Origin: an uncultured delta proteobacterium
GTDB taxonomy: Bacteria; Desulfobacterota; Binatia; UBA9968
Length of the DNA stretch: 64,000 nucleotides
Direction of reading: 5' to 3'
Assembly: GCA_963727625.1 (NCBI GenBank)
Contig: CAVSHR010000005.1
Coordinates: 544,001 to 608,000 of the forward strand
The stretch's first letter is position 1. Each line of letters begins with the position of its first letter. The position numbers and the translations under genes were made by a program. Below are positions 1-64,000 of the stretch, piece after piece. The notes below the pieces were generated by a model, which made no database searches, was not told where the DNA came from, and saw only the letters and a program-made list of their open reading frames with translations.

Positions 1-127
1 ATGCACTGGCGCTGCGCCATTTGTCGATGGTCGCATCGAAGCCGCCCGGCGCACACATCAAAATCGGCGTGCCGCTGCCGTGAGTTTCATAATAGGTTTC
101 AATTCCGTCAATCGTTGCCATGGGCAT
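1..127 (-). CDS. Alpha/beta hydrolase, N-terminal part (runs off the window edge; not in the ORF track)
   Basis: Manual translation from ATG at 127 (RBS AGGAG): MPMATIDGIETYYETHGSGTPILMCAPGGFDATIDKW..., the typical YYExxGxGxP start of alpha/beta hydrolases. Confidence 0.75.
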   Translation of the reverse strand, partial: MPMATIDGIETYYETHGSGTPILMCAPGGFDATIDKWRSASA

Positions 128-232
128 AGCGATTTCTCCTCTGATTTGCTGGACATCGAGAGTCGCGCCACATAAGATTTACCACGCCGAGAGCCCTTTA
201 GAAAAGTCGTATTGCCCTTGGAGGTTTTAGCC

Positions 233-1045
233 GTGAGCGACCGAGATACCCAAGAAAAGTTCAGTGAGCTCCTTGACGTGATGGCGCGGTTGCGCGGCGA
301 GACCGGCTGTCCGTGGGACAAAGAGCAAACCCATAGCTCGCTCAAGCCGTGCTTGCTCGAAGAGACTTACGAGCTGCTCGACGCTGTCGACAAAGACGAT
401 CCGAAGAAACTAAAAGAAGAACTGGGCGATGTGTTACTGCAAGTGGTTTTTCATTCTCAGATTGCTAGCGAAGTCGGCCGCTTCACCGCGAAAGACGTCA
501 TTGCCGAGCTCATTGACAAACTCGTGCGCCGCCATCCCTACGTCTTCGCCGGCGAACCACTGCCGGAAAGTACGGCCGCCGTCTTAAAGCAGCGCATGCA
601 GATCAAAACCAGCGAGCGCAAGGATGGCGAGGCAACCTCAGCGCTTGGCAACGTGCCCAAAGCCATGCCCGCATTGGCGCGGGCGCAGTCGATTTCGCGC
701 CGAGCAGCGCACCTCGGTTTCGAATGGCCCAATATCGATCCGGTCTGGGACAAGGTCGAAGAGGAGATGCGCGAGCTCAAAGAAGCAACGGCATCCGGTG
801 ATCGATCGCGAATCGGCGAGGAGCTCGGCGATCTGCTCTTTACACTCGTTAATATTGCGCGTTTCCTCCAAATTGAAGCCGAAGAAGTGCTGGCGCAAAC
901 GGTCGAGCGCTTTTCGCATCGCTTTTATCACATCGAGACAAGATTGGCGCAAGCCAACAAGAGTTTCGAGCAATCTTCTCTCGAAGAAATGGACCGATTT
1001 TGGGAAGAAGCGAAGGCCCTCGAAGCAGGGGGAAAATCCTCATGA
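233..1045 (+). CDS. mazG: Nucleoside triphosphate pyrophosphohydrolase MazG
   Basis: GCPWDKEQTH, EETYE, EELGDVL and second-domain EELGDLLF; GTG start at 233 follows GGAGG. Confidence 0.92.
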   Translation: MSDRDTQEKFSELLDVMARLRGETGCPWDKEQTHSSLKPCLLEETYELLDAVDKDDPKKLKEELGDVLLQVVFHSQIASEVGRFTAKDVIAELIDKLVRRHPYVFAGEPLPESTAAVLKQRMQIKTSERKDGEATSALGNVPKAMPALARAQSISRRAAHLGFEWPNIDPVWDKVEEEMRELKEATASGDRSRIGEELGDLLFTLVNIARFLQIEAEEVLAQTVERFSHRFYHIETRLAQANKSFEQSSLEEMDRFWEEAKALEAGGKSS

Positions 1046-2019
1046 GCTTAGCTCAATCTCGCATCGTTTTTCTCGACGCCGCGACCTACGGCGACGTGTC
1101 TCTAGGCCGTTTTACCGAAAATTGGCGATGCACCGTCCATCAAATAACCCATGCCGTAGAGACCGCACGGCGGCTTGCCGGTCACACCATCGCGGTCACC
1201 AACAAAGTGGCAATCGACGGCGCAGTGCTCAATTCACCCGAAGCCCGCGACCTGGAACTCATCGCCGTCGCGGCCACGGGCACGGATATCATCGACCACG
1301 CTGAAGCGGCAAGGCGCGGTGTTAAAGTCTGCAACGTACCCGGCTACGCGACTCAGTCGGTGGCGCAGTTTACCATGGCCTTAATTTTGGAATTGGCGAC
1401 ACAAACCGGAAGATATCTTGAGTCCGTGAAGGCAGGCGAGTGGCAGAAAAGCCCCGTGTTTTCTCTGCTCACTTTCCCTACGATTGAGCTCGGCGGGAAA
1501 AAGCTCGGTATCGTCGGCTACGGCAGCATCGGTCAAGCGGTCGCGCAGTTGGCGCGCGGCTTCGGTATGGAACTATTGGTAGCCACGCGGCCGGGCACCA
1601 CGGGTTCAATGCTACAGAACCGGATGCCGTTGGACCATCTGCTGCGCGAAGCCGATATCGTTTCGCTCCACTGCCCCCTCTCACCCGAGACTCGAAATCT
1701 CATCAACACGCGAAGCCTCGCGCTGATGAAACCAACGGCTTTTCTGATAAACACCGCGCGGGGCGCACTCGTCGACGAAGCCGCACTGATCGAGGCCCTG
1801 AAAAAAAAACGTATTGCCGCGGCCGCCCTCGATGTTATCAGGAAAGAGCCACCACCCGCGAATCATCCGATCATCCGGGCGGCACAGCAGCTCGATAATC
1901 TCATCGTTACGCCGCATACCGCCTGGTCAGCGCGTGAAACCCGCGAGCGGCTGCTCAGAGAAGTAGAAGAAAACATCTCGGCCTTCCTGCAAGGGAAGGA
2001 TAGAAATCGCGTCGCTTAG
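1042..2019 (+). CDS. D-2-hydroxyacid (glycerate/hydroxypyruvate-type) dehydrogenase
   Basis: GIVGYGSIG Rossmann motif, SLHCPL, INTARG, TPHTAW; ATGA overlap with mazG. Confidence 0.88.
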   Translation: MSLAQSRIVFLDAATYGDVSLGRFTENWRCTVHQITHAVETARRLAGHTIAVTNKVAIDGAVLNSPEARDLELIAVAATGTDIIDHAEAARRGVKVCNVPGYATQSVAQFTMALILELATQTGRYLESVKAGEWQKSPVFSLLTFPTIELGGKKLGIVGYGSIGQAVAQLARGFGMELLVATRPGTTGSMLQNRMPLDHLLREADIVSLHCPLSPETRNLINTRSLALMKPTAFLINTARGALVDEAALIEALKKKRIAAAALDVIRKEPPPANHPIIRAAQQLDNLIVTPHTAWSARETRERLLREVEENISAFLQGKDRNRVA

Positions 2020-2071
2020 ATTGCGGCCACCCTAGGCCCGCACATTCCGACGCTTCTATCTTGATTCTCGT

Positions 2072-2367
2072 TTAACAAAACGCCGGGGCCATCTTTTCGA
2101 TATGCTGGCGGGCCTCGGGTTTGATCGTCTGTACGGTGGCCAGAAAGTTGGGATGGGTCATTCCCGTGCCGAGATAGGTCCAGCACTTCCCCCTGAGCAC
2201 CGCCTCGGTCATCTGCTGGTGCTCGGTCTTGGAGAGCTTCTTTCTTATAGCCGTCACAAAGGCCTCCACGTCAAACTCCGCCTGCTGCTGTATCCCTTGT
2301 CTAGAAAGGCCCCAATCTTCCCGTATTCCTTGAAAGCCTGGTCGATCTCTTGCTCCGAAGCGTTTGG
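2072..2367 (-). pseudogene. C-terminal remnant of a probable ferritin-like/diiron-type hypothetical protein
   Basis: EIDQAFKEYGKIGAFLDKG / frameshift near 2295 / IQQQAEFDVEAF...WTYLGTGMTHPNFL...APAFC*; no start codon, begins directly after the stop of the upstream pseudogene. Confidence 0.55.
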
Positions 2368-3330
2368 CTAGCGTTTGCGCTCGTTACCGAGCGCCTTGAT
2401 CCTGGAGCTAAACGTGGTGGGTTTGATGCCTACGAACTGTGCCGCGCCGTTTTCTCCGGTGACTTTCCATTGGCAAGCTTTTAGGGCAGCGATCATGTTT
2501 TGGCGCTCAAGCACTTCAAGCTCTTTGGCCGTACGTACCCGGTGGTTGCCATTTTTTCCGCTCGATAGCACAGCAGCCATGGCAATTACGCTTTCGGGCA
2601 GCGCGCGGTCGAGATTGAGCCGCCCGTCGGGCGAGGTGATCACCACCCGTTCGATGACGTTTTGCAGCTCGCGCACGTTGCCCGGCCAGCTGTAAGCCCG
2701 GAGCCGGCGCAGACACTCTTGAGAGAGGGGCTTGAGGGTCCGCCCCATCCGCCGGGCAAACTTCTGCGCAAACGCGGTGGCGAGCGGGCCAATATCCTCG
2801 CGCCGTTCGCGCAGCGGCGGCAACTGAAACGGAAAGAAGTTCAAAGGGTATTAAAGATCTTCACGGAACTTGCCCTCGCGAGCGCCCCCTGCAAGTCGTG
2901 GTTGGTGGCGGCAATCACACGCACGTCGACCTTGCCGAGTCTGCGAACTCCCACCGGCTCGAATTCCCCTTCCTGGAGCACGCGCTGCAGTTTTGACTGC
3001 AGATCAAGCGACAGCTCACCGACCTCGTCGAGAAAGATATTCCCGCCGTGGGCCAGGGCGAAACGACCGTCGCGCTTTTTGGTGGCGCCTGTAAACGCGC
3101 CCTACTCATGGCCGAAAAACTCGCTCTCAATCAGGGTGGCGGGAATCGCCGCACAATTAACCTTGATCAGCGGCTTGGCGCTTCGCCGGCTAGCCAGATG
3201 AATCGCCCGGGCGATCAGCCCCTTCCCCGGTGCCGGTTTCGCCCAAAATCCGCACCGTGGCCTCGGTCTCAGCGACCTCTTTGACCTCGGCTAAAACTTT
3301 GAGGATCGCCTCGCCGCGGGCCGAGCAACC
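2368..3330 (-). pseudogene. Sigma-54-dependent activator (AAA+ and HTH, FhlA/NtrC-like), decayed
   Basis: [28 protein letters not shown] (TAG at 3102-3104), FLDEVGE, frameshift near 2880, TAA at 2851-2853, WPGNVRELQNVIER, HTH; no sensor domain or start. Confidence 0.9.
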
Positions 3331-3366
3331 ACCGGCGCAGTTCGTAGCAAAGCGAGCCGGTATCAA

Positions 3367-3792
3367 TCAAAACGGAATGTCGTCATCCAGCGGAGGCATG
3401 CCGGCGCTGCCGGCCGTTTCATCGGTGCCTCCGCTGTCCATCTCGGGCGCCACCCGCGTGCCGCCTCCCCCGCCAAGGAAGCGAATGCGCTGGGCGACGA
3501 TTTCGGTGACGTAACGCTTGGTGCCGGTTTTGTCGTCGTAACTGCGCGTCCGTATACTGCCTTCGACATAAATTTGCCGACCCTTTGCCAGGTACTGCCC
3601 ACAGGTTTCAGCTTGTTTGCCCCAGACCACGATGTTATGCCACTCGGTTCGTTCCTGCCGCTTGCCGTCGCGGTCGTTCCATTGTTCAGATGTTGCAATG
3701 GAAAAATTGGCCACCGCGTTGCCTGTTTGAGTGAACCTCACTTCGGGATCTTTGCCCAGATTGCCGATCAGAATCACTTTATTTACCGACAT
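3367..3792 (-). CDS. ssb: Single-stranded DNA-binding protein
   Basis: [17 protein letters not shown]...TEWH, C-terminal DDDIPF. Confidence 0.97.
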
Positions 3793-3986
3793 CTCAGTCT
3801 CCAAGGTGCCGGAGCTCAGCGCTCCGGCGGGAAAGTATCGCCAACTTATCGCCGGCATGCCGCAGAGTCAATAATAATTAAAAGGCTGGACGCAAGCTTC
3901 CGTCGCATTGATTTTTCGTCGGCCAAGAACTAATATATTTCATCTAATTTCCATCCCTTGTGCAAAGCAAGTTTACAATTATCTTG

Positions 3987-4751
3987 ATGTTTTATCTTGC
4001 CCAGCTGCTAATCATACTTTTGATCACGGTGCCCCTGGCTATTTTGACGATTGGCTTGGGGCCTTTCGATCCCCACGGCAAGCGCGTCTATCGCATCAAT
4101 CAATTATGGGCCTGGCTTATTTTGCGCTTCGGCGGAATTTCTCTCAAGGTCTGCGGCTTGGGGAACATCGACCCGGCCCGGCAATATATTTTCATAGTCA
4201 ATCACCAAAGCAACATGGACATCCCCGTGCTGGTCCAGAGTCTGATTCGGTTTCAACTGCGTTGGATCGCCAAGAAAGAGCTTCTCTGGGTGCCGTTGTT
4301 TGGCTGGGCGATGTGGGCGACCAAGCATATCACCGTCGATCGCTTGGACCCTTTGGACGCGGTCAAGAGCTTGGAGCGCGCCAAGGAGCGACTTGCTGCC
4401 GGCCTATCGATCGCGATTTTTCCCGAGGGAACGCGCAGCTGCGACGGCAAATTGTTGCGATTCAAGAAAGGCGGCTTCTTGCTGGCGGTGCAGAGTCGCA
4501 CGCCGATCGTTCCGGTTGCTATCAAGGGCAGCGGCAACATTTTACCACCAGGTGGATGGAAGCTTCGCTCCGGCGTGATCGAGGTGTTCGTCGACAAACC
4601 TATTGCCGTCGACGGCTACCGCGTTGGGAAATTGCGGCCTCTTACCGAAGCGGCGCGTGAAATTATCGCGGGTCATCTGGACCAATCCGCGCCGGCAAAC
4701 AGTGAACCAACGCCAACCGGCGCCCAGCGGTTGGAAAAACGGAGCGCGTAA
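3987..4751 (+). CDS. plsC: 1-acyl-sn-glycerol-3-phosphate acyltransferase
   Basis: NHQSNMD (HxxxxD), FPEGTRS, FKKGGF, IVPV. Confidence 0.88.
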   Translation: MFYLAQLLIILLITVPLAILTIGLGPFDPHGKRVYRINQLWAWLILRFGGISLKVCGLGNIDPARQYIFIVNHQSNMDIPVLVQSLIRFQLRWIAKKELLWVPLFGWAMWATKHITVDRLDPLDAVKSLERAKERLAAGLSIAIFPEGTRSCDGKLLRFKKGGFLLAVQSRTPIVPVAIKGSGNILPPGGWKLRSGVIEVFVDKPIAVDGYRVGKLRPLTEAAREIIAGHLDQSAPANSEPTPTGAQRLEKRSA

Positions 4752-4757
4752 AAAACC

Positions 4758-6413
4758 ATGGATTCGCTCAAGATCATCCCCCTTGGCGGCTTAGGGGAGT
4801 TCGGACTCAACATGATGTTGATCGAGTACGGCGATGCCGCTATTGCCGTCGATTGCGGTCTCATGTTTCCCAGCGCGGACCTGCTCGGCATTGACCTAGT
4901 GATACCGGACGTGAGCTACCTGCTCGAACACCGCGACAAGCTCAAGGCCATCGTCCTAACCCACGCCCACGAAGATCACGTTGGTGCGCTCCCGTATGTC
5001 CTCGAGCATTTTGACGTGCCCATCTTCGGCACCCGACTCACGCTCGGGCTTTTAGCAAACAAATTGAGAGAACATGATATCGAGGACACAGTCGATATTC
5101 GCGAAATCACCGCCGGCGCACCCTGGGACATTGCACCGTTCCGCATCGAAGGCATTCGCGTTACCCATAGTTTGATGGATTGTCTGGCCTTGGCCATCGA
5201 AACGCCCATTGGCACCGTGATCCACACCGGCGATTTCAAAATTGACAACACGCCGATGGAAGGAGAGATGTTCGATTTCCAGCGCTTCGCCGCCTATGGT
5301 GAGAAGGGCGTTGTGCTGCTGTTGTCGGACTCGACCAATGTGGAGAAGTCGGGATATACACCGTCTGAACGCGAAGTCGGCAGCAATCTCGAACAAATCA
5401 TTCAGCATAGCAGCGGCAAAGTTCTAGTCTCGACATTTTCATCGAGCATCCCGAGAATCCAGCAGGTTATCGATATTTCCGAGCGCTGCGAGCGGCGCGT
5501 CGTGCTGAGCGGCCGAAGCATGATCCGCAACAGCCAGGTAGCGGCGGAGCTGGGCTACTTGCATCTGCCGCGCAGTTTCATGACCGAAAGCGAGCGCTGG
5601 CAGGACCTACCCATCGACCGGCTCACCTTTCTCACCACCGGCAGCCAGGGCGAACCGTTGTCGGTGCTGCACCGCGTGGCACTGGACGATCATAAAACGA
5701 TCAAAGTCCAAACTGGTGACACGGTAATCCTTTCGTCGAAATTTATTCCGGGCAACGAAAAGACAATTTCTAATTTAATCAATCATCTCTATCGCCGGGG
5801 TGCAGAGGTCCATTACGAGAAGGTCTCTGAGATCCATGTGTCCGGCCACGCCAGCCAGGAAGAGCTGAAGACCATGCTCCAACTCACCCGGCCGCGTTAC
5901 TTCGTGCCTATTCACGGTGAGTATCGTCATCTCGTGCGCCACCGGCGGCTCGCCCAAGACGTCGGCATACCGGCGGATAATTGCTTCATCCTCGAAGACG
6001 GCGATGTGCTAGAGCTAACCGCCAACAGCGCGCAGAAAACCCAGCCTATTCAAGTGGGGAAAGTTTTCGTCGACGGCAAGGGGGTCGGCGACGTTGGCGA
6101 TATCGTCATCCGCGACCGCCGCCATCTCTCGGAAGACGGCATGGTGCTTGCCGTCATAGCAATTCACCAGCAGTCCGGCGAAATCGTCGCGGGGCCGGAT
6201 CTAATATCGAGAGGCTTCATGAGCGCCGAAGAAAGCGAAGAGATCTTGGAGCACGCCAAGAAAGTCGTTCTCGACACATTCAACGGCATGAACCGCGAGA
6301 CGCGCACCGATCCGGCCGAGCTTAAGGAGGAAGTGCGCAAGGTACTGCGGCGCTTTTTTAGAAAGAAGCTGGAGCGCCACCCGGTCGTTCTGCCTTATAT
6401 CATCGAAACCTGA
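4758..6413 (+). CDS. rnj: Ribonuclease J
   Basis: LGGLGEFG, THAHEDHVGA metallo-beta-lactamase motif, TGSQGEP, HVSGHA. Confidence 0.96.
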   Translation: MDSLKIIPLGGLGEFGLNMMLIEYGDAAIAVDCGLMFPSADLLGIDLVIPDVSYLLEHRDKLKAIVLTHAHEDHVGALPYVLEHFDVPIFGTRLTLGLLANKLREHDIEDTVDIREITAGAPWDIAPFRIEGIRVTHSLMDCLALAIETPIGTVIHTGDFKIDNTPMEGEMFDFQRFAAYGEKGVVLLLSDSTNVEKSGYTPSEREVGSNLEQIIQHSSGKVLVSTFSSSIPRIQQVIDISERCERRVVLSGRSMIRNSQVAAELGYLHLPRSFMTESERWQDLPIDRLTFLTTGSQGEPLSVLHRVALDDHKTIKVQTGDTVILSSKFIPGNEKTISNLINHLYRRGAEVHYEKVSEIHVSGHASQEELKTMLQLTRPRYFVPIHGEYRHLVRHRRLAQDVGIPADNCFILEDGDVLELTANSAQKTQPIQVGKVFVDGKGVGDVGDIVIRDRRHLSEDGMVLAVIAIHQQSGEIVAGPDLISRGFMSAEESEEILEHAKKVVLDTFNGMNRETRTDPAELKEEVRKVLRRFFRKKLERHPVVLPYIIET

Positions 6414-6424
6414 GGAAACTCGTT

Positions 6425-8686
6425 ATGCCCGGTGCACCGGAAAAAGGACGGCTCCAACGGGAGATTTGGGCTGTGGTTCTCGGCCTAACCGCCTTGCTCA
6501 TCGCTCTGAGCCTAATTTCCTACAACGTCAACGATCGTTCGCTAAACACTCCGTCGGGCGCCATCGACACCCATAACTTGGGCGGTTTCGTCGGCGCTTT
6601 GCTAGCGGATTTGCTATTGCAGGGGCTGGGACTCGCTTCCTATCTATTGCCGATTTTTCTTTTCCTCACCGCCGCGCAGATGTTTCGCGCCAATTACCGG
6701 GGCATCGTCCTAAGCAAAGCCGTCGCTTACGTCATCGTACTCCTGAGTGTCGGCGTCATTCTCAGTGTTGCCATCGATTCAGAAAGCGCCCGTGACGCCG
6801 GTGGGATCATCGGCGGTTTCTTGGAAGAAAGCATTCTCCTGCCTCTCTTCGGCCCTCTGAGCTCAGTTTTGATCGCCTGTTTTACCTTGCTTCTTTCGGT
6901 CATGTTGCTGACGCAAAACTCCTTGCTCGACATCATCGGTTTCACCAGCAAGAACCTCGGCGAATTGCGCAAGTCCGTGCTCCCCGCCATCAATCACCGG
7001 CTGCGTGAATTCAAGGAAAAAAAAGAAAAGCGCAAGGGCGAAAATACCAAGAAAGAGAAAAAAGACTATGTACCGCCGCCGATTCTCCTAAAAGAGGAAA
7101 TTAGAGACGAGCTGACATTAAAAAAGTCACAGAAAAAGCCGGCCCAGCCGCCCGAGCAGTTTAAACTTCCAGAAGTGGGCGAGGGCTACAAACTGCCGCC
7201 GCTTGAAAAGCTGGATTGGCCGGGCGGTGAGCAATTCAAGGTGGATACCGACACCTTACAAGCTAACTCTCTCATTTTGCGGAAAAAGCTCGAGGATTTC
7301 GGCGTGGAAGGCGAAGTGGTTGCGGTACGTCCCGGGCCAGTCATCACGATGTATGAGTTCAAGCCCGCACCCGGTGTGAAAGTGCGGCGCATTGTCATGC
7401 TGGCCGACGACCTCGCGATGGCGCTGCGCGCGGTGAGCGTGCGCATCCTGGCGCCGATTCCCGGCGAATCCGTCGTCGGCATCGAAATCCCCAATCCGCG
7501 CCGTGAAACGGTTTATCTGCGCGAAGTGGTCGAAAGCGAAGCGTATCGCAACGCTGATTCCAAGCTGACGCTGGCGCTAGGCAAAGATATTGGCGGCACG
7601 CCGTTCGCTACGGACCTGGCCAAAATGCCGCATCTGCTCGTCGCCGGCGCCACGGGCACCGGAAAATCGGTTTCGATCAATGCGATGATTTTGAGCATCC
7701 TTTACAAATCGAGCCCCCAGGACGTCAAATTCATCATGGTCGATCCCAAAATGCTCGAGCTCACGGTCTACGAGGATATTCCCCACCTGCTGGTTCCGGT
7801 GGTGACCGATCCAAAGAAAGCCGCGGCGGCGCTTTTTTGGGCGATGGACGAAATGGACCGGCGCTATCGTCTAATGAGAGACAAGGGTGTGCGGAATATC
7901 GACAGTTATAACCGGACACTGGAACGGGAAAGCGGTAACCGGAAACCCGTAATCGACTTGACTGAAGCGGAGCCCTTCGAAGAGCCCGGTGCGATCGGCG
8001 GGCCCCTTTCCCAAGACAGTTCAATGGTTCATGAGAAGCTGCCGAAAATCGTCATCATCATCGACGAATTGGCGGATCTGATGATGACCGTCGGACGCGA
8101 CATCGAAGAATATATTACCCGATTGGCGCAAAAAGCCCGAGCCGCGGGCATTCATTTGATTCTCGCCACCCAGCGTCCCTCCGTGGACGTGATCACCGGC
8201 TTGATCAAGGCGAATTTTCCCGCCCGCATCTCATTTCAAGTCGCCTCACGGATCGATTCGCGGACGATCTTGGATTCCATGGGCAGCGAGAAACTCCTGG
8301 GCAACGGCGATTTGTTGTTTTTGCCTCCGGGCACCGCGCGATTGACTCGTGTGCACGGCGCCTTTGTCTCGGATCAAGAAGTCCGCCGGGTGATAGAATT
8401 CATCAAGCAGCAAGGCCGGCCGACTTACCGTCCGGAAGTACTTGAGGCAAAGAAAGAAACCGAGCTGGCCACGGCAGCCGAGGATGAGCACGACGAGATG
8501 TACGATCGAGCCGTCGCCATTGTTACGGAAACCAAGCAGGCGTCCATATCTATGATTCAGCGAAGACTACGGGTAGGATACAATCGAGCCGCGCGAATGA
8601 TCGAGCAGATGGAGCGCGAGGGCGTAGTCGGGCCGGCCGACGGCGCTAGACCGCGGGAAGTTTATGCGCCAAAAATCGAAGCTTAA
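6425..8686 (+). CDS. ftsK: DNA translocase FtsK
   Basis: N-terminal TM segments, GATGTGKS Walker A, IIIDELAD, ATQRPS, gamma domain RVGYNRAAR. Confidence 0.96.
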   Translation: MPGAPEKGRLQREIWAVVLGLTALLIALSLISYNVNDRSLNTPSGAIDTHNLGGFVGALLADLLLQGLGLASYLLPIFLFLTAAQMFRANYRGIVLSKAVAYVIVLLSVGVILSVAIDSESARDAGGIIGGFLEESILLPLFGPLSSVLIACFTLLLSVMLLTQNSLLDIIGFTSKNLGELRKSVLPAINHRLREFKEKKEKRKGENTKKEKKDYVPPPILLKEEIRDELTLKKSQKKPAQPPEQFKLPEVGEGYKLPPLEKLDWPGGEQFKVDTDTLQANSLILRKKLEDFGVEGEVVAVRPGPVITMYEFKPAPGVKVRRIVMLADDLAMALRAVSVRILAPIPGESVVGIEIPNPRRETVYLREVVESEAYRNADSKLTLALGKDIGGTPFATDLAKMPHLLVAGATGTGKSVSINAMILSILYKSSPQDVKFIMVDPKMLELTVYEDIPHLLVPVVTDPKKAAAALFWAMDEMDRRYRLMRDKGVRNIDSYNRTLERESGNRKPVIDLTEAEPFEEPGAIGGPLSQDSSMVHEKLPKIVIIIDELADLMMTVGRDIEEYITRLAQKARAAGIHLILATQRPSVDVITGLIKANFPARISFQVASRIDSRTILDSMGSEKLLGNGDLLFLPPGTARLTRVHGAFVSDQEVRRVIEFIKQQGRPTYRPEVLEAKKETELATAAEDEHDEMYDRAVAIVTETKQASISMIQRRLRVGYNRAARMIEQMEREGVVGPADGARPREVYAPKIEA

Positions 8687-9347
8687 ATCAGCCGCATTGC
8701 TCGGCTGCCTTTTGGCCGCGATCGCGGTGCTCGGCAGCTCCCAAAGGTGCGAGGCGGGGGAAAACAACGCGGCGGAAAACATCATCGACAGTTTGCAGAA
8801 AAACTACGACGCGACGGTGGATTTCGTCGCCGATTTCCGCCAGGAGACGGAACTCAAATCCCTCAATAGAAGCCTCAAAGCCTCTGGTAAGCTATATTTT
8901 AAACGGCCAGGCAAAATGCTCTGGCGCTACGCAGAACCCAAAGATCAGTTTGTGGTCGCCGACGGAAAATACCTTTACTTTTATCAACCGGATCAGAATC
9001 AAGTGATCAAAAGCCCGCTCAAGAATGCCTTTCGCGGTGATATTCCCTTGTCCTTCTTATTGGGACTGGGAAATCTCAAGAAAGATTTTACCGGGATGCT
9101 CAAGGCTAGCACAGAAAATCAGAACGTTCTGCGCCTCGATCCCAAGGGTGAAGCCGGGGGTTACAGCGAAATCCTGCTTGGTGTGAACAAAGCTTCGTCG
9201 GACATCGTTTGGGTGAGCGTGCGAGACGCGGTAGGTAATCTGACAACCTTGCGCTTTTCCAACATGCGCAAAGGAGTGGGGATAAAAGATTCCTTTTTCC
9301 AGGTGCAGATTCCCGACGGCGCCGACATCGTTGAATTGGGTCAATGA
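8664..9347 (+). CDS. lolA: Outer-membrane lipoprotein carrier LolA
   Basis: Signal peptide, ADFRQ, KRPGKMLWRY motif; ftsK-lolA synteny. Confidence 0.88.
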   Translation: MRQKSKLKSAALLGCLLAAIAVLGSSQRCEAGENNAAENIIDSLQKNYDATVDFVADFRQETELKSLNRSLKASGKLYFKRPGKMLWRYAEPKDQFVVADGKYLYFYQPDQNQVIKSPLKNAFRGDIPLSFLLGLGNLKKDFTGMLKASTENQNVLRLDPKGEAGGYSEILLGVNKASSDIVWVSVRDAVGNLTTLRFSNMRKGVGIKDSFFQVQIPDGADIVELGQ

Positions 9348-10708
9348 AACAAGTGAAACAAAAATTTAGCATTGTAAGTCTCGGTTGCGCGCGCAACTTG
9401 GTGGATTCCGAAGTCATGGCAGGGTTACTGCATCAGAATGGCTATCAGATGGTGGGGGACCCCGCCGATGCGGATGTTGTGCTGGTAAATACCTGCGGAT
9501 TTATCGGTCCGGCCAAGGAGGAGTCGATCGAGACCATTCTTGATGTCTCGCGCCTCAAGGAAGAAGGAAAGATTAAGAAAGTTGTCGTGGCCGGCTGTCT
9601 GTCGCAGCGTTATCCGGAAGATTTAGCCAGGGAGTTGCCCGAAGTCGATCTTTTCATCGGCACCGGCGAAGTACCCCGAATCGCCGAGATCCTGCGCGAG
9701 CTCGGCGCCGGTTCAAAGCGCCGCCAGTACGTCGGCGTCCCGAGCTACATCTACGATCACGATACTCCTCGGCTGCGCACGACCCCGTCCCACAGCGCCT
9801 TTCTCAAAGTCTCCGAAGGCTGCGACCACAAGTGCGCGTTTTGCATCATTCCCCAGCTGCGCGGTCCGCACCGCAGCCGGTCCATTAATTCAGTTATCAA
9901 AGAGACCCTATCGCTGGCGCAAAACGGCGTAAAGGAAATTAACCTCATCGCGCAGGATCTTACCGCCTATGGTCGCGACCGCAAAGACGGCACCACGCTG
10001 CATCGCTTGCTTGAAGCCATGGCGCAGGTCGGCACCATCCACTGGATCCGGCTCTTGTACGCCTATCCCAACTTTCTCGACCAGCCTCTGCTCGAAACGA
10101 TTCGCGACAACGACAAAATCTGCAAGTATTTCGACATTCCTTTTCAACACATCAGTCGATCGGTGCTACAGCGCATGCGCCGCGGTAAGAGTGGCAGCGC
10201 GGTTCGCGAGGCTGTAGAAAAACTCCGCGCGGCTATCCCCGGATTGACCCTGCGAACGTCTTTGGTCGTCGGTTTCCCCGGCGAGACGGGGGCCGATTTT
10301 AACGAACTGCTGGATTTTGTCGAAGAGACCGAGTTCGAGCGGCTCGGCGTCTTTAAGTATTCGACGGAAGAAGGAACGGCGGCAGCGCTGATGACGGGAA
10401 CAGTTGCGGAAGAAGAAAAAGAGCGTCGCTGGCAGGAAATCATGGACGTGCAATCGTCGATCTCGCGAAAAAAGAACGAGGCCTTGATTGGCAGCATTCA
10501 GCGGGTTATCATTGACGGCGTTGATTTGGACTCGGACAAAGTAATAGGCCGCACTCAGGCGCATGCACCGGAGGTCGACGGGGCTGTTTATATCGAAGGC
10601 CTTGAATCTCGCTGCGGATTAACCTGCGCACAAGCCGGCGAAATGACCGATGTTAAAATTATCGGCGCATCCGACTATGACCTGATTGGTGAGAAACTCC
10701 ATGGCTAA
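9344..10708 (+). CDS. rimO: Ribosomal protein S12 methylthiotransferase RimO
   Basis: SLGCARNLVDSE, NTCGFI, radical SAM CDHKCAFC, APEVDG in TRAM domain. Confidence 0.95.
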   Translation: MKQVKQKFSIVSLGCARNLVDSEVMAGLLHQNGYQMVGDPADADVVLVNTCGFIGPAKEESIETILDVSRLKEEGKIKKVVVAGCLSQRYPEDLARELPEVDLFIGTGEVPRIAEILRELGAGSKRRQYVGVPSYIYDHDTPRLRTTPSHSAFLKVSEGCDHKCAFCIIPQLRGPHRSRSINSVIKETLSLAQNGVKEINLIAQDLTAYGRDRKDGTTLHRLLEAMAQVGTIHWIRLLYAYPNFLDQPLLETIRDNDKICKYFDIPFQHISRSVLQRMRRGKSGSAVREAVEKLRAAIPGLTLRTSLVVGFPGETGADFNELLDFVEETEFERLGVFKYSTEEGTAAALMTGTVAEEEKERRWQEIMDVQSSISRKKNEALIGSIQRVIIDGVDLDSDKVIGRTQAHAPEVDGAVYIEGLESRCGLTCAQAGEMTDVKIIGASDYDLIGEKLHG

Positions 10709-11159
10709 AGCCGACCCTGAAAAAGAAAAAAAACAGCGACGAGACTTTCTGAAGCAAGCCTCGGAGATGCTCGAGGAAATGAAACGCGGTCTGATGAAAG
10801 AACTGCAGGGCCGCGTCAAGGAAGAAACCGAAGGCATCAAAGACGAAGGCCGGGACACCTATGACCTGGCAAGCGACGAACGAGACCGGGAAATTAACTT
10901 CATCCTAAACGATCGCGAGCGCGAAAAGCTCTTAGCCATCGATGAAGCTTTGCAGCGGATCGCCGACAAGAGTTATGGAATATGCGAGAGCTGCGAAGGT
11001 GAAATCCACCTCGGACGACTAAAAATTCTTCCTTTCACAAGACTATGCGTCAAGTGCCAGGAAGAAAATGAACGCGAGAACAAACGCCAAAAGACCTTAG
11101 AAAACGAACGAAGTTACCGTAAGCTCGACATCAGTGATATCGAAGAAGACGGTTTTTAG
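10701..11159 (+). CDS. dksA: DksA/TraR C4 zinc-finger protein
   Basis: DTYDLA coiled-coil tip (DxxDxA), CESC...CVKC. Confidence 0.82.
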   Translation: MAKADPEKEKKQRRDFLKQASEMLEEMKRGLMKELQGRVKEETEGIKDEGRDTYDLASDERDREINFILNDREREKLLAIDEALQRIADKSYGICESCEGEIHLGRLKILPFTRLCVKCQEENERENKRQKTLENERSYRKLDISDIEEDGF

Positions 11160-11293
11160 TAATTTTCTTTTCTCCCTAATTGAAGATCGACTTTTAACCA
11201 TTTCCCCGATTTAGAGGTTTCCAGGCTCCCCTGGTCGCCAGTGCACTTGCTCTTCGGCGTGGGGTGATCGCTATGTTCATTTGTTGGCGTGAG

Positions 11294-11325
11294 AAAAAAA
11301 TGGGCACGACTTTCATCGTGCCCAT
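11294..11325 (-). terminator. Intrinsic terminator for cassette 1
   Basis: ATGGGCACGA/TCGTGCCCAT stem followed by a T run on the minus strand. Confidence 0.85.
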
Positions 11326-11357
11326 CAAACTGCTTGATCCTTAGGTACCGAACTAGA

Positions 11358-11711
11358 TTATTCGCCTTTGGCCGGCGTAAACTCGATACTTGACAGGTAA
11401 TTCTTTTCGCCTTTGTTGGTATATTGTACCGACGCGGCCGACCCGAGACCGATGTCGGATATCTTTGCTTTACTTTCTCGAAGTTCCGTAACCTTGGTTT
11501 TCTGCGTGTAATCAAGGGTGACCAATTTGCCTTCCTTGGTAACTACGATCATGTAGTTTTTCTCCGTATCGAGCAGTCCGATATCACCCGAAATCTTCTC
11601 CGCCTTCGCCTTTGCTTTCGCGGCCTTTTTTTCTTGGGCCAACAAAGGGAATGCTCCAAAAGTTACAACCAAGGCTGCCGCGACACCATATCTTTTCAAT
11701 TGTTTCAACAT
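11358..11711 (-). CDS. Small secreted beta-rich protein (DUF5666/OB-like), cassette 1 soluble member
   Basis: Signal peptide ending LLA-QE; core GDIGLLDTEKNYMIVVTKEGK...DIGLGS; RBS GGAGG; three paralogs nearby. Confidence 0.8.
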   Translation of the reverse strand: MLKQLKRYGVAAALVVTFGAFPLLAQEKKAAKAKAKAEKISGDIGLLDTEKNYMIVVTKEGKLVTLDYTQKTKVTELRESKAKISDIGLGSAASVQYTNKGEKNYLSSIEFTPAKGE

Positions 11712-11765
11712 TAGCGAATCCCTCCTGCTTTTTAGTCAGTCGTCGTTGAAAAGCCAATAACTCGA

Positions 11766-12182
11766 TTACTCGCCCTTCGCTGGTGTGTACTCAACGTTGG
11801 AAGCAACGTTCTTTTCCCCGGACTTCGAGTAAGCCACGGTTGCCGACGAGCCAAGACCGATATCCGCGACCTTTCCGGGAGTTGGAGTCATCCGTGTGAC
11901 TTTTGATTTGTTATCAAAATCCAACGTTATCAATTTGCCTTCTTTGGTAACCAGAATCATGTAGTTCTTATCGGGATCTAAAAGGCCAACGTCGCCACGC
12001 GCCTTTTCGACCTTGCTCTTTGCGGGTGCAGGAGCCTTCGCTGTAGCTGTTGGTGCCGACAGCGCTTTTGCTGCCGGCACAGGTGCCGACTTTGAAGCCA
12101 TTTCCTCCTGGGTCGAGCAAGCAGACATTACGAACATCATCGAGACCGCTGCGAGACCCGTGACTGAAAAAATGTTTTTCAT
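11766..12182 (-). CDS. Small lipoprotein, same family, cassette 1
   Basis: Lipobox MSAC, Ala/Pro/Lys linker, core GDVGLLDPDKNY; RBS GGAGGAGG before ATG at 12182. Confidence 0.8.
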   Translation of the reverse strand: MKNIFSVTGLAAVSMMFVMSACSTQEEMASKSAPVPAAKALSAPTATAKAPAPAKSKVEKARGDVGLLDPDKNYMILVTKEGKLITLDFDNKSKVTRMTPTPGKVADIGLGSSATVAYSKSGEKNVASNVEYTPAKGE

Positions 12183-12307
12183 ACTACCTCCATCCATTGA
12201 TCGAGTTTGCATTATTTTAGCGACGGTTTTTATCGTGACACCGATGTGTTCTCAATACGCTTTAGGTATGAATTCGACCGCTCATTAGCCGGGAATCAAA
12301 TTTTTAG

Positions 12308-12323
12308 TAAGACCGGAGTCGTA
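12308..12323. promoter_or_regulatory. Candidate NarL-family operator TAAGAC-CGGA-GTCGTA
   Basis: 6-4-6 imperfect inverted repeat between divergent cassette 1 and the response regulator; recurs at 15315-15354. Confidence 0.55.
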
Positions 12324-12424
12324 TAAAGACAATTTTAAGCCAATTCAGTGATTTGCATGCGCTTCGAATTGATGTATTTTCACCTGGTGGCCATTATTCA
12401 GAGGTCCTGTGCCGCGAGGTGTCC

Positions 12425-13087
12425 ATGATGCCGATTAAAGTCGTAATCGCCGACGATCACGCGTTGTTCCGCGATGGCCTGCGCAAGATTCTTTCTCTGG
12501 AGAAAGATATCCTTGTGGTGGGGGAAGCCGGTAACGGTGACGAAGTATCGAAATTGGTTGAGAGGCTGAGACCCGATGTGCTGCTTCTCGATTTAAAAAT
12601 GCCCAAGGGCGACGTGGTGCAAAATCTTCTCGATGTCAGCGCGAGAAGTCCGGCCACTCGCGTGATGATCCTTACCGCTTTTTCAGACGAAGAAAACGTG
12701 CTGAACGCGGCCAAAGGCGGCGCCAAAGGCTATGTTCCTAAAGGGGTGCCATCGACGACTTTGTTGCAAGCGATCAAAGCCGTGCACAGCGGCGATTATT
12801 GGATCGACAGGGAGATTCCATCCTGGGAAACTTTTCAAGAAATCGTCCATGCTCAAGCGGGTTCTCGCGAGGCGCCACCACATATCGACGAGAGCGTCAA
12901 AGCGCTCACCAAGAGAGAAATGGAGATCCTGAGACTAGTCGCCGAGGGACTCACCAATGAAGAAATCGGCAAGAAAATATTCATCAGCGAAAAAACCGTA
13001 AAGACACATCTCACCAATATTTTCGACAAACTCAAAGTCAACAATCGCTTCAAGGCTGCTCTGATGCTTATGGGGCAGCATGTTTAA
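12425..13087 (+). CDS. NarL/FixJ-family response regulator (REC + LuxR HTH)
   Basis: IADDH, LLLDLKMP phospho-Asp, LTKREMEIL...SEKTVKTHLTNIFDKL. Confidence 0.95.
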   Translation: MMPIKVVIADDHALFRDGLRKILSLEKDILVVGEAGNGDEVSKLVERLRPDVLLLDLKMPKGDVVQNLLDVSARSPATRVMILTAFSDEENVLNAAKGGAKGYVPKGVPSTTLLQAIKAVHSGDYWIDREIPSWETFQEIVHAQAGSREAPPHIDESVKALTKREMEILRLVAEGLTNEEIGKKIFISEKTVKTHLTNIFDKLKVNNRFKAALMLMGQHV

Positions 13088-13160
13088 TAGATGGAGTCGT
13101 TCGAATCGAGACGATAAGGTATAGCAGCGGATTGGTTTGACCCGCCAGTATAAAAGCACG

Positions 13161-14357
13161 ATGATGACAGCGGATAAAATTACCCCGGAGGAAAGTTGGC
13201 TGCTCCGGCGGGAACGCGCCGTGGCCTTGTTGCGGGTGGTGTTTGCAGCCGTCGCTGTCCTAGTCATTCAACTCAATCCCCAACGCGTCGCCCGATTTCC
13301 GGAGTTGTCGTTAGTCTCTCTGATTTCGTTCTTCGTTTACAGCCTCGTCATTCTCTATCTTGCTTGGCGCAATAAGTTAACAACGTCGCCTCTCGGCATT
13401 CTGACAAATTCTCTTGACGTGGTATGGATCGCGGCGATCGTTTTTTCCACAGGGGGATCACGCACGCCGTTCTTCTTTTATTATTCATTTCCGGTGATCA
13501 CCGCGAGCATCCGCTGGGGGCTAAGGGGCAGCTTGCCTGTCGCCCTGGTCGGAGTGGCGCTTTACGGTATCGTCCGTATGACTCTAGCCGGTGAGTCCAT
13601 GGCTTCGCCGCTCGGTGTCGACACACTCGTTGTTCGCAGCCTGTACTTGGTTCTCTTGGCGTGCATCTTCGGATACATCAGTGAATTCGAAAAGAGACAG
13701 ATTCAACGCGTACTCGCTCTTTCTAAAACCGCCGCCCACGCGGCCGCTATCGATGAGCGACGCAGGATAATGTTCGAGCTCCATGACGGGATCTTGCAGT
13801 CGTTGGCGACGCTCATTCTGCGACTCGAAGACTGCGGAAGACGGCTCTCCGACTCGCAAAAAGAATTGGCCCACGAGCTTCACTCGCTCGAAGATGTGAC
13901 CAGAAACTCGATGAAACAGATTCGCCAGTTCCTTTCCGGCCACCAGCCCATGCCCCTGGCAGTAGGAACGCTGATTGAAAAATTACGCGAGGAGGCGCGC
14001 TTTTTACGCGACGGAATGGGCTTGGAGATCATCCTCGAAAGCGAACCGGAGGATCTTGATTTACCTGTGGACACCGAACGAGAAGTCTATTACGTGCTGC
14101 GCGAAGCCTTGACCAACGTCACCCGCCACTCCCACGCATCGAAAGTGGAAATTCATCTCAGGCGCAACAACGGCACCCTGGAAGGGTCGTTAGCCGATAA
14201 TGGCGTTGGGTTTAGCCCGGGAAATATAAGCCACGAAAATGGTTTGGGTCTGCCGGGTATGGAACAGAGGATCAAAAAAGTTGGGGGAGAACTTTCGGTG
14301 AAGTCCTCCCCCGGTCAAGGGACGAATCTTTCCTTTGCAATCTCTCTGGCGGAATAG
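13161..14357 (+). CDS. Membrane-embedded HisKA_3 (NarX/DesK-type) sensor histidine kinase
   Basis: About 5-6 TM segments, ELHDGILQ H-box, EALTNVTRH, DNGVGF, GLGLPGM. Confidence 0.92.
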   Translation: MMTADKITPEESWLLRRERAVALLRVVFAAVAVLVIQLNPQRVARFPELSLVSLISFFVYSLVILYLAWRNKLTTSPLGILTNSLDVVWIAAIVFSTGGSRTPFFFYYSFPVITASIRWGLRGSLPVALVGVALYGIVRMTLAGESMASPLGVDTLVVRSLYLVLLACIFGYISEFEKRQIQRVLALSKTAAHAAAIDERRRIMFELHDGILQSLATLILRLEDCGRRLSDSQKELAHELHSLEDVTRNSMKQIRQFLSGHQPMPLAVGTLIEKLREEARFLRDGMGLEIILESEPEDLDLPVDTEREVYYVLREALTNVTRHSHASKVEIHLRRNNGTLEGSLADNGVGFSPGNISHENGLGLPGMEQRIKKVGGELSVKSSPGQGTNLSFAISLAE

Positions 14358-14437
14358 CCGGGAAAAACGGTTCCCCATGCTTGCCCCCCGAACGGGCCAT
14401 TCCAATCGCGAGAGTTAGCCAGAGCCTGCGCGGTCCA

Positions 14438-14470
14438 GGGAGCGGGCGTGTGACGGTGGAACCCGCTCCC
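14438..14470. terminator. Hairpin between convergent kinase and cassette 2
   Basis: GGGAGCGGG...CCCGCTCCC 9-bp stem, no clear U tract. Confidence 0.4.
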
Positions 14471-14482
14471 GGTCCGGTAGGA

Positions 14483-14836
14483 TTAGTCGCGCCCTTTTTT
14501 CGCGATATATTCGATAGCGGTCAGATGATTCTTGTCGCCCTTCTTCGTATACTGAACCGAAGCGGCCGAACCCAGACCGACATCGCTCATCTTTGCTTTG
14601 CCGGGCATCATAGCGGTTACCTTGGTCTTGTTGGTGTAATCGATAGTAACCAACTTTCCCTGTTTGGTTACGATGATCATGTAATTTTTCTCGGTGTCCA
14701 ATAAACCGACGCTACCCGTGACCTTTTGCGCCTTGGCCTTCGCCGCCTTTTTTTGCTGGGCGATTGCCGGCGCTGCGATTAACGCGACCGCAAGCAATGC
14801 TGCTCCGGCAGAGATCAAATACTTTTGGCTATTCAT
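14483..14836 (-). CDS. Small secreted protein, cassette 2 soluble member
   Basis: Signal peptide ending AIA-QQ; core GSVGLLDTEKNYMIIVTKQGK; RBS GGAGG. Confidence 0.8.
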   Translation of the reverse strand: MNSQKYLISAGAALLAVALIAAPAIAQQKKAAKAKAQKVTGSVGLLDTEKNYMIIVTKQGKLVTIDYTNKTKVTAMMPGKAKMSDVGLGSAASVQYTKKGDKNHLTAIEYIAKKGRD

Positions 14837-14884
14837 TTTCGTTTGCCTCCTAATCATTGTCAACGTAACTTCTCCAGTTGAAAC

Positions 14885-15292
14885 CTAGTCTCTGCCTTTT
14901 TTAGCGTCGTACTGCAATGCGCTCGCGACATTTTTACCGCCCTTTTGGGTGTAGGTCACCGTCGCCGAAGAACCGAGCCCCACATCCGCCATTTTGGCCG
15001 CCTTGGGTGTTCGCTTGGATACCTTGGTTTTTCCGTCGAAGTCCAAGGTGATAAGCTTGCCCTCCTTGGTGACAAGAATCAGGTAGTTCTTCTCCGTATC
15101 GAGAAGACCCACGGAACCGCGCGCTTTTTCAACCTTGGCTTTAGACCGCGCTGGCGCTTTCGCCGTAGCGGCAGGCTTCGGCGCCGACGCTGGAGCCGGC
15201 TTTGCCATCATCTCTTCTTGCGTCGAACAGGCCGACAACACAAAAGCTAGTGCGATTGCCGCGACTCCGCTGACTGATATCGTTTTCTGCAT
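14885..15292 (-). CDS. Small lipoprotein, cassette 2
   Basis: Lipobox LSAC; STQEEM shared with the cassette 1 lipoprotein; RBS GGAGGAGGAG. Confidence 0.82.
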   Translation of the reverse strand: MQKTISVSGVAAIALAFVLSACSTQEEMMAKPAPASAPKPAATAKAPARSKAKVEKARGSVGLLDTEKNYLILVTKEGKLITLDFDGKTKVSKRTPKAAKMADVGLGSSATVTYTQKGGKNVASALQYDAKKGRD

Positions 15293-15312
15293 ATACTCCT
15301 CCTCCTTTTTGT

Positions 15313-15356
15313 TATACGACTTAAGTCTAATCTAATCCTAATGCATAAGTCGTATA
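15313..15356. promoter_or_regulatory. Two candidate operator boxes (TACGAC-TTAA-GTCTAA; TAATGC-ATAA-GTCGTA) within an 11-bp inverted repeat
   Basis: TATACGACTTA (15313-15323) / TAAGTCGTATA (15346-15356); minus-strand TTGACA at 15375-15380. Confidence 0.6.
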
Positions 15357-15840
15357 CTTTACGACATATCGAAATGTCAAGCGCTCTTTTCTAACCAAAC
15401 TAGGAGGGAATTGCAGCTTTACAATATCCACATACGGTCGAGCCTAAAATTAGGGTTAAAGCCACTTCAGCTAGGCATCAAACCAGGTTTGTAAATAGAC
15501 CGCCAAGGCAGCGATCCAGTGAGAAGCCCAGGTAATAGTTAGCATCGATTTGCCATCTGCATCGAAGCACCAAAGACCGAACAAGGAGAGATACCGCCGC
15601 GATGGCCAGAGCAACCCCAATAAAGTCCTACGACTTGAAGAGGTGCCCCGTTCGCTACGTTAAAGCGAGATATGTCGCCTCTGGCGCTACCAAGTTGAAC
15701 CACCTGGGTGAGAATGCAATCCTGGGCTCGCATAACGCCGCCGCTGGCTACTTTTACATTCGACTTGAGTGAATGGGCTCGGGGATAGGAAGTAAACCGC
15801 GATTTAGCGATCCAGGGCGCAAATACAGGTCACCCATTAG

Positions 15841-16083
15841 CCGGGCTTCCTCAGACCCATTTCCCGTTGCCGCTCTTGGGCTTCTCTAATCCTACACGTC
15901 AAATCAGGCCGGCTTGCCTACCCCAAAATTACACCCCGCGCGGCAGCCCAACGCCTCCAAAGTCACGTCCCCGATTCCATCGCCACACTGCGCTATATCC
16001 TGGCCCGTGCAGTCGCCAGACGACTTAATCGATGCCCATGCTGCAACGTGGTCAATCGACATTATTGAAACAGTAGTACTAAG
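15841..16083 (+). mobile_element. IS701-family transposase 3' remnant with right end
   Basis: Manual translation QSHVPDSIATLRYILARAVARRLNRCPCC resembles IS701-family C-termini; followed by TGAAACAGTAGTACTAAG, similar to IS701-type ends; left boundary approximate. Confidence 0.65.
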
Positions 16084-16273
16084 GTGCTTGCATAATTGCC
16101 GCTTCGTTCCCCAAAATTACCTAGGTTGAACTCAATTTGTCGGAGCAGGATCATTCATCGTTGGAATTCGGACAGCGGGTTCGGAACAGCGTCCGAAACC
16201 AACCACGCCAAACCGACCAGGCAAACCAATCAGTTGTGATCGCGCCGGTGTTTAATTAAACTCCCGGTTAATT

Positions 16274-17035
16274 ATGCTGGCCAAGCGAATCATTCCATGC
16301 CTCGACGTTAACGCCGGACGGGTAGTTAAGGGCGTTAAGTTTCTCGACCTGCGCGACGCCGGCGACCCGGTCGAAGCCGCGCGCGCCTACGACCGCGAAG
16401 GCGCCGACGAACTCTGCTTTCTCGACATCACTGCGTCCCACGAAAATCGCGGCATCATTCTCGACGTCGTGGCACATACCGCCGAGCAGGTTTTCATGCC
16501 GCTCACCGTTGGCGGCGGCATTAATACGACGGAGAATATCCGCGCCCTGCTTCGAGCCGGCGCCGATAAAGTCTCGATCAACACAGGCGCGGTCAATCGC
16601 CCGGAGTTCGTTCGTGAAGCGGCAGAAATGTTCGGCAGCCAGTGCATCGTCGTGGCGATCGACGCCAAGCGCGTCGGCGATCATTGGGAAGTCTTCACCC
16701 ACGGCGGTCGCAACCCGACAGGAATCGAAGCCTGCGGCTGGGCCGAACGGATGGAACGATTCGGCGCCGGCGAAATTCTCCTGACCAGCATGGACCGGGA
16801 CGGCACCAAAGCGGGTTACGATTTATCACTGACCCGAGCGATTTCCGACCGCGTTGGCATCCCCGTCATAGCTTCCGGCGGCGTAGGCAATCTCGAACAT
16901 ATTTACGAAGGGCTAACCGAAGGCGGGGCGAGCGCAGCTCTGGCGGCGTCGATCTTTCACTTCCGGGAGTACACCATTGGCGAGTGCAAAAAATACCTCG
17001 AAAGTCGCGGCGTCACGGTACGCCCGCTGCGCTGA
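16274..17035 (+). CDS. hisF: Imidazole glycerol phosphate synthase cyclase subunit
   Basis: [39 protein letters not shown]. Confidence 0.97.
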
Positions 17036-17068
17036 TACTCGTCAACTTCTCGCAATTGAAGTTGACGC

Positions 17069-18280
17069 TTAACGACCGTTCGACGACCCAGGCAAGGCAC
17101 GTTTTCGCGCCGGGTCAAAAAACGGCAATTTAACGACCCGGGCGCCAGCACTTTTCCGCTGGTGTTCGACGGTGACTTCAAGCTCGACGCGGGTTTCGAG
17201 CTGGGCAAATTCTCGATCGACAGTGGCGAGCGCAAGGTATTTTTTCAATACCGGCGACCAGGCGCCGGTGGTAGCGTAGCCTACCTGTCGGTCATCTTTG
17301 TTGAGCGGCGTGCTGCCGCGCCATGCGGCGCTTGGAAACTGCGGCGCTAAGCCGACCTGCGTGAATAAATATTCGTAGTCGCTCAGATTGACTTCCAGGC
17401 CGACGATTTGCCGGGATTCGCCATCTTGGTTAGAGCGGCGCAGCGCTTCCGCACCGACGAAGTGATCTTTCTTTAGATCGACAGTCCAGCCCAGCCCTAT
17501 TTCAAAGGGCGAATAGCGCTGCGAAGGGATCAGAGCCCTCTCCGCGCCGATGTAGTCCACTTCCAATAAAATAAAGCCCGCCTCTAAGCGAGCCACGTCG
17601 AGCGCGAGAATCCCGGCAGGCTTTATGCCGAAAACGGCGCCCTTTTCCATTGCCAAATCCCAAACTCGTTCGGCACAATCGGCCGCGAACCAAATCTCAT
17701 AGCCCAAATCGCCGGTGTAACCCGTGCGCGACACGATGACGGGAATGTTTGCGATCCGTCCCGAGCTAAAACGAAAGAATCGAAGCTTAGCCAGCTCCCC
17801 ATCGACAAGCCGTTCGAGAATTTTGAACGCATTGGGCCCCTGCAACGCCAATGCCGCAACCTGCTCGGACACCTCCTCGATCGAAACATCCAGTGCCCGT
17901 GAGTTGAGCTTGAGCCAGCGAAGGCTCGGATCGGCCAAATGGAAACGGAAGTGATTTTCCGCCAGGCGAAAGACCGTACCGTCCTGGATCACCGCGCCGT
18001 CGTCTTCGCACAGACAAGTATACAACGCCTGGCCGACCGCGCATTTCGCCGCATCGCGGGTGATCACGCGATTGACAAGCTTGAGCGCGTCGCAGCCTTT
18101 TATATCGTATTTGTAGAGCGGAGATACGTCGATCAGCCCCGCGCTGTTGCGGATCGCGTGGTATTCGTAGTCGTGCACCACTTCATAGGAACTGGCGACG
18201 AAATACCCCGACCAATTCCGCCAATTTTGGCTCAAGCAGAGCGCTGAGGTCCGTGAGTGAAAAGGTGTTCCGACCGGCAT
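17069..18280 (-). CDS. GcvT-family aminomethyltransferase-like (folate-binding) protein
   Basis: GTPFH, EYHAIRNSAGLIDVSPL, ALQGP, SRTGYTGDLGYE, RLEAG, PFFDP; no gcvH/gcvP nearby. Confidence 0.85.
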   Translation of the reverse strand: MPVGTPFHSRTSALCLSQNWRNWSGYFVASSYEVVHDYEYHAIRNSAGLIDVSPLYKYDIKGCDALKLVNRVITRDAAKCAVGQALYTCLCEDDGAVIQDGTVFRLAENHFRFHLADPSLRWLKLNSRALDVSIEEVSEQVAALALQGPNAFKILERLVDGELAKLRFFRFSSGRIANIPVIVSRTGYTGDLGYEIWFAADCAERVWDLAMEKGAVFGIKPAGILALDVARLEAGFILLEVDYIGAERALIPSQRYSPFEIGLGWTVDLKKDHFVGAEALRRSNQDGESRQIVGLEVNLSDYEYLFTQVGLAPQFPSAAWRGSTPLNKDDRQVGYATTGAWSPVLKKYLALATVDREFAQLETRVELEVTVEHQRKSAGARVVKLPFFDPARKRALPGSSNGR

Positions 18281-18390
18281 CTGTACCTTGGGATACTTAG
18301 GTTTAATTTTTGGATTCGATGAAATACCCGCTGCCGCGTTGACTTCGCAGAGGAAATTACCAAATATGCGCACTTAAGCAAATTGCAGCC

Positions 18391-19980
18391 ATGGCAAACT
18401 ACGATGCGATCATCATCGGCGGCGGCCACAACGGCCTCACCAGCGCTGCCTATTTGGCCAAAGCCGGGAAAAAAGTCTTGGTGCTGGAGCGCCGCCATGT
18501 GCTCGGCGGCGCGGCGGTAACGGAAGAGATTTACCCCGGGTTTAAATACTCCGTCTGTTCCTACGTCGTCAGTCTGCTCCGCCCCGAGGTGATTCGCGAG
18601 CTGGAGCTGCCCAATTACGACCTCGAGATTATTCCCCTCGACAGCACGCTCACACCGCTGCCCAACGGCGATTACCTCTACCGCTGCGGCGACCACGCCC
18701 AGACCCGCCGCGAGATCGCCCGCCATTCGGTGACCGACGCCGAGGCCTATGAGCAATACGGCCAGCGCATGGCGCAGATGGCGATGGCGGTAAAGCCGCT
18801 GCTCGGCATGATCCCACCGGAACCAACGAGTTGGAATCCAAAAGATCTTTTCGGACTGGCCCGTGTCGGCAGCCATTTTCACAGCCTCGGGGAAAAGCTT
18901 TTTTACGATCTGACCAAGCTCATGACCGCAAGCTCGGCGGACTTTCTCGACGAGTGGTTCGAAACCGAGGCGCTCAAAGCCACCATGTCGGCGAGCGGTA
19001 TTATCGGCACGTTCATGGGCCCGCGCTCGCCTGGGACTGCCTATGTCCTGCTGCATCACTACATGGGCGAGCTCGACGGCGCCTTTCGCTCCTGGGGCTT
19101 TGCTCGCGGCGGCATGGGCTCGATCAGCCGGGTAATCGCCGACGCGGCGCGCCACCACGGTGCCGAGATTAAAACCCGCGCGGCGGTGGATCGGATATTG
19201 GTAAAGAACGGCCGCGCCTACGGCGTGGCACTCGCATCCGGCGAAGAACTCAATGCCAAAGTGATCGTTTCCGGCGTCGATCCAAAGAGGACATTTTTGA
19301 AAATGGTCGACGCCGGCCAGCTCGACCCCGACTTTCAAAGTCAGGTGAGTAATTTCAAAATTCGCGGCTCCTCGGCCAAGGTGAATCTTGCGCTCGATGG
19401 GCTACCCAGCTTCACCAGCATGCCCGGCATTGGCCCGCACCTCGCCGGCGCGATCTCGATCAGCCCAAGCCTCGACTATATCGAGCGCGCCTACGACGAC
19501 GCCAAATACGGCGATTTCTCGCGCCATCCCTACATGGACATTATTTTGCCGTCGATGCTCGACCCATCCATGGCGCCGCCGGGGAAGCATGTCATGTCCA
19601 TCTTCGTGCAATACGCGCCCTACCACTTGAGCAGTGGCAGCTGGCCGGAAAAACGCGAAGCTCTCGGGGATGCGGTCATCAACACTTTGAGCGAATACGC
19701 GCCCAATTTAAAAAACATTATGCTCCACCGCCAGGTAGTCACGCCTTGGGATCTTGAACAGGAGTTCGGCCTGACCGAGGGAAATATTTTTCAAGGCGAG
19801 CTCACGCTTGACCAATTATTCTTTCTTCGTCCCATTCCCGGTTGGGCGAAATATCGCACACCGATCAAAAACCTATACATGTGCGGCGCCTGCACCCACC
19901 CCGGCGGCGGCGTGATGGCCGCTTCGGGGCGGTTGGCAGCTTTAGAAATATTAAAAGACTTAAGCAGGAGCCCGTTCTAA
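18391..19980 (+). CDS. Phytoene-dehydrogenase-like (COG1233) FAD oxidoreductase, copy A
   Basis: GGGHNG, LERR..GGA, C-terminal YRTPIKNLYMCGACTHPGGGV. Confidence 0.88.
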   Translation: MANYDAIIIGGGHNGLTSAAYLAKAGKKVLVLERRHVLGGAAVTEEIYPGFKYSVCSYVVSLLRPEVIRELELPNYDLEIIPLDSTLTPLPNGDYLYRCGDHAQTRREIARHSVTDAEAYEQYGQRMAQMAMAVKPLLGMIPPEPTSWNPKDLFGLARVGSHFHSLGEKLFYDLTKLMTASSADFLDEWFETEALKATMSASGIIGTFMGPRSPGTAYVLLHHYMGELDGAFRSWGFARGGMGSISRVIADAARHHGAEIKTRAAVDRILVKNGRAYGVALASGEELNAKVIVSGVDPKRTFLKMVDAGQLDPDFQSQVSNFKIRGSSAKVNLALDGLPSFTSMPGIGPHLAGAISISPSLDYIERAYDDAKYGDFSRHPYMDIILPSMLDPSMAPPGKHVMSIFVQYAPYHLSSGSWPEKREALGDAVINTLSEYAPNLKNIMLHRQVVTPWDLEQEFGLTEGNIFQGELTLDQLFFLRPIPGWAKYRTPIKNLYMCGACTHPGGGVMAASGRLAALEILKDLSRSPF

Positions 19981-19986
19981 CCCGCC

Positions 19987-21582
19987 ATGCCAACCTACGA
20001 CGCCATCGTCATCGGCGCCGGCCACAATGGCCTTGTCGCCGCCGCCTATCTCGCGAAAGCGGGACAAAAAGTCTTGGTGGTCGAGGGGCGAAACATCCTC
20101 GGCGGCATCGCCGCGACCGAAGAAACTTTTCCGGGATTTAAGTATTCCACCTGCGCGCATCTTGCCAGTTCGTTCTCCAGCGAAGTGATCGCCGATCTCG
20201 ATTTGAAAAAGCATGGACTGGAAGTGCTTCAGCTCGACCCGCTTCTATTTGCACCTAGCCCCGACGGCAATTCTCTGGTTATAGGGAGCGACCCCGCCAA
20301 GGCCGTCGAGGGAATTAGTCGACATTCAAAAGACGACGCAAACAGGTACCCACCATTCTTCGCCCGGCTAAAAATTTTGTCGGCATTTCTACGAACGCTC
20401 TACGGCTTGTCAATGCCGGACAAAGCTAACCCTGGGAACTTTAATTCCATGGAGCTGCTCAAAGCCGGACTCAAGTTTCACGGTTTGGGCGACAAAGAAG
20501 GTTACGAGTTTCTCCGCATCTTGCCGATGAGCGTAGCCGACTTGCTGAACGAATGGTTCGAGAGCGATTTACTAAAGGCCAGTCTTGCTGCAAGCGGCAT
20601 CCTCGGCTCCTTCGTAGGACCGCACCAACAAGGAACCGCTTTCAATCTCGTGCACCACCAAATGGGTGGATCCAACGGCGCCCTGCGCACGACCGGCTTG
20701 GTCCGCGGCGGCATCGGCAAGCTGGCCGACGCTCTCGCTGGCGCAGCGCGCCGGCATGGCGCCGAGATCCGGACCGGCAATGCCGTGGCAAGAATCGTCA
20801 CGAAAAGCGGCGCCGCGACCGGCATCGCCTTGGCAAGCGGCGACGAAATCGATGCCTCAACGGTGATTTCCAGCGCCGATGTCAAGCAAACTTTCCTGCA
20901 GCTCGTCGAGCCGACTTATCTGGATCCGCACTTTTTGCTGCGAGTCAAAAACATTCGCGCCCGCGGCACCGTTGCCAAAGTAAATTTAGCCTTGGACGCA
21001 TTGCCGAAGTTCAAAGGCCCGAGCGACCGCGGGTCAGAGTCCGCGCTCGGCGGCATTATTCACATCGGCCCGACCCTCGATTATCTCGAACGGGCCGCCG
21101 ACGCCGCCAAATACGGCCGTTTCTCGGAGAATCCCTTTCTCGAGATCGTCATTCCGACAGTCGCCGACTCTTCGCTGGCGCCGGCGGGTAAACATGTCAT
21201 GTCGGTATGGACACAATTTGCGCCCTACGACTTGCGAGGATCGAATTGGAACAACCAGCGCGACACCTTGGGCGATACCGTAGTGGATTTGATCGAAGAG
21301 TATGCGCCCGGTTTTAAAGATTCCATTTTGCACCGCCAGGTTTTGACACCGCTCGATCTAGAACAAGACTTCGGCCTCACCGGTGGTCACCCCTACCACG
21401 CGGAGTTGGGTCTGGACCAGATTTTTTTCATGCGGCCGGTGCCCGGCTGGGCACGCTATCACACACCGATCAAAAATTTCTTTCTCTGTGGCTCTGGCAC
21501 ACACCCCGGCGGCGGCATCACCGGCCTTCCGGGCTACTACGCGGCCAAAGAAATGATCAAAAGCCGGCGGCGCGGCAAGTAG
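19987..21582 (+). CDS. Phytoene-dehydrogenase-like (COG1233) FAD oxidoreductase, copy B
   Basis: GAGHNG, AKVNLALD, GSGTHPGGGITG; paralog of the upstream gene. Confidence 0.88.
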   Translation: MPTYDAIVIGAGHNGLVAAAYLAKAGQKVLVVEGRNILGGIAATEETFPGFKYSTCAHLASSFSSEVIADLDLKKHGLEVLQLDPLLFAPSPDGNSLVIGSDPAKAVEGISRHSKDDANRYPPFFARLKILSAFLRTLYGLSMPDKANPGNFNSMELLKAGLKFHGLGDKEGYEFLRILPMSVADLLNEWFESDLLKASLAASGILGSFVGPHQQGTAFNLVHHQMGGSNGALRTTGLVRGGIGKLADALAGAARRHGAEIRTGNAVARIVTKSGAATGIALASGDEIDASTVISSADVKQTFLQLVEPTYLDPHFLLRVKNIRARGTVAKVNLALDALPKFKGPSDRGSESALGGIIHIGPTLDYLERAADAAKYGRFSENPFLEIVIPTVADSSLAPAGKHVMSVWTQFAPYDLRGSNWNNQRDTLGDTVVDLIEEYAPGFKDSILHRQVLTPLDLEQDFGLTGGHPYHAELGLDQIFFMRPVPGWARYHTPIKNFFLCGSGTHPGGGITGLPGYYAAKEMIKSRRRGK

Positions 21583-21648
21583 CGTCAGCCTAGGAATTTT
21601 TCTTCGTCCGTGGTAAACGGAAAATAGTTTTACTCGTTCAGGCAATGA

Positions 21649-22632
21649 ATGAAAATTTATCTTGGATTATTGGAAAGCTCACCACCGAGGAGGACGCGAA
21701 TTTTCGGCGAGGTCCAAGGCAAACTGGTCGATCTCCAGCTCGCCTACGCCGGCTATCTGGCCCAAACCAGGGCGAACTGCGCCAACGCCTACGAGCTTGC
21801 CGCATATTATTTGCCGCAATCGATCGCGGCCTTTCTCGAACGCGGCGAGGTAGGGAGCAAGGCATTGGACGAGACGGCATCCTTCGCGCACAAAAGCGGT
21901 GCGCGGGAGCTTCGCGGTCCGAGTGAAGAAAAAGTCACCTACGCTCTGGATGAAATTCGCCTGCTCCCGCCGCTGCAAAATCCCGAGCGCAGCCTTGTCA
22001 TTGGATTTTCCGACCGGGCCCGCACCGAGGCCTTGCCCAAGGCCGAAATCCCCACGGGTTTTTACAAGCTGCCGCAAACATTCGTCGCCGGTGGCGTGCC
22101 GATCGTCTGGCCGAAGTTCTCCGAACAGCTCGACGCCGACGCCTGCCTCGCTTTAGTCATCGGCAAGGCGGGCAGGAGGATCGAACCCGCTAACGCTTGG
22201 GATCACATCGGCGGCGTCACGCTGCTGATCGACGTGACCGCCCGCGACATCAACAAGCGCGAAGGCCTGACGACCAACAATCTGCTCGGCAAAAATTTTC
22301 CCGGGAGCACCTCTCTCGGTCCGGCCCTATTGCTCAAGCCTGATCGCAAGGCGCTCAAAGGCCTGGAAGTCGAACTCAGCATCGACGACGAGGTAAAGCA
22401 AAAACTCCACCCCGCCGATAGCGTCTTCACCGTCGAGCAGATCGTCGCCCGCTGGTCGATCCTCGGTCTTAAGCCCGGCGACTTCCTCGCCATTGGCGCC
22501 AGCATGGCGATCCATGGCGATCGCCTGCAAAGTCCTGCGCCGTTGAAGGTCGGCTCCGCCATCCGTTGCGTCTCGCCCGCCATCGGAGAATTAGCGCACC
22601 GAGTGGTTGCCGCGGGAGGTCGAAGCCGATGA
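21649..22632 (+). CDS. Fumarylacetoacetate-hydrolase-family protein, catalytically degenerate
   Basis: FAH fold motifs (YKLP, IGKAGRRI, DVTARD, GKNF, LKPGD), but LDADACL in place of DYEVEL. Confidence 0.75.
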   Translation: MKIYLGLLESSPPRRTRIFGEVQGKLVDLQLAYAGYLAQTRANCANAYELAAYYLPQSIAAFLERGEVGSKALDETASFAHKSGARELRGPSEEKVTYALDEIRLLPPLQNPERSLVIGFSDRARTEALPKAEIPTGFYKLPQTFVAGGVPIVWPKFSEQLDADACLALVIGKAGRRIEPANAWDHIGGVTLLIDVTARDINKREGLTTNNLLGKNFPGSTSLGPALLLKPDRKALKGLEVELSIDDEVKQKLHPADSVFTVEQIVARWSILGLKPGDFLAIGASMAIHGDRLQSPAPLKVGSAIRCVSPAIGELAHRVVAAGGRSR

Positions 22633-23585
22633 AACTCGTGACGTTTAAATATCGCGATGAAGAGAAAATCGGCGCCGTTGCGACAAACGGCCACATCGTC
22701 GATTTGCTCGGCGCCTACGCGCGATTTTTGCGAGAATCCGAAGGACATCCTCACGCCGATCAACTCGCCACCGCAATTCTCGGCCGCGACATGCTGGAAT
22801 TTTTGCGCCGCGGCCCTGGGGCCCAGGACGGCGCCCGCAAGGCTTTGGCTTATTTGAGCGAAAACACCGGCGACGGGAGCCGAGAAATGATATTCGAACG
22901 CGATCAGGTTCACCTGATGGCTCCGGTACCCCGGCCGGGCGCGTTGATTTCCGCCGGCAAAAATTTTTCCGACCATGTCGCGGAAATGGCATCCAAGAAA
23001 GGGCCGGAGGCGCCGGTGGCCTTTCTCAAAGTCCCGGGCTCGGTCATCGGCCCGGAAGATGACATCCCCCATCCGCCGGAAGTGAAAAACTTGGACTACG
23101 AAGTCGAGCTGGCCATCATCATCGGAAAACTTTGCATCGACGTGAGCGCGGATGAGGCGTTGGATTACGTCGCCGGCTACTCGGCATTCAACGACATCAG
23201 CGCCCGGGATATCATCCGCGGCGAAAACAAGACTGGAATTCACTTGATGGGCAAGAGTTTTCCCGGTTTCGCACCCATGGGTCCCTATCTCGTTACCGCG
23301 GACGAAATTCCCGAGCCGCAAAACTTGAAACTAAGATTGTCGGTCAACGGCGAAGTGCGCCAGGATTCCAATCTGAGCTACATGATTTTTAAAATCCGCG
23401 AGATGATCGCCTACTGGTCGCAGATGGGGCTAAATCCCGGCGATGTGTTGACCACCGGGACACCGCGCGGCGTCGCGGCGGGAAGAAAATCCGACCAGCC
23501 ACCCTGGTGGCTCAAACCCGGCGAGGTGGTCGAAGCCGAGGTCGAGAAAATCGGCCGGCTCAGAAATCGTATCGTTGCGGAATAA
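22629..23585 (+). CDS. Fumarylacetoacetate-hydrolase-family protein
   Basis: GKNFSDH, FLK, DYEVEL, NDISAR, GKSF, TGTP; ATGA overlap with the upstream gene. Confidence 0.9.
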   Translation: MKLVTFKYRDEEKIGAVATNGHIVDLLGAYARFLRESEGHPHADQLATAILGRDMLEFLRRGPGAQDGARKALAYLSENTGDGSREMIFERDQVHLMAPVPRPGALISAGKNFSDHVAEMASKKGPEAPVAFLKVPGSVIGPEDDIPHPPEVKNLDYEVELAIIIGKLCIDVSADEALDYVAGYSAFNDISARDIIRGENKTGIHLMGKSFPGFAPMGPYLVTADEIPEPQNLKLRLSVNGEVRQDSNLSYMIFKIREMIAYWSQMGLNPGDVLTTGTPRGVAAGRKSDQPPWWLKPGEVVEAEVEKIGRLRNRIVAE

Positions 23586-23619
23586 TCGCCGTTGGGACTG
23601 ATCGACAAGGAGCCGTTTC

Positions 23620-24489
23620 ATGTCGTCCGTGCATTCAGTCATCAAACCGACGGGTCTCGTCTACGGCCATAGCGAGTGCCGATATCTCGACGAGACCCTG
23701 CCGGTCTTGACGCAGGTTTTAGCTTTGGAGCTGATTGAGAGAAAAAACGACCAAGCCGTATTGAAGCATCCAAACACCGGCTGGAAGCTCATCCTTCACG
23801 AAGGGGGTGCCGAGGTCAAAGACAAGCCCGAGCGCAATCACTACGGCGTGCGAGTGTCGAAGAATCGCGAAGTCGACAACGCCTATCAGTACCTGCTCGC
23901 CAACAAGGAAAAACTCGGGCTTAAAAAAGTCGTCAAGCGCAAAGAGCGCGACGGCTCCTACTCGATGTTTTTCGTCGAGCCCGGTGGCAACTACTGGGAG
24001 ATCGAGTCCTACGAAAACCGCCGCAAGGCCGGCTTGCCTGAACAAGTTGCCTATCCGTGGAAGACCAAGCTTACCGAAGAAAAGCTGCCTGGCTGCGGCT
24101 ACATCCCGCAGGCGATGACCCATGGCACCATGGAGTGCATCGCTCTGGCGGCGTCGGTGAAGTTTTACAAAAAAGCCCTTGGATTAGATGTGATCACCCA
24201 CGTACCGACGGTCAGACCCCACGATATCAAACATCCCTCGACTCCCTGGTACGTCGTAAGCCTCGAGGTGCCGCCGAAAAACAAACATTACTTAACGCCC
24301 CTCCAACGCTATACAGTCTCCGTAGAATCACCGGCGGCGCTCGCTCAAGCCCATCAAGAACTATTCAAGCGCCGCGAGGAATTCCGGATCACAGCCATTG
24401 ACGATATCCAGACCACGCCCGAGATGGAGTCGTTTCTACTGAGCGATCTGGATCGTAATTGGTGGGAGATCGCCTACCTGAAGAACTGA
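23620..24489 (+). CDS. Two-domain VOC/glyoxalase-superfamily protein, copy A
   Basis: YGHSEC, NHYG, EPGGNYWEIE, THGTMEC, DLDRNWWEI. Confidence 0.8.
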   Translation: MSSVHSVIKPTGLVYGHSECRYLDETLPVLTQVLALELIERKNDQAVLKHPNTGWKLILHEGGAEVKDKPERNHYGVRVSKNREVDNAYQYLLANKEKLGLKKVVKRKERDGSYSMFFVEPGGNYWEIESYENRRKAGLPEQVAYPWKTKLTEEKLPGCGYIPQAMTHGTMECIALAASVKFYKKALGLDVITHVPTVRPHDIKHPSTPWYVVSLEVPPKNKHYLTPLQRYTVSVESPAALAQAHQELFKRREEFRITAIDDIQTTPEMESFLLSDLDRNWWEIAYLKN

Positions 24490-24499
24490 CCCGGCAATC

Positions 24500-25393
24500 A
24501 TGTTGGAAGCAAATAGATCCGCCGTCGAATCCCTCGGCATCGTCAAAGGCCACTACGAATGCCGTTTCTTTGATGAGACTGTGCCGGTCCTGTCGGAACT
24601 GCTGGCCCTCGAAGTCGTCGAGCGGCGCAACGACGAAGTCATCATGAAACACCCAAACACGGACTGGCTGCTGATCATTCACCAAAGCGGCGCCGACGCG
24701 CCGGACAAGCCTTTTCGCAATCATTATGGCGTGCGCGTCAACGACAACGCCGCGGTCGACCGAGCCTACGCGTATCTACTGACTAAAAAAGACGCGTTGG
24801 GCCTAAAGAAAGTCGTCATGCGGAACGAGCGCTCGGGTTCCTACTCGGTTTTTTTCGTCGAGCCCGGTGGCAATTACTGGGAGATAGAATCCTATCAGCA
24901 CCGCCATCAAGCCGGTTTGCCCTACGAGGTTTCCTATCCCTGGACTGCACCTCTCACTGAGGAAAAATTCCCCGGAAAGGGTTTCATTCCTCAAGCATTT
25001 ACGCACGGAACTGTTGAATGCAACGACTGGGCATCATCGGTGAAGTTTTACACCGAAGGCTTAGGAATGGAGATGATTACCCATGTAACCACGCCCAAAC
25101 CGCACAACATCAAGCATCCCGCAAATCCTTGGTATATAGTGAGCCTGGAAGTGCCCGAGCGAAGCCGCAAATACTTGGGGCCACTCCAGCGCTTCACGAT
25201 CGCGGTCGCTTCACCGATAAAACTTCGCGAAGCCCGCGACGCGCTAATCGCCCGGCGCGACGAATTTTCCGTGACGGAGATCAGCGAAATCAAAGACAAT
25301 CGGGCCGGCCAGTCTTTTCTGCTCTGCGATCTCAACCGCAACTGGTGGGAAATCGCATGCCCCATGATTAAAGACCCCGCTCCCATGCAATGA
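24500..25393 (+). CDS. Two-domain VOC/glyoxalase-superfamily protein, copy B
   Basis: Close paralog of 23620-24489 with the same H/H/E motifs. Confidence 0.8.
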   Translation: MLEANRSAVESLGIVKGHYECRFFDETVPVLSELLALEVVERRNDEVIMKHPNTDWLLIIHQSGADAPDKPFRNHYGVRVNDNAAVDRAYAYLLTKKDALGLKKVVMRNERSGSYSVFFVEPGGNYWEIESYQHRHQAGLPYEVSYPWTAPLTEEKFPGKGFIPQAFTHGTVECNDWASSVKFYTEGLGMEMITHVTTPKPHNIKHPANPWYIVSLEVPERSRKYLGPLQRFTIAVASPIKLREARDALIARRDEFSVTEISEIKDNRAGQSFLLCDLNRNWWEIACPMIKDPAPMQ

Positions 25394-25444
25394 AGTCCTA
25401 GTCTCACCATTCTCTTTCCGCAAACTTCGCCTGAGGACGAACCG

Positions 25445-26080
25445 ATGAACGTCAACGAACTCGCTATTAAAAAGACCGGCCTGCTGTTCTTCGACATGCT
25501 GAACGTTTATTACCACGGCGCGCCGGAGGCGACCAAAAAGCGCATGAAACCGATGGTCGACAACGCCGTGCGCTTGATGAACGGTGCGCGGCAGGCGGCG
25601 ATGCCGATTTTTTACGCCCTAGCCAACCACCGCCCGGACGGCGAGAGCCGGAGCTTGATTGTCACCGACACCGACATGCGGCTTCGCCCCTGGCCAAACG
25701 ATGACTGCAACCCCACGGTCCACGGCGCCACCGAAGGTTCTTGGGAGCAAAAAGTGATCGCTGAAATCGCTCCGCAAGCACAGGACTACGTCATTCCCAA
25801 ATTCCGCTGGAGCACTTTTCACCAAACCTATTTTGATCTCGCGCTGCGCTCGCGCGCCATTGATACTTTGATCATCTCCGGGGGCGCCGTCGATGTCGGC
25901 GTGGCATCGACCGTCTATTCGGCGCGGGATCACGACTACAACGTCATTGTCGTGCGCGACGCGTGCAGCAACTCCCACGAGGACTCCATGGCTGCTTTCA
26001 TGAACACCGTTTTCCCGCGCATGGCCCGAGTGAGGACGACCGACGAGGTCTTGGAAATGATTCGAAAAGGGGCAAAGTAA
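25445..26080 (+). CDS. Isochorismatase/cysteine-hydrolase-family protein (Gly at the nucleophile position)
   Basis: FFDM, KFRWSTF, SGGAVDVGVAST, VRDAC. Confidence 0.8.
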   Translation: MNVNELAIKKTGLLFFDMLNVYYHGAPEATKKRMKPMVDNAVRLMNGARQAAMPIFYALANHRPDGESRSLIVTDTDMRLRPWPNDDCNPTVHGATEGSWEQKVIAEIAPQAQDYVIPKFRWSTFHQTYFDLALRSRAIDTLIISGGAVDVGVASTVYSARDHDYNVIVVRDACSNSHEDSMAAFMNTVFPRMARVRTTDEVLEMIRKGAK

Positions 26081-26173
26081 ACCGACTGACGGGAGGCGAA
26101 TCGGATTCTTTAACCGCCGCTAAATATTTCCGCCGTCCCAACGTCTAACAATCAATGAGAGCGGCGAGATAAT

Positions 26174-26553
26174 ATGAGTGATTTGAAATCCTTACGGTTC
26201 ATCTGCACCTGGGCACTGATCGCCGCAGTGCTATTTCCCCTGACGGTCTAGGCTCAAACCGCGCCCGCGCCCGAAAAGCAAAAGATCGAAACCTTGATCA
26301 AAGAGGTCGGCGATCTCAAAGCGCCAAATTCATCCGCAACGGCTGGACCTACGAAGTATCCACCGCGACCCGTTTTCTTCGCGGGATATGGGAAGCTAAC
26401 GATGCAAGCATAAAAACCGCCCCGGACTTTATCGCTAGGGTCGCTAGTACTTCGGGCACCACAGGACAACCTTATTTGATTCGATTTAAAGACGGCCGTG
26501 AGATCACGAGTTGCGACTTTTTGCTCGCGGGGCTCAAAAAGCGCGAAATTTGA
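26174..26553 (+). pseudogene. DUF5329-like exported protein pseudogene
   Basis: ATG 26174, in-frame TAG 26249-26251 in the signal peptide, frameshift near 26320, then KFIRNG...FLRG.W...SGTTGQPYLIRFKDG. Confidence 0.7.
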
Positions 26554-26700
26554 TAACCTGATTCAGCCGGAATAAGCTCATTAACAAATCGCTCGTCGCC
26601 CCACCCGATTGGCAATAAGTCGGGGTAGCTGCCGCGATATTGACCGCGTTTTCGCGCGATTGATTGATTCGAAAACGAGGCAAACAATAACAAAACCTGT

Positions 26701-26802
26701 TTTGCTCGAACCGCCCTCCTCTTTGTGGCTTCCAATGTCTTCATGGCTTTCGCCTGGTATGAGCTTCTTAAAGATCTCAACGATCTAAAATGGTATAATT
26801 GA
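26701..26802 (+). pseudogene. DMT/DUF486-family membrane protein remnant
   Basis: ALLFVASNVFMAFAWYELLKDL* resembles the SNxFMTFAWYxHLK motif; truncated. Confidence 0.55.
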
Positions 26803-26936
26803 ACCCTTGTGAACAGCGGAACACTGCCTGGTCCGAGTCACCCGCTCCGCCTGCCGGCCAACCGGACCGTTAACTAAGTTAAATTTCAGAAAAACGAATA
26901 AGGCTGGAACCCACCGGTCAGGAGACCCTGGTGGAA

Positions 26937-27878
26937 CTATGCGTCCTGGCTTTCCAGATACCTCTCGGCATCGATCGCCGCCATGCAACCGGTTCCCGCG
27001 GCCGTGATCGCCTGGCGGTAAATGTGATCCTGCACATCGCCGCAGGCGAAGACACCGGCTACGTCGGTCTTGGTGCCGTCGTGGGTGAGGATGTAGCCCG
27101 TCGGGTCGAGCTCCAATTGTCCAATGAACAATTTTGAGTTGGGCTCGTGGCCGATGGCGATGAAGAGGCCGTCGCACTTGAAGTCTTCGCTTTTGCCGGT
27201 CTTTAGGTTTTTCAGCGTGACCCCTTTCACGCCACCAGCTTTGACATGACCGTGAACTTCCTCCACCACGCTATCCCAGATAAACGAGATCTTGGGGTTA
27301 TTCTCAGCTCGGTCCTGCATAATCTTCGAAGCCCGCAATTTATCGCGCCGGTGCACGACGGTGACCTTGGAGGCAAACTTCGTCAAAAATGTCGCCTCCT
27401 CCATTGCGGTATCGCCGCCGCCTACGACGACCAGCTCCTTGTCTTTGAAGAAAAAACCGTCGCAGGTCGCGCAAGCCGACACCCCGTAGCCCATGAGCTT
27501 CATCTCCGACTCCAAGCCCAATAGCTTGGCCGTCGCCCCGGTGGCGATGATCAACGCATCGCAACTATACTTTTCTTTCCCAACCGCAATCTCGAAGGGC
27601 TGCTTCTTCAGATCCACCGCGGTCACCTCACCGAAAATGGTTTCCGTGCCGAAGCGAGCGGCCTGTTTTTTGAATTCTGCCATCAAGTCCGGCCCCATGA
27701 TGCCTTTGGGAAAGCCCGGGTAGTTCTCTACGTCGGTCGTGATGGTAAGCTGGCCTCCGGGCTGAGAGCCCTCGATTACGAGCGGCTGAAGATCAGCGCG
27801 GGCAGCGTAGATGGCGGCGGTGAGCCCCGCGGCGCCGGAACCCAAGATGATGACACGATAATGGCTTTTTTTATCCAT
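26937..27878 (-). CDS. trxB: Thioredoxin reductase
   Basis: GSGAAG, GGQLTITTDVENYPG, CATCDG, GGGDTA, FIAIGH. Confidence 0.97.
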   Translation of the reverse strand: MDKKSHYRVIILGSGAAGLTAAIYAARADLQPLVIEGSQPGGQLTITTDVENYPGFPKGIMGPDLMAEFKKQAARFGTETIFGEVTAVDLKKQPFEIAVGKEKYSCDALIIATGATAKLLGLESEMKLMGYGVSACATCDGFFFKDKELVVVGGGDTAMEEATFLTKFASKVTVVHRRDKLRASKIMQDRAENNPKISFIWDSVVEEVHGHVKAGGVKGVTLKNLKTGKSEDFKCDGLFIAIGHEPNSKLFIGQLELDPTGYILTHDGTKTDVAGVFACGDVQDHIYRQAITAAGTGCMAAIDAERYLESQDA

Positions 27879-28005
27879 CCAGTTTCTGTAACATAATAAA
27901 TTCCACGCAGAAAGGAAGCTCGCCTGACGAGTCCATCGGCGACAAGAAGGATTCTGGGCGAGGCAACTTCGGCGCGATCAAGTTGGGAGTGAAAGCGGGT
28001 TATTC

Positions 28006-28485
28006 ATGGCACAACTGAGTCATTTAGACGAACACGGGCGCGCGCGTATGGTCGATGTCAGCGACAAGGACATCACCAGCCGCATCGCGGTGGCGCGCGG
28101 CACGATTCACATGCGCGCAAAAACCTTGGAGCTTATTTTGAAAGACAAAATTGAAAAGGGCGACGTCTTCTCCGTGGCCCGAGTTGCCGGAATCATGGCG
28201 GCAAAGAAAACCTCGGAGCTGGTGCCCATGTGTCATCCGCTGAGCATCACCTCGGTAGAAATCGACCTGACTCCGGGAAAGAAGCCTCCGCGCGTCGACA
28301 TCGAAGCCTTGGTTCGAGTGAGCGGAAAGACCGGCGTGGAGATGGAAGCGCTCACCGCCGTGTCGGTGGCCGGCCTAACGATTTATGACATGTGCAAAGC
28401 GGTCGACCGCGAGATGACCCTCGGCGAAATTCGCCTGGTTGAAAAGAGCGGCGGCAAAAGCGGGACTTTTATCAGAAAAGAGTAG
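28006..28485 (+). CDS. moaC: Cyclic pyranopterin monophosphate synthase MoaC
   Basis: [38 protein letters not shown]. Confidence 0.97.
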
Positions 28486-28506
28486 CCCTCAGACAGCAGA
28501 AAATTT

Positions 28507-28559
28507 TTGACCCTTTGAACGTTTTGAACGGCTTGATCGATATGAACGACAAGGTTCAA
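28507..28559. repeat. Degenerate 9-mer tandem repeat (TTGAACGNN)
   Basis: TTGAACGTT-TTGAACGGC-TTGATCGAT-ATGAACGAC then inverted GTTCAA; same unit at 56918-56941. Confidence 0.65.
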
Positions 28560-28608
28560 TAAAGAGCATTCCGCCAACCGGCCAAGTTATCTTTGATAGT
28601 TAGCGCCC

Positions 28609-29784
28609 ATGCAGCACATTTACCTGAAACAAGGCCGGGAGCGTCCCGTGCTCAATGGCCACCCGTGGATTTTCTCCGGTGCCATCGAAAAAATTGATGG
28701 CGACGCCCAATCGGTCGGCATTGCCGACGTTTTCGACAGCAAAAAGAATTGGCTTGCCCGAGGCTACTATAATCCGAAATCTCAGATCAGCGTCCGGGTT
28801 CTGACCCGGCAGAAGCAAACCATCGACAGCGATTTCTTCGCGCGCCGGTTGCGCAACGCCCTCGCCCTGCGCCAACGCCCTCGCCCTGCCGGCACCACGG
28901 CCTATCGAATCGTTAACGGTGAAGGTGATTTTTTACCGGGCCTGATTGTCGATCGCTACGCCGGCTTTCTCGTCTGCCAGTTCTACACCGCGGGACTGGC
29001 GCAATTCAGGCAAGAGATCCTCGACGCGCTAAGCTCATGCGAATCGATCGATGGTATCTTCGAACGCACCGAAGGCCGGGTCGGCGATGAAGAAGGGCTC
29101 GAACCGTCGGTTGGCACCATCCGCGGCGAGGCGCCACCGGAAACAATTGAAATAGAGGAAAACGGCCAGAAATTTCTAGTCGATCCGCGGCGCGGCCAGA
29201 AAACCGGCTTCTTTCTCGACCAGCGCGACAATCGCGCATTTTTCTCGACGCTCAGCCGTGACCGCGCGGTTCTCAATTGCTTTGCCTACACCGGCGGTTT
29301 TTCCGTCTTCGCATTCGCCGGCGGCGCCAAGGAAGTCGTCACCTTCGATTCTTCCAAGCCGGCCTTGGAGCTCGCCGAGCGAAATCTTGATCTCAACGGC
29401 TTCGCCAACGCGCCGGGCGAGCTGCTTAAAGGCGACGCCTTCGCCTATTTAAAAGAGATCGACAGGAAGTTCGACGCCATCGTCTTGGATCCGCCGTCTT
29501 TAGCGCATAAGAAAAATGATATCGACGCTGCCGCCGGCGGCTATAAGTTTCTCAACCTGCACGCGTTCAAACATCTCAATCCGGGCGGTTTGCTGCTGAC
29601 TTTTTCTTGCTCTCAACATGTTTCTTCGGACCTCTTTCAAAAAATCGTCTTCGGCGCTGCCGTCGATGCGCAAAGTACGGTCACGATCGTCAAGCGCTTG
29701 GGCCAGCCCATCGATCACCCCGTAAGCCTCCATCACCCCGAAGGCGAGTATCTAAAAGGGCTCGCACTCCGCGTATTGGACTAA
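28609..29784 (+). CDS. RlmI-family PUA-domain rRNA methyltransferase
   Basis: GHPWIFSG, GEGDFLPGLIVD, GQKTGFFLDQRDNR, LDPP, FSCS, EGEYLK. Confidence 0.9.
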   Translation: MQHIYLKQGRERPVLNGHPWIFSGAIEKIDGDAQSVGIADVFDSKKNWLARGYYNPKSQISVRVLTRQKQTIDSDFFARRLRNALALRQRPRPAGTTAYRIVNGEGDFLPGLIVDRYAGFLVCQFYTAGLAQFRQEILDALSSCESIDGIFERTEGRVGDEEGLEPSVGTIRGEAPPETIEIEENGQKFLVDPRRGQKTGFFLDQRDNRAFFSTLSRDRAVLNCFAYTGGFSVFAFAGGAKEVVTFDSSKPALELAERNLDLNGFANAPGELLKGDAFAYLKEIDRKFDAIVLDPPSLAHKKNDIDAAAGGYKFLNLHAFKHLNPGGLLLTFSCSQHVSSDLFQKIVFGAAVDAQSTVTIVKRLGQPIDHPVSLHHPEGEYLKGLALRVLD

Positions 29785-29866
29785 TTGGCGCGCCTTGTGG
29801 TAGACCATTTCGTCGACCCCCTATCGGCATTCGAACGCGTTCAATGCCTGCCACCGCGAGGTGCCC

Positions 29867-30559
29867 ATGGCCGCCTATCAGACCATCAAGGATTGGCCCG
29901 AGGAAGACCGTCCGAGAGAAAAACTCCTCGCCAGAGGCTCGCAAACCTTAACCGAGACGGAGCTTTTGGCGATTATCCTACGAAACGGCAACGCCAGCAC
30001 CGGCGAAAGTGCCCTCGACCACGCCCGTCTGCTGTTAAATCAATTCGGCGGCCTCAAAGGCATCGACGACGCGTCGGTCGCCGAGATTGGCAAGGTCAAA
30101 GGCATCGGCCCCGCCAAGATCGCGCAGATCAAAGCCTGCTTGGAAATCGCCAAGCGGGTGGGCGCGCAAAAATGGGAAACCGGGCAACCGCTCCGTTCCG
30201 CCGAGGATGTCTATCATCATTTCCGCGAGAATCTCGGCAGAGAGAAACGCGAGCTCTTCTATGTCGTCCTGCTCAACAACAAAAATCGCAAAATCCGCGA
30301 GGTCAAAATCTCCGAAGGGTCGCTCACTGCATCCCTCGTCCACCCACGCGAAGTTTATAATCCGGTGATCCGCGAATCCGCCGCCGGGGTGATTTTTGTG
30401 CACAATCACCCGAGCGGCGACCCGGCCCCGAGCCCCGAAGATATCGACATCACCCGCCGGCTAAAAGAAGTCGGCGAAGTCATGGGCGTGCGCGTGCTCG
30501 ATCATGTGGTCATCGGCCACGACCGATTCTTTAGTTTCAGCGACAAGGGAATGCTCTAG
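29867..30559 (+). CDS. radC: RadC-family JAB/MPN protein
   Basis: DRPREKL, HhH GIGPAK, VHPREV, HNHPSGDPAPS.ED, LDHVVIG. Confidence 0.95.
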   Translation: MAAYQTIKDWPEEDRPREKLLARGSQTLTETELLAIILRNGNASTGESALDHARLLLNQFGGLKGIDDASVAEIGKVKGIGPAKIAQIKACLEIAKRVGAQKWETGQPLRSAEDVYHHFRENLGREKRELFYVVLLNNKNRKIREVKISEGSLTASLVHPREVYNPVIRESAAGVIFVHNHPSGDPAPSPEDIDITRRLKEVGEVMGVRVLDHVVIGHDRFFSFSDKGML

Positions 30560-30646
30560 TTCGCCCAAGAAGCTCTCACGGTTTGCGTTTATCCGCGCCA
30601 AATGACTTACGCGTAAGTGAAAATCCAAAGCTCCGGTCGAGTTTTG

Positions 30647-30675
30647 TTGACTTCGCCGGCCCCCCCGTTTATTCT
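30647..30675 (+). promoter_or_regulatory. Sigma-70-type promoter for the M23 gene
   Basis: TTGACT-17 bp-TATTCT; 14-bp palindrome at 30605-30618 upstream. Confidence 0.55.
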
Positions 30676-30720
30676 CGAGAAAGATTCATTCCGTCACCAC
30701 ACCCTCCATATTAAATAATT

Positions 30721-32151
30721 ATGAGCGCTCTAGAAATTGGCAGACCAAAAAGGCGGCTTCTCCCCGGCCGCGGTTTTTTCTTAGTGTTGCTGGTCATTTT
30801 GCTCGTCGGCGGCGGCTATCTCGTCCTGCCGCGCTTCGAGTGGTACAAACCGCAAATAAAAATTACCCCCGATACGGATGTCATCGGTCTCGGCGCCCTC
30901 GAGATCGAAGCGAGCGATCGCGGTAGCGGTTTAAAATCTTTCAACGTGAGTTTAAAATCCGGCGGCTCCGATATTCCGCTCCTTGCCGAACAGTACGACC
31001 AGTCGGTCATGCAGAAAAAGTTTACTCTGGCGCTCACGTCGAAACTCACGGGTTTGAAAGAAGGTCCGGCCGTGCTCAGGATCAGCGCCCGCGACCGTTC
31101 GCTCTGGAGCTTCTTTCGCGGCAACGAGGGCGTACTGCAAAAAAACGTCACCATCGATATTACGCCGCCGACCATCGAGCTCATCGCCGATGATCGTTAC
31201 GTGAACTTCGGCGGTGTCGGGATGATCGTTTACAAACCATCGGCCGATACCGTCACCACCGGCGTCAAGATCGGCGGCTATTTTTTTCCCGGTTACAAGG
31301 ATCAAATCAAGGAGCATCCGGATTACTACATCGCCTTCTTCGCTCACCCTTACAATGTCGGGCCAGAGGAAAAGGCGATGCTCGTCGCCGCCGACAAAGC
31401 CGGCAACTCAAGAGAGATGCGGCTTGTCTACGAGCTCAAAAATGTCCGCTACAAAAAGAGTACAATCCCGATTTCCGATGCGTTTATCGAGTCCAAGGTC
31501 GCGCCGCTGTTGAGCGACGTGGGCGCGCGTAAAGGCAGCCCAAAAGATGTGTTTATCAAGGTCAATCGCGACCTCAGAAAAGAAAACGAAGAAAAAATCA
31601 AATCGATAACGCTCAAGTCAACGCCAAAGATACTTTGGAACGGCGCGTTTCGTCAGCTGAGCAATTCCAAAGTCGAGGCCAATTTTGCCGATGCGCGAAC
31701 CTATACGTATAAAGACGAAGTCATCGATCATGCTCATCATCTCGGTTACGATCTGTCGGTTACCAAACATTACCCGGCCGAGGCAGCCAATAGCGGCGTG
31801 GTGGCCTTTGTCGGCGACCTCGGCATTTACGGCAACACGGTGATCATCGATCACGGTTTGGGGCTGTTTACCCTGTACTCGCATTTGAGTTCTATCGACG
31901 TGAAAGTCGGCGACCAGATCAACCGGGGAAAAGCCCTAGGCAAAACAGGTGATACCGGGCTTGCCGTTGGGGATCATCTGCATTTCGGCGTCTATCTTCA
32001 TGGCCTGGCTGTTCTACCGGTGGAGTGGTGGGACCAGAAATGGATCAACGACAACATCTTGCCTAAATTGGCGGGAACCAGCAGCGAGGCCGCTGCTGAA
32101 GCCAGAGTTTCAAAGTCCGCTGCAAAACCCGCCCGCAAGCGGCGCCGATAA
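30721..32151 (+). CDS. M23-family metallopeptidase (peptidoglycan endopeptidase-like), membrane-anchored
   Basis: N-terminal TM, HLGYD (HxxxD), YSHL, DHLHF. Confidence 0.9.
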   Translation: MSALEIGRPKRRLLPGRGFFLVLLVILLVGGGYLVLPRFEWYKPQIKITPDTDVIGLGALEIEASDRGSGLKSFNVSLKSGGSDIPLLAEQYDQSVMQKKFTLALTSKLTGLKEGPAVLRISARDRSLWSFFRGNEGVLQKNVTIDITPPTIELIADDRYVNFGGVGMIVYKPSADTVTTGVKIGGYFFPGYKDQIKEHPDYYIAFFAHPYNVGPEEKAMLVAADKAGNSREMRLVYELKNVRYKKSTIPISDAFIESKVAPLLSDVGARKGSPKDVFIKVNRDLRKENEEKIKSITLKSTPKILWNGAFRQLSNSKVEANFADARTYTYKDEVIDHAHHLGYDLSVTKHYPAEAANSGVVAFVGDLGIYGNTVIIDHGLGLFTLYSHLSSIDVKVGDQINRGKALGKTGDTGLAVGDHLHFGVYLHGLAVLPVEWWDQKWINDNILPKLAGTSSEAAAEARVSKSAAKPARKRRR

Positions 32152-32241
32152 AAATCCCTCGATGGCTTTAGCCCGCCTCGCTTGGATAGATCTCCAACAA
32201 ACGTGCAGGAAAAGCGGTGACTTGATCCGAGCAGGTCATGC

Positions 32242-33450
32242 TTATGTAGCCGCCCGGTTAGGCGAACGCACGAGAAAAAGGCAGATAACCGTGGCGAGCA
32301 GCGGAAATAGCGCGATCGACTTTAGTGCGATGGGCAGACCGTAGCGATCCGCGACCAAGCCGGCGATAACGGGAGCGAGAAACGATACACCCATGTTCGC
32401 GCCGTAAATAAACGCGACTATGCTGCCGGAAAGATGTTGCGGCGCGGCGGACATCGCGGCGGAAACAATCACGGGTCGAAGCGCCCAAAGCAGAGCGCCA
32501 AGAGCCCCCATCCCTAGACCCAAATTGACACCTGCTTGGGCGTAAGGAATCATCACGATTACGACTACGCTCAGCATGGAAAATACCACGATCAAGGGCT
32601 TATGGCCGAAGCGATCGGATATCCAGCCGACAATCGCCGGCGACATGCCGGCAAAAAGAAACAGTACCGACATGTAAGCGCCGGTCGCAGCCGCGGAAAG
32701 ATTCAACTGAAGCGATAGATAGAGCGGCAGGAACGCTGCCAGAGCAGTTTGACCCATGGCCCGGAGTGTCGAGACCGCAACGAGACCACAAATCGTTCGA
32801 TTTTTGACCACGTCATCCCAGACGGCGCGCCGATAATCACGCGGCCGAGGTACCGCAACCTTCCCTTCAGCGCCGAGAACCGCATAAAGGAGTCCGATCA
32901 CCAGACCGGGAATTGCCCAGATTTGCAGGGTCGTGCGCCAGTCGAAATAAACGAGGAGAAGACCGATTGCGAGCGGCCCGACGACCTCGCCAAGATTGGC
33001 ACTGCTGTCATGAACGCCTAAAGCGAAGGCCTTTTGCTCGCGGTATTTCGCCGAAAGAATCGCCAGCGACTGCGGATGAAACCACCCACTACCGAATCCA
33101 GCCACCCCCATGAAAATCAACAACACCGGAAACGTCGTCGCGGCGCTTAGTCCAAGTGAGGCGACACCGATCAAACCGATGCATACCCCGAGCAAAAGGT
33201 TGCGCCGGCTCGCCAGATCGGCGAAAAACCCCGACGGGAAGCTCGCCACACCCGCCATCAACGTCCGCGCCGAGGCCAACGAGCCGGCCTGCGCGAGAGA
33301 TAATCCGAGGGAGGTCGTGATGAGCGGCAGAATAACGGCGATCACACCGTTAAAGAGATGCTCGCTCATATGCGCCGTGCAGTTAGCCGCTAACCGACCC
33401 CAGTTCACAAGCGGAACAGCTACAGTTTGAATGTTTTCAAGTTTTGCCAC
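32242..33450 (-). CDS. MFS transporter
   Basis: About 12 hydrophobic segments, GFFADLASRR and GWISDRFGHK motif A, FHP motif. Confidence 0.88.
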   Translation of the reverse strand: MAKLENIQTVAVPLVNWGRLAANCTAHMSEHLFNGVIAVILPLITTSLGLSLAQAGSLASARTLMAGVASFPSGFFADLASRRNLLLGVCIGLIGVASLGLSAATTFPVLLIFMGVAGFGSGWFHPQSLAILSAKYREQKAFALGVHDSSANLGEVVGPLAIGLLLVYFDWRTTLQIWAIPGLVIGLLYAVLGAEGKVAVPRPRDYRRAVWDDVVKNRTICGLVAVSTLRAMGQTALAAFLPLYLSLQLNLSAAATGAYMSVLFLFAGMSPAIVGWISDRFGHKPLIVVFSMLSVVVIVMIPYAQAGVNLGLGMGALGALLWALRPVIVSAAMSAAPQHLSGSIVAFIYGANMGVSFLAPVIAGLVADRYGLPIALKSIALFPLLATVICLFLVRSPNRAAT

Positions 33451-33606
33451 GTCGCTAGCGTTCCTAGAATTAGCCTTGTTCCATATGCGGGTTTTTAGCA
33501 GTTCGCTAGTAATGGCTCTTCCGTAGAGAGGGTCATGAGCGACTTGACGAAACAGTTAACTCCCACGTTTCTTGCTCAAAGACGACATAAACTCCAGCTC
33601 ATGTGT

Positions 33607-33849
33607 CTAGCCGATAGTAATGATTTTGTTCCGAGAGGTTTGCCCGCGGCGGATTTCGATCTGCGCTTTGGTCACGCCGAAATGGCGCGCAAGCAGATCG
33701 ATGACCGATTGATTAGCTTTGCCGGCGCGCGCGGGTTCGCGCACCGCGACGCGATAATCACGCTCGCCTAGTTGAGTAACACCAGGTGACTTTGAGTTGG
33801 GCTTGACGGTTACGGCAATGGTCCGTGCCATGACCTTTTTTACAGTCAT
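33607..33849 (-). CDS. DUF167/YggU-family protein
   Basis: VTVKPNSK, PARAGKAN, GQTSRNK; start may be 33831. Confidence 0.85.
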   Translation of the reverse strand: MTVKKVMARTIAVTVKPNSKSPGVTQLGERDYRVAVREPARAGKANQSVIDLLARHFGVTKAQIEIRRGQTSRNKIITIG

Positions 33850-33897
33850 GGCACGGCGCCGTTCAATAGCCGCTACAGAATCTACCTGTCGGAGAGC

Positions 33898-34377
33898 TTA
33901 GCGGACTTGTTTTTGCACCAGTTCTAAAAGCTGCTGGTAGGACTTCAGAAGATCGGTCGACGTGACGATACCGCATACCGTTTCGTCTTCTTCGACAACG
34001 GGCAAGCAGTTAATGCGCTTGGAGACGAGCTTCGAAACTGCGTCGATGATTGGCGTGCGGCGTTTTACCGTGATCGGATTGCGGGACATGAACTGATCGA
34101 GCGATTTCGCACGCGCATTGGGATTTCGCGCCAGGGTCCGATAGATGTCTCGGTCGGAAATCACTCCGACGACTTTCCGAGAACCGTCAACTACGACGCA
34201 ATGGCGGAAATGGCGGTCGTTCATCAAATTGGCGGCGTCGTCAAAGCTATGATGCGGGCTTAGCGTGACTACCTTTCCGGTCATCACATCGGCCACTTCG
34301 GTGGGACCGATGACTAAAGAAATCTCATGCAACATCCCATCTTCCTGAGATGACTTTTGGCTTAGATTTTCAAACAT
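33898..34377 (-). CDS. Tandem CBS-domain protein
   Basis: VADVMT, VVGVISDRD, FMSRNPITV, CLPVV...GIVTSTDLL. Confidence 0.9.
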   Translation of the reverse strand: MFENLSQKSSQEDGMLHEISLVIGPTEVADVMTGKVVTLSPHHSFDDAANLMNDRHFRHCVVVDGSRKVVGVISDRDIYRTLARNPNARAKSLDQFMSRNPITVKRRTPIIDAVSKLVSKRINCLPVVEEDETVCGIVTSTDLLKSYQQLLELVQKQVR

Positions 34378-34434
34378 TTGTTACTCCGCAAAGAGGTTGC
34401 AGTGTCGAACCCGGTTGATTATCCGAGATAGGAA

Positions 34435-34450
34435 AGCAATTATCACACCA
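34435..34450 (-). promoter_or_regulatory. Sigma-54 (-24/-12) promoter for the CBS gene
   Basis: Minus strand TGGTGTGATAATTGCT (GG-N10-GC), about 60 bp upstream of the ATG. Confidence 0.65.
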
Positions 34451-34787
34451 GCTAGCTACCCAGGATTTTGCGATGAAGTTCGTTCTCTGTGCATGGGGAA
34501 AACTACGCATAAATATCCAATCCTTCCATTGACCACCCTAAAGCCCCGCACATCACTGACATTGCCGAAGCGAAGTTTGTGCGATGTGCAATCTCAATTG
34601 TCAAAATTAGCGGTTGTCTCTCGTCAGCAAACCGCAACGGTTCCAGGTTCTTGTTCCGTTTTCAGAATCGTCCCCGGATCGGCAACGCGGGAAAAGTTTG
34701 AATCGGCGTATCAAAAACTGCGGCGTTTATGTACCTAGGACGAAGCCTGTGGTAAAAACTTGTGAAAGTTGAATGGGAGCACCATTG

Positions 34788-35849
34788 ATGACGTTAATTC
34801 TCAGCAATGACGACGTGCAAAAAGCTCTCGGCGTAAAAGAGTGCCTCGAAGTTATGGAGGAATCCTATCGCGAGCAGGCTGAAAGCCGCGCGGTCAACCG
34901 GCCTACTTGCCATTCCTATCTGCCTCACTCGCTGCCGAACTCGACTTACAGCTTCAAATCGGTCGACGGCGGTATCGGCAAGTACGGGGTTTTAGCCTTG
35001 CGCGTAACCTCCGACGTGGTTCAGGAGCAGCAAGTCCACGGCACCACCCGTCTGGAAAAGCTGCCGCTCGCTGGCAAAGGGATGTTTGTCGGTTTGGTAC
35101 AACTCTTCAGCGCGGAAACCGGAGAACTTTTGGCGATCATGCCGGACGGGCTCATCCAGCAGACTCGCGTCGGAGTGACCAGCGCGCTTGGCATGAAAAT
35201 CATGGCGCGAAGGAACTCCAAAACCATGGGGCTCATCGGCTCGGGCGGACAGGCGAAAGCTCATTATCGTTTCATGACCGCTGTAATGCCGATAAAAAAA
35301 GTGAAAGTCTATAGCCCAAATCCCGAGCACCGAAAAACCTTTGTCGAGGAGATGGAAAAAGAAACCGGGGTTCCCGGCGAGCCTGTCGACAGCGCCGCAG
35401 CGGCTGCCAGAGGCTCTGATGTGATCTGCAGCGCAACCAATTCCTCGCAGCCGGTTGTTAAGATCGATTGGCTCGAGCCCGGCATGCACTACAATTCAAT
35501 CCGGGAATTTGAAACGGACCTCGCCGTATTGAACAAATGCGACGTGATCGCCATCCACACCAACTTCGGCGGAATCCAACACTATCAACCCCCGGGAATC
35601 GTCGATGACATGCCCGGCGTGCGCCGCGAAAAACCGCGCGATTGGTCAAAATATCCCGAGATCTGCGAACTCATTGCGGGCAAAGTACCGGGCCGGACCA
35701 GCGACCAGCAAATCACTTTCTTTCTCAACAACGTCGGCACCGGCGTTCAGTTCGCCGCCATGGGTTATTGCGCCTACAAAACTGCCAAAGCAAAGGGCCT
35801 GGGCCGGGAAATCCCTAGTGAATGGTTCATGCAGGATATCAAGCCGTGA
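34788..35849 (+). CDS. Ornithine cyclodeaminase/mu-crystallin-family protein
   Basis: ETGELLAIM, RVGVTSALG, GSGGQA, SATNS, GRTSDQQIT. Confidence 0.88.
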   Translation: MTLILSNDDVQKALGVKECLEVMEESYREQAESRAVNRPTCHSYLPHSLPNSTYSFKSVDGGIGKYGVLALRVTSDVVQEQQVHGTTRLEKLPLAGKGMFVGLVQLFSAETGELLAIMPDGLIQQTRVGVTSALGMKIMARRNSKTMGLIGSGGQAKAHYRFMTAVMPIKKVKVYSPNPEHRKTFVEEMEKETGVPGEPVDSAAAAARGSDVICSATNSSQPVVKIDWLEPGMHYNSIREFETDLAVLNKCDVIAIHTNFGGIQHYQPPGIVDDMPGVRREKPRDWSKYPEICELIAGKVPGRTSDQQITFFLNNVGTGVQFAAMGYCAYKTAKAKGLGREIPSEWFMQDIKP

Positions 35850-35913
35850 CTAGCTTGATTTTCAATATTTCGCTGCACGGGAATCCGCATGACTCAGGGT
35901 TCATCGGAACCGA

Positions 35914-37029
35914 TCACCAGGTCTCCGCCCTTCCACCTTGCACCCACCAGTTAAGGCGCGGTTCGATCTTGAGCTCGAACCCCCTATTATGCTGCTTGGC
36001 AAGCTCATAGCACTTTTTTGCCAGCGCGATATCGACGATCCCTTGCCCGCCTTGATTCTTATAGAGAATGATTTGCTTGTCGTCGGTCCGGCCCTTGACT
36101 CGGCCGGCGAGCACGTCGGCGATCTCGACGACTTTGTCCCAGGTGATGACTCCGTCCTGCGCCGGCCAATAAAGATCGCCTTGCTGGGAATCGATCGCCT
36201 GCAGTTTTGACAAGGCAACAATGAAATCGCAGCGCCGAAGAGTGCCATCGTCGATCTCGCGGCGCGGTGCGGCGAGATTGCCGCTTTTGACCAATTCAAT
36301 ATTGCTGCCGATGACTGAAATAATGTACTGCCCTTCTTCGAGCCAAGCCCCGTCGATCACCGGCACGTTGGTGTTGGTCATGCAGAGAATGATGTCAACG
36401 TCCTTCGCGGCCAATTCCGGCGCGTCCACAGGTTTGACGGCTACGCCGGTCTTCGCGCTGATTTTTTTTGCAAAGCCTTCACGGTGCGCCGGCGTCGGGC
36501 TAAAAACCTTGGCGCTTTCGATCTTGCGCATTTCGCAAAGCCCGGCGAAAGTCGCCCAAGCTTGCTGGCCCGAACCGTAGATCCCGACGCGGCATGCGTC
36601 CTTACGGGCGAATAGGTCCAGACCCGCCAGGCTCGTTGCCGGCGTGCGCAAGTCCGCTACCCCGGTAAAATCACGCGGCCGGTGCGCCATGATCCCGAGT
36701 AAAGAACCGCCGTCGGTATCATAAATGAGCGCGAGCTCGGTCTGGTCGGGATTGAACGGCGGCCGCTTTTGCGTCGAGCCGGCGATCGCCTTTCGGTGTA
36801 GCGCAACCTGCGCGCCGATGGCGCCATAGCTCGCCGATCCGCCGGCGTAAATATTGAGCACCGTATCGAAGCTGCCCTCGCCGATATCGCGGTGCAGGTT
36901 CAGCCGCTTGCGCGGCGCGTTGACGCCCTTGGGCGAAACCAGATCACGCAGCGCGTTCTCGGTAATTTGCACCGCGTCTTTAAACGGGATCAACTGATCG
37001 ACCTCGTCGGAATGAAAAAACAGTGCCAC
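35914..37029 (-). CDS. Ornithine cyclodeaminase/mu-crystallin-family protein
   Basis: LRTPATS, GSGQQA, RREID, GRTDDKQIILYK. Confidence 0.85.
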   Translation of the reverse strand: MALFFHSDEVDQLIPFKDAVQITENALRDLVSPKGVNAPRKRLNLHRDIGEGSFDTVLNIYAGGSASYGAIGAQVALHRKAIAGSTQKRPPFNPDQTELALIYDTDGGSLLGIMAHRPRDFTGVADLRTPATSLAGLDLFARKDACRVGIYGSGQQAWATFAGLCEMRKIESAKVFSPTPAHREGFAKKISAKTGVAVKPVDAPELAAKDVDIILCMTNTNVPVIDGAWLEEGQYIISVIGSNIELVKSGNLAAPRREIDDGTLRRCDFIVALSKLQAIDSQQGDLYWPAQDGVITWDKVVEIADVLAGRVKGRTDDKQIILYKNQGGQGIVDIALAKKCYELAKQHNRGFELKIEPRLNWWVQGGRAETW

Positions 37030-37055
37030 GATATTCTCCCATCAATCGACCAGCT

Positions 37056-38054
37056 TTATAGCTTGCCGAAATCCGTATCCCAAAGTTTTTGAATCTTCGC
37101 CATCTGTTCATCGTAAAGCCCGGGTGCGCCGGAGCAGGCAACCGCGTCATCGACATGCGTAGGATTGGAAAATCCGACCAACACGGTGGAGACTTTGTCG
37201 TTCATCAGCCCGAAACGGATTGCCGCCTGGGTGAGATCTTTGCCCTCGACCCCGAGCGCGGTTTTGACCACTGCCGCGCGCCTTAGATCGGTCGGGTAAT
37301 CCGACCCCGGCGACAGCGTCTGGCCGCTGCCGCCACCCCCCGCGCTGGGGTCCGACGTGAGCGCCCCGGCCGCTAGAATGCGAATGATGAAAGCGCCCAT
37401 GCCCTTGGCCGCGGCGCGATCGAGGATGCGGCCGTAATCCAACGCGCTGAATCTTTGCGGTACCATGTGTCCCGCGCTCGGATTGAGCAAATTGTAATAA
37501 CACTGAAAACCGTGGAACTCGCCGCTGTCAACCAGCTCATGGAGCGCCTTCGGATCACCCAAACCGCTGAACCCGAAGAAGTCGGCTTTGCCGCGGTCGC
37601 GCATGGTCTTGAGCCCTTCGATTACGCCGTTCGGACCCAGGACATCTTTGGGCGTCAGGCTAAAGCGCTTGTCGGCTCCGCGCTCCAGAGTCACGCGCGT
37701 GTGCAGCTGGACAAAATCGACCCGGTCACGGCCGAGCCGCGCCAGGCCCGCTTCCACCGCCCGAATGGTGGCCGCTTTGATATTGCCGACGGCATCGGAT
37801 TCGAGACGAATCTTGGTCGAAATTACCGGGTTAGCGCCCAGCTCTTTCAGAATCCGCCCGAGATTTTGTTCGGACTTGCCGAGACCGTAGGCGAAGGCGG
37901 TGTCGAAAAAATTGATTCCTGAATCCAGCGCCCGACGCACCGTCCTCACTTGATCCTCGTAAGGCGCCTTGACCATCAGCACAGCGTTGTTGCCGCAACC
38001 AAATCCGATCTCGGAAACCTGCAAGCCCGTCTTGCCGATCGTGCGATATTGCAT
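37056..38054 (-). CDS. Aldo/keto reductase
   Basis: YRTIGKTGLQVSEIGFG, FFDTAFAYG, STK, QLH; ATG at 38054 after GGAGG. Confidence 0.9.
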   Translation of the reverse strand: MQYRTIGKTGLQVSEIGFGCGNNAVLMVKAPYEDQVRTVRRALDSGINFFDTAFAYGLGKSEQNLGRILKELGANPVISTKIRLESDAVGNIKAATIRAVEAGLARLGRDRVDFVQLHTRVTLERGADKRFSLTPKDVLGPNGVIEGLKTMRDRGKADFFGFSGLGDPKALHELVDSGEFHGFQCYYNLLNPSAGHMVPQRFSALDYGRILDRAAAKGMGAFIIRILAAGALTSDPSAGGGGSGQTLSPGSDYPTDLRRAAVVKTALGVEGKDLTQAAIRFGLMNDKVSTVLVGFSNPTHVDDAVACSGAPGLYDEQMAKIQKLWDTDFGKL

Positions 38055-38079
38055 GATACCCTCCCGAAACTCAGCGTTT

Positions 38080-38772
38080 CTAAAGATGCGCCAGCAGATC
38101 CAATATTGCTTGGGTATCGCAGAGATCCGCCAAGCACGCATCGGCTTGCCAATACTCCAACTCTTCTAACGGATAACGGCCGGTGCCGACAAGCACGCAT
38201 TTCATGCGGTTAGCACGCGCCGCTTCCAAATCCTTGGGTGTATCGCCGATGACGATGCACTGCTCCGCGTGAAGCTTTCGACCCGACCACTCCTCCCACC
38301 GGTGCTTGGCTAGCGCCGGCAAATCGGGACGATGCGCTGAATCGCTGGCGTAGGCGCCGCGCTGAAGATAAGCCGCCAGCCCGGCCGCTTCTAACTTGAA
38401 CTGCGCGGTGACTTCGAAATTTCCCGTCACCACGCTGGGAATAAAATCGGCTCCGGCCGACAGTGCCTGGACCAGTTCCGCGGCGCCCGGCAGCGGCCTG
38501 ATCGTCGTCGTGCCTTGGCGCAGGTGGTAACGGTAGCGCTCGTGCAAATTGAGCGTAAATTGTTGCCATTCAGCGTTTTGAAACTCGATTTTAAAGCGGG
38601 CCTTGGCGAAAATATCTCTGACGATCAGCGGATCGGTGTTGCCGTCCGGCACCACCGTGCGAATATCGCCGTCGACCCCGAAGGTGTTGGAGACCGCCTC
38701 GTTGAATGGCAGATAACCGTTTTGTGTGCGTGTCAACGTGCCGTCGATGTCGAACAGGATCAGTCGTTCCAT
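38080..38772 (-). CDS. HAD-family phosphatase
   Basis: FDIDGT motif I, VTGN motif II, IGDTPKD motif IV. Confidence 0.88.
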   Translation of the reverse strand: MERLILFDIDGTLTRTQNGYLPFNEAVSNTFGVDGDIRTVVPDGNTDPLIVRDIFAKARFKIEFQNAEWQQFTLNLHERYRYHLRQGTTTIRPLPGAAELVQALSAGADFIPSVVTGNFEVTAQFKLEAAGLAAYLQRGAYASDSAHRPDLPALAKHRWEEWSGRKLHAEQCIVIGDTPKDLEAARANRMKCVLVGTGRYPLEELEYWQADACLADLCDTQAILDLLAHL

Positions 38773-38848
38773 GAGCAAGCGAATACTGGCACAATTGGAA
38801 TCGGCTAAGCAAATTCCAAGAGACCGGCCCGGATCCCCCGGTCCAACG

Positions 38849-38877
38849 TTGACATTTCGGAGCTTTCTAGATAGACA
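38849..38877 (+). promoter_or_regulatory. Candidate sigma-70 promoter of the riboswitch leader
   Basis: TTGACA-17 bp-TAGACA just upstream of the aptamer; -10 is imperfect. Confidence 0.45.
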
Positions 38878-38887
38878 AATTGCGTAA

Positions 38888-38961
38888 GTTTTGCGCGACT
38901 GGCGAACGTGGAATTGACCACGAGGAAGTGCAAAGCATTAAGACGGCCAAACGCCTGGGTC
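38888..38961 (+). ncRNA. ZMP/ZTP-sensing (pfl) riboswitch aptamer
   Basis: P1 TTTGCGC/GTGCAAA, conserved GACTGGCG, P2 CGTGG/CCACG, GGAAG, P3 GCCA-AACGCC-TGGG, pseudoknot GGCG(38901-38904)/CGCC(38952-38955). Confidence 0.88.
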
Positions 38962-38989
38962 TCTTAGACAGAGAGGTCCAGGTTTTTTT
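38954..38989 (+). terminator. Riboswitch expression-platform terminator
   Basis: CCTGGGTCTCT/AGAGGTCCAGG stem + T7; overlaps P3 and the pseudoknot. Confidence 0.85.
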
Positions 38990-39155
38990 ATGCCGAAGCA
39001 ATCCTACTCGCCTAACTTCATTTCTCGATTTTGTATTTCCATGCCGTCCGGTCGAAAAAGCAGTCTCCAGCCGACGCGGCTCACGCGGCTGACGATTTGC
39101 GTTGCTTGTTTGGACTCGTGGATTTAATATCGCAAAACCAACAGAAAGACCAAAA

Positions 39156-40298
39156 ATGATCAAACAGTATCTACTTTCACCCGGCCCGACGCCGATTCCT
39201 AACGAAGTTGCTCTGGCGATGTCGGAGACGATGATTCACCATCGGACGCCGCAGTTTAACCAAGTCTTCAACGAGGCGCGCGAAGGTCTGAAACGACTCT
39301 TCGGCACCAAGAACGACGTATTGATGTTGGCGTCATCCGGAACCGGCGCGATGGAAGCGTCGGTCGTCAATCTGTTTTCTCCTGGCGATAAAGTCCTGGT
39401 CATCAACGGTGGCAAGTTCGGCGAGCGCTGGCGCAATATCTCCAATGCCTACGGCTTAAATCCCGTCGAGCTTAAAGTCGAATGGGGCCATGCGGTCCAA
39501 GTCGGCGACGTCGAAAAACAGCTCAATGCCAACCCGGACATCCAGGGGGTGATGATTCAAGCCAGCGAAACTTCGACCACGGTGTTTCACCCGGTAAAAG
39601 AAATCGCCAAGATTACGAAAGGCGGACCGCTGTTTCTAGTCGACGGAGTCACCGCAGTGGGCGTCGCGCGTCTGCCCATGGATGACTGGGGCATCGATGT
39701 GCTGATAACCGGATCGCAAAAAGCGCTGATGCTGCCGCCCGGCCTGGGGTTCATCGCGCTCAGTGACCGCGCGTGGGACAAAAGCAAAAAAGCCAAGCTG
39801 CCGCGCTTTTACTTCGATTTGAATCTGGAGCGCAAAAACCAGCAAAAGGGCTCCGGCGCATTCACGCCGGCGGTGTCATTGATCTTTGGCGTGCGCGCTT
39901 CGATACAAATGATCGAGCGCGAGGGCCTGGAAAACGTTTACGCGCGCCACGCGCGCCTGTGCCGTGCCACGCGCGCCGCCGTCACCGCGATGGGGTTAAA
40001 ATTGCTGGCCCCCGACAGCCCGAGCCCGGCGGCTACCGGTGTCTATCTTCCCGACGGCATCGACGCCGACCAGGCGCTTGAATATCTCCGCGATAAAATG
40101 AACGTCACCCTCGCCGAAGGCCAGGATCAGCTCAAAGGCAAAGTGATCCGCATCGCCCATATCGGATACATGGGCGCCTTCGACGTAATCACTGCGATCG
40201 CCGCCTTGGAAATGGCGCTGAGAAAATTCGGCGCCGAAATTCCCCTAGGCAAAGGTGTCGCAGCCGCACAGGAAGTCCTGCTGGAGGCTTTGGCTTAG
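39156..40298 (+). CDS. Class V (serine-pyruvate/alanine-glyoxylate-type) aminotransferase; probable phosphoserine aminotransferase
   Basis: LSPGPTP, SSGTGAMEA, ETST, VDGV, TGSQKAL PLP-Lys; directly upstream of serA. Confidence 0.88.
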   Translation: MIKQYLLSPGPTPIPNEVALAMSETMIHHRTPQFNQVFNEAREGLKRLFGTKNDVLMLASSGTGAMEASVVNLFSPGDKVLVINGGKFGERWRNISNAYGLNPVELKVEWGHAVQVGDVEKQLNANPDIQGVMIQASETSTTVFHPVKEIAKITKGGPLFLVDGVTAVGVARLPMDDWGIDVLITGSQKALMLPPGLGFIALSDRAWDKSKKAKLPRFYFDLNLERKNQQKGSGAFTPAVSLIFGVRASIQMIEREGLENVYARHARLCRATRAAVTAMGLKLLAPDSPSPAATGVYLPDGIDADQALEYLRDKMNVTLAEGQDQLKGKVIRIAHIGYMGAFDVITAIAALEMALRKFGAEIPLGKGVAAAQEVLLEALA

Positions 40299-40301
40299 CT
40301 T

Positions 40302-41885
40302 ATGAAGATTCTCGTCACGGATTCGCTCGCTCCCGAAGGCCTCGAAGTATTTAAAAACGCCGAAGGGTTTGAAGTCGACGTCAAGATTGGCCTCAAGCCG
40401 GTCGAGCTCAAGAAAATTTGTGGCGACTACGACGGCTGGGTCATTCGTAGCGGCACGAAAATTACCGCCGACTTGATCGAAGCGGCGAAAAATTTGAAAG
40501 TCATCGGGCGCGCCGGCGTCGGCTATGAGAACATCGACGCCGACGCCGCTACCAAGCGTGGCATCGTGGTCATGAACACCCCCGGAGGCAATAACGTTAC
40601 CACCGGCGAGCACACCATCGCTCTGATGATGGCGCTGGCCCGCCATATCCCGCAAGCCATGGCCTCGCTCAAAAGCGGCAAGTGGGAACGTAATAAATTC
40701 GTCGGCGTGGAACTCTGTAACAAGACCATCGGCGTCATCGGCCTCGGCAATGTTGGCCGCATCGTCGCTGAACGAGCCGCCGGCTTGAGAATGAAGGTCA
40801 TCGGATTCGATCCGTTTATCGCTGCGGAAAACATCGCGCGTATGGGCGTGGAGCCCGGCACCCTGGAGGATATATTCGCCAAGTCGGATTTCATCACCGT
40901 GCATGTACCGTTGACACCGGAAACCCAAGGCCTCATTAACAAGGCGGCTTTCGCCACGATGAAAACCGGCGTGAGGATCATCAATTGCGCGCGCGGTGGC
41001 ATCGTCGACGAGAACGATCTCGCCGATGCGATCAAATCCGGCAAGGTCGCGGGCGCTGCGCTTGACGTTTACGTCGAGGAGCCGCCAACAAAGGATCACC
41101 CGCTGGTCAAACTCGATCAAGTGGTCACCACGCCCCATCTGGGCGCGTCCACCGATGAAGCTCAGCTCAACGTCGCCATAGCTGTTGCCGAGCAGATGGT
41201 CGATTTTCTTGCCAAGGGAGTGGTCCGCTATGCGGTCAATGTACCGTCTGTCAGCCCTGAATTATTGGCGGTGCTGCGACCCTACCTAACCCTCGGCGAA
41301 AAACTCGGCAGCCTGCACACACAGATAGGCGGCACGCTGCCCAACGAAGTTCACGTCGAATACCGCGGCGATGTGACGCAATATAACGTCGCGCCGCTCA
41401 CCCTAGCCGTATTGAAGGGGCTTCTGTCGCCGGTTTTAGAATCGGCCGTCAATTACGTCAACGCGCAGATGATGGCGAAAGAACGCGGCATCAAAATCGT
41501 CGAATCGAAAGGCGAGGAAGCCGGCGATTTTGCCAGCTCGATCACGGTCAAGGCAAAAAACGGCAAGGAAAATCTCGAGATCGAAGGGGCGATCTTCGGT
41601 GCCAAGCATCCGCGCATCGTGCGGGTCAATAGTTTCTATCTCGAAGCCGTACCCGAGGGATATATTCTCATCTTGCAAAACAACGATGTCCCAGGGGTCG
41701 TCGGTGCGGTGGGCACCATTCTCGGCAACAACGGCATCAACATCGCCGGCATGGAACTCGGCCGCAGCGAAAGGGGCGGAAACGCAATCTCTTTCACGCA
41801 TGTCGACGAAGCGGTCGGCAAGAAAGCTCTCGACGAGCTGCGCGCCCTGCCGCAAATCGTCTCGGCAACGTTGGTAAAACTGTGA
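40302..41885 (+). CDS. serA: D-3-phosphoglycerate dehydrogenase (with ASB and ACT domains)
   Basis: IRSGTK, GRAGVG, GLGNVG, NCARGG, TPHLGAST.EAQ, C-terminal DVPGVVG ACT domain. Confidence 0.95.
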   Translation: MKILVTDSLAPEGLEVFKNAEGFEVDVKIGLKPVELKKICGDYDGWVIRSGTKITADLIEAAKNLKVIGRAGVGYENIDADAATKRGIVVMNTPGGNNVTTGEHTIALMMALARHIPQAMASLKSGKWERNKFVGVELCNKTIGVIGLGNVGRIVAERAAGLRMKVIGFDPFIAAENIARMGVEPGTLEDIFAKSDFITVHVPLTPETQGLINKAAFATMKTGVRIINCARGGIVDENDLADAIKSGKVAGAALDVYVEEPPTKDHPLVKLDQVVTTPHLGASTDEAQLNVAIAVAEQMVDFLAKGVVRYAVNVPSVSPELLAVLRPYLTLGEKLGSLHTQIGGTLPNEVHVEYRGDVTQYNVAPLTLAVLKGLLSPVLESAVNYVNAQMMAKERGIKIVESKGEEAGDFASSITVKAKNGKENLEIEGAIFGAKHPRIVRVNSFYLEAVPEGYILILQNNDVPGVVGAVGTILGNNGINIAGMELGRSERGGNAISFTHVDEAVGKKALDELRALPQIVSATLVKL

Positions 41886-41915
41886 AAACCAGGCAAGTGG
41901 CACGAGGACGTAAAT

Positions 41916-41971
41916 GTAGGGCCGCGGCACGGCGTGCTCCTACTCACGCCTCACGCCTCACGCCTCACGCC
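41916..41971. repeat. GTAG-type REP-like palindrome followed by (TCACGCC)x4
   Basis: GTAGGGCCGCGGCACGGCGTGCTCCTAC (41916-41943), then four exact TCACGCC heptamers (41944-41971). Confidence 0.75.
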
Positions 41972-41974
41972 TGA

Positions 41975-43276
<1,302 letters not shown>

Positions 43277-43682
43277 GATACATAGGCTGGGAGGCATGAG
43301 ACGAATTCGCATTCTCACCCTTCCTGTCTTCCGCCACTCCCCTGAAGACTAGCGCAACTTAAAAATCTCGAGATACTGCATAAGCGAAGCGTTGAAGTCT
43401 TGGTAGTCTTCGGGATTCTCGATGAGGTACTTGAAGCCACGGAAAAGCCGGGCCGCGTTGGGATACGGCGACTCTCGACCGCGGGTTTTGAAACGGCGTC
43501 TTGCCCTCCTTCGCGCTCAAAATCGGGCAGATGAATGGGTGGCATTTGGAACCGATAAATAAATCAATGTTTCGCCCGTTTTTCACGCGAATATGGCAAA
43601 CTAACACCGGTCTGACCTTGAATAGGGGCCCGTCGGTGTTTATCATGTTACGGGTCAAGAGCTTGCAATACAGGAGGTGCCT

Positions 43683-43991
43683 ATGGAAGGGGAAGCAACC
43701 AGTAAAGAAAGACTCGTGAGTGATCTCAGAGTCCTGGTTAACGACGCGGAAGAGCTGCTCAAGGCGACCGCAAGCCAAGCCGGGGAAAAAATCTCTGTGG
43801 CGCGGCAAAAGATCGAGCAAAGCCTGGTGGAAGGGAAAAAAGCGCTTGCCGACGCGGAACTATCCCTTGTTAAGAAATCGAAAGAATGCGCCGAAATCGC
43901 CGATGACTATGTCAGGGAAAATCCCTGGAGCGCGGTGGGCGTCGCCGCTGCCGTCGGTTTGGCGCTGGGGTTACTGATCCGCAGCAGATAA
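43683..43991 (+). CDS. ElaB/YqjD/DUF883-family protein
   Basis: DAEELLKATA, DDYVRENPWSAVGVAAAVG C-terminal TM; RBS AGGAGG. Confidence 0.9.
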   Translation: MEGEATSKERLVSDLRVLVNDAEELLKATASQAGEKISVARQKIEQSLVEGKKALADAELSLVKKSKECAEIADDYVRENPWSAVGVAAAVGLALGLLIRSR

Positions 43992-44001
43992 TCGCCTCGA
44001 A

Positions 44002-44412
44002 ATGAGCGATCGAGGAAGCAGCCCGGACCAGGAGGGGCCGTCGAGCTTTACGCAGCCGTTCAAGACCGCCGTGGCGGTTTTGAGCGCGGCGTTGCACACG
44101 CGCCTCGAACTGTTCGTTACCGAGCTCGAAGAAGAGCGCGAGCGGCTCAAGCAGACCTTAACGCTCACCTTCCTGGTGATATTCGGCGCCAGTTTCGGTT
44201 TAATCTTATTCACGATCTTTATCGTCGCGCTGTTTTGGGAAAACGGCTGGATCCCGGCAATCGGGATTTTGGCGCTGGTTTATTTCGGCGTCGCCGTCTT
44301 AGCCGCGGTCAAACTCCGAAGCGCGATCTTAAAACGCGCCGGTCTCTTCCCCGCCACCTTGGCTGAACTCGGCAAGGATCGCGATCATTTGAGAGCATCC
44401 GCTCGTGAATAA
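44002..44412 (+). CDS. YqjE-like (phage holin family) membrane protein
   Basis: TRLELFVTELEEE, 2 TM segments, FPATLAELGKD; yqjDEK-like synteny. Confidence 0.85.
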   Translation: MSDRGSSPDQEGPSSFTQPFKTAVAVLSAALHTRLELFVTELEEERERLKQTLTLTFLVIFGASFGLILFTIFIVALFWENGWIPAIGILALVYFGVAVLAAVKLRSAILKRAGLFPATLAELGKDRDHLRASARE

Positions 44413-44710
44413 GCGCTTCGAAGATATCGCCCGGCGTAAACAAGCCCTGATCGAAAAGGCCGCCATGGAACGCGCTGAATGGGCCGCCGCCTATCGTCGA
44501 ATGCGCTCCCCTTTTGATTTGGGCCACGCCCTCCTCGGGGCTGGCCGCGCTCTCAAGGCTTACCCCATGGTCGCCGCGGCAATTTCGAGTATTTTGGTAA
44601 GCGGCTATGCGGGACAGCTTCTCAGGGGAACCGGCGAGATTTTTAAGCTATGGCGCCTGGTGCTACCGCTCCGTGCCTGGTGGTCCAAGCGCCGGCGCAT
44701 CGCGTCTTAA
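44405..44710 (+). CDS. YqjK-like protein
   Basis: RKQALI..AA.ER, YP motif; third gene of the yqjDEK-like operon. Confidence 0.65.
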   Translation: MNKRFEDIARRKQALIEKAAMERAEWAAAYRRMRSPFDLGHALLGAGRALKAYPMVAAAISSILVSGYAGQLLRGTGEIFKLWRLVLPLRAWWSKRRRIAS

Positions 44711-44768
44711 TCCACCACTTTAAAAATTCAATTTTTGACCATCGTCCAGGGCTCCTGAAGCCTGCGAA

Positions 44769-46454
44769 TTATTCCATCCTGGCCCTTTCTGTTTTGCGTG
44801 GGTCCGCCGCTCCGTTCAATATATTTCCCTGCCAAGTGATCGCTTGCACCACGCCGAGCGAAGTTCGCTCCCTGAGCGCATGGCCGCGCTGCTCGAGCGA
44901 TTTTTTCGCTTCGACGCTGATCTTGGCTTCCAGGTTCAAACGGTCCGGTAGCCACTGATGGTGAATGCGCGGCGCCGCCACCGCCGCTTTTACCGGCATG
45001 CGAAAATCGATCACGTTCAAAATGGTCTGCAAGGTCGCATTGATAATGCGCGGCCCACCGGCAGCGCCAACCACCATCTCGGGCTGACCGTTGTTTAAAA
45101 TAATTGTCGGCGACATGCTGCTTAGCGGCCGTTTATTGGGCTGGAGCGAATTGGCTTGGTTGCCGACCAGGCCATAAACGTTACCCACCTCGGGGTGGAT
45201 GGTAAAATCGTCCATTTCGTTGTTCAAAACGATGCCCGTTTTTGATACGAGCAATTTCGAACCAAAGCGCGTGTTGACCGATTGGGTAACCGCCACGGCG
45301 TTGCCGAAGCGATCGACCACGCTGAAATGGGTTGTCCCGCCCTGTTCGGCGTGAAAGTTGTAATAACCGTAAAATGCCGGCGGCCGAGTCTTGTCCGGCG
45401 CGATCCGTTTTCGAACCCATGCGGCGTAGTTTTTTGCCGTCAATTTACCCACCGGCACATGCACGAAGTCCGGGTCGCCGAGAAATTGCGCTCGATCCGC
45501 AAACGCATGCTTCATTGTCTCGCTGAGCAGATGCAGATAAAAGGCGGAATTATGCCGGAACTCGCCGAGCGGATAGCCTTCGAGAATATTGAGCATCTCG
45601 ACGATCGCCACGCCCCCCGAACTCGGCGGCGGCATGGTAATCACGGTGCGGTTTCGATAGGAGCCGATGAGCGGCTTGCGCCATACCGGTTTGTAGTTTT
45701 TGAGATCGTTAAGCGTCATGACGCCGCCGGCTTTCTTGATCGTCTCGACGATCGCTTCGGCGATCCAGCCGCGATAAAAAACCGATTCACCTTTCCGGGC
45801 GATGGCTTTAAGCGTTTCGGCCAGCTCCGGCTGGCGAATTATCTCGCCGTCCTTGGGCACTTCGCCATTGGGCAGATAAATCCGGCCAAGCTCCGCGAAA
45901 CGCTTCATATTGGTTTGCTGACGCTCGATGGCAACACCCAGGGCCGGATCCAAGGGAAATCCAGCGCCGGCGAGCTTGATCGCCGGCGCCGCCAAGACCG
46001 CCATCGGCAACGTTCCGAAGCGCCTGCGGGCCTCGATCAGGCCGGCAACTTCGCCGGGCACCGCGACGGCAAGCGCTCCAGTGAGGCTCAACGACGCCGC
46101 CGGCTTGCCGTCTTTCATATAAAGCTCGCGCCGGGAGGCGGCCGGCGCGGTCTCGCGAAAATCCAGCGCAAACGACTGTTTGTCTCTGGCGCGGTAAAAC
46201 ACCAAGAAACCACCGCCGCCCAGACCGGAAGACGCCTGATCGACCACAGAGAGCGCCAGCGCCGTGGCGACCGCCGCATCCACGGCGTTACCACCACGTT
46301 TCAAAATTGTCATTCCCGCATCGCTCGCCAGCTCACTATCGGCGACCACCAAGCCTGTGGCGGACTGGAGCGTTCGGCCGTGGGCATCGGATTGAAAAAG
46401 CGCGAAGACGACGAAAAAAACCAAAAATAGGCGACGGCGATTCGTGGAGTGCAT
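44769..46454 (-). CDS. ggt: Gamma-glutamyltranspeptidase
   Basis: GGNAVDAAVA, DFRETAP, PPPSSGG, catalytic TTHFSVVD, NNEMDDF, RPLSSMSP, ADPR. Confidence 0.95.
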   Translation of the reverse strand: MHSTNRRRLFLVFFVVFALFQSDAHGRTLQSATGLVVADSELASDAGMTILKRGGNAVDAAVATALALSVVDQASSGLGGGGFLVFYRARDKQSFALDFRETAPAASRRELYMKDGKPAASLSLTGALAVAVPGEVAGLIEARRRFGTLPMAVLAAPAIKLAGAGFPLDPALGVAIERQQTNMKRFAELGRIYLPNGEVPKDGEIIRQPELAETLKAIARKGESVFYRGWIAEAIVETIKKAGGVMTLNDLKNYKPVWRKPLIGSYRNRTVITMPPPSSGGVAIVEMLNILEGYPLGEFRHNSAFYLHLLSETMKHAFADRAQFLGDPDFVHVPVGKLTAKNYAAWVRKRIAPDKTRPPAFYGYYNFHAEQGGTTHFSVVDRFGNAVAVTQSVNTRFGSKLLVSKTGIVLNNEMDDFTIHPEVGNVYGLVGNQANSLQPNKRPLSSMSPTIILNNGQPEMVVGAAGGPRIINATLQTILNVIDFRMPVKAAVAAPRIHHQWLPDRLNLEAKISVEAKKSLEQRGHALRERTSLGVVQAITWQGNILNGAADPRKTERARME

Positions 46455-46590
46455 AACTTTCTTGTTGGTCTAATGTTTTACCTGAGCTTTTGCAACTTAC
46501 GGTCCTGCGCGGAGTCATTATGCTTGCGCTCGACGACACCTTCTTTCATAGTGATTTAGCTTCGAGAGGCATCGGAGCGTCCTGCGAATC

Positions 46591-49500
46591 ATGCAAACGA
46601 TCTTAGGGCCATTTCATCCTTACCTCGAAAACGCCATCGTCGATGAAATTCTCACGCGTAAAAAGGCCGATGCGCTTTGTCCGCTGCTAGTGCTCGTCCC
46701 TTCGGAAGCTTTGCGCCGGCATTTGAAACAGCTGCTGAGCGGGCATCATAAGTTGTCTCTCATTAATCTTCATCTGCTGACCTTCTACCAACTCTCCGCC
46801 CGACTTTTTGCCGAAGTTCACGGCTCACTGCCGGAGTTGCGCGACGATCTGTTTCTAGAAGAAGTGGTGCGCCAGCTCGTGCGCACGCGCCAAGCGGGGG
46901 CGGAGATCTTTGCCGGCATCGAAGATCGAGCCGGCGGCTGCGCTGCGCTCTGGCAGACCCTGCGCGACTTGCGCGACGGCCTAGTCGATCCGCAAAACGC
47001 ACTGGAAGCGAGCCACGAGGGGCACTTGGCACGCAAAAGCGGCGAACGCACCGAGCAACTGTTGCGTCTGCTTCAGGGATTGTTGAGCTTCTGCGACGGC
47101 CATGAGATTCAGAATCATTCCGACCTGGATAAGTTCGGCGCTCGACAAGCGGCGGCGTCACCGTTTCTCAGACAGTTCCAGCGAATCTTCTATTACGGCT
47201 TTTACGATCTCACACAAATTCAACTCGATGGTTTCCAAGCCGTCGCAAAGAACTATCCGACGACTTTATTGTTTCCGCTGTTGCCGATCCGACCGAGCCA
47301 TAACGGCTGGACGTTTGCCGAACGATTTTACGAACGTCACGTCCAGGGCTACAACACCGAACCGACCCGTGATCTCCTCAATGCCGCCGAACCTTCCCTT
47401 CCGGCAACATTGCGCCTCTTCGACGAGCAGGCTGACCGGTCTTACCGGAGTCTGCCGGCCAACTGGCACTGCGTTGTCTCGAACAGCTTTGGCGTCTACG
47501 ACGAAGTCGCCGCAGCAGCCAAAGAGATCCTTCGGCTCGTTGACGACGAGCAAATGGCTTTTGGAGAAATCGGCTTGGTCGCGCGCAGCCTCGATTCATA
47601 TGGCGATGCCATTGCGGAGGTCTTCCGCGAACATCAAGTTCCGATTCAAAGCGCCATCGAAGCGCCGCTGGTGCAATTTCCACTCATCAAGGCGGCGATT
47701 CTGCTCTTCAGCATGCCGGCCAAGGATTTTCTCCGCTCCCACGTGATCGATCTTCTCTCATCGCCCTACTTTCAGCTCGGGAAACCCATTGAGGCCGACC
47801 CGCCGCGGCCGGATCTGTGGGACCTCGCCAGCCGTGAGTTGGCGATCTGCAAGGGCGTTCTGGAATGGCGCCGGCTGCGAAACTATGCCAACCGCGATCT
47901 GATCATTTCCCAGCTCAGTGGCGATGACGAATTCCGCGTCATCCGCATCGCCGCAGCGCAGTTGCGTGCGTTGTCTGATATCGTCGAGAGTCTCACCACT
48001 GACTTACAGGCTCTACCTGAAAATGATTCCTGGAGCGGCTATGCCGCGGCCTTCAAGGAGCTACTCCGCAAATATCTGGGCGTTTCGGTTGACGAATCGA
48101 GAGCAGAGAAAAACAGCGACGAGTCGTTGAAGCAAAAGATCTTCGCGCTTCTCGATCAGATTGCCGCGCTGGACGCCGTGAGTGCTCGGGTGACGCTCAG
48201 TGATTTCAGCCTGACTTTCGAACATTGGCTGGAACGTTCCAGCTTGGACCCAAGCGCCAAGGATGTCGACGGCGTTACGGTGATGAATGCCACCGCAGCC
48301 CGCGGGCTTTCCTTTCGCGCCCTTTTCATCCTCGGCCTCAACGAAGGGATTTTTCCGCGCACGATTCGCGAGGACGCGTTCCTCCGCGACCGCGACCGAG
48401 AAGTTCTCGAGCGTGACTTAGGCTACAAGGTCAATCCGAAGCTCGCCGGCTTCGATGAGGAAAAACTGCTTTTTACCTTGCTTGTCGGCGCCGCGCGCGA
48501 GCGGCTTTGTGTTTCATTTCAACGCGCCGACGAATCCGGCCGCGCCCTGTCGCCATCTTGGTATCTCGGCGAACTCAAACGCGCCCTTGGCGACGAAGCG
48601 CGAAGCCGGGTTACCGAGATTACGATTCCGCGGAGTCTCACCGAGAAGTCGAGCTCCCCGCCCTTTCACCGCGACAGCTTGTTGTTGCCCGAAGAGCTTG
48701 GCATCCGCCTGACGCTCGAGGACCAGGATCCCAGCGCGTTGATCGAGAATTTTTCCACCGCGCCCCGCCTCTACAAACACGGTCGCAGAGTCGTCGCCGA
48801 GCTCGATCAAAACGGTGACCAGCTGCGCGGTTTCGACGGTGCGGTGGGACCACTGGCCGATCATTGGCAGCATTTCATCCGGCGCGGCGTTTCGCCCACG
48901 GCGTTGGAAACCTACGCCCGTTGCCCTTATCAATTTTTCGCACGTCACGTGCTCGGCCTCGAGCGACTTGAAAGACCGGAAGACGTTTCCGGACCGGGCC
49001 CGGCGGAGTATGGTGAGCTCGGCCACACCATCCTCAACGGAGTCTATCAAACGTTGGTCGATTGCAATTACTTCGCCGGCAAATCTGCGGATGTCGGATT
49101 AACCGTCGAAACCGTCGCGCACCGGGTATTCGCTGAATACGAAAAGAACCAACCGGTCGGCTACGCGCTCACCTGGCAATGCCTCAAAGAGCAACTGACC
49201 CAATTGATCCGCGACGTCGTGACTCTAGATCTTCAAGAGATGGCCGATTCAGGATTTGTGCCGGCTCATTTTGAAGTGGAAGCGACCGAGCGCTTGCCGG
49301 ACAAGTGGCCGGAACCGCTGCGCGGTGTGATGATTCGTGGACGGATGGACCGCATCGATACCAACGCGGAGAACCATAACCTGCGGGTCATCGATTATAA
49401 GTTTAAATTCGGCGCCGGCGCCACGGCGCAAGACAAGAACCTCGATCGGGCGGCGCTCAGAGGGGAAAGGCTGCAACCGCCCTTCTATAGCTTGCTCGGT

Positions 49501-49839
49501 AAAAGTTGGGCGCGCCAGCAAACCGGCCAGCCGGCCGAAGTCGGCGCGGAGTTTTATTACATCGCCGGGCGCTGGTCCAATGGCCCATTGGTGACCGAGG
49601 CCTTCAACGCCGCCGGTCTCGAAGGGACACTCGGCGCGGAGATCGCGAAGACCATCGCTTATCTCGCCGATGGCATCCGTGAAGGACGCTTCTTTATCCA
49701 GCGCGGCACCCACTGCGATCATTGTGACGTCGCGGAGATCTGCCGGAAAAATCACCCGCCCAGTTTGTGGCGTGCGGAGAACGATCCGATCACGAGGCCG
49801 CATCGCGAGCTCAAAAATAAAGACCCGAAGAAGTTATGA
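46591..49839 (+). CDS. addB: AddB-like inactive helicase + PD-(D/E)XK nuclease with Fe-S staple
   Basis: YGFYDLT, ARGLSF, SPTALETYARCPY, RGRMDRID..VIDYK, CDHCDVAEIC; no Walker A. Confidence 0.8.
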   Translation: MQTILGPFHPYLENAIVDEILTRKKADALCPLLVLVPSEALRRHLKQLLSGHHKLSLINLHLLTFYQLSARLFAEVHGSLPELRDDLFLEEVVRQLVRTRQAGAEIFAGIEDRAGGCAALWQTLRDLRDGLVDPQNALEASHEGHLARKSGERTEQLLRLLQGLLSFCDGHEIQNHSDLDKFGARQAAASPFLRQFQRIFYYGFYDLTQIQLDGFQAVAKNYPTTLLFPLLPIRPSHNGWTFAERFYERHVQGYNTEPTRDLLNAAEPSLPATLRLFDEQADRSYRSLPANWHCVVSNSFGVYDEVAAAAKEILRLVDDEQMAFGEIGLVARSLDSYGDAIAEVFREHQVPIQSAIEAPLVQFPLIKAAILLFSMPAKDFLRSHVIDLLSSPYFQLGKPIEADPPRPDLWDLASRELAICKGVLEWRRLRNYANRDLIISQLSGDDEFRVIRIAAAQLRALSDIVESLTTDLQALPENDSWSGYAAAFKELLRKYLGVSVDESRAEKNSDESLKQKIFALLDQIAALDAVSARVTLSDFSLTFEHWLERSSLDPSAKDVDGVTVMNATAARGLSFRALFILGLNEGIFPRTIREDAFLRDRDREVLERDLGYKVNPKLAGFDEEKLLFTLLVGAARERLCVSFQRADESGRALSPSWYLGELKRALGDEARSRVTEITIPRSLTEKSSSPPFHRDSLLLPEELGIRLTLEDQDPSALIENFSTAPRLYKHGRRVVAELDQNGDQLRGFDGAVGPLADHWQHFIRRGVSPTALETYARCPYQFFARHVLGLERLERPEDVSGPGPAEYGELGHTILNGVYQTLVDCNYFAGKSADVGLTVETVAHRVFAEYEKNQPVGYALTWQCLKEQLTQLIRDVVTLDLQEMADSGFVPAHFEVEATERLPDKWPEPLRGVMIRGRMDRIDTNAENHNLRVIDYKFKFGAGATAQDKNLDRAALRGERLQPPFYSLLGKSWARQQTGQPAEVGAEFYYIAGRWSNGPLVTEAFNAAGLEGTLGAEIAKTIAYLADGIREGRFFIQRGTHCDHCDVAEICRKNHPPSLWRAENDPITRPHRELKNKDPKKL

Positions 49840-52800
49840 CCGTAGACAGAAATGCACCGGAACTCATCGACGCTGCCGAGCGCGAGCGCGCGGTGGCGAC
49901 CTTTGACCGCAATCTGGTGGTCACCGCGGGCGCGGGCACGGGCAAGACCACGCTACTGGTCGACCGGCTGGCGCACTTGCTTCTGCGCAATCCCGACCCA
50001 TTGCGCATCACCGAGATCGTCGCCCTGACTTTTACCAATAAAGCCGCCAATGAAATGAAGCTTCGCCTGCGCGACCGGTTGCAAAGCTATCTGGCCGTCT
50101 GGCTCGACCGAAAACCCGCCGGCAGCGTCGAGCGCAAAGCCAAGGCGGACGTCGAAGCGCTGCTCGCGCGTTATCAGCTATCCAAGGACGACCTCGACGG
50201 CCGTATTCATGACGCGCTCCGAAATATCGAGCGGAGCGACATCGGCACGATGCATAGTTTCGCGGCGACGCTGCTGCGCCTTTATCCGCTCGAAGCCGGT
50301 GTCGATCCGCAATTTAACGAAGACGATGGCGCACAATTCGACCGGCTATTCGACGAGCAATGGGATCTCTGGCTCGATCAGGAGCTTTCTCTTAGAAGCC
50401 CTCAAACCGACAATTGGAAGGCTGTCCTTGGGAAGGTCACCCTCGATCACGTCAAGGCGCTGGCAAAATCGCTCGCCGCCGAAACAGTCGAGCTGAAGCG
50501 CGATCGGAAGAACGCTGGCTCGATTCCTGAGGCTCTCAAAGTTTGGCTGGGCCAGCTCGAAGCCGGGGCTGCGTCGCTCAGCGAACACCATCCCGAAGAG
50601 CGCATGAACGAAAAACTCGTGCGCGCGGCGCACGCAGTGATCAAAGCATCCGGCGGGAACGGACCGGCATTGTCATCCGAATTGAGCGAAGCGCGAGCGC
50701 TGTTGGCGGAAAAATCGATCAGCCGAACTCTCAAAGGTTGGTCTTCGGAGGACATCGGCGCAGCGCAAGAGCTCGTGCGCGTCGCCAAAGGGCTCTGCCA
50801 GGTCGATGCCGATCTCACCGGGACGCTGTGGGAGTTGCTCGTTCCCTTCGCGGAAAAGTTTCGAGAAATATTTGTCCGCCAAGGATTTGTTTCTTTCGAT
50901 GGCCTGCTGATCCGCGCGCGCAACCTCGTGCGCGATCAGCTGCGCGTGCGGGAGGAACTGAAACGCCGATACCGCACGATCTTGATCGACGAATTTCAGG
51001 ACACCGATCCGATCCAGTACGAGATCCTGCTTTACCTCGCGGAAATTCAGAGCGCTGCGGCCAAAGATTGGCGCAAGGTCAATCTCACTGCCGGAAAAGT
51101 CTTCGTCGTCGGCGATCCCAAGCAATCGATCTACGCTTTTCGCCGCGCCGATATCGAGGCTTATCTCGAAGTCGTCGAAAAAATCATCAAGGCGCAGGAT
51201 GGCGTCGAGTGCCGCTTGACGACTAATTTCCGCAGCAATAGCGGCATCCTCGATGTCGTCAACGGCGCGTTTTCCGCGCTCATCCGGCCGCAGGACGGGA
51301 TTCAACCGCCCTACATCGCCATCCATGCCGCGCCGGGCCGACTATCGGCCGCCGATAGCCATTTGCCCACGGTAACGCTCCGCAAAATTGTCGCCGACCA
51401 AGAACTGAATGCGGAAAAGGCGCGCCGTTTGGAAGGCGAAGGCTTGACGCGCTGGCTGCAAGAAGAAATTCTCGACAAGATGATGATATTGAATGCCGCT
51501 GGCGAACGGGTTTACGCGAAGCCAAAAGACGTCGCAATCTTGTTTCGCAAGCTCACCGACATTCACGACTATCTGGAATCTTTCCGCCGCCGCGACATCC
51601 GTTATGTGGTCGAGGGAGAGCGTCACTTCTACGCCGCCAAAGAGATCATCGACGCAGTCAATTTATTTCGCGCCATCGAAAATCCCTACGACCGCTTGGC
51701 GTTGGTCGGAGTCTTGCGCTCGCCGCTCGGTGGCTTGACCGACCGGCAAATCTACGATTTGCATCGGGCGAACTTGCTCGACTACCGGAAAGCCGAATCG
51801 GTGGGCAAAGAAAAGGACCTCGCCACGCTAGCCGAGCTTTATCGTCTAATGGCACATTTGAATGACGAGACGCGGCTCCTGCCGGTGGGTGAAGCGATCA
51901 ACAAAATCTTTGCGACCTTGCCGCTCAAGCTCTTGGCCGCGTGTCAGTTTCATGGCGAGCAAGCCGTGGCGAATCTGGAGAAGCTCCGCCAGCAAGCGAT
52001 CCTCCTCGGCCGCGAAAGTCTCACCACGCTCAAAGAAGCGATCCGCCAGCTGCAGGAGCGGGTGCTCGAAGTCAAGGAAGAAGGCGAGAGCGTGCTCGCC
52101 GAGGAGAACCTCGACGCCGTGCGAATCATGAGCATCCACAAAGCGAAGGGTCTGGAGTTTCCCATCGTCGTTTTGGCCGGATGCCACACCGGCACCGACG
52201 GCAGACAATCGACCGATGAGGCCTCTTCCGATTGGTCCACCGGCCTCACCGGTTTGCGCGTCGGTCAGTTCTGGGACTTGCCTGGACTTTATATCGCGGA
52301 GAAAAACCGCCTACGCGCCGAAGAAGAACAAAAGCGCGTGCTCTACGTCGCCATGACGCGGGCGCGAGAGCATCTCGTCCTTTCCTGCGCGCCGTCCGGC
52401 CGCAGGTCCAGCGGCAGCTTCCTTTCGATGCTCGCCGGCAGCTTAGGCGCCGAGATCGAAGACGCGGAAGTTTCAAGCGGCGTTCAGGTCGGTAACGGCA
52501 AGATCGCCGTTCAAGTAATCGCACAAAACCTCTCCGCCCCAGGTCAGAGCCGAAAAAAAGCCAAGGCGAGCAAGAAGAAACCCCATTGGCGGCCATTCAT
52601 CGACACTTGGAATAAACGCCAGGATCGCTACGAGACGGCGATGAAGCAGGTCAAGTTTGTAACCCCGACGCTGCTCAAGCAGCAGGAAGAAGAGAACAGC
52701 GAAATTGCACTTCGCGCGCGGCGGGCAGGCTTGAAGCGCGAACCCGCGCTCCTTGTCGGCGACTTGGCGCATCGCTTTTTGCAGCGCTGGGATTTTGCCG

Positions 52801-53258
52801 CCGACCCAAGCTCGTTGCCCGACCAGGTCAGCGCGTTCGCTCAACCCTTTCTTGCCGGCAAACCGAAGCAGACCCGCGCCAAGATCGAAAACGAGCTGCG
52901 CGAAGTCGTGCAAAAGTTTTCGCGCTCGGCCATCTATGCAGAGCTCACCGAGGCGCGCATTCTCGGGCGCGAAGTGCCGCTCTTGATGCCGTGGAACGGC
53001 CAGATCATGGAAGGTGTGATTGATTTAATCTACGAAAAAAACGGCTTGCATTACTTGGCCGACTATAAGACAGATAGAGTCGCGCCAGATGAACTGCGCC
53101 AAGGCGCTGAACGCTATCGTCCGCAGGCGGAAATTTATTCGCAAGCCGTGAAGCAAAGTCTTGGGCGCGAACCCACGGCGTTTAAAATTATCTTTCTGCG
53201 TCTCGGCGAAGCCGTGGAGATCGCCGCAGAGACCAACAAGAAACTATCACTGTTCTAG
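49836..53258 (+). CDS. addA: AddA-like UvrD helicase-nuclease
   Basis: AGAGTGKT, TFTNKAA, DEFQD, VGDPKQSIY.FR, SIHKAKGLEF, YVAMTRA, GVIDL...ADYKT. Confidence 0.88.
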   Translation: MTVDRNAPELIDAAERERAVATFDRNLVVTAGAGTGKTTLLVDRLAHLLLRNPDPLRITEIVALTFTNKAANEMKLRLRDRLQSYLAVWLDRKPAGSVERKAKADVEALLARYQLSKDDLDGRIHDALRNIERSDIGTMHSFAATLLRLYPLEAGVDPQFNEDDGAQFDRLFDEQWDLWLDQELSLRSPQTDNWKAVLGKVTLDHVKALAKSLAAETVELKRDRKNAGSIPEALKVWLGQLEAGAASLSEHHPEERMNEKLVRAAHAVIKASGGNGPALSSELSEARALLAEKSISRTLKGWSSEDIGAAQELVRVAKGLCQVDADLTGTLWELLVPFAEKFREIFVRQGFVSFDGLLIRARNLVRDQLRVREELKRRYRTILIDEFQDTDPIQYEILLYLAEIQSAAAKDWRKVNLTAGKVFVVGDPKQSIYAFRRADIEAYLEVVEKIIKAQDGVECRLTTNFRSNSGILDVVNGAFSALIRPQDGIQPPYIAIHAAPGRLSAADSHLPTVTLRKIVADQELNAEKARRLEGEGLTRWLQEEILDKMMILNAAGERVYAKPKDVAILFRKLTDIHDYLESFRRRDIRYVVEGERHFYAAKEIIDAVNLFRAIENPYDRLALVGVLRSPLGGLTDRQIYDLHRANLLDYRKAESVGKEKDLATLAELYRLMAHLNDETRLLPVGEAINKIFATLPLKLLAACQFHGEQAVANLEKLRQQAILLGRESLTTLKEAIRQLQERVLEVKEEGESVLAEENLDAVRIMSIHKAKGLEFPIVVLAGCHTGTDGRQSTDEASSDWSTGLTGLRVGQFWDLPGLYIAEKNRLRAEEEQKRVLYVAMTRAREHLVLSCAPSGRRSSGSFLSMLAGSLGAEIEDAEVSSGVQVGNGKIAVQVIAQNLSAPGQSRKKAKASKKKPHWRPFIDTWNKRQDRYETAMKQVKFVTPTLLKQQEEENSEIALRARRAGLKREPALLVGDLAHRFLQRWDFAADPSSLPDQVSAFAQPFLAGKPKQTRAKIENELREVVQKFSRSAIYAELTEARILGREVPLLMPWNGQIMEGVIDLIYEKNGLHYLADYKTDRVAPDELRQGAERYRPQAEIYSQAVKQSLGREPTAFKIIFLRLGEAVEIAAETNKKLSLF

Positions 53259-53267
53259 AGATTCTTT

Positions 53268-53873
53268 ATGAAAATTTGCTTTCTCGATATTGAAACCGTC
53301 CCCACCGACCAATCATTGAAAGAAAACGGCCTGCTCGATTCGCAGATCCAACTCGACGAGGCCGAGCTCATCAAGAAGCTCAGTCTTTCGGCGACGACGG
53401 CAAAGATTCTTTGCCTGTGCTACGCCATCGAGCCATCGGCGAGCGGCACTGTGGAAGTCCTGCAGGGTGAAGAGACCGACATCATCAAAAACTTCTGGAA
53501 GCTCGCCGTGGATGTCAATCTCTTCGTCGGCCACAATATTTTGGATTTCGACCTGCGCTTCATCTATCAACGCTCGGTCATCCACCAGATCAAACCGTCC
53601 CGCGACATCCCTTTCACCCGCTTCCGCAACGCGCCGATCTACGACACCATGCAAGAATGGAGCAAATGGGGCCGAGAGCACGCCAGCCTCGACTCGCTCT
53701 CCAAAGCTCTTGGCATCCCCTCACCCAAAGAAAATCTCGATGGCTCGAAAGTCTACCCCTACTATCGCGCCGGAAGGCTCGCCGAAATCGTCGAATACTG
53801 CAAACGGGATGTTGAGTCCACGCGTCAAGTCTATAGGCGGCTTACGTTTACGAAAGGGCCGGGCTCAGCGTAG
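53268..53873 (+). CDS. Stand-alone 3'-5' exonuclease (PolB-like RNase H fold, DEDD)
   Basis: DIET (ExoI), HNILDFD (ExoII), YCKRD (ExoIII); 9 bp after addA. Confidence 0.85.
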   Translation: MKICFLDIETVPTDQSLKENGLLDSQIQLDEAELIKKLSLSATTAKILCLCYAIEPSASGTVEVLQGEETDIIKNFWKLAVDVNLFVGHNILDFDLRFIYQRSVIHQIKPSRDIPFTRFRNAPIYDTMQEWSKWGREHASLDSLSKALGIPSPKENLDGSKVYPYYRAGRLAEIVEYCKRDVESTRQVYRRLTFTKGPGSA

Positions 53874-54092
53874 ATAGAGCTGGTCGACAGCCCTATCGGG
53901 AAAAAACTTGTCATGAGGGGCTTCCGCAAGTTTCAATTGACGTTCAGTTCCCGTTCCCGCCTTCCCAATGCCTCGGTTGACTCCCAATCGGGCAATCTAT
54001 AATAATTGAAGTCAAATCCGCTGGGCTTGAGTATCATATCCTCACGCCAGTTCGCAGATTCCGGTAACGTAATGAGCACTTAAGGAGGCATT

Positions 54093-55289
54093 ATGGATCA
54101 TCCCGCTGAGCAATCATTTCAGGAACCGACCGATAAAAAGACCCGGGCTGGCTATGGAAAATTTCTCCGGCCTAATACACCCTATGACAACTTCATGGAG
54201 TCGCAGGGCATTCCAATCTATCGCGACATCGGCGTCCGCCGCGTTCAGGACTTGCCGCGCAAGCCGTGGAAGCGCATGGGCGGCAACGGTACCTTCATCC
54301 AGCTTCTGGGCACCGAGGGGCTGTGGGGCTGCTACGTCGTCGAAGTTCCTGGCGCCGGGGCTTTGAACCCGGAAAAGCATCTTTACGAAGAACAATATCT
54401 CGTCGTCGACGGCCGTGGCACGACCGAGGTTTGGATCGAAGGCAATCCGAAGAAGGTCACCTTTGAGTGGCAAAAGGGTTCGATGTTTGCCATCCCGATG
54501 AATGCGACGCATCGTATCGTCAACGCAACTTCGAGCCCGGCGCTTCTGCTGGGCGGCACCACAGCGCCGAACGTCATGAATAACTTCGGTAGCGACGATT
54601 TTATCTTCAATTGCCCCTATCACTTCAAAGATCGTTTCGATCCGAGCGACGACTACTACAAGTACAAAGAAGAAGTCACGCCTGATCCGCTCCGGGGTCT
54701 CGCCATGCGCCAGACCAACATCATTCCCGACGTGATGTCCTGCGAGTTGCCCATGGACAACCGCCGCTCGCCGGGTTACCGGCGCATCGAACCGCACATG
54801 GCGGGACAGCAATTCTATATGTGGATCGGCCAGCATGAAACCGGCCGTTACTCGAAGGCGCATGCCCATGGCTCCGCCGCGGTGCTGATTTGTCTCAGCG
54901 GCAAAGGGTATACCTACACCTGGCCGTCAAAATTAGGCACCCACCCCTGGGAGAACGGCACGACAGAAGAAATCAGACGGCAGGACTATGAACCGGTGGG
55001 CATGGTGAGCGCCGCGCCGATGAGCGGCAATTGGTTCCACGCTCACTTTGGCGCGAGTAAAGAGCCGCTGCGTCTCACCGCCTGGTTCGGTCCCAATGCG
55101 CCGGGACGCGACCGCGGCAAGCCTGGCGAGAAGGGCATCGACTACGGCGCTATCGACATGAAAGATGGCGGCACGGCAATCCCGTACAACGAAGAAGATC
55201 CGTATCTCCGTAAAGAGTTTGAAGAAACGCTCGCGAGCGTCGGCGCGAAATCCCGCATGGAGCCGGAACTCTATACGCACTCCTACTGA
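54093..55289 (+). CDS. Bicupin protein (gentisate-dioxygenase-like fold), function unknown
   Basis: EKHLYEE..VVDGRG / FAIPMNATH; KAHAH..LSGKG / WFHAH; RBS AAGGAGG. Confidence 0.82.
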   Translation: MDHPAEQSFQEPTDKKTRAGYGKFLRPNTPYDNFMESQGIPIYRDIGVRRVQDLPRKPWKRMGGNGTFIQLLGTEGLWGCYVVEVPGAGALNPEKHLYEEQYLVVDGRGTTEVWIEGNPKKVTFEWQKGSMFAIPMNATHRIVNATSSPALLLGGTTAPNVMNNFGSDDFIFNCPYHFKDRFDPSDDYYKYKEEVTPDPLRGLAMRQTNIIPDVMSCELPMDNRRSPGYRRIEPHMAGQQFYMWIGQHETGRYSKAHAHGSAAVLICLSGKGYTYTWPSKLGTHPWENGTTEEIRRQDYEPVGMVSAAPMSGNWFHAHFGASKEPLRLTAWFGPNAPGRDRGKPGEKGIDYGAIDMKDGGTAIPYNEEDPYLRKEFEETLASVGAKSRMEPELYTHSY

Positions 55290-55308
55290 GAATCAATCAC
55301 TGTCTAGT

Positions 55309-55362
55309 GTCTAGCGTCTCGGGTTTAGCGTTCGAATGAACGCTAAACCCGAGACGCTAGAC
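55309..55362. repeat. Perfect 25-bp inverted repeat built from GTCTAGC-like heptamers
   Basis: GTCTAGCGTCTCGGGTTTAGCGTTC-GAAT-GAACGCTAAACCCGAGACGCTAGAC. Confidence 0.92.
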
Positions 55363-55394
55363 GTCAAACCAAACTTTCTCGTCCAAGGATTTTC

Positions 55395-56879
55395 ATGGCC
55401 ACCGCACCTAGAGGTTCGTTTTCCAATGCCAACCGCCACATGCAGGAAGAGGAAACTCTTCAGCTCACCAGCGTGGGCGTGGATATCGGCTCGTCGACAT
55501 CGCATCTGGTTTTTTCCCGACTTGAGTTGACCCTCGAAGGTTCGCGCTATCGTGTGACCAAACGCGACGTGTTGAACGAGTCGCAAATACTCCTGACTCC
55601 CTACGTCGATGACACTCGAATCGACGTTGAGGCGCTGGAAACCTTCATCAACGAACAATACAAGAATGCCAAGATCCGCCGCGAGGATGTCGACACCGGT
55701 GCGCTCATACTCACCGGTGTCGCCGTGCGCCGGCGCAACGCCCGCGCCATCGCCGAGCTGTTCGCGGAGGAGGCGGGAAAATTCGTTGCGGTAAGCGCCG
55801 GGGACGGCTTGGAGGCGACCATGGCGGCGCATGGCTCCGGCGCGGTCGCCCACTCGGAGAAAATCGGCGGTGTCGTGCTCAACGTCGACATCGGCGGCGG
55901 CACCAGCAAGTTTGCCATCTGCAACAACGGCAAGGTCCAGGAGGTTTCGGCCCTCGACATCGGCGCGCGCCTGCTCGCCTTCGACAAGGATGGCGCGGTC
56001 GTGCGCATCGAAGAGGCCGGCCGCAAACATGCCGGCTGGGCGGGATTCGCGGTGGAGCTCGGCAAGAAAATTCCGCAGGACAGTCTGAAGAAGATGGTCG
56101 CCGGCATGATTGATAAGCTGTTCGTCATGCTCAAACCGGGGGAGGCCAGCGAAGAGATCAAGGGGCTGTTGCGCCTGCCGCCGCTCACTTACCGAGGTGA
56201 GATCGATTGCGTAATGTTTTCGGGCGGCGTTTCCGAATTCATCTACAATCGAACCAAAACCACTTTCGGCGACCTGGGACCGCTGATCGCCGAGGAGGTC
56301 CATCGGCGCATGAGCGACCTGGGTCTCCTCGTCATGGAACCCAATGCGCGCATTCGGGCCACCGTGATCGGCGCGTCCCAGTATACCGTGCAAGTGAGCG
56401 GCAACACCGTATTCATATCACCGGTAGAAGCCGTGCCAGTTCGCAATATCGCCGTGGTGGCGCCGGAGTTTCCGCTCGACAACGACGAGTTCACCAAAGA
56501 AGCGGTGCGCGATGCGACGCTAAGCGCGCTACGGCGTCTCGATCTCTTGAGCGCGCGCCAACCGGTAGCGGTCGCCTTTCATTGGGACGGCTCGGCGACG
56601 TTTTTCCGCCTCCAAGCCTTTTGCAGCGGCATCGCCGAAGGGCTAAAGGACATTCTGGCCAAAGGCCATCCGTTGGTGCTGGTCAACGACGGCGACATTG
56701 GCGGCATTATCGGGCTTCACTTCCAAGAAGAATTGCAGACGCAGGCGTCGATCATTTCTATCGATGGCATCGCCCTCAGCGATTTCGATTACATCGACAT
56801 CGGCGCGCTCATCCAGTCGTCCGGTGCTGTGCCGGTGGTTATCAAATCCCTGATCTTTCCCGCCTCGCCGCAACAATAA
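55395..56879 (+). CDS. EutA-like (ethanolamine ammonia-lyase reactivase family) actin-fold ATPase
   Basis: SVGVDIGSSTS, TGALILTG, FVAVSAG, NVDIGGGTS, FSGGVSE, IRATVIGA, DFDYIDIG...VPVVIKSL. Confidence 0.88.
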   Translation: MATAPRGSFSNANRHMQEEETLQLTSVGVDIGSSTSHLVFSRLELTLEGSRYRVTKRDVLNESQILLTPYVDDTRIDVEALETFINEQYKNAKIRREDVDTGALILTGVAVRRRNARAIAELFAEEAGKFVAVSAGDGLEATMAAHGSGAVAHSEKIGGVVLNVDIGGGTSKFAICNNGKVQEVSALDIGARLLAFDKDGAVVRIEEAGRKHAGWAGFAVELGKKIPQDSLKKMVAGMIDKLFVMLKPGEASEEIKGLLRLPPLTYRGEIDCVMFSGGVSEFIYNRTKTTFGDLGPLIAEEVHRRMSDLGLLVMEPNARIRATVIGASQYTVQVSGNTVFISPVEAVPVRNIAVVAPEFPLDNDEFTKEAVRDATLSALRRLDLLSARQPVAVAFHWDGSATFFRLQAFCSGIAEGLKDILAKGHPLVLVNDGDIGGIIGLHFQEELQTQASIISIDGIALSDFDYIDIGALIQSSGAVPVVIKSLIFPASPQQ

Positions 56880-56914
56880 AAAGCCGGGAGAATTTTTCTC
56901 TCCCGGCTTTTTTT
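56879..56914. terminator. Bidirectional intrinsic terminator
   Basis: AAAA-GCCGGGAGA-loop-TCTCCCGGC-TTTTTTT between convergent genes. Confidence 0.88.
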
Positions 56915-56917
56915 GGT

Positions 56918-56941
56918 TCGAACATTTTGAACGATTTGAAC
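56918..56941. repeat. 9-mer tandem repeat (TTGAACGAT-like)
   Basis: TCGAACATT-TTGAACGAT-TTGAAC. Confidence 0.55.
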
Positions 56942-56952
56942 CCGAAAGATTC

Positions 56953-58035
56953 TTAGACCCTAAAAAAGCGCTTGGCATTTTCACCTAAAACCGCGGCCTT
57001 TTCTGCATGGCTCAAGTCAGGCCGCTCCACAGTTTCGTGGATCATTTGCTTGGCCGCCACTAAATCGACTTCGTGGGGATAGTCGGACGCGTACGAAAGC
57101 GCGTCGGCGCCACATTGTTTGATAACGTACGGCAAGATCCATTCGTTCCCCTCACAGCCGACAACGACCTGGCCGCTGGAGAGGTAATCATTGAGGCTGC
57201 GCGAATGGCCGGTGCTGGTGGTGTAGACGTTGTCGTCGCGGTCCATGCGATCTTTGAGGAGCAGCAGCCAAGCGCAACCACCTTCGAAAAAACCGATATG
57301 TAAGTCTTTATAACGATCGAGAACGCCGTGATAGACCAAGGACACGAACTCAAGAGCCAACGGCATTGGATGTCTTAAAACGCGCGCTGCCCAGGGATCG
57401 GTAAAAGTATCGGCGCCGAGCCCAATGCTCGAGCCGCCATGAATTCCCAAAGCGCAGCCGAGATTGGCCGCCTCCTCGTAAACCGGCCAGTAATAATCGT
57501 GACCGAGATGAAGCGGCAAACCGCGCGACGGCAGCATCGCTCCCGGAAGCTTTAGATCCACCACCAAGCGGCGCAATTCCTTTACGGCTTCCTTGACATC
57601 CTGCATGGCGATCAGGCCCATCGGGTGAAGCCGCGAGTCGACTTTGCGGTAGCGCTCCGAGACATAATCGTTAAAGGCGCGGCAAACGCGCGTCGCGTAA
57701 TCTGCTTGTTGGAAAAAGCCCACCGAAAGTCCTTCGGACGGGAATAGCACGGCTTGCGAAACCGCCGCATTCTCCAAGAAAGCGACCCAATCTTCGCCCG
57801 AACCTTTGCGATGATCGCTGGCGTCGACGCGCGGCCGACGCGGCGCCTCGACCTCGCCGCTCTTGCGCACATTTCTCGGATAGTGAATATCGTCAAGGCT
57901 GGCAAATACTCCCTGGCGATTTCTCGACGGAGTCAATGCAACTTCACGATCCACTGGATCGAGAAACGGCACCATTTCCGGAATCGACTCGATGATATGA
58001 CCGTCACAATCAAAGACCCTAATTTTTTCTGCCAC
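56953..58035 (-). CDS. Amidohydrolase-2-family protein
   Basis: DCDGH, FNDY, GIHGG, FEGG, ASDYPH, GENAKRF; GTG at 58035 after GGAGG. Confidence 0.88.
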   Translation of the reverse strand: MAEKIRVFDCDGHIIESIPEMVPFLDPVDREVALTPSRNRQGVFASLDDIHYPRNVRKSGEVEAPRRPRVDASDHRKGSGEDWVAFLENAAVSQAVLFPSEGLSVGFFQQADYATRVCRAFNDYVSERYRKVDSRLHPMGLIAMQDVKEAVKELRRLVVDLKLPGAMLPSRGLPLHLGHDYYWPVYEEAANLGCALGIHGGSSIGLGADTFTDPWAARVLRHPMPLALEFVSLVYHGVLDRYKDLHIGFFEGGCAWLLLLKDRMDRDDNVYTTSTGHSRSLNDYLSSGQVVVGCEGNEWILPYVIKQCGADALSYASDYPHEVDLVAAKQMIHETVERPDLSHAEKAAVLGENAKRFFRV

Positions 58036-58411
58036 GCGAAATTCCTCCAAAAACTTTTTGGTATATGACGATTTTTCTACCACAAAGCCCTGGCCGACGA
58101 AAATAGCCGCTCTGCGGCGGTTGAGGCTTCTTCGACACCGCGCTGAGGCGTGACAATCATCCCATCCCGCGCGCGGACCAGATCGAAACCTTAAGTCGAA
58201 CCGAGGTATTTTTTTCCTCGGCCATCGGTCGAGGATGTTTTTATGCCGATCATGCCCAGCAATCGCCATCGCTTGCCAAAAATTACAGGAGGCCGGCACA
58301 AACTTGCGCGGAAGCAAAAATTTGTTCGAATTTTTCGTAAAACTCTCGCCACTTATCTTGACAACGCCGGTCGTTACGCCTAAAACCGACCCCGTTATCA
58401 GGGCTGCAACT

Positions 58412-59248
58412 ATGTCGAAGTACCGCGCGCGCCATTGCCCGAGATGTAATTACTTCATAGGCTTTGCAGTAACCAGACAGGTCACGAGGAGCGGCGAGAG
58501 CACGGTCACTAATTTCTGTCTGAATTGCAACCATAGGCTGCCGGTGCGCCGGATTATTCACGGCGCCCGCAAAACCGCCCCGTCACTGCGCCGGTCTGGC
58601 TTGCGCTTGGTCCACAACACGCTGAATACTCCCGCGTTTGGCACGGAGGGCGAGAGCCAGCGTAACGATATGGATAGCAGAATCAGTTCGGCCGATTACG
58701 CACGCCATTTGCGAGCTATCGGTCAAGACTTGGAAACTCGTCACCTGAGCCAGTTCAATCTCGAGTTTAATGGCGACGCCTATTGGGTGTGGGTAAAGGC
58801 CGGTGATCAGGTCGAAAATAGCAAGCCGCTGATGCGCATCAGCAAGAATCGTCTGCAAAAACTCTGGCGCAACCGCACGTCGCCGCGCACCATCGGCCAC
58901 GAGGAATCTTACGCGAATCCTGCTTCCGAAATGGGCCGAAGAATGCGCTATTCGGTTCAAGAATTGGATCGCATCGAGCAGGAACAGTACGCGCTCCGGC
59001 ACCGACCGAGCGGCAGTGCTGACGGTCACAGCCTGTCGCAATTGCTACGCACGGTCGGCGATCTTGTCGGGCAGCGAAGCGCACGGCTCTTAGGAATAGC
59101 TTGGCAGGACCTCTCGATCGCGGTGGTCGTCGAGACGCCTCAAGGGCGCAAGGAAATCGACATATTTCGCCCGGACAACTTGTACGACCTCTGGGTCAGA
59201 ATGTATTTGAAGCGCAATAACCGCGCGTCTCCCAATGGTCCGCGCTAA
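58412..59248 (+). CDS. Hypothetical protein with N-terminal zinc ribbon
   Basis: CPRC-x23-CLNC; long ORF with an internal LRAIGQ/LRTVG repeat; family not recognised. Confidence 0.65.
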   Translation: MSKYRARHCPRCNYFIGFAVTRQVTRSGESTVTNFCLNCNHRLPVRRIIHGARKTAPSLRRSGLRLVHNTLNTPAFGTEGESQRNDMDSRISSADYARHLRAIGQDLETRHLSQFNLEFNGDAYWVWVKAGDQVENSKPLMRISKNRLQKLWRNRTSPRTIGHEESYANPASEMGRRMRYSVQELDRIEQEQYALRHRPSGSADGHSLSQLLRTVGDLVGQRSARLLGIAWQDLSIAVVVETPQGRKEIDIFRPDNLYDLWVRMYLKRNNRASPNGPR

Positions 59249-59292
59249 ATTCAACGCACATCTTATTTCGATCATCGAATCGGTGGCGACAG

Positions 59293-61191
59293 CTAGCGCA
59301 TCCCGGCGCTCCGTATTTCCATTGCCGTTGGCAGCAAGAGTTGCTCGTGCGGCGCGTGGCTCTGTTTACGCGGCGCGGGGATTTGCAAAACAAACCTCGA
59401 CCCCTCGCCCGCGCGGCTTTCAACATGGATCTTCCCGCCGAGCAGGTCCATGTAAGTCTTGACGATGTAAAGCCCGAGCCCCACCCCGCCACGCGGCGCT
59501 CCAGTCTGAAGATCCTGCGCTTGACGAAACCTCTCAAAAATCGTCGAGATCCGCTCGTTTGCAATTCCAACTCCGGTGTCGGCGACCTTTAGCTCTAAGG
59601 CGCTCTTGAAACTTACGTACCGCGCCGTAATCGTTACCGTGCCATGTGCGGTAAATTTGATTGCATTGTTGATCAAATTATCGAGAATATGTCTGAGTTT
59701 GCCGCGGTCTAATCGTACCCACGGCAGGTCGGAGGGATAATCCCAGATCACTTTCACATCTTTTGCCAATGGAGCATCATAGATCGATCGTATCTCGGTC
59801 AAAAATTCCCAGAGATTGACCTCGTTGAGCTCCACATGCGGAACCTCGCTTTCCATGTTACTCACTTGCAGGACGGTATTGATCAGTCGACGCAGTTCTT
59901 TGGATTGTCTCGCGACCGTCTCGATCGCCTTTTCCTGAAGTGGCGTGATCTCTCCCAACAGCCCGTCCATAAACATATCCGCGTATCCGGTGATTACGTT
60001 CAACGGGCTTTTCAGCTGGGTCGAGACAACCCTTAAGAATTCATCTTTAATCTTGTGCGCGCCGCGCAGTTCTTCGGCTTGTCTCTGGCTTTGGTCGTAG
60101 AGCTCGGCATGGTGAATCGCAATCGCGGCTTGCCCCGCTAACGTCGACAGGAAGTCGATTTCCTCCTCACCGAACTCGTGGTTATCCCGCGCCAGAAAAA
60201 CCAAACAGCCGAGCCGCGCCTGGTTGGCGATCAAAGGCAAAGCGATAAAAGCCAACAGCCCTTCATTTTTAAATAAATCGAGGCTCTCAACCCGTGCGTC
60301 GGTAAAAACGTTGCTCACGATCAAAGGACGGTCGTCCTCGACAACCCGATCGACAAAAGCGAGAGATTCATCGGCGGTGCCGAGCTCTCGGGATTCAAAT
60401 CCGCACGCCGCGGCGGTTTCGATCGCTCCCGTGGCATGATTTCTCAACCGCACTATCGCCGCGGCGTAGGGCAAGTGAATCAGCGCCGTCTCAAGAAATA
60501 AGACAAGCAACTTTTGAGTGTCGATGGTCGAAGTGACCGCTAGGTTGACTTGATGGATGACCTCGATCCGCTCGCGTTGGCGACGAATTTCTTCAGCGAC
60601 CTTTTGCTGCCGCCGCGCTTGTTCTTCCTTTTCCCGTGCCACCCGCCGGATGCGCTCGACTTGGGCGAAGTAACCGTAGAAAAGCGAGATTACAAACGGA
60701 AACGGCAAACGCAAATAGACGCTCGGATTGACTGTCTCGGATGTGGAAAAAACGAAATAGCCATAGACCAGCGGCGCCAAGATGGTCACGGCCAATAGAC
60801 CGCGGATGTCGTTGCAAATACAACTGACGACCAGAGTGAAAAGGCAGGCAAGATAAAAATTCGGACTGGCTGTTCCAATCGTGCTCAAAACCGCCGCCAG
60901 GACGACCGTATCGAAAAGCAAGAGCGGACCATAAAAGTAGCGCGAATCAAAAAGATCGTCGGCGAGAAAATACAGCGTAGTGTGGCTCAGCAGATAGAGA
61001 ATCAGAACCGCCTGAACTTGCGTCGGCGTCAACCACTGACTCGGCGTATAGTAAAGTAAATAGGAAGAAAGAATGACCAACGGCCAGCGCAACCGTATGA
61101 CAGTATCTTTCTTGGCAGCATCAAACAGCCGGTCGATCTTCCACGAACGGCGCACAAAATATTCAGAATGAGCGGTTTGCGAAACAGCCAT
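59293..61191 (-). CDS. Membrane GAF-HisKA-HATPase sensor kinase-like protein lacking the phospho-His
   Basis: TM region, GAF (LAGQAAIAIHHAELY), H-box VSTQLKSPL, N box NLINNAIKFT, DTGVGI, IFERF, GVGLGL. Confidence 0.88.
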   Translation of the reverse strand: MAVSQTAHSEYFVRRSWKIDRLFDAAKKDTVIRLRWPLVILSSYLLYYTPSQWLTPTQVQAVLILYLLSHTTLYFLADDLFDSRYFYGPLLLFDTVVLAAVLSTIGTASPNFYLACLFTLVVSCICNDIRGLLAVTILAPLVYGYFVFSTSETVNPSVYLRLPFPFVISLFYGYFAQVERIRRVAREKEEQARRQQKVAEEIRRQRERIEVIHQVNLAVTSTIDTQKLLVLFLETALIHLPYAAAIVRLRNHATGAIETAAACGFESRELGTADESLAFVDRVVEDDRPLIVSNVFTDARVESLDLFKNEGLLAFIALPLIANQARLGCLVFLARDNHEFGEEEIDFLSTLAGQAAIAIHHAELYDQSQRQAEELRGAHKIKDEFLRVVSTQLKSPLNVITGYADMFMDGLLGEITPLQEKAIETVARQSKELRRLINTVLQVSNMESEVPHVELNEVNLWEFLTEIRSIYDAPLAKDVKVIWDYPSDLPWVRLDRGKLRHILDNLINNAIKFTAHGTVTITARYVSFKSALELKVADTGVGIANERISTIFERFRQAQDLQTGAPRGGVGLGLYIVKTYMDLLGGKIHVESRAGEGSRFVLQIPAPRKQSHAPHEQLLLPTAMEIRSAGMR

Positions 61192-61239
61192 CGGATCGAG
61201 AAATCAAAGTCCCTGAAACTTAACTTGATCTCACGAAGG

Positions 61240-61255
61240 TGCATATTATATGCCA
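61240..61255 (-). promoter_or_regulatory. Sigma-54 promoter for the pseudo-kinase
   Basis: Minus strand TGGCATATAATATGCA (GG-N10-GC), about 50 bp upstream; IHF-like TATCAGCAATTTA near 61307-61319. Confidence 0.6.
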
Positions 61256-61466
61256 CGACCGATAAGCACCCATTCACGCCTATCCGAAAGCGGCTTTACT
61301 CAAGGATATCAGCAATTTAAAGAATCGCAGGGAGAAAAATTTTAGTTCAATTCAAATCTGTACGGGACAATTTTGTAGCCGAGCCGGCGGGGTCCATCAC
61401 GCGCGGAAAATTGTCAGGATAAGTCTGGCAACTTGGAGTGGGTGAGTGATTTGCGAAAACCTTGCG

Positions 61467-61952
61467 TTAGCTCTGGCTCACGGTGCCGCTACGCTTTTCC
61501 TGCGCTGCGCGCACCGCCCGCAAAATATCCGCGTAGCCGGCGCAGCGGCAGAGGTTGCCAGCTAGATAGTCGCGGATCTCGTCATCGGTGGGATTGGGAG
61601 TTTCATCCAGTAGCGCCTTGACGGACAAGACAAAGCCCGGTGTGCAATAGGCGCACTGCAACGCCCGCTGTTCGACAAAGGCTTCTTGAATGCTGTCGAG
61701 CTTAGAACCATCGCCGAGACCCTCCAGCGTGGTGATCTTGCAGCCGGCGGTTCGTGCCGCGAGCAAGAGGCAACTGCTGACCGGGCGGCCATCCAACAGC
61801 ACCGTGCAACTGCCGCAGGCGCCCACGCCGCAACTTTCGCGCACGCTCCAGAGTTTCAGACGATCGCGCAAGACCTCCAAAAGGGTCTCGGCATCGCCAA
61901 TCTGCAGCATTTCAGCGCGATTGTTGACTCGGAGCGTGATTTCGCGATTCAT
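61467..61952 (-). CDS. [2Fe-2S] small subunit of a xanthine-dehydrogenase/CoxS-family enzyme
   Basis: CGVGACGSC..SC, QCAYCTPG, GNLCRC. Confidence 0.93.
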   Translation of the reverse strand: MNREITLRVNNRAEMLQIGDAETLLEVLRDRLKLWSVRESCGVGACGSCTVLLDGRPVSSCLLLAARTAGCKITTLEGLGDGSKLDSIQEAFVEQRALQCAYCTPGFVLSVKALLDETPNPTDDEIRDYLAGNLCRCAGYADILRAVRAAQEKRSGTVSQS

Positions 61953-62014
61953 ACAAAATTATCCTTTAGGTAGGCCTTGGCTTGTTTTGGCCGCCCGTTG
62001 CAAGAGTTCTCAGG

Positions 62015-62878
62015 TCATTGTTGACCGCTGTTCAACTGCTCCACGGCTTTTTTCACGAACAACCGAGCCATCCGGCGCTTGTACCATTCTGAACCTCTCA
62101 AATCAGAGAAAGGTGAAATTTGTTTTTCGACGATTTCGAGCATTCGGTCGATCAGAGCGTGGTCGATGGCTTGGTCTCGCGCGAATTCTAATCCGTCAAC
62201 TAACAGCGGCGTTGCAGCCACGCCTCCGAGCGCCAAGCGCAAATCTTGGCAACGACCATTTTCTCTGATTAAGAGCCCGGCCACTCCCAGACAGGGCCAG
62301 TCGTTGGCCGACAGCGCCGTATAACGCAGATAGGCGGACTGGCTGCCCTCCGGCATGAAAGGTACTTTGACATCGACCAAAATTTCCGCCGGATCTAATG
62401 CGGTTTCGTACATGCCGCGGAAAAAATTCTTGAGCGGAATAGTCCGCGAACCCTTGGGGCCAAAAACAGTGACCTCAGCACCGAGCACGAGCAGCGGCGG
62501 CGGCGGGTCGAGGCGATAGTCGGCATGGGCGAGGTTGCCCCCCACAGAGGCGGTTTGCCGCACCCGCACGTTGCCGATCTGGGCGAAGGCTTGAACTAGT
62601 GCTGGAAACGCTTGCCTAATGACGGCGGAAGTCTCCACCATGCGATGGGTCACGAGCGCGCCGATGCGCACGCCATCGGTTTCGCTTTTGATCTCGCCCA
62701 AGCCGGGGACCGATTGAAGATCGACTAAATAGGGATAGTGAAGCGCGCGCTGCTTCATCAAGACGACCAACGTCGTGCCGCCGCCAATTAGGCGGGCGTC
62801 ATCGCCATGCTTTTGCAGCAAATCCACGGCTTCCTGCACGGAGTGCGGTTGGAGTAAATCGAAGGAACAAATCGTCAT
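62015..62878 (-). CDS. FAD-binding medium subunit (CoxM/XdhB family)
   Basis: GGGTTL, IGALVT, RVRQTASVGGNL, DLRGS..YK. Confidence 0.9.
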   Translation of the reverse strand: MTICSFDLLQPHSVQEAVDLLQKHGDDARLIGGGTTLVVLMKQRALHYPYLVDLQSVPGLGEIKSETDGVRIGALVTHRMVETSAVIRQAFPALVQAFAQIGNVRVRQTASVGGNLAHADYRLDPPPPLLVLGAEVTVFGPKGSRTIPLKNFFRGMYETALDPAEILVDVKVPFMPEGSQSAYLRYTALSANDWPCLGVAGLLIRENGRCQDLRLALGGVAATPLLVDGLEFARDQAIDHALIDRMLEIVEKQISPFSDLRGSEWYKRRMARLFVKKAVEQLNSGQQ

Positions 62879-63044
62879 CGGTTGCCTCAAGGAGTCGCTG
62901 TTTTTCTATCCTTACACCGCTCTAGAATCAAGCATGCAAATTTTTGCACGGGGTCACCGGCCGGCGGAAATCTGCCGGCAAGTTCTCCGGTTGACAGGCG
63001 CAGCCAACTTTGAGATGAATCCGACTTAAAGGGAGGGCAAAACC

Positions 63045-63857
63045 ATGTTCGCAAGCATTCGACATATCGCGGTGATGACGGAGAATTGGGACCGGGAAGC
63101 GAAATTCTATCAGACCATTTTCGGCATGAAAAAAATAACCAACGGCATGACCGATGAAAAGGGCGAATACAACAAGGATCGCGGTCATCTGAGCGACGGG
63201 GTCATTGGCCTGGCACTGTTGCAACGTCAGCCAGGCTTTAAATCGGGCCTGGACCATTTCGGCTTTGCCGTCGAAGATGTGCAGGTCGTGCGCGATCGCA
63301 TCAAACAGTTTTATCCCGATGTTTACATCCATCAGAGCCAAAGCCATGTTCCGTTTGCCGGCCTGCGCGGACATGATCCCGACGGCAATCAGTACGACCT
63401 TTCGCAAAAAGGTATGGACAATGTTCGTGAAGGCTATGTCGAGTTCGGCTGGGAGCAGCCGCGCTGGATTAATCATATCTGTATTCGCAGCGGTCGCCCC
63501 GCTTACATCGCCGAGTTCTATCAGAAGGTCTTCGATCTCAAACCGGTGGAGGGCATGTCCGGCGACAACAGCTACTACCTTACCGACGGCAAGGTCGCTC
63601 TTGTAATCCGTCCCTGGGACATGGTCCAGTATCGTGGGCACATGGCCGGGTTAGATCACTTCGGCTACAAAGTCGACAATCTGGAGCAAACCAAGAAAGA
63701 TCTCGATAATCTCGCTAAATCGTCGCCAGCCTCGGCATACCGCAAGATCGCCATCGGCCGTGACGGTGAAACGCGCCAGAAAAATCTCGAAGGCTGTAGG
63801 CTCTGCAAGCAAAGCCTTTCGGATCCCGACGGTGTGCTGTTGGATCTGACCGACTGA
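63045..63857 (+). CDS. Two-domain VOC/glyoxalase protein
   Basis: IRHIA, GLDHFGF (twice), DPDGN, INHIC, DPDG. Confidence 0.85.
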   Translation: MFASIRHIAVMTENWDREAKFYQTIFGMKKITNGMTDEKGEYNKDRGHLSDGVIGLALLQRQPGFKSGLDHFGFAVEDVQVVRDRIKQFYPDVYIHQSQSHVPFAGLRGHDPDGNQYDLSQKGMDNVREGYVEFGWEQPRWINHICIRSGRPAYIAEFYQKVFDLKPVEGMSGDNSYYLTDGKVALVIRPWDMVQYRGHMAGLDHFGYKVDNLEQTKKDLDNLAKSSPASAYRKIAIGRDGETRQKNLEGCRLCKQSLSDPDGVLLDLTD

Positions 63858-63923
63858 AGGACCGGCGCACCGGTCGCGGCTAACTCCCGCTTACTTCGGG
63901 ACGCAAACCAGTTTGGAGGACAC

Positions 63924-64000
63924 GTGGAATTCGCCAATATCAATGACACCATGCGCACGGCGCACGACGAGAACAAGCGCTTCGTGCCACTCTTTGGTTC
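63924..64000 (+). CDS. Start of an unknown CDS (runs off the window edge)
   Basis: GGAGG RBS then GTG; open to the window end (VEFANINDTMRTAHDENKRFVPLFG). Confidence 0.5.
   Translation, partial: MEFANINDTMRTAHDENKRFVPLFG

Follow-up and report, generated by a model that had tools for sequence, protein, structure and literature searches.

What does a full-length EutA-family ATPase do beside a bicupin, in a genome where no ethanolamine ammonia-lyase is found? EutA is the reactivase of the adenosylcobalamin-dependent ethanolamine ammonia-lyase and is commonly regarded as a B12-specific helper in ethanolamine catabolism. Homologs of the ATPase studied here carry the JGI/NCBI label 'ethanolamine utilization protein EutA', and such labels wrongly suggest ethanolamine use in organisms without the lyase. 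The window (the whole stretch of 64,000 nucleotides from an uncultured Binatia bacterium that was analyzed) contains the following features in and around a two-gene unit:

53977..54006, forward strand: promoter-like site TTGACT-18 nt-AATAAT 5' of the bicupin gene (10 of 12 consensus matches)
54082..54088, forward strand: Shine-Dalgarno sequence AAGGAGG, 4 nt 5' of the ATG at 54093
54093..55289, forward strand: bicupin gene, 398 aa (P0001; ORF, Cupin_2, AlphaFold2 model)
55309..55362, forward strand: intercistronic hairpin with a perfect 25-bp stem and a 4-nt loop, no T run after it
55385..55389, forward strand: weaker ribosome-binding site AAGGA, 5 nt 5' of the ATG at 55395
55395..56879, forward strand: EutA-family ASKHA ATPase gene, 494 aa (P0002; ORF, PF06277, model)
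56883..56914, forward strand: intrinsic terminator with a 9-bp GC-rich stem GCCGGGAGA/TCTCCCGGC (56883-56907) and a 7-nt loop, followed by seven T
56953..58317, reverse strand: convergent Amidohydro_2 gene (PF04909, 78.7 bits)

The initial annotation described a self-contained two-gene unit, and its ORFs, own ribosome-binding site and terminator are all found as described; the bicupin and ATPase genes are presumably co-transcribed. The gap upstream of the bicupin gene, as read from the sequence, measures 219 nt. The promoter-like site is a lead only, as one such site was found upstream of the bicupin gene versus a mean of 1.4 in shuffled sequences. The terminator is common to the two-gene unit and the convergent downstream gene. 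The latter is regarded as context and possibly belongs to the same pathway as the pair.

P0002 matches PF06277 (EutA) with 391.5 bits over model positions 2-474 of 475 and is 33% identical to E. coli EutA (b2451) over 481 columns. It is composed of two domains in the structural model (pLDDT 87): an actin-fold core (approximately residues 22-332) and a C-terminal alpha/beta domain (approximately residues 335-490). The phosphate-1 (D30, G32, T35), phosphate-2 (D165, G167-G169, T170) and SGG (S276, G277, G278) stretches, which we take to be the motifs so named in the ASKHA literature, are invariant in 52 aligned relatives. This score and this invariance uphold the earlier assignment as a full-length EutA-family ATPase with intact motifs. 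P0002 hence resembles EutA in its full-length homology, actin-fold core, C-terminal domain and ATP motifs, and it too is encoded beside its presumed client.

It differs from EutA in its context, its partner being a bicupin. EutB, EutC and BMC shell domains were not found in the whole genome (98.45% complete), which extends genome-wide what had been noted on eutB/eutC and microcompartment genes in the window, and no B12-binding families occur among the neighbors scanned. Of ten other pair-carrying genomes, one (G159) encodes EutB, on a separate contig. P0002 also remains below the cut-offs of all four NCBIfam EutA equivalogs (325, 257.8, 226.2 and 209.8 bits versus 598, 769, 952 and 799, respectively). 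Compared with E. coli EutA, its N-terminus is 19 residues longer, and this extension contains a conserved F-S-N-x-x-R motif. In the phylogenetic tree, it belongs to a 44-row clade (SH-aLRT 99) away from E. coli EutA; the canonical EutA rows of this tree are all E. coli-like, so that it samples both the root and the canonical diversity poorly. The initial annotation had considered that eutBC might be encoded elsewhere and that P0002 might belong to the canonical EutA clade: the genome holds no EutBC, the best equivalog score is 325 versus 598 bits, and the clade is a separate one.

For P0001, Pfam recognizes only the N-terminal barrel (Cupin_2, 32.9 bits versus a cut-off of 27.2, residues 85-153). 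The AlphaFold2 model (pLDDT 92.2) displays two beta-barrels, located at approximately residues 45-160 and 225-335, and its residues 3-369 align with solved bicupins in VIA-align, with Z up to 20.6. The earlier label 'bicupin' is therefore correct. Foldseek against the PDB returned generic bicupins (TM 0.40-0.47) and was less informative than VIA-align, the ESM Atlas search gave unnamed cupin clusters only, and a sequence search of solved structures found no match at E up to 1. The family comprises 696 clusters (50% identity, E ≤ 1e-30) among 1.84 billion representatives, and three genomes (that of the window, the Dehalococcoidia genome G154 and G288) carry 19-28 copies each.

Two candidate metal sites had been proposed in the bicupin. 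The C-terminal one stands: at least 90% of 55 family members retain HxH (H257, H259) ... HxH (H316, H318). The N-terminal one (H96, E99/E100, H141) fared worse: it is less conserved, and H141 is replaced by Y or F in seven rows, six of which are close orthologs. Most likely, P0001 holds its metal, probably Fe(II), at the C-terminal HxH...HxH site. Three ATPase-linked bicupins, in loci L067, L106 and L119, have lost histidines of this site.

The best structural matches to the P0001 model are gentisate/salicylate 1,2-dioxygenases, which are of similar size: 3bu7 (Z 20.6, rmsd 5.0 Å, 279 aligned), 2phd, a salicylate 1,2-dioxygenase (Z 20.2, rmsd 4.2 Å, 275 aligned), and 2d40 (Z 19.3, rmsd 3.4 Å, 246 aligned). 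Their lead is small, with seed globulins, oxalate decarboxylase and quercetinase close behind at Z 17-18.6. A further likeness to gentisate dioxygenases is the catabolic setting, in which some loci include FAA-hydrolase-type genes. However, P0001 is just 9-12% identical to these dioxygenases, has no match to TIGR02272 (gentisate) at E 0.1 or better and scores 15.9 bits on NF049978 (5-aminosalicylate dioxygenase; cut-off 650); a different bicupin, in locus L018, reaches 286-297 bits on gentisate/5-aminosalicylate dioxygenase models. Gentisate/salicylate dioxygenases have a three-histidine iron site in the N-terminal barrel. The conserved histidine cluster of P0001 is C-terminal; in its N-terminal barrel H96 and E99 are kept and H141 varies. 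Oxalate decarboxylase and other Mn bicupins carry an HxH-x3-E ... H manganese site in their barrels. Oxalate decarboxylase (5hi0) resembles P0001 in fold (Z 18.4); relative to this motif, the second N-terminal position is Y or F (H96-x-Y98), and A263 occupies the C-terminal Glu position. EutQ, the cupin protein of eut operons, shares its operon family with EutA, but it has a single barrel, and P0001 shows no EutQ-family Pfam match at E up to 0.1.

The bicupin most likely cleaves or oxygenates a hydroxylated aromatic or heterocyclic acid. The pair is found in catabolic neighborhoods with TctABC transporters, Amidohydro_2, amidase, IclR, Rieske oxygenase, FAA-hydrolase and molybdenum hydroxylase subunits, of which the Amidohydro_2 family recurs in 15 of 80 related loci. 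Nitro-aromatic, N-heterocycle and gentisate-like routes were weighed, and no single substrate can be named because the neighbor families vary too much between lineages.

Conservation of the gene pair was assessed in 80 loci with an ATPase relative at 47-88% identity, taken from one genome per species but kin rather than independent cases; they are labeled as Binatia, Chloroflexota, Alpha-, Beta- and Gammaproteobacteria, and Acidobacteriota. Adjacency was counted with tblastn, and neighbor genes were predicted with a GC3-aware ORF caller. In 59 of the 80 loci, across at least five phyla, the bicupin gene directly precedes the ATPase gene on the same strand, and in six it lies elsewhere in the locus; 15 have none within approximately 7 kb, and these share no common substitute neighbor. 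When nine genomes were examined gene by gene, 21 of 25 EutA-like genes were located within approximately 3 kb of a family bicupin. The genome of the window itself encodes five full-length EutA-family genes: three are directly preceded by a family bicupin, a fourth has one two genes further downstream within the same strand cluster, and the fifth lacks such a neighbor. In G151-G155, 12 of 14 EutA-like genes lie at most 1.5 kb from a family bicupin (upstream on the same strand in ten pairs, downstream in one and divergent in one), including partners merely 30-38% and 40-44% identical to those of the window, and in three more genomes, taken from a sample drawn evenly, five of six EutA-like genes lie near a family bicupin.

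Seen from the bicupin, all family members are paired in the small-family genomes G151 (2/2) and G152 (3/3). Paralogs without an EutA-like neighbor number 19 of 23 in the genome of the window, 24 of 28 in G154 and 6 of 9 in G153, and include one on contig C2 that is 68% identical to the bicupin of the window. Either the bicupin family as a whole does not depend on the ATPase, or the ATPase acts in trans. Co-diversification is modest: across 65 cross-genome comparisons, the best-match partners coincide 30 times versus 23 expected by chance, and 12 of these 30 belong to the window's own orthogroup. Fusions of the two proteins, as suggested earlier, were not encountered among 13 long ATPase relatives and five long bicupin relatives; the long bicupin forms contain cupin domains only, and the fusion partners in the long ATPase forms are MFS transporters, EutB, EutH or a methyltransferase. 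Unexpectedly, two EutA-like proteins, P0293 and P0294, are listed in the 90% cluster of P0001; P0293 is a plain P0002 ortholog without a cupin part.

The initial annotation had made its reading depend on a conserved cupin linkage, which is borne out by the 59 of 80 loci and by paralogous pairs within genomes. With this linkage and no EutBC, the proposed repurposing of an EutA-family ATPase to a non-B12 cupin partner is supported as a genomic fact. We consider it highly probable that bicupin and ATPase form a conserved functional pair outside eut.

As to the role of the ATPase, we favor, with a probability of roughly 0.5, an ATP-driven activase or reactivase of the metal centre of the bicupin. 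It would act on the bicupin protein itself, binding the enzyme and spending ATP to open it, upon which active-site metal or a dead-end ligand could be loaded or exchanged; by analogy, this role would parallel that of EutA on ethanolamine ammonia-lyase. That the two proteins bind each other, that the ATPase serves as a chaperone or in metal exchange, and which metal and substrate the bicupin uses are all inferred. The diol dehydratase reactivase DdrAB (2d0o), Rubisco activase and XylT are comparable in that a dedicated helper that restores the active site is encoded beside the enzyme. XylT is the ferredoxin for catechol 2,3-dioxygenase, and both XylT and Rubisco activase have unrelated folds. 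DdrA shares the actin-like ATPase fold with P0002 (Z 10.9), with no clear specific relation in sequence or fold beyond the common ASKHA core.

Two hints favor the activase reading: the His/Asp-rich tails of sister subfamilies and the score of a modeled complex. Tails of the DHDHD type precede the conserved core in four of the five EutA-family copies of the genome and are also found in the divergently placed second ATPase copies in L069, L078, L089 and L121. Pointing likewise to metal, other clades of the EutA family neighbor genes of different metalloenzymes, as detailed below. The modeled bicupin-ATPase complex scored 0.45 (runs 0.47, 0.45 and 0.45), versus 0.00 for the best of three controls; at least 66% of contacts are common to the runs, with a pLDDT of at least 86 for the partner. 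Of 80 solved complexes, 58 pass the mark for such scores, as do 2 of 110 mismatched pairs, whereas passing scores of 0.60 or lower include just seven of the 80 solved complexes and both passing mismatches. The multimer modeling proposed earlier thus places the pair above its three controls, but in the weak zone of the tool, and weakly suggests a predicted contact.

On the other side of the balance for the activase reading are the unpaired paralogs, the lack of fusions, the 15 of 80 loci without a bicupin and the modest co-diversification, as well as the weak-zone complex score, a fold no closer to reactivases and the fact that P0002, the window's own ATPase, has no His-rich tail. The loss of C-terminal histidines in L067, L106 and L119 makes these bicupins a poor fit with a role centred on that metal site.

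In a second reading, which we hold to be unlikely, the pair is an ATP-coupled two-component enzyme: the EutA-like protein would itself be catalytic, activating the substrate of the bicupin by phosphorylation or adenylation or processing its product, so that both proteins perform consecutive or coupled steps of one pathway, comparable to actin-fold kinases and hydantoinase/carboxylase-type enzymes. The intact ATP motifs fit this reading, as do the transporters and hydrolases of the surrounding catabolic clusters, and tight operon coupling suits consecutive steps as well as a chaperone. The fold also agrees, since the nearest neighbors of P0002 include Ppx/GppA (Z 15-17, best 17.0) and pantothenate and sugar kinases (Z 11-12). 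The modeled fold is in fact no closer to known reactivases than to phosphatases, kinases and filament formers (Z 12-17): the diol dehydratase reactivase (2d0o) appears at rank 44, below many unrelated ASKHA proteins, and a sequence search of solved structures gave weak ASKHA matches only. However, to our knowledge the sole studied PF06277 member, EutA, acts on a protein and not on a small molecule. The same ATPase family moreover accompanies bicupins merely 28-38% identical to that of the window, whose substrates are probably different, and other EutA-family clades lie beside quite different enzyme genes: a tungsten-type aldehyde:ferredoxin oxidoreductase (AFOR) gene in G140 and a metallo-beta-lactamase-fold gene in L122 and L127. 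A protein-directed helper therefore fits better than a substrate-specific enzyme, and His/Asp-rich tails are atypical of kinases.

A structural or regulatory actin-fold protein, i.e. a filament or scaffold that organizes or sequesters the bicupin, or a sensor of its state, without active-site repair, is improbable. PilM and FtsA (Z 14) are among the fold neighbors, which with MreB and ParM span Z 11-14, and a contact is weakly supported by the modeled complex. Nothing specific points to polymerization, however, the extra C-terminal domain and full-length EutA homology indicate a reactivase lineage, and no membrane or cytoskeletal partners recur nearby. An ordinary reactivase of EutA type or of another B12 enzyme, with its client encoded elsewhere and the bicupin as chance neighbor, would suit the homology to E. 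coli EutA and the EutB of G159, but is close to refuted by the lack of EutB, EutC and BMC in the genome and of EutB in nine of ten other carriers, the five ATPase copies, the wide margin to the equivalog cut-offs, the absence of B12-binding families among the neighbors scanned, and an adjacency that, with 59 of 80 loci and paralogous pairs, is not chance.

The activase reading may be widened, tentatively and with some doubt, to EutA-family ATPases as a class that is not B12-specific but comprises general ATP-driven reactivases or metal-centre loaders for metalloenzymes. The bicupin clade would then have co-duplicated with its clients in organisms having large bicupin expansions, and the His/Asp-tailed sister clades would serve other metalloenzymes, for example tungsten aldehyde oxidoreductases and metallo-beta-lactamase-fold proteins. 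If so, the bicupin-linked clade would be the first known ATP-dependent activase for a cupin (non-haem metal) oxygenase.

An ATP-driven reactivase acting on a cupin enzyme is not known to us, and our searches of openly accessible literature brought up none. In that literature, no paper was found to deal with EutA relatives accompanied by cupins or outside eut; the matches for EutA with cupins appear to concern the eut microcompartment or unrelated, like-named ectoine genes, and those for EutA with gentisate appear unrelated. Under the same scope, no papers were found on Binatota and cupins or on PF06277.

Our data show that a large part of the EutA family is tied to an uncharacterized bicupin family, a pairing which suggests that this repair-type ATPase family serves other metal enzymes too. 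If the ATPase repairs or loads the metal centre, this would amount to a new principle by which oxygen-sensitive non-haem metal enzymes stay active. Such a role would also help to work out what a large enzyme family does in uncultured soil and sediment bacteria, and would give a practical expression hint, namely to co-express the ATPase with such enzymes. Cultured carriers of the pair exist (an Ensifer sp., a Phyllobacterium sp. and a Rhizobiales isolate), and the question is therefore directly testable.

A further element of the locus, absent from the initial annotation, is the 105-nt spacer between the bicupin and ATPase genes, which holds the perfect 25-bp hairpin. Folded as a 116-nt stretch, the spacer reaches -55.4 kcal/mol (z -9.5), and none of 200 shuffled sequences folds equally well. 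A scan for copies of the hairpin arm as a repeat element returned loosely similar palindromes only, with 4-5 mismatches, and short motifs were not over-represented, except GTCTAGTGTCTAG (2 found versus 0.2 expected); the hairpin does not form a clear repeat family. Five close relatives have a hairpin at the same place, with compensatory changes in 6 of 21 predicted pairs, and the hairpin may keep ATPase expression below that of the bicupin enzyme.

The bicupin and the EutA-like ATPase constitute a self-contained two-gene unit, as the initial annotation had described: both open reading frames, the upstream gap, the ribosome binding site (RBS) and the terminator are all present.

Features of the bicupin/ATPase unit and a downstream neighbour in the window
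54093-55289, + strand: bicupin gene (P0001), 398 aa
55309-55362: intercistronic hairpin with a perfect 25-bp stem, from folding of the spacer
55395-56879, + strand: EutA-family ATPase gene (P0002), 494 aa
56883-56914: intrinsic terminator of textbook form
61467-62890, - strand: xanthine-dehydrogenase-family molybdenum hydroxylase, [2Fe-2S] and FAD subunits

A gap of 219 nt lies 5' of the bicupin gene, the motif AAGGAGG precedes its start codon by 4 nt, and the single promoter-like site upstream is at chance level. The 105-nt spacer between the two genes has a fold energy of -55.4 kcal/mol (z -9.5; none of 200 shuffles was equally stable), and five close relatives carry the hairpin at the equivalent position, with compensatory changes in 6 of the 21 predicted pairs. 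Such an arrangement, with the enzyme first behind a strong RBS, then the hairpin and then the ATPase behind a weaker RBS, would suit a sub-stoichiometric helper. Elsewhere in the genome there are GTCTAGCG/GTTTAGCG palindromes that loosely resemble the hairpin (e.g. C5:39919, C9:200709 and C4:168246). The unit is preceded in the window by AddB/AddA-type helicase-nucleases and an exonuclease, and followed by a convergent Amidohydro_2 gene, a histidine kinase and the small and medium subunits of the molybdenum hydroxylase; no B12 or eut genes were found among these window neighbours. The hydroxylase subunits and the bicupin/ATPase pair may belong to one catabolic region. In close relatives (locus L050), the large hydroxylase subunit comes next.

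The pairing of the two genes was assessed across GTDB, with each species represented by one genome and an alignment of EutA-like paralogs serving as query. At least 597 relatives were retrieved, the best 80 loci (47-88% identity to P0002) were kept and adjacency was determined by tblastn. A bicupin is located immediately upstream on the same strand in 59 of these best 80 of at least 597, a count that is not a statistical sample because the species are related; six have a bicupin at another place within the locus, and 15 have none within about 7 kb. No common substitute neighbour was found among these 15. In one of these orphan loci (L058, genome G154), the ATPase has an IS66 transposase as its neighbour, and the bicupin ortholog (61% identity) is 1.2 Mb away. 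The 59 paired loci span Binatia, Chloroflexota (including Dehalococcoidia), Alpha-, Beta- and Gammaproteobacteria and Acidobacteriota. Between Binatia and Proteobacteria, the bicupin is better conserved than the ATPase (60-68% versus 50-56% identity). The module is patchy, with full-length EutA-family genes occurring in 3 of the 151 genomes sampled from the window's phylum, and relatives of P0002 in 4 of 201 genomes of a class-level sample centred on genome G151.

The genome holding the window encodes five full-length EutA-family genes and 23 full-length family bicupins, and a family bicupin is positioned directly upstream of three of the ATPase genes (the window, C3 and C4 copies). The fourth ATPase gene (C5:162 kb) heads a same-strand run that continues, in this order, with a Haem_oxygenas_2 gene for an iron-containing redox enzyme, a gentisate/5-aminosalicylate-dioxygenase-like bicupin (286-297 bits, under the cut-offs) and a family bicupin, which are probably three iron enzymes after a helper ATPase:

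L018:6763-12087 (contig C5, 158-164 kb), same strand: the C5 run

The fifth ATPase gene, on contig C12, has a neighbourhood lacking bicupins. Of the 14 EutA-like genes in five other genomes, 12 have a family bicupin within 1.5 kb (upstream and on the same strand for ten of them, downstream for one and divergent for one); for three more genomes from an evenly drawn class-level sample, the corresponding count is five of six. Many of these paralogous pairs are distant from that of the window (28-38% identity for the bicupin, 39-44% for the ATPase), hence the association is older than the diversification of both families. The cupin linkage that the initial annotation had left to be checked is therefore conserved, both across the 59 loci and among paralogous pairs. 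A cruder co-diversification test, which asks whether the best-matching ATPase and bicupin are mutual partners in the other genome, gave a modest excess (30 of 65 cases versus 23 expected), 12 of the 30 being supplied by the window's own orthogroup. The pairing is one-sided, as most bicupins of expanded genomes lack an adjacent ATPase (19 of 23 in the window's genome, 24 of 28 in G154 and 6 of 9 in G153); every copy is paired in G151 (two bicupins) and G152 (three). Taken together, a conserved functional pairing of bicupin and ATPase outside the eut context is highly probable.

Pfam detects only the N-terminal barrel of the bicupin (residues 85-159; Cupin_2 32.9 bits, Cupin_1 23.0 bits), and a sequence search of solved structures gave no match. 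AlphaFold2 modelling from 55 relatives gave a confident structure (pLDDT 92.2, pTM 0.90) with two β-barrels, in which residues 3-369 align with solved bicupins; this bears out the name given to the protein. Gentisate 1,2-dioxygenase 3bu7 is the top fold match (Z 20.6, rmsd 5.0 Å, 279 aligned residues), followed by salicylate 1,2-dioxygenase 2phd (Z 20.2) and an E. coli O157 homolog, 2d40 (Z 19.3); seed globulins, oxalate decarboxylase and quercetinase score Z 17-18.6. In the model, the lead of the gentisate/salicylate dioxygenase fold is real but small, at 9-12% identity. The best-kept residues among 55 members, down to 28% identity, are all located in the C-terminal barrel (Y253, K255, H257, H259, W314, H316 and H318), where they give a three- or four-histidine site with A263 instead of the usual glutamate. 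In the N-terminal barrel, H96 and E99 are kept and H141 is replaced by Y or F in several orthologs. Three ATPase-linked bicupins (L067, L106 and L119) have lost C-site histidines. The unnamed family comprises 696 clusters (50% identity) at an E-value of 1e-30 or better among 1.84 billion representatives, labeled by their sources as 'cupin domain-containing', 'mannose-6-phosphate isomerase-like' or 'quercetin dioxygenase-like'.

The ATPase aligns with the Pfam EutA model over its full extent (391.5 bits, model positions 2-474 of 475) and shares 33% identity with E. coli EutA over 481 columns. Its model (pLDDT 87) combines an actin-fold (ASKHA) core (residues 22-332) with an additional C-terminal domain. 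The nucleotide motifs are intact as claimed, with D30, G32, T35, D165, G167-G169, T170 and S276-G278 unchanged across 52 aligned relatives. A quick maximum-likelihood tree of 53 sequences places E. coli EutA, together with near-identical fused forms, on a long branch, a copy from genome G140 and two long proteins labeled EutA by their sources in a second clade, and the other 44 rows, including all bicupin-linked copies, in one group (SH-aLRT 99); since canonical EutA diversity is poorly sampled, we conclude from these sequences only that P0002 is not close to E. coli EutA. Its orthogroup has an N-terminal extension that E. coli EutA lacks, with a short motif G-G-R-I/V-F-F-S-N-x-G-R (R-G-S-F-S-N-A-N-R in Binatia). 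His/Asp-rich stretches right before the conserved core, of the DHDHD type and often followed by NPLW, are found in four of the five copies in the window's genome, P0002 itself having no such tail, and in second copies lying divergently beside the bicupin-linked copy in four Alphaproteobacterial loci.

EutA-family genes at other loci
L015:9242-10990, L016:9016-10554, L017:9040-10710, L018:10618-12087: His/Asp-tailed EutA-like copies
L069:928-2733, L078:587-2518, L089:4891-7008, L121:12482-14224: His/Asp-tailed divergent second copies
L129:7853-12071 (G140): EutA-family gene at operon end, with AFOR_N/AFOR_C aldehyde:ferredoxin oxidoreductase and 4Fe-4S ferredoxin
L122:4623-6853, L127:4193-6447: subfamily of the C12 copy, then metallo-beta-lactamase-fold gene (Lactamase_B_5)

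The oxidoreductase of G140 is of the tungsten type and is possibly another metalloenzyme client. The tails and the metalloenzyme neighbours of other clades hint at metal handling by the ATPase family. A large DUF4175 protein is encoded opposite the C12-type subfamily in L122 and L127.

Complex prediction for P0001 and P0002 gave a score of 0.45 (runs 0.47, 0.45 and 0.45; best of three controls 0.00), with a contact agreement between runs of at least 66% and a partner pLDDT of at least 86. Of 80 solved complexes, 58 attain the mark for this score, as do 2 of 110 mismatched pairs; those that attain it with 0.60 or less comprise only seven of the 80 solved complexes and both of the passing mismatches. 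The weak predicted contact is taken as mild support because gene order provides a strong prior. Fusions, which the initial annotation had suggested looking for, were not found: none of 13 long ATPase relatives or five long bicupin relatives joins both families, an absence that weighs little. The 90%-identity cluster of P0001 contains two 493-495-aa proteins named EutA. One cluster member (P0293) is a plain ATPase ortholog with no cupin part. The two entries are a clustering oddity, behind which a bridging read-through protein might be hidden among the 1346 further members.

By analogy with EutA, the ATP-driven reactivase of ethanolamine ammonia-lyase, we propose with a probability of about 0.5 that the ATPase is an activase or reactivase that acts on the bicupin protein. 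Driven by ATP, it would open the bicupin, allowing metal, or a trapped dead-end ligand, to be loaded or exchanged. In favour of this reading are the ATPase's lineage, the very different bicupins with which it is associated, the other metalloenzymes found with its sister clades, the His/Asp-rich tails and the operon design; it is weakened by the many unpaired bicupins, the orphan ATPase loci, the ATPase-linked bicupins whose histidine sites have degenerated and the weak complex score. The fold neighbours of P0002 are generic ASKHA proteins (Ppx/GppA, Z 15-17; PilM and FtsA, Z 14; the activator of 2-hydroxyacyl-CoA dehydratase, Z 13; diol dehydratase reactivase, Z 10.9), so fold alone cannot decide between a chaperone, an enzyme and a filament. 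A coupled catalytic role for the ATPase is rather unlikely, and a scaffold or regulatory role is improbable. That P0002 is a canonical B12 reactivase with the bicupin as a chance neighbour is very improbable: against the four NCBIfam EutA equivalog models, with cut-offs of 598-952, P0002 reaches 325, 258, 226 and 210 bits. The lack of eutBC and microcompartment genes noted for the window holds genome-wide, with no match to EutB, EutC or a microcompartment shell domain anywhere in the assembly (6.6 Mb, 15 contigs, 98.45% completeness, 6.3% contamination) in searches that were positive in the E. coli control. EutB was detected in one of ten other pair-carrying genomes (G159), where its position exceeds the length of the contig carrying the pair. 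The unit is not an ethanolamine system, which has practical weight given that public annotation assigns these ATPase genes to ethanolamine utilisation. In the literature outside subscription journals, no work was found on EutA relatives that are linked to cupins or function outside eut; what the activase reading would add is an ATPase family of the reactivase type whose client belongs to a new class.

The genes that recur beside the pair differ by lineage and suggest that organic acids, probably aromatic or heterocyclic ones, are broken down. Among these genes are those for TctABC transporters, Amidohydro_2, amidase, IclR regulators, a LigXa-like Rieske oxygenase with ferredoxin, class II aldolase-type decarboxylases, FAA-hydrolase, DUF2848, prolyl aminopeptidase, a NirA-family protein with a formate/nitrite transporter, and molybdenum hydroxylases. 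Great expansions of the bicupin family occur in some genomes, with 28 matches in G154 (Dehalococcoidia) and 19 in G288 besides the 23 full-length members in the window's genome, and tandem arrays occur several times (e.g. G288:C19:27284-30831). The long bicupin relatives P0299-P0302 (708-830 aa) have cupin domains only, and P0299 is probably a tandem bicupin because both of its halves carry them. Finally, four proteins of about 880-898 aa (P0123-P0126), one of them from Pseudonocardiaceae, carry an EutA-like domain, 41-44% identical to P0002, fused to an MFS_3/MFS_1 transporter.
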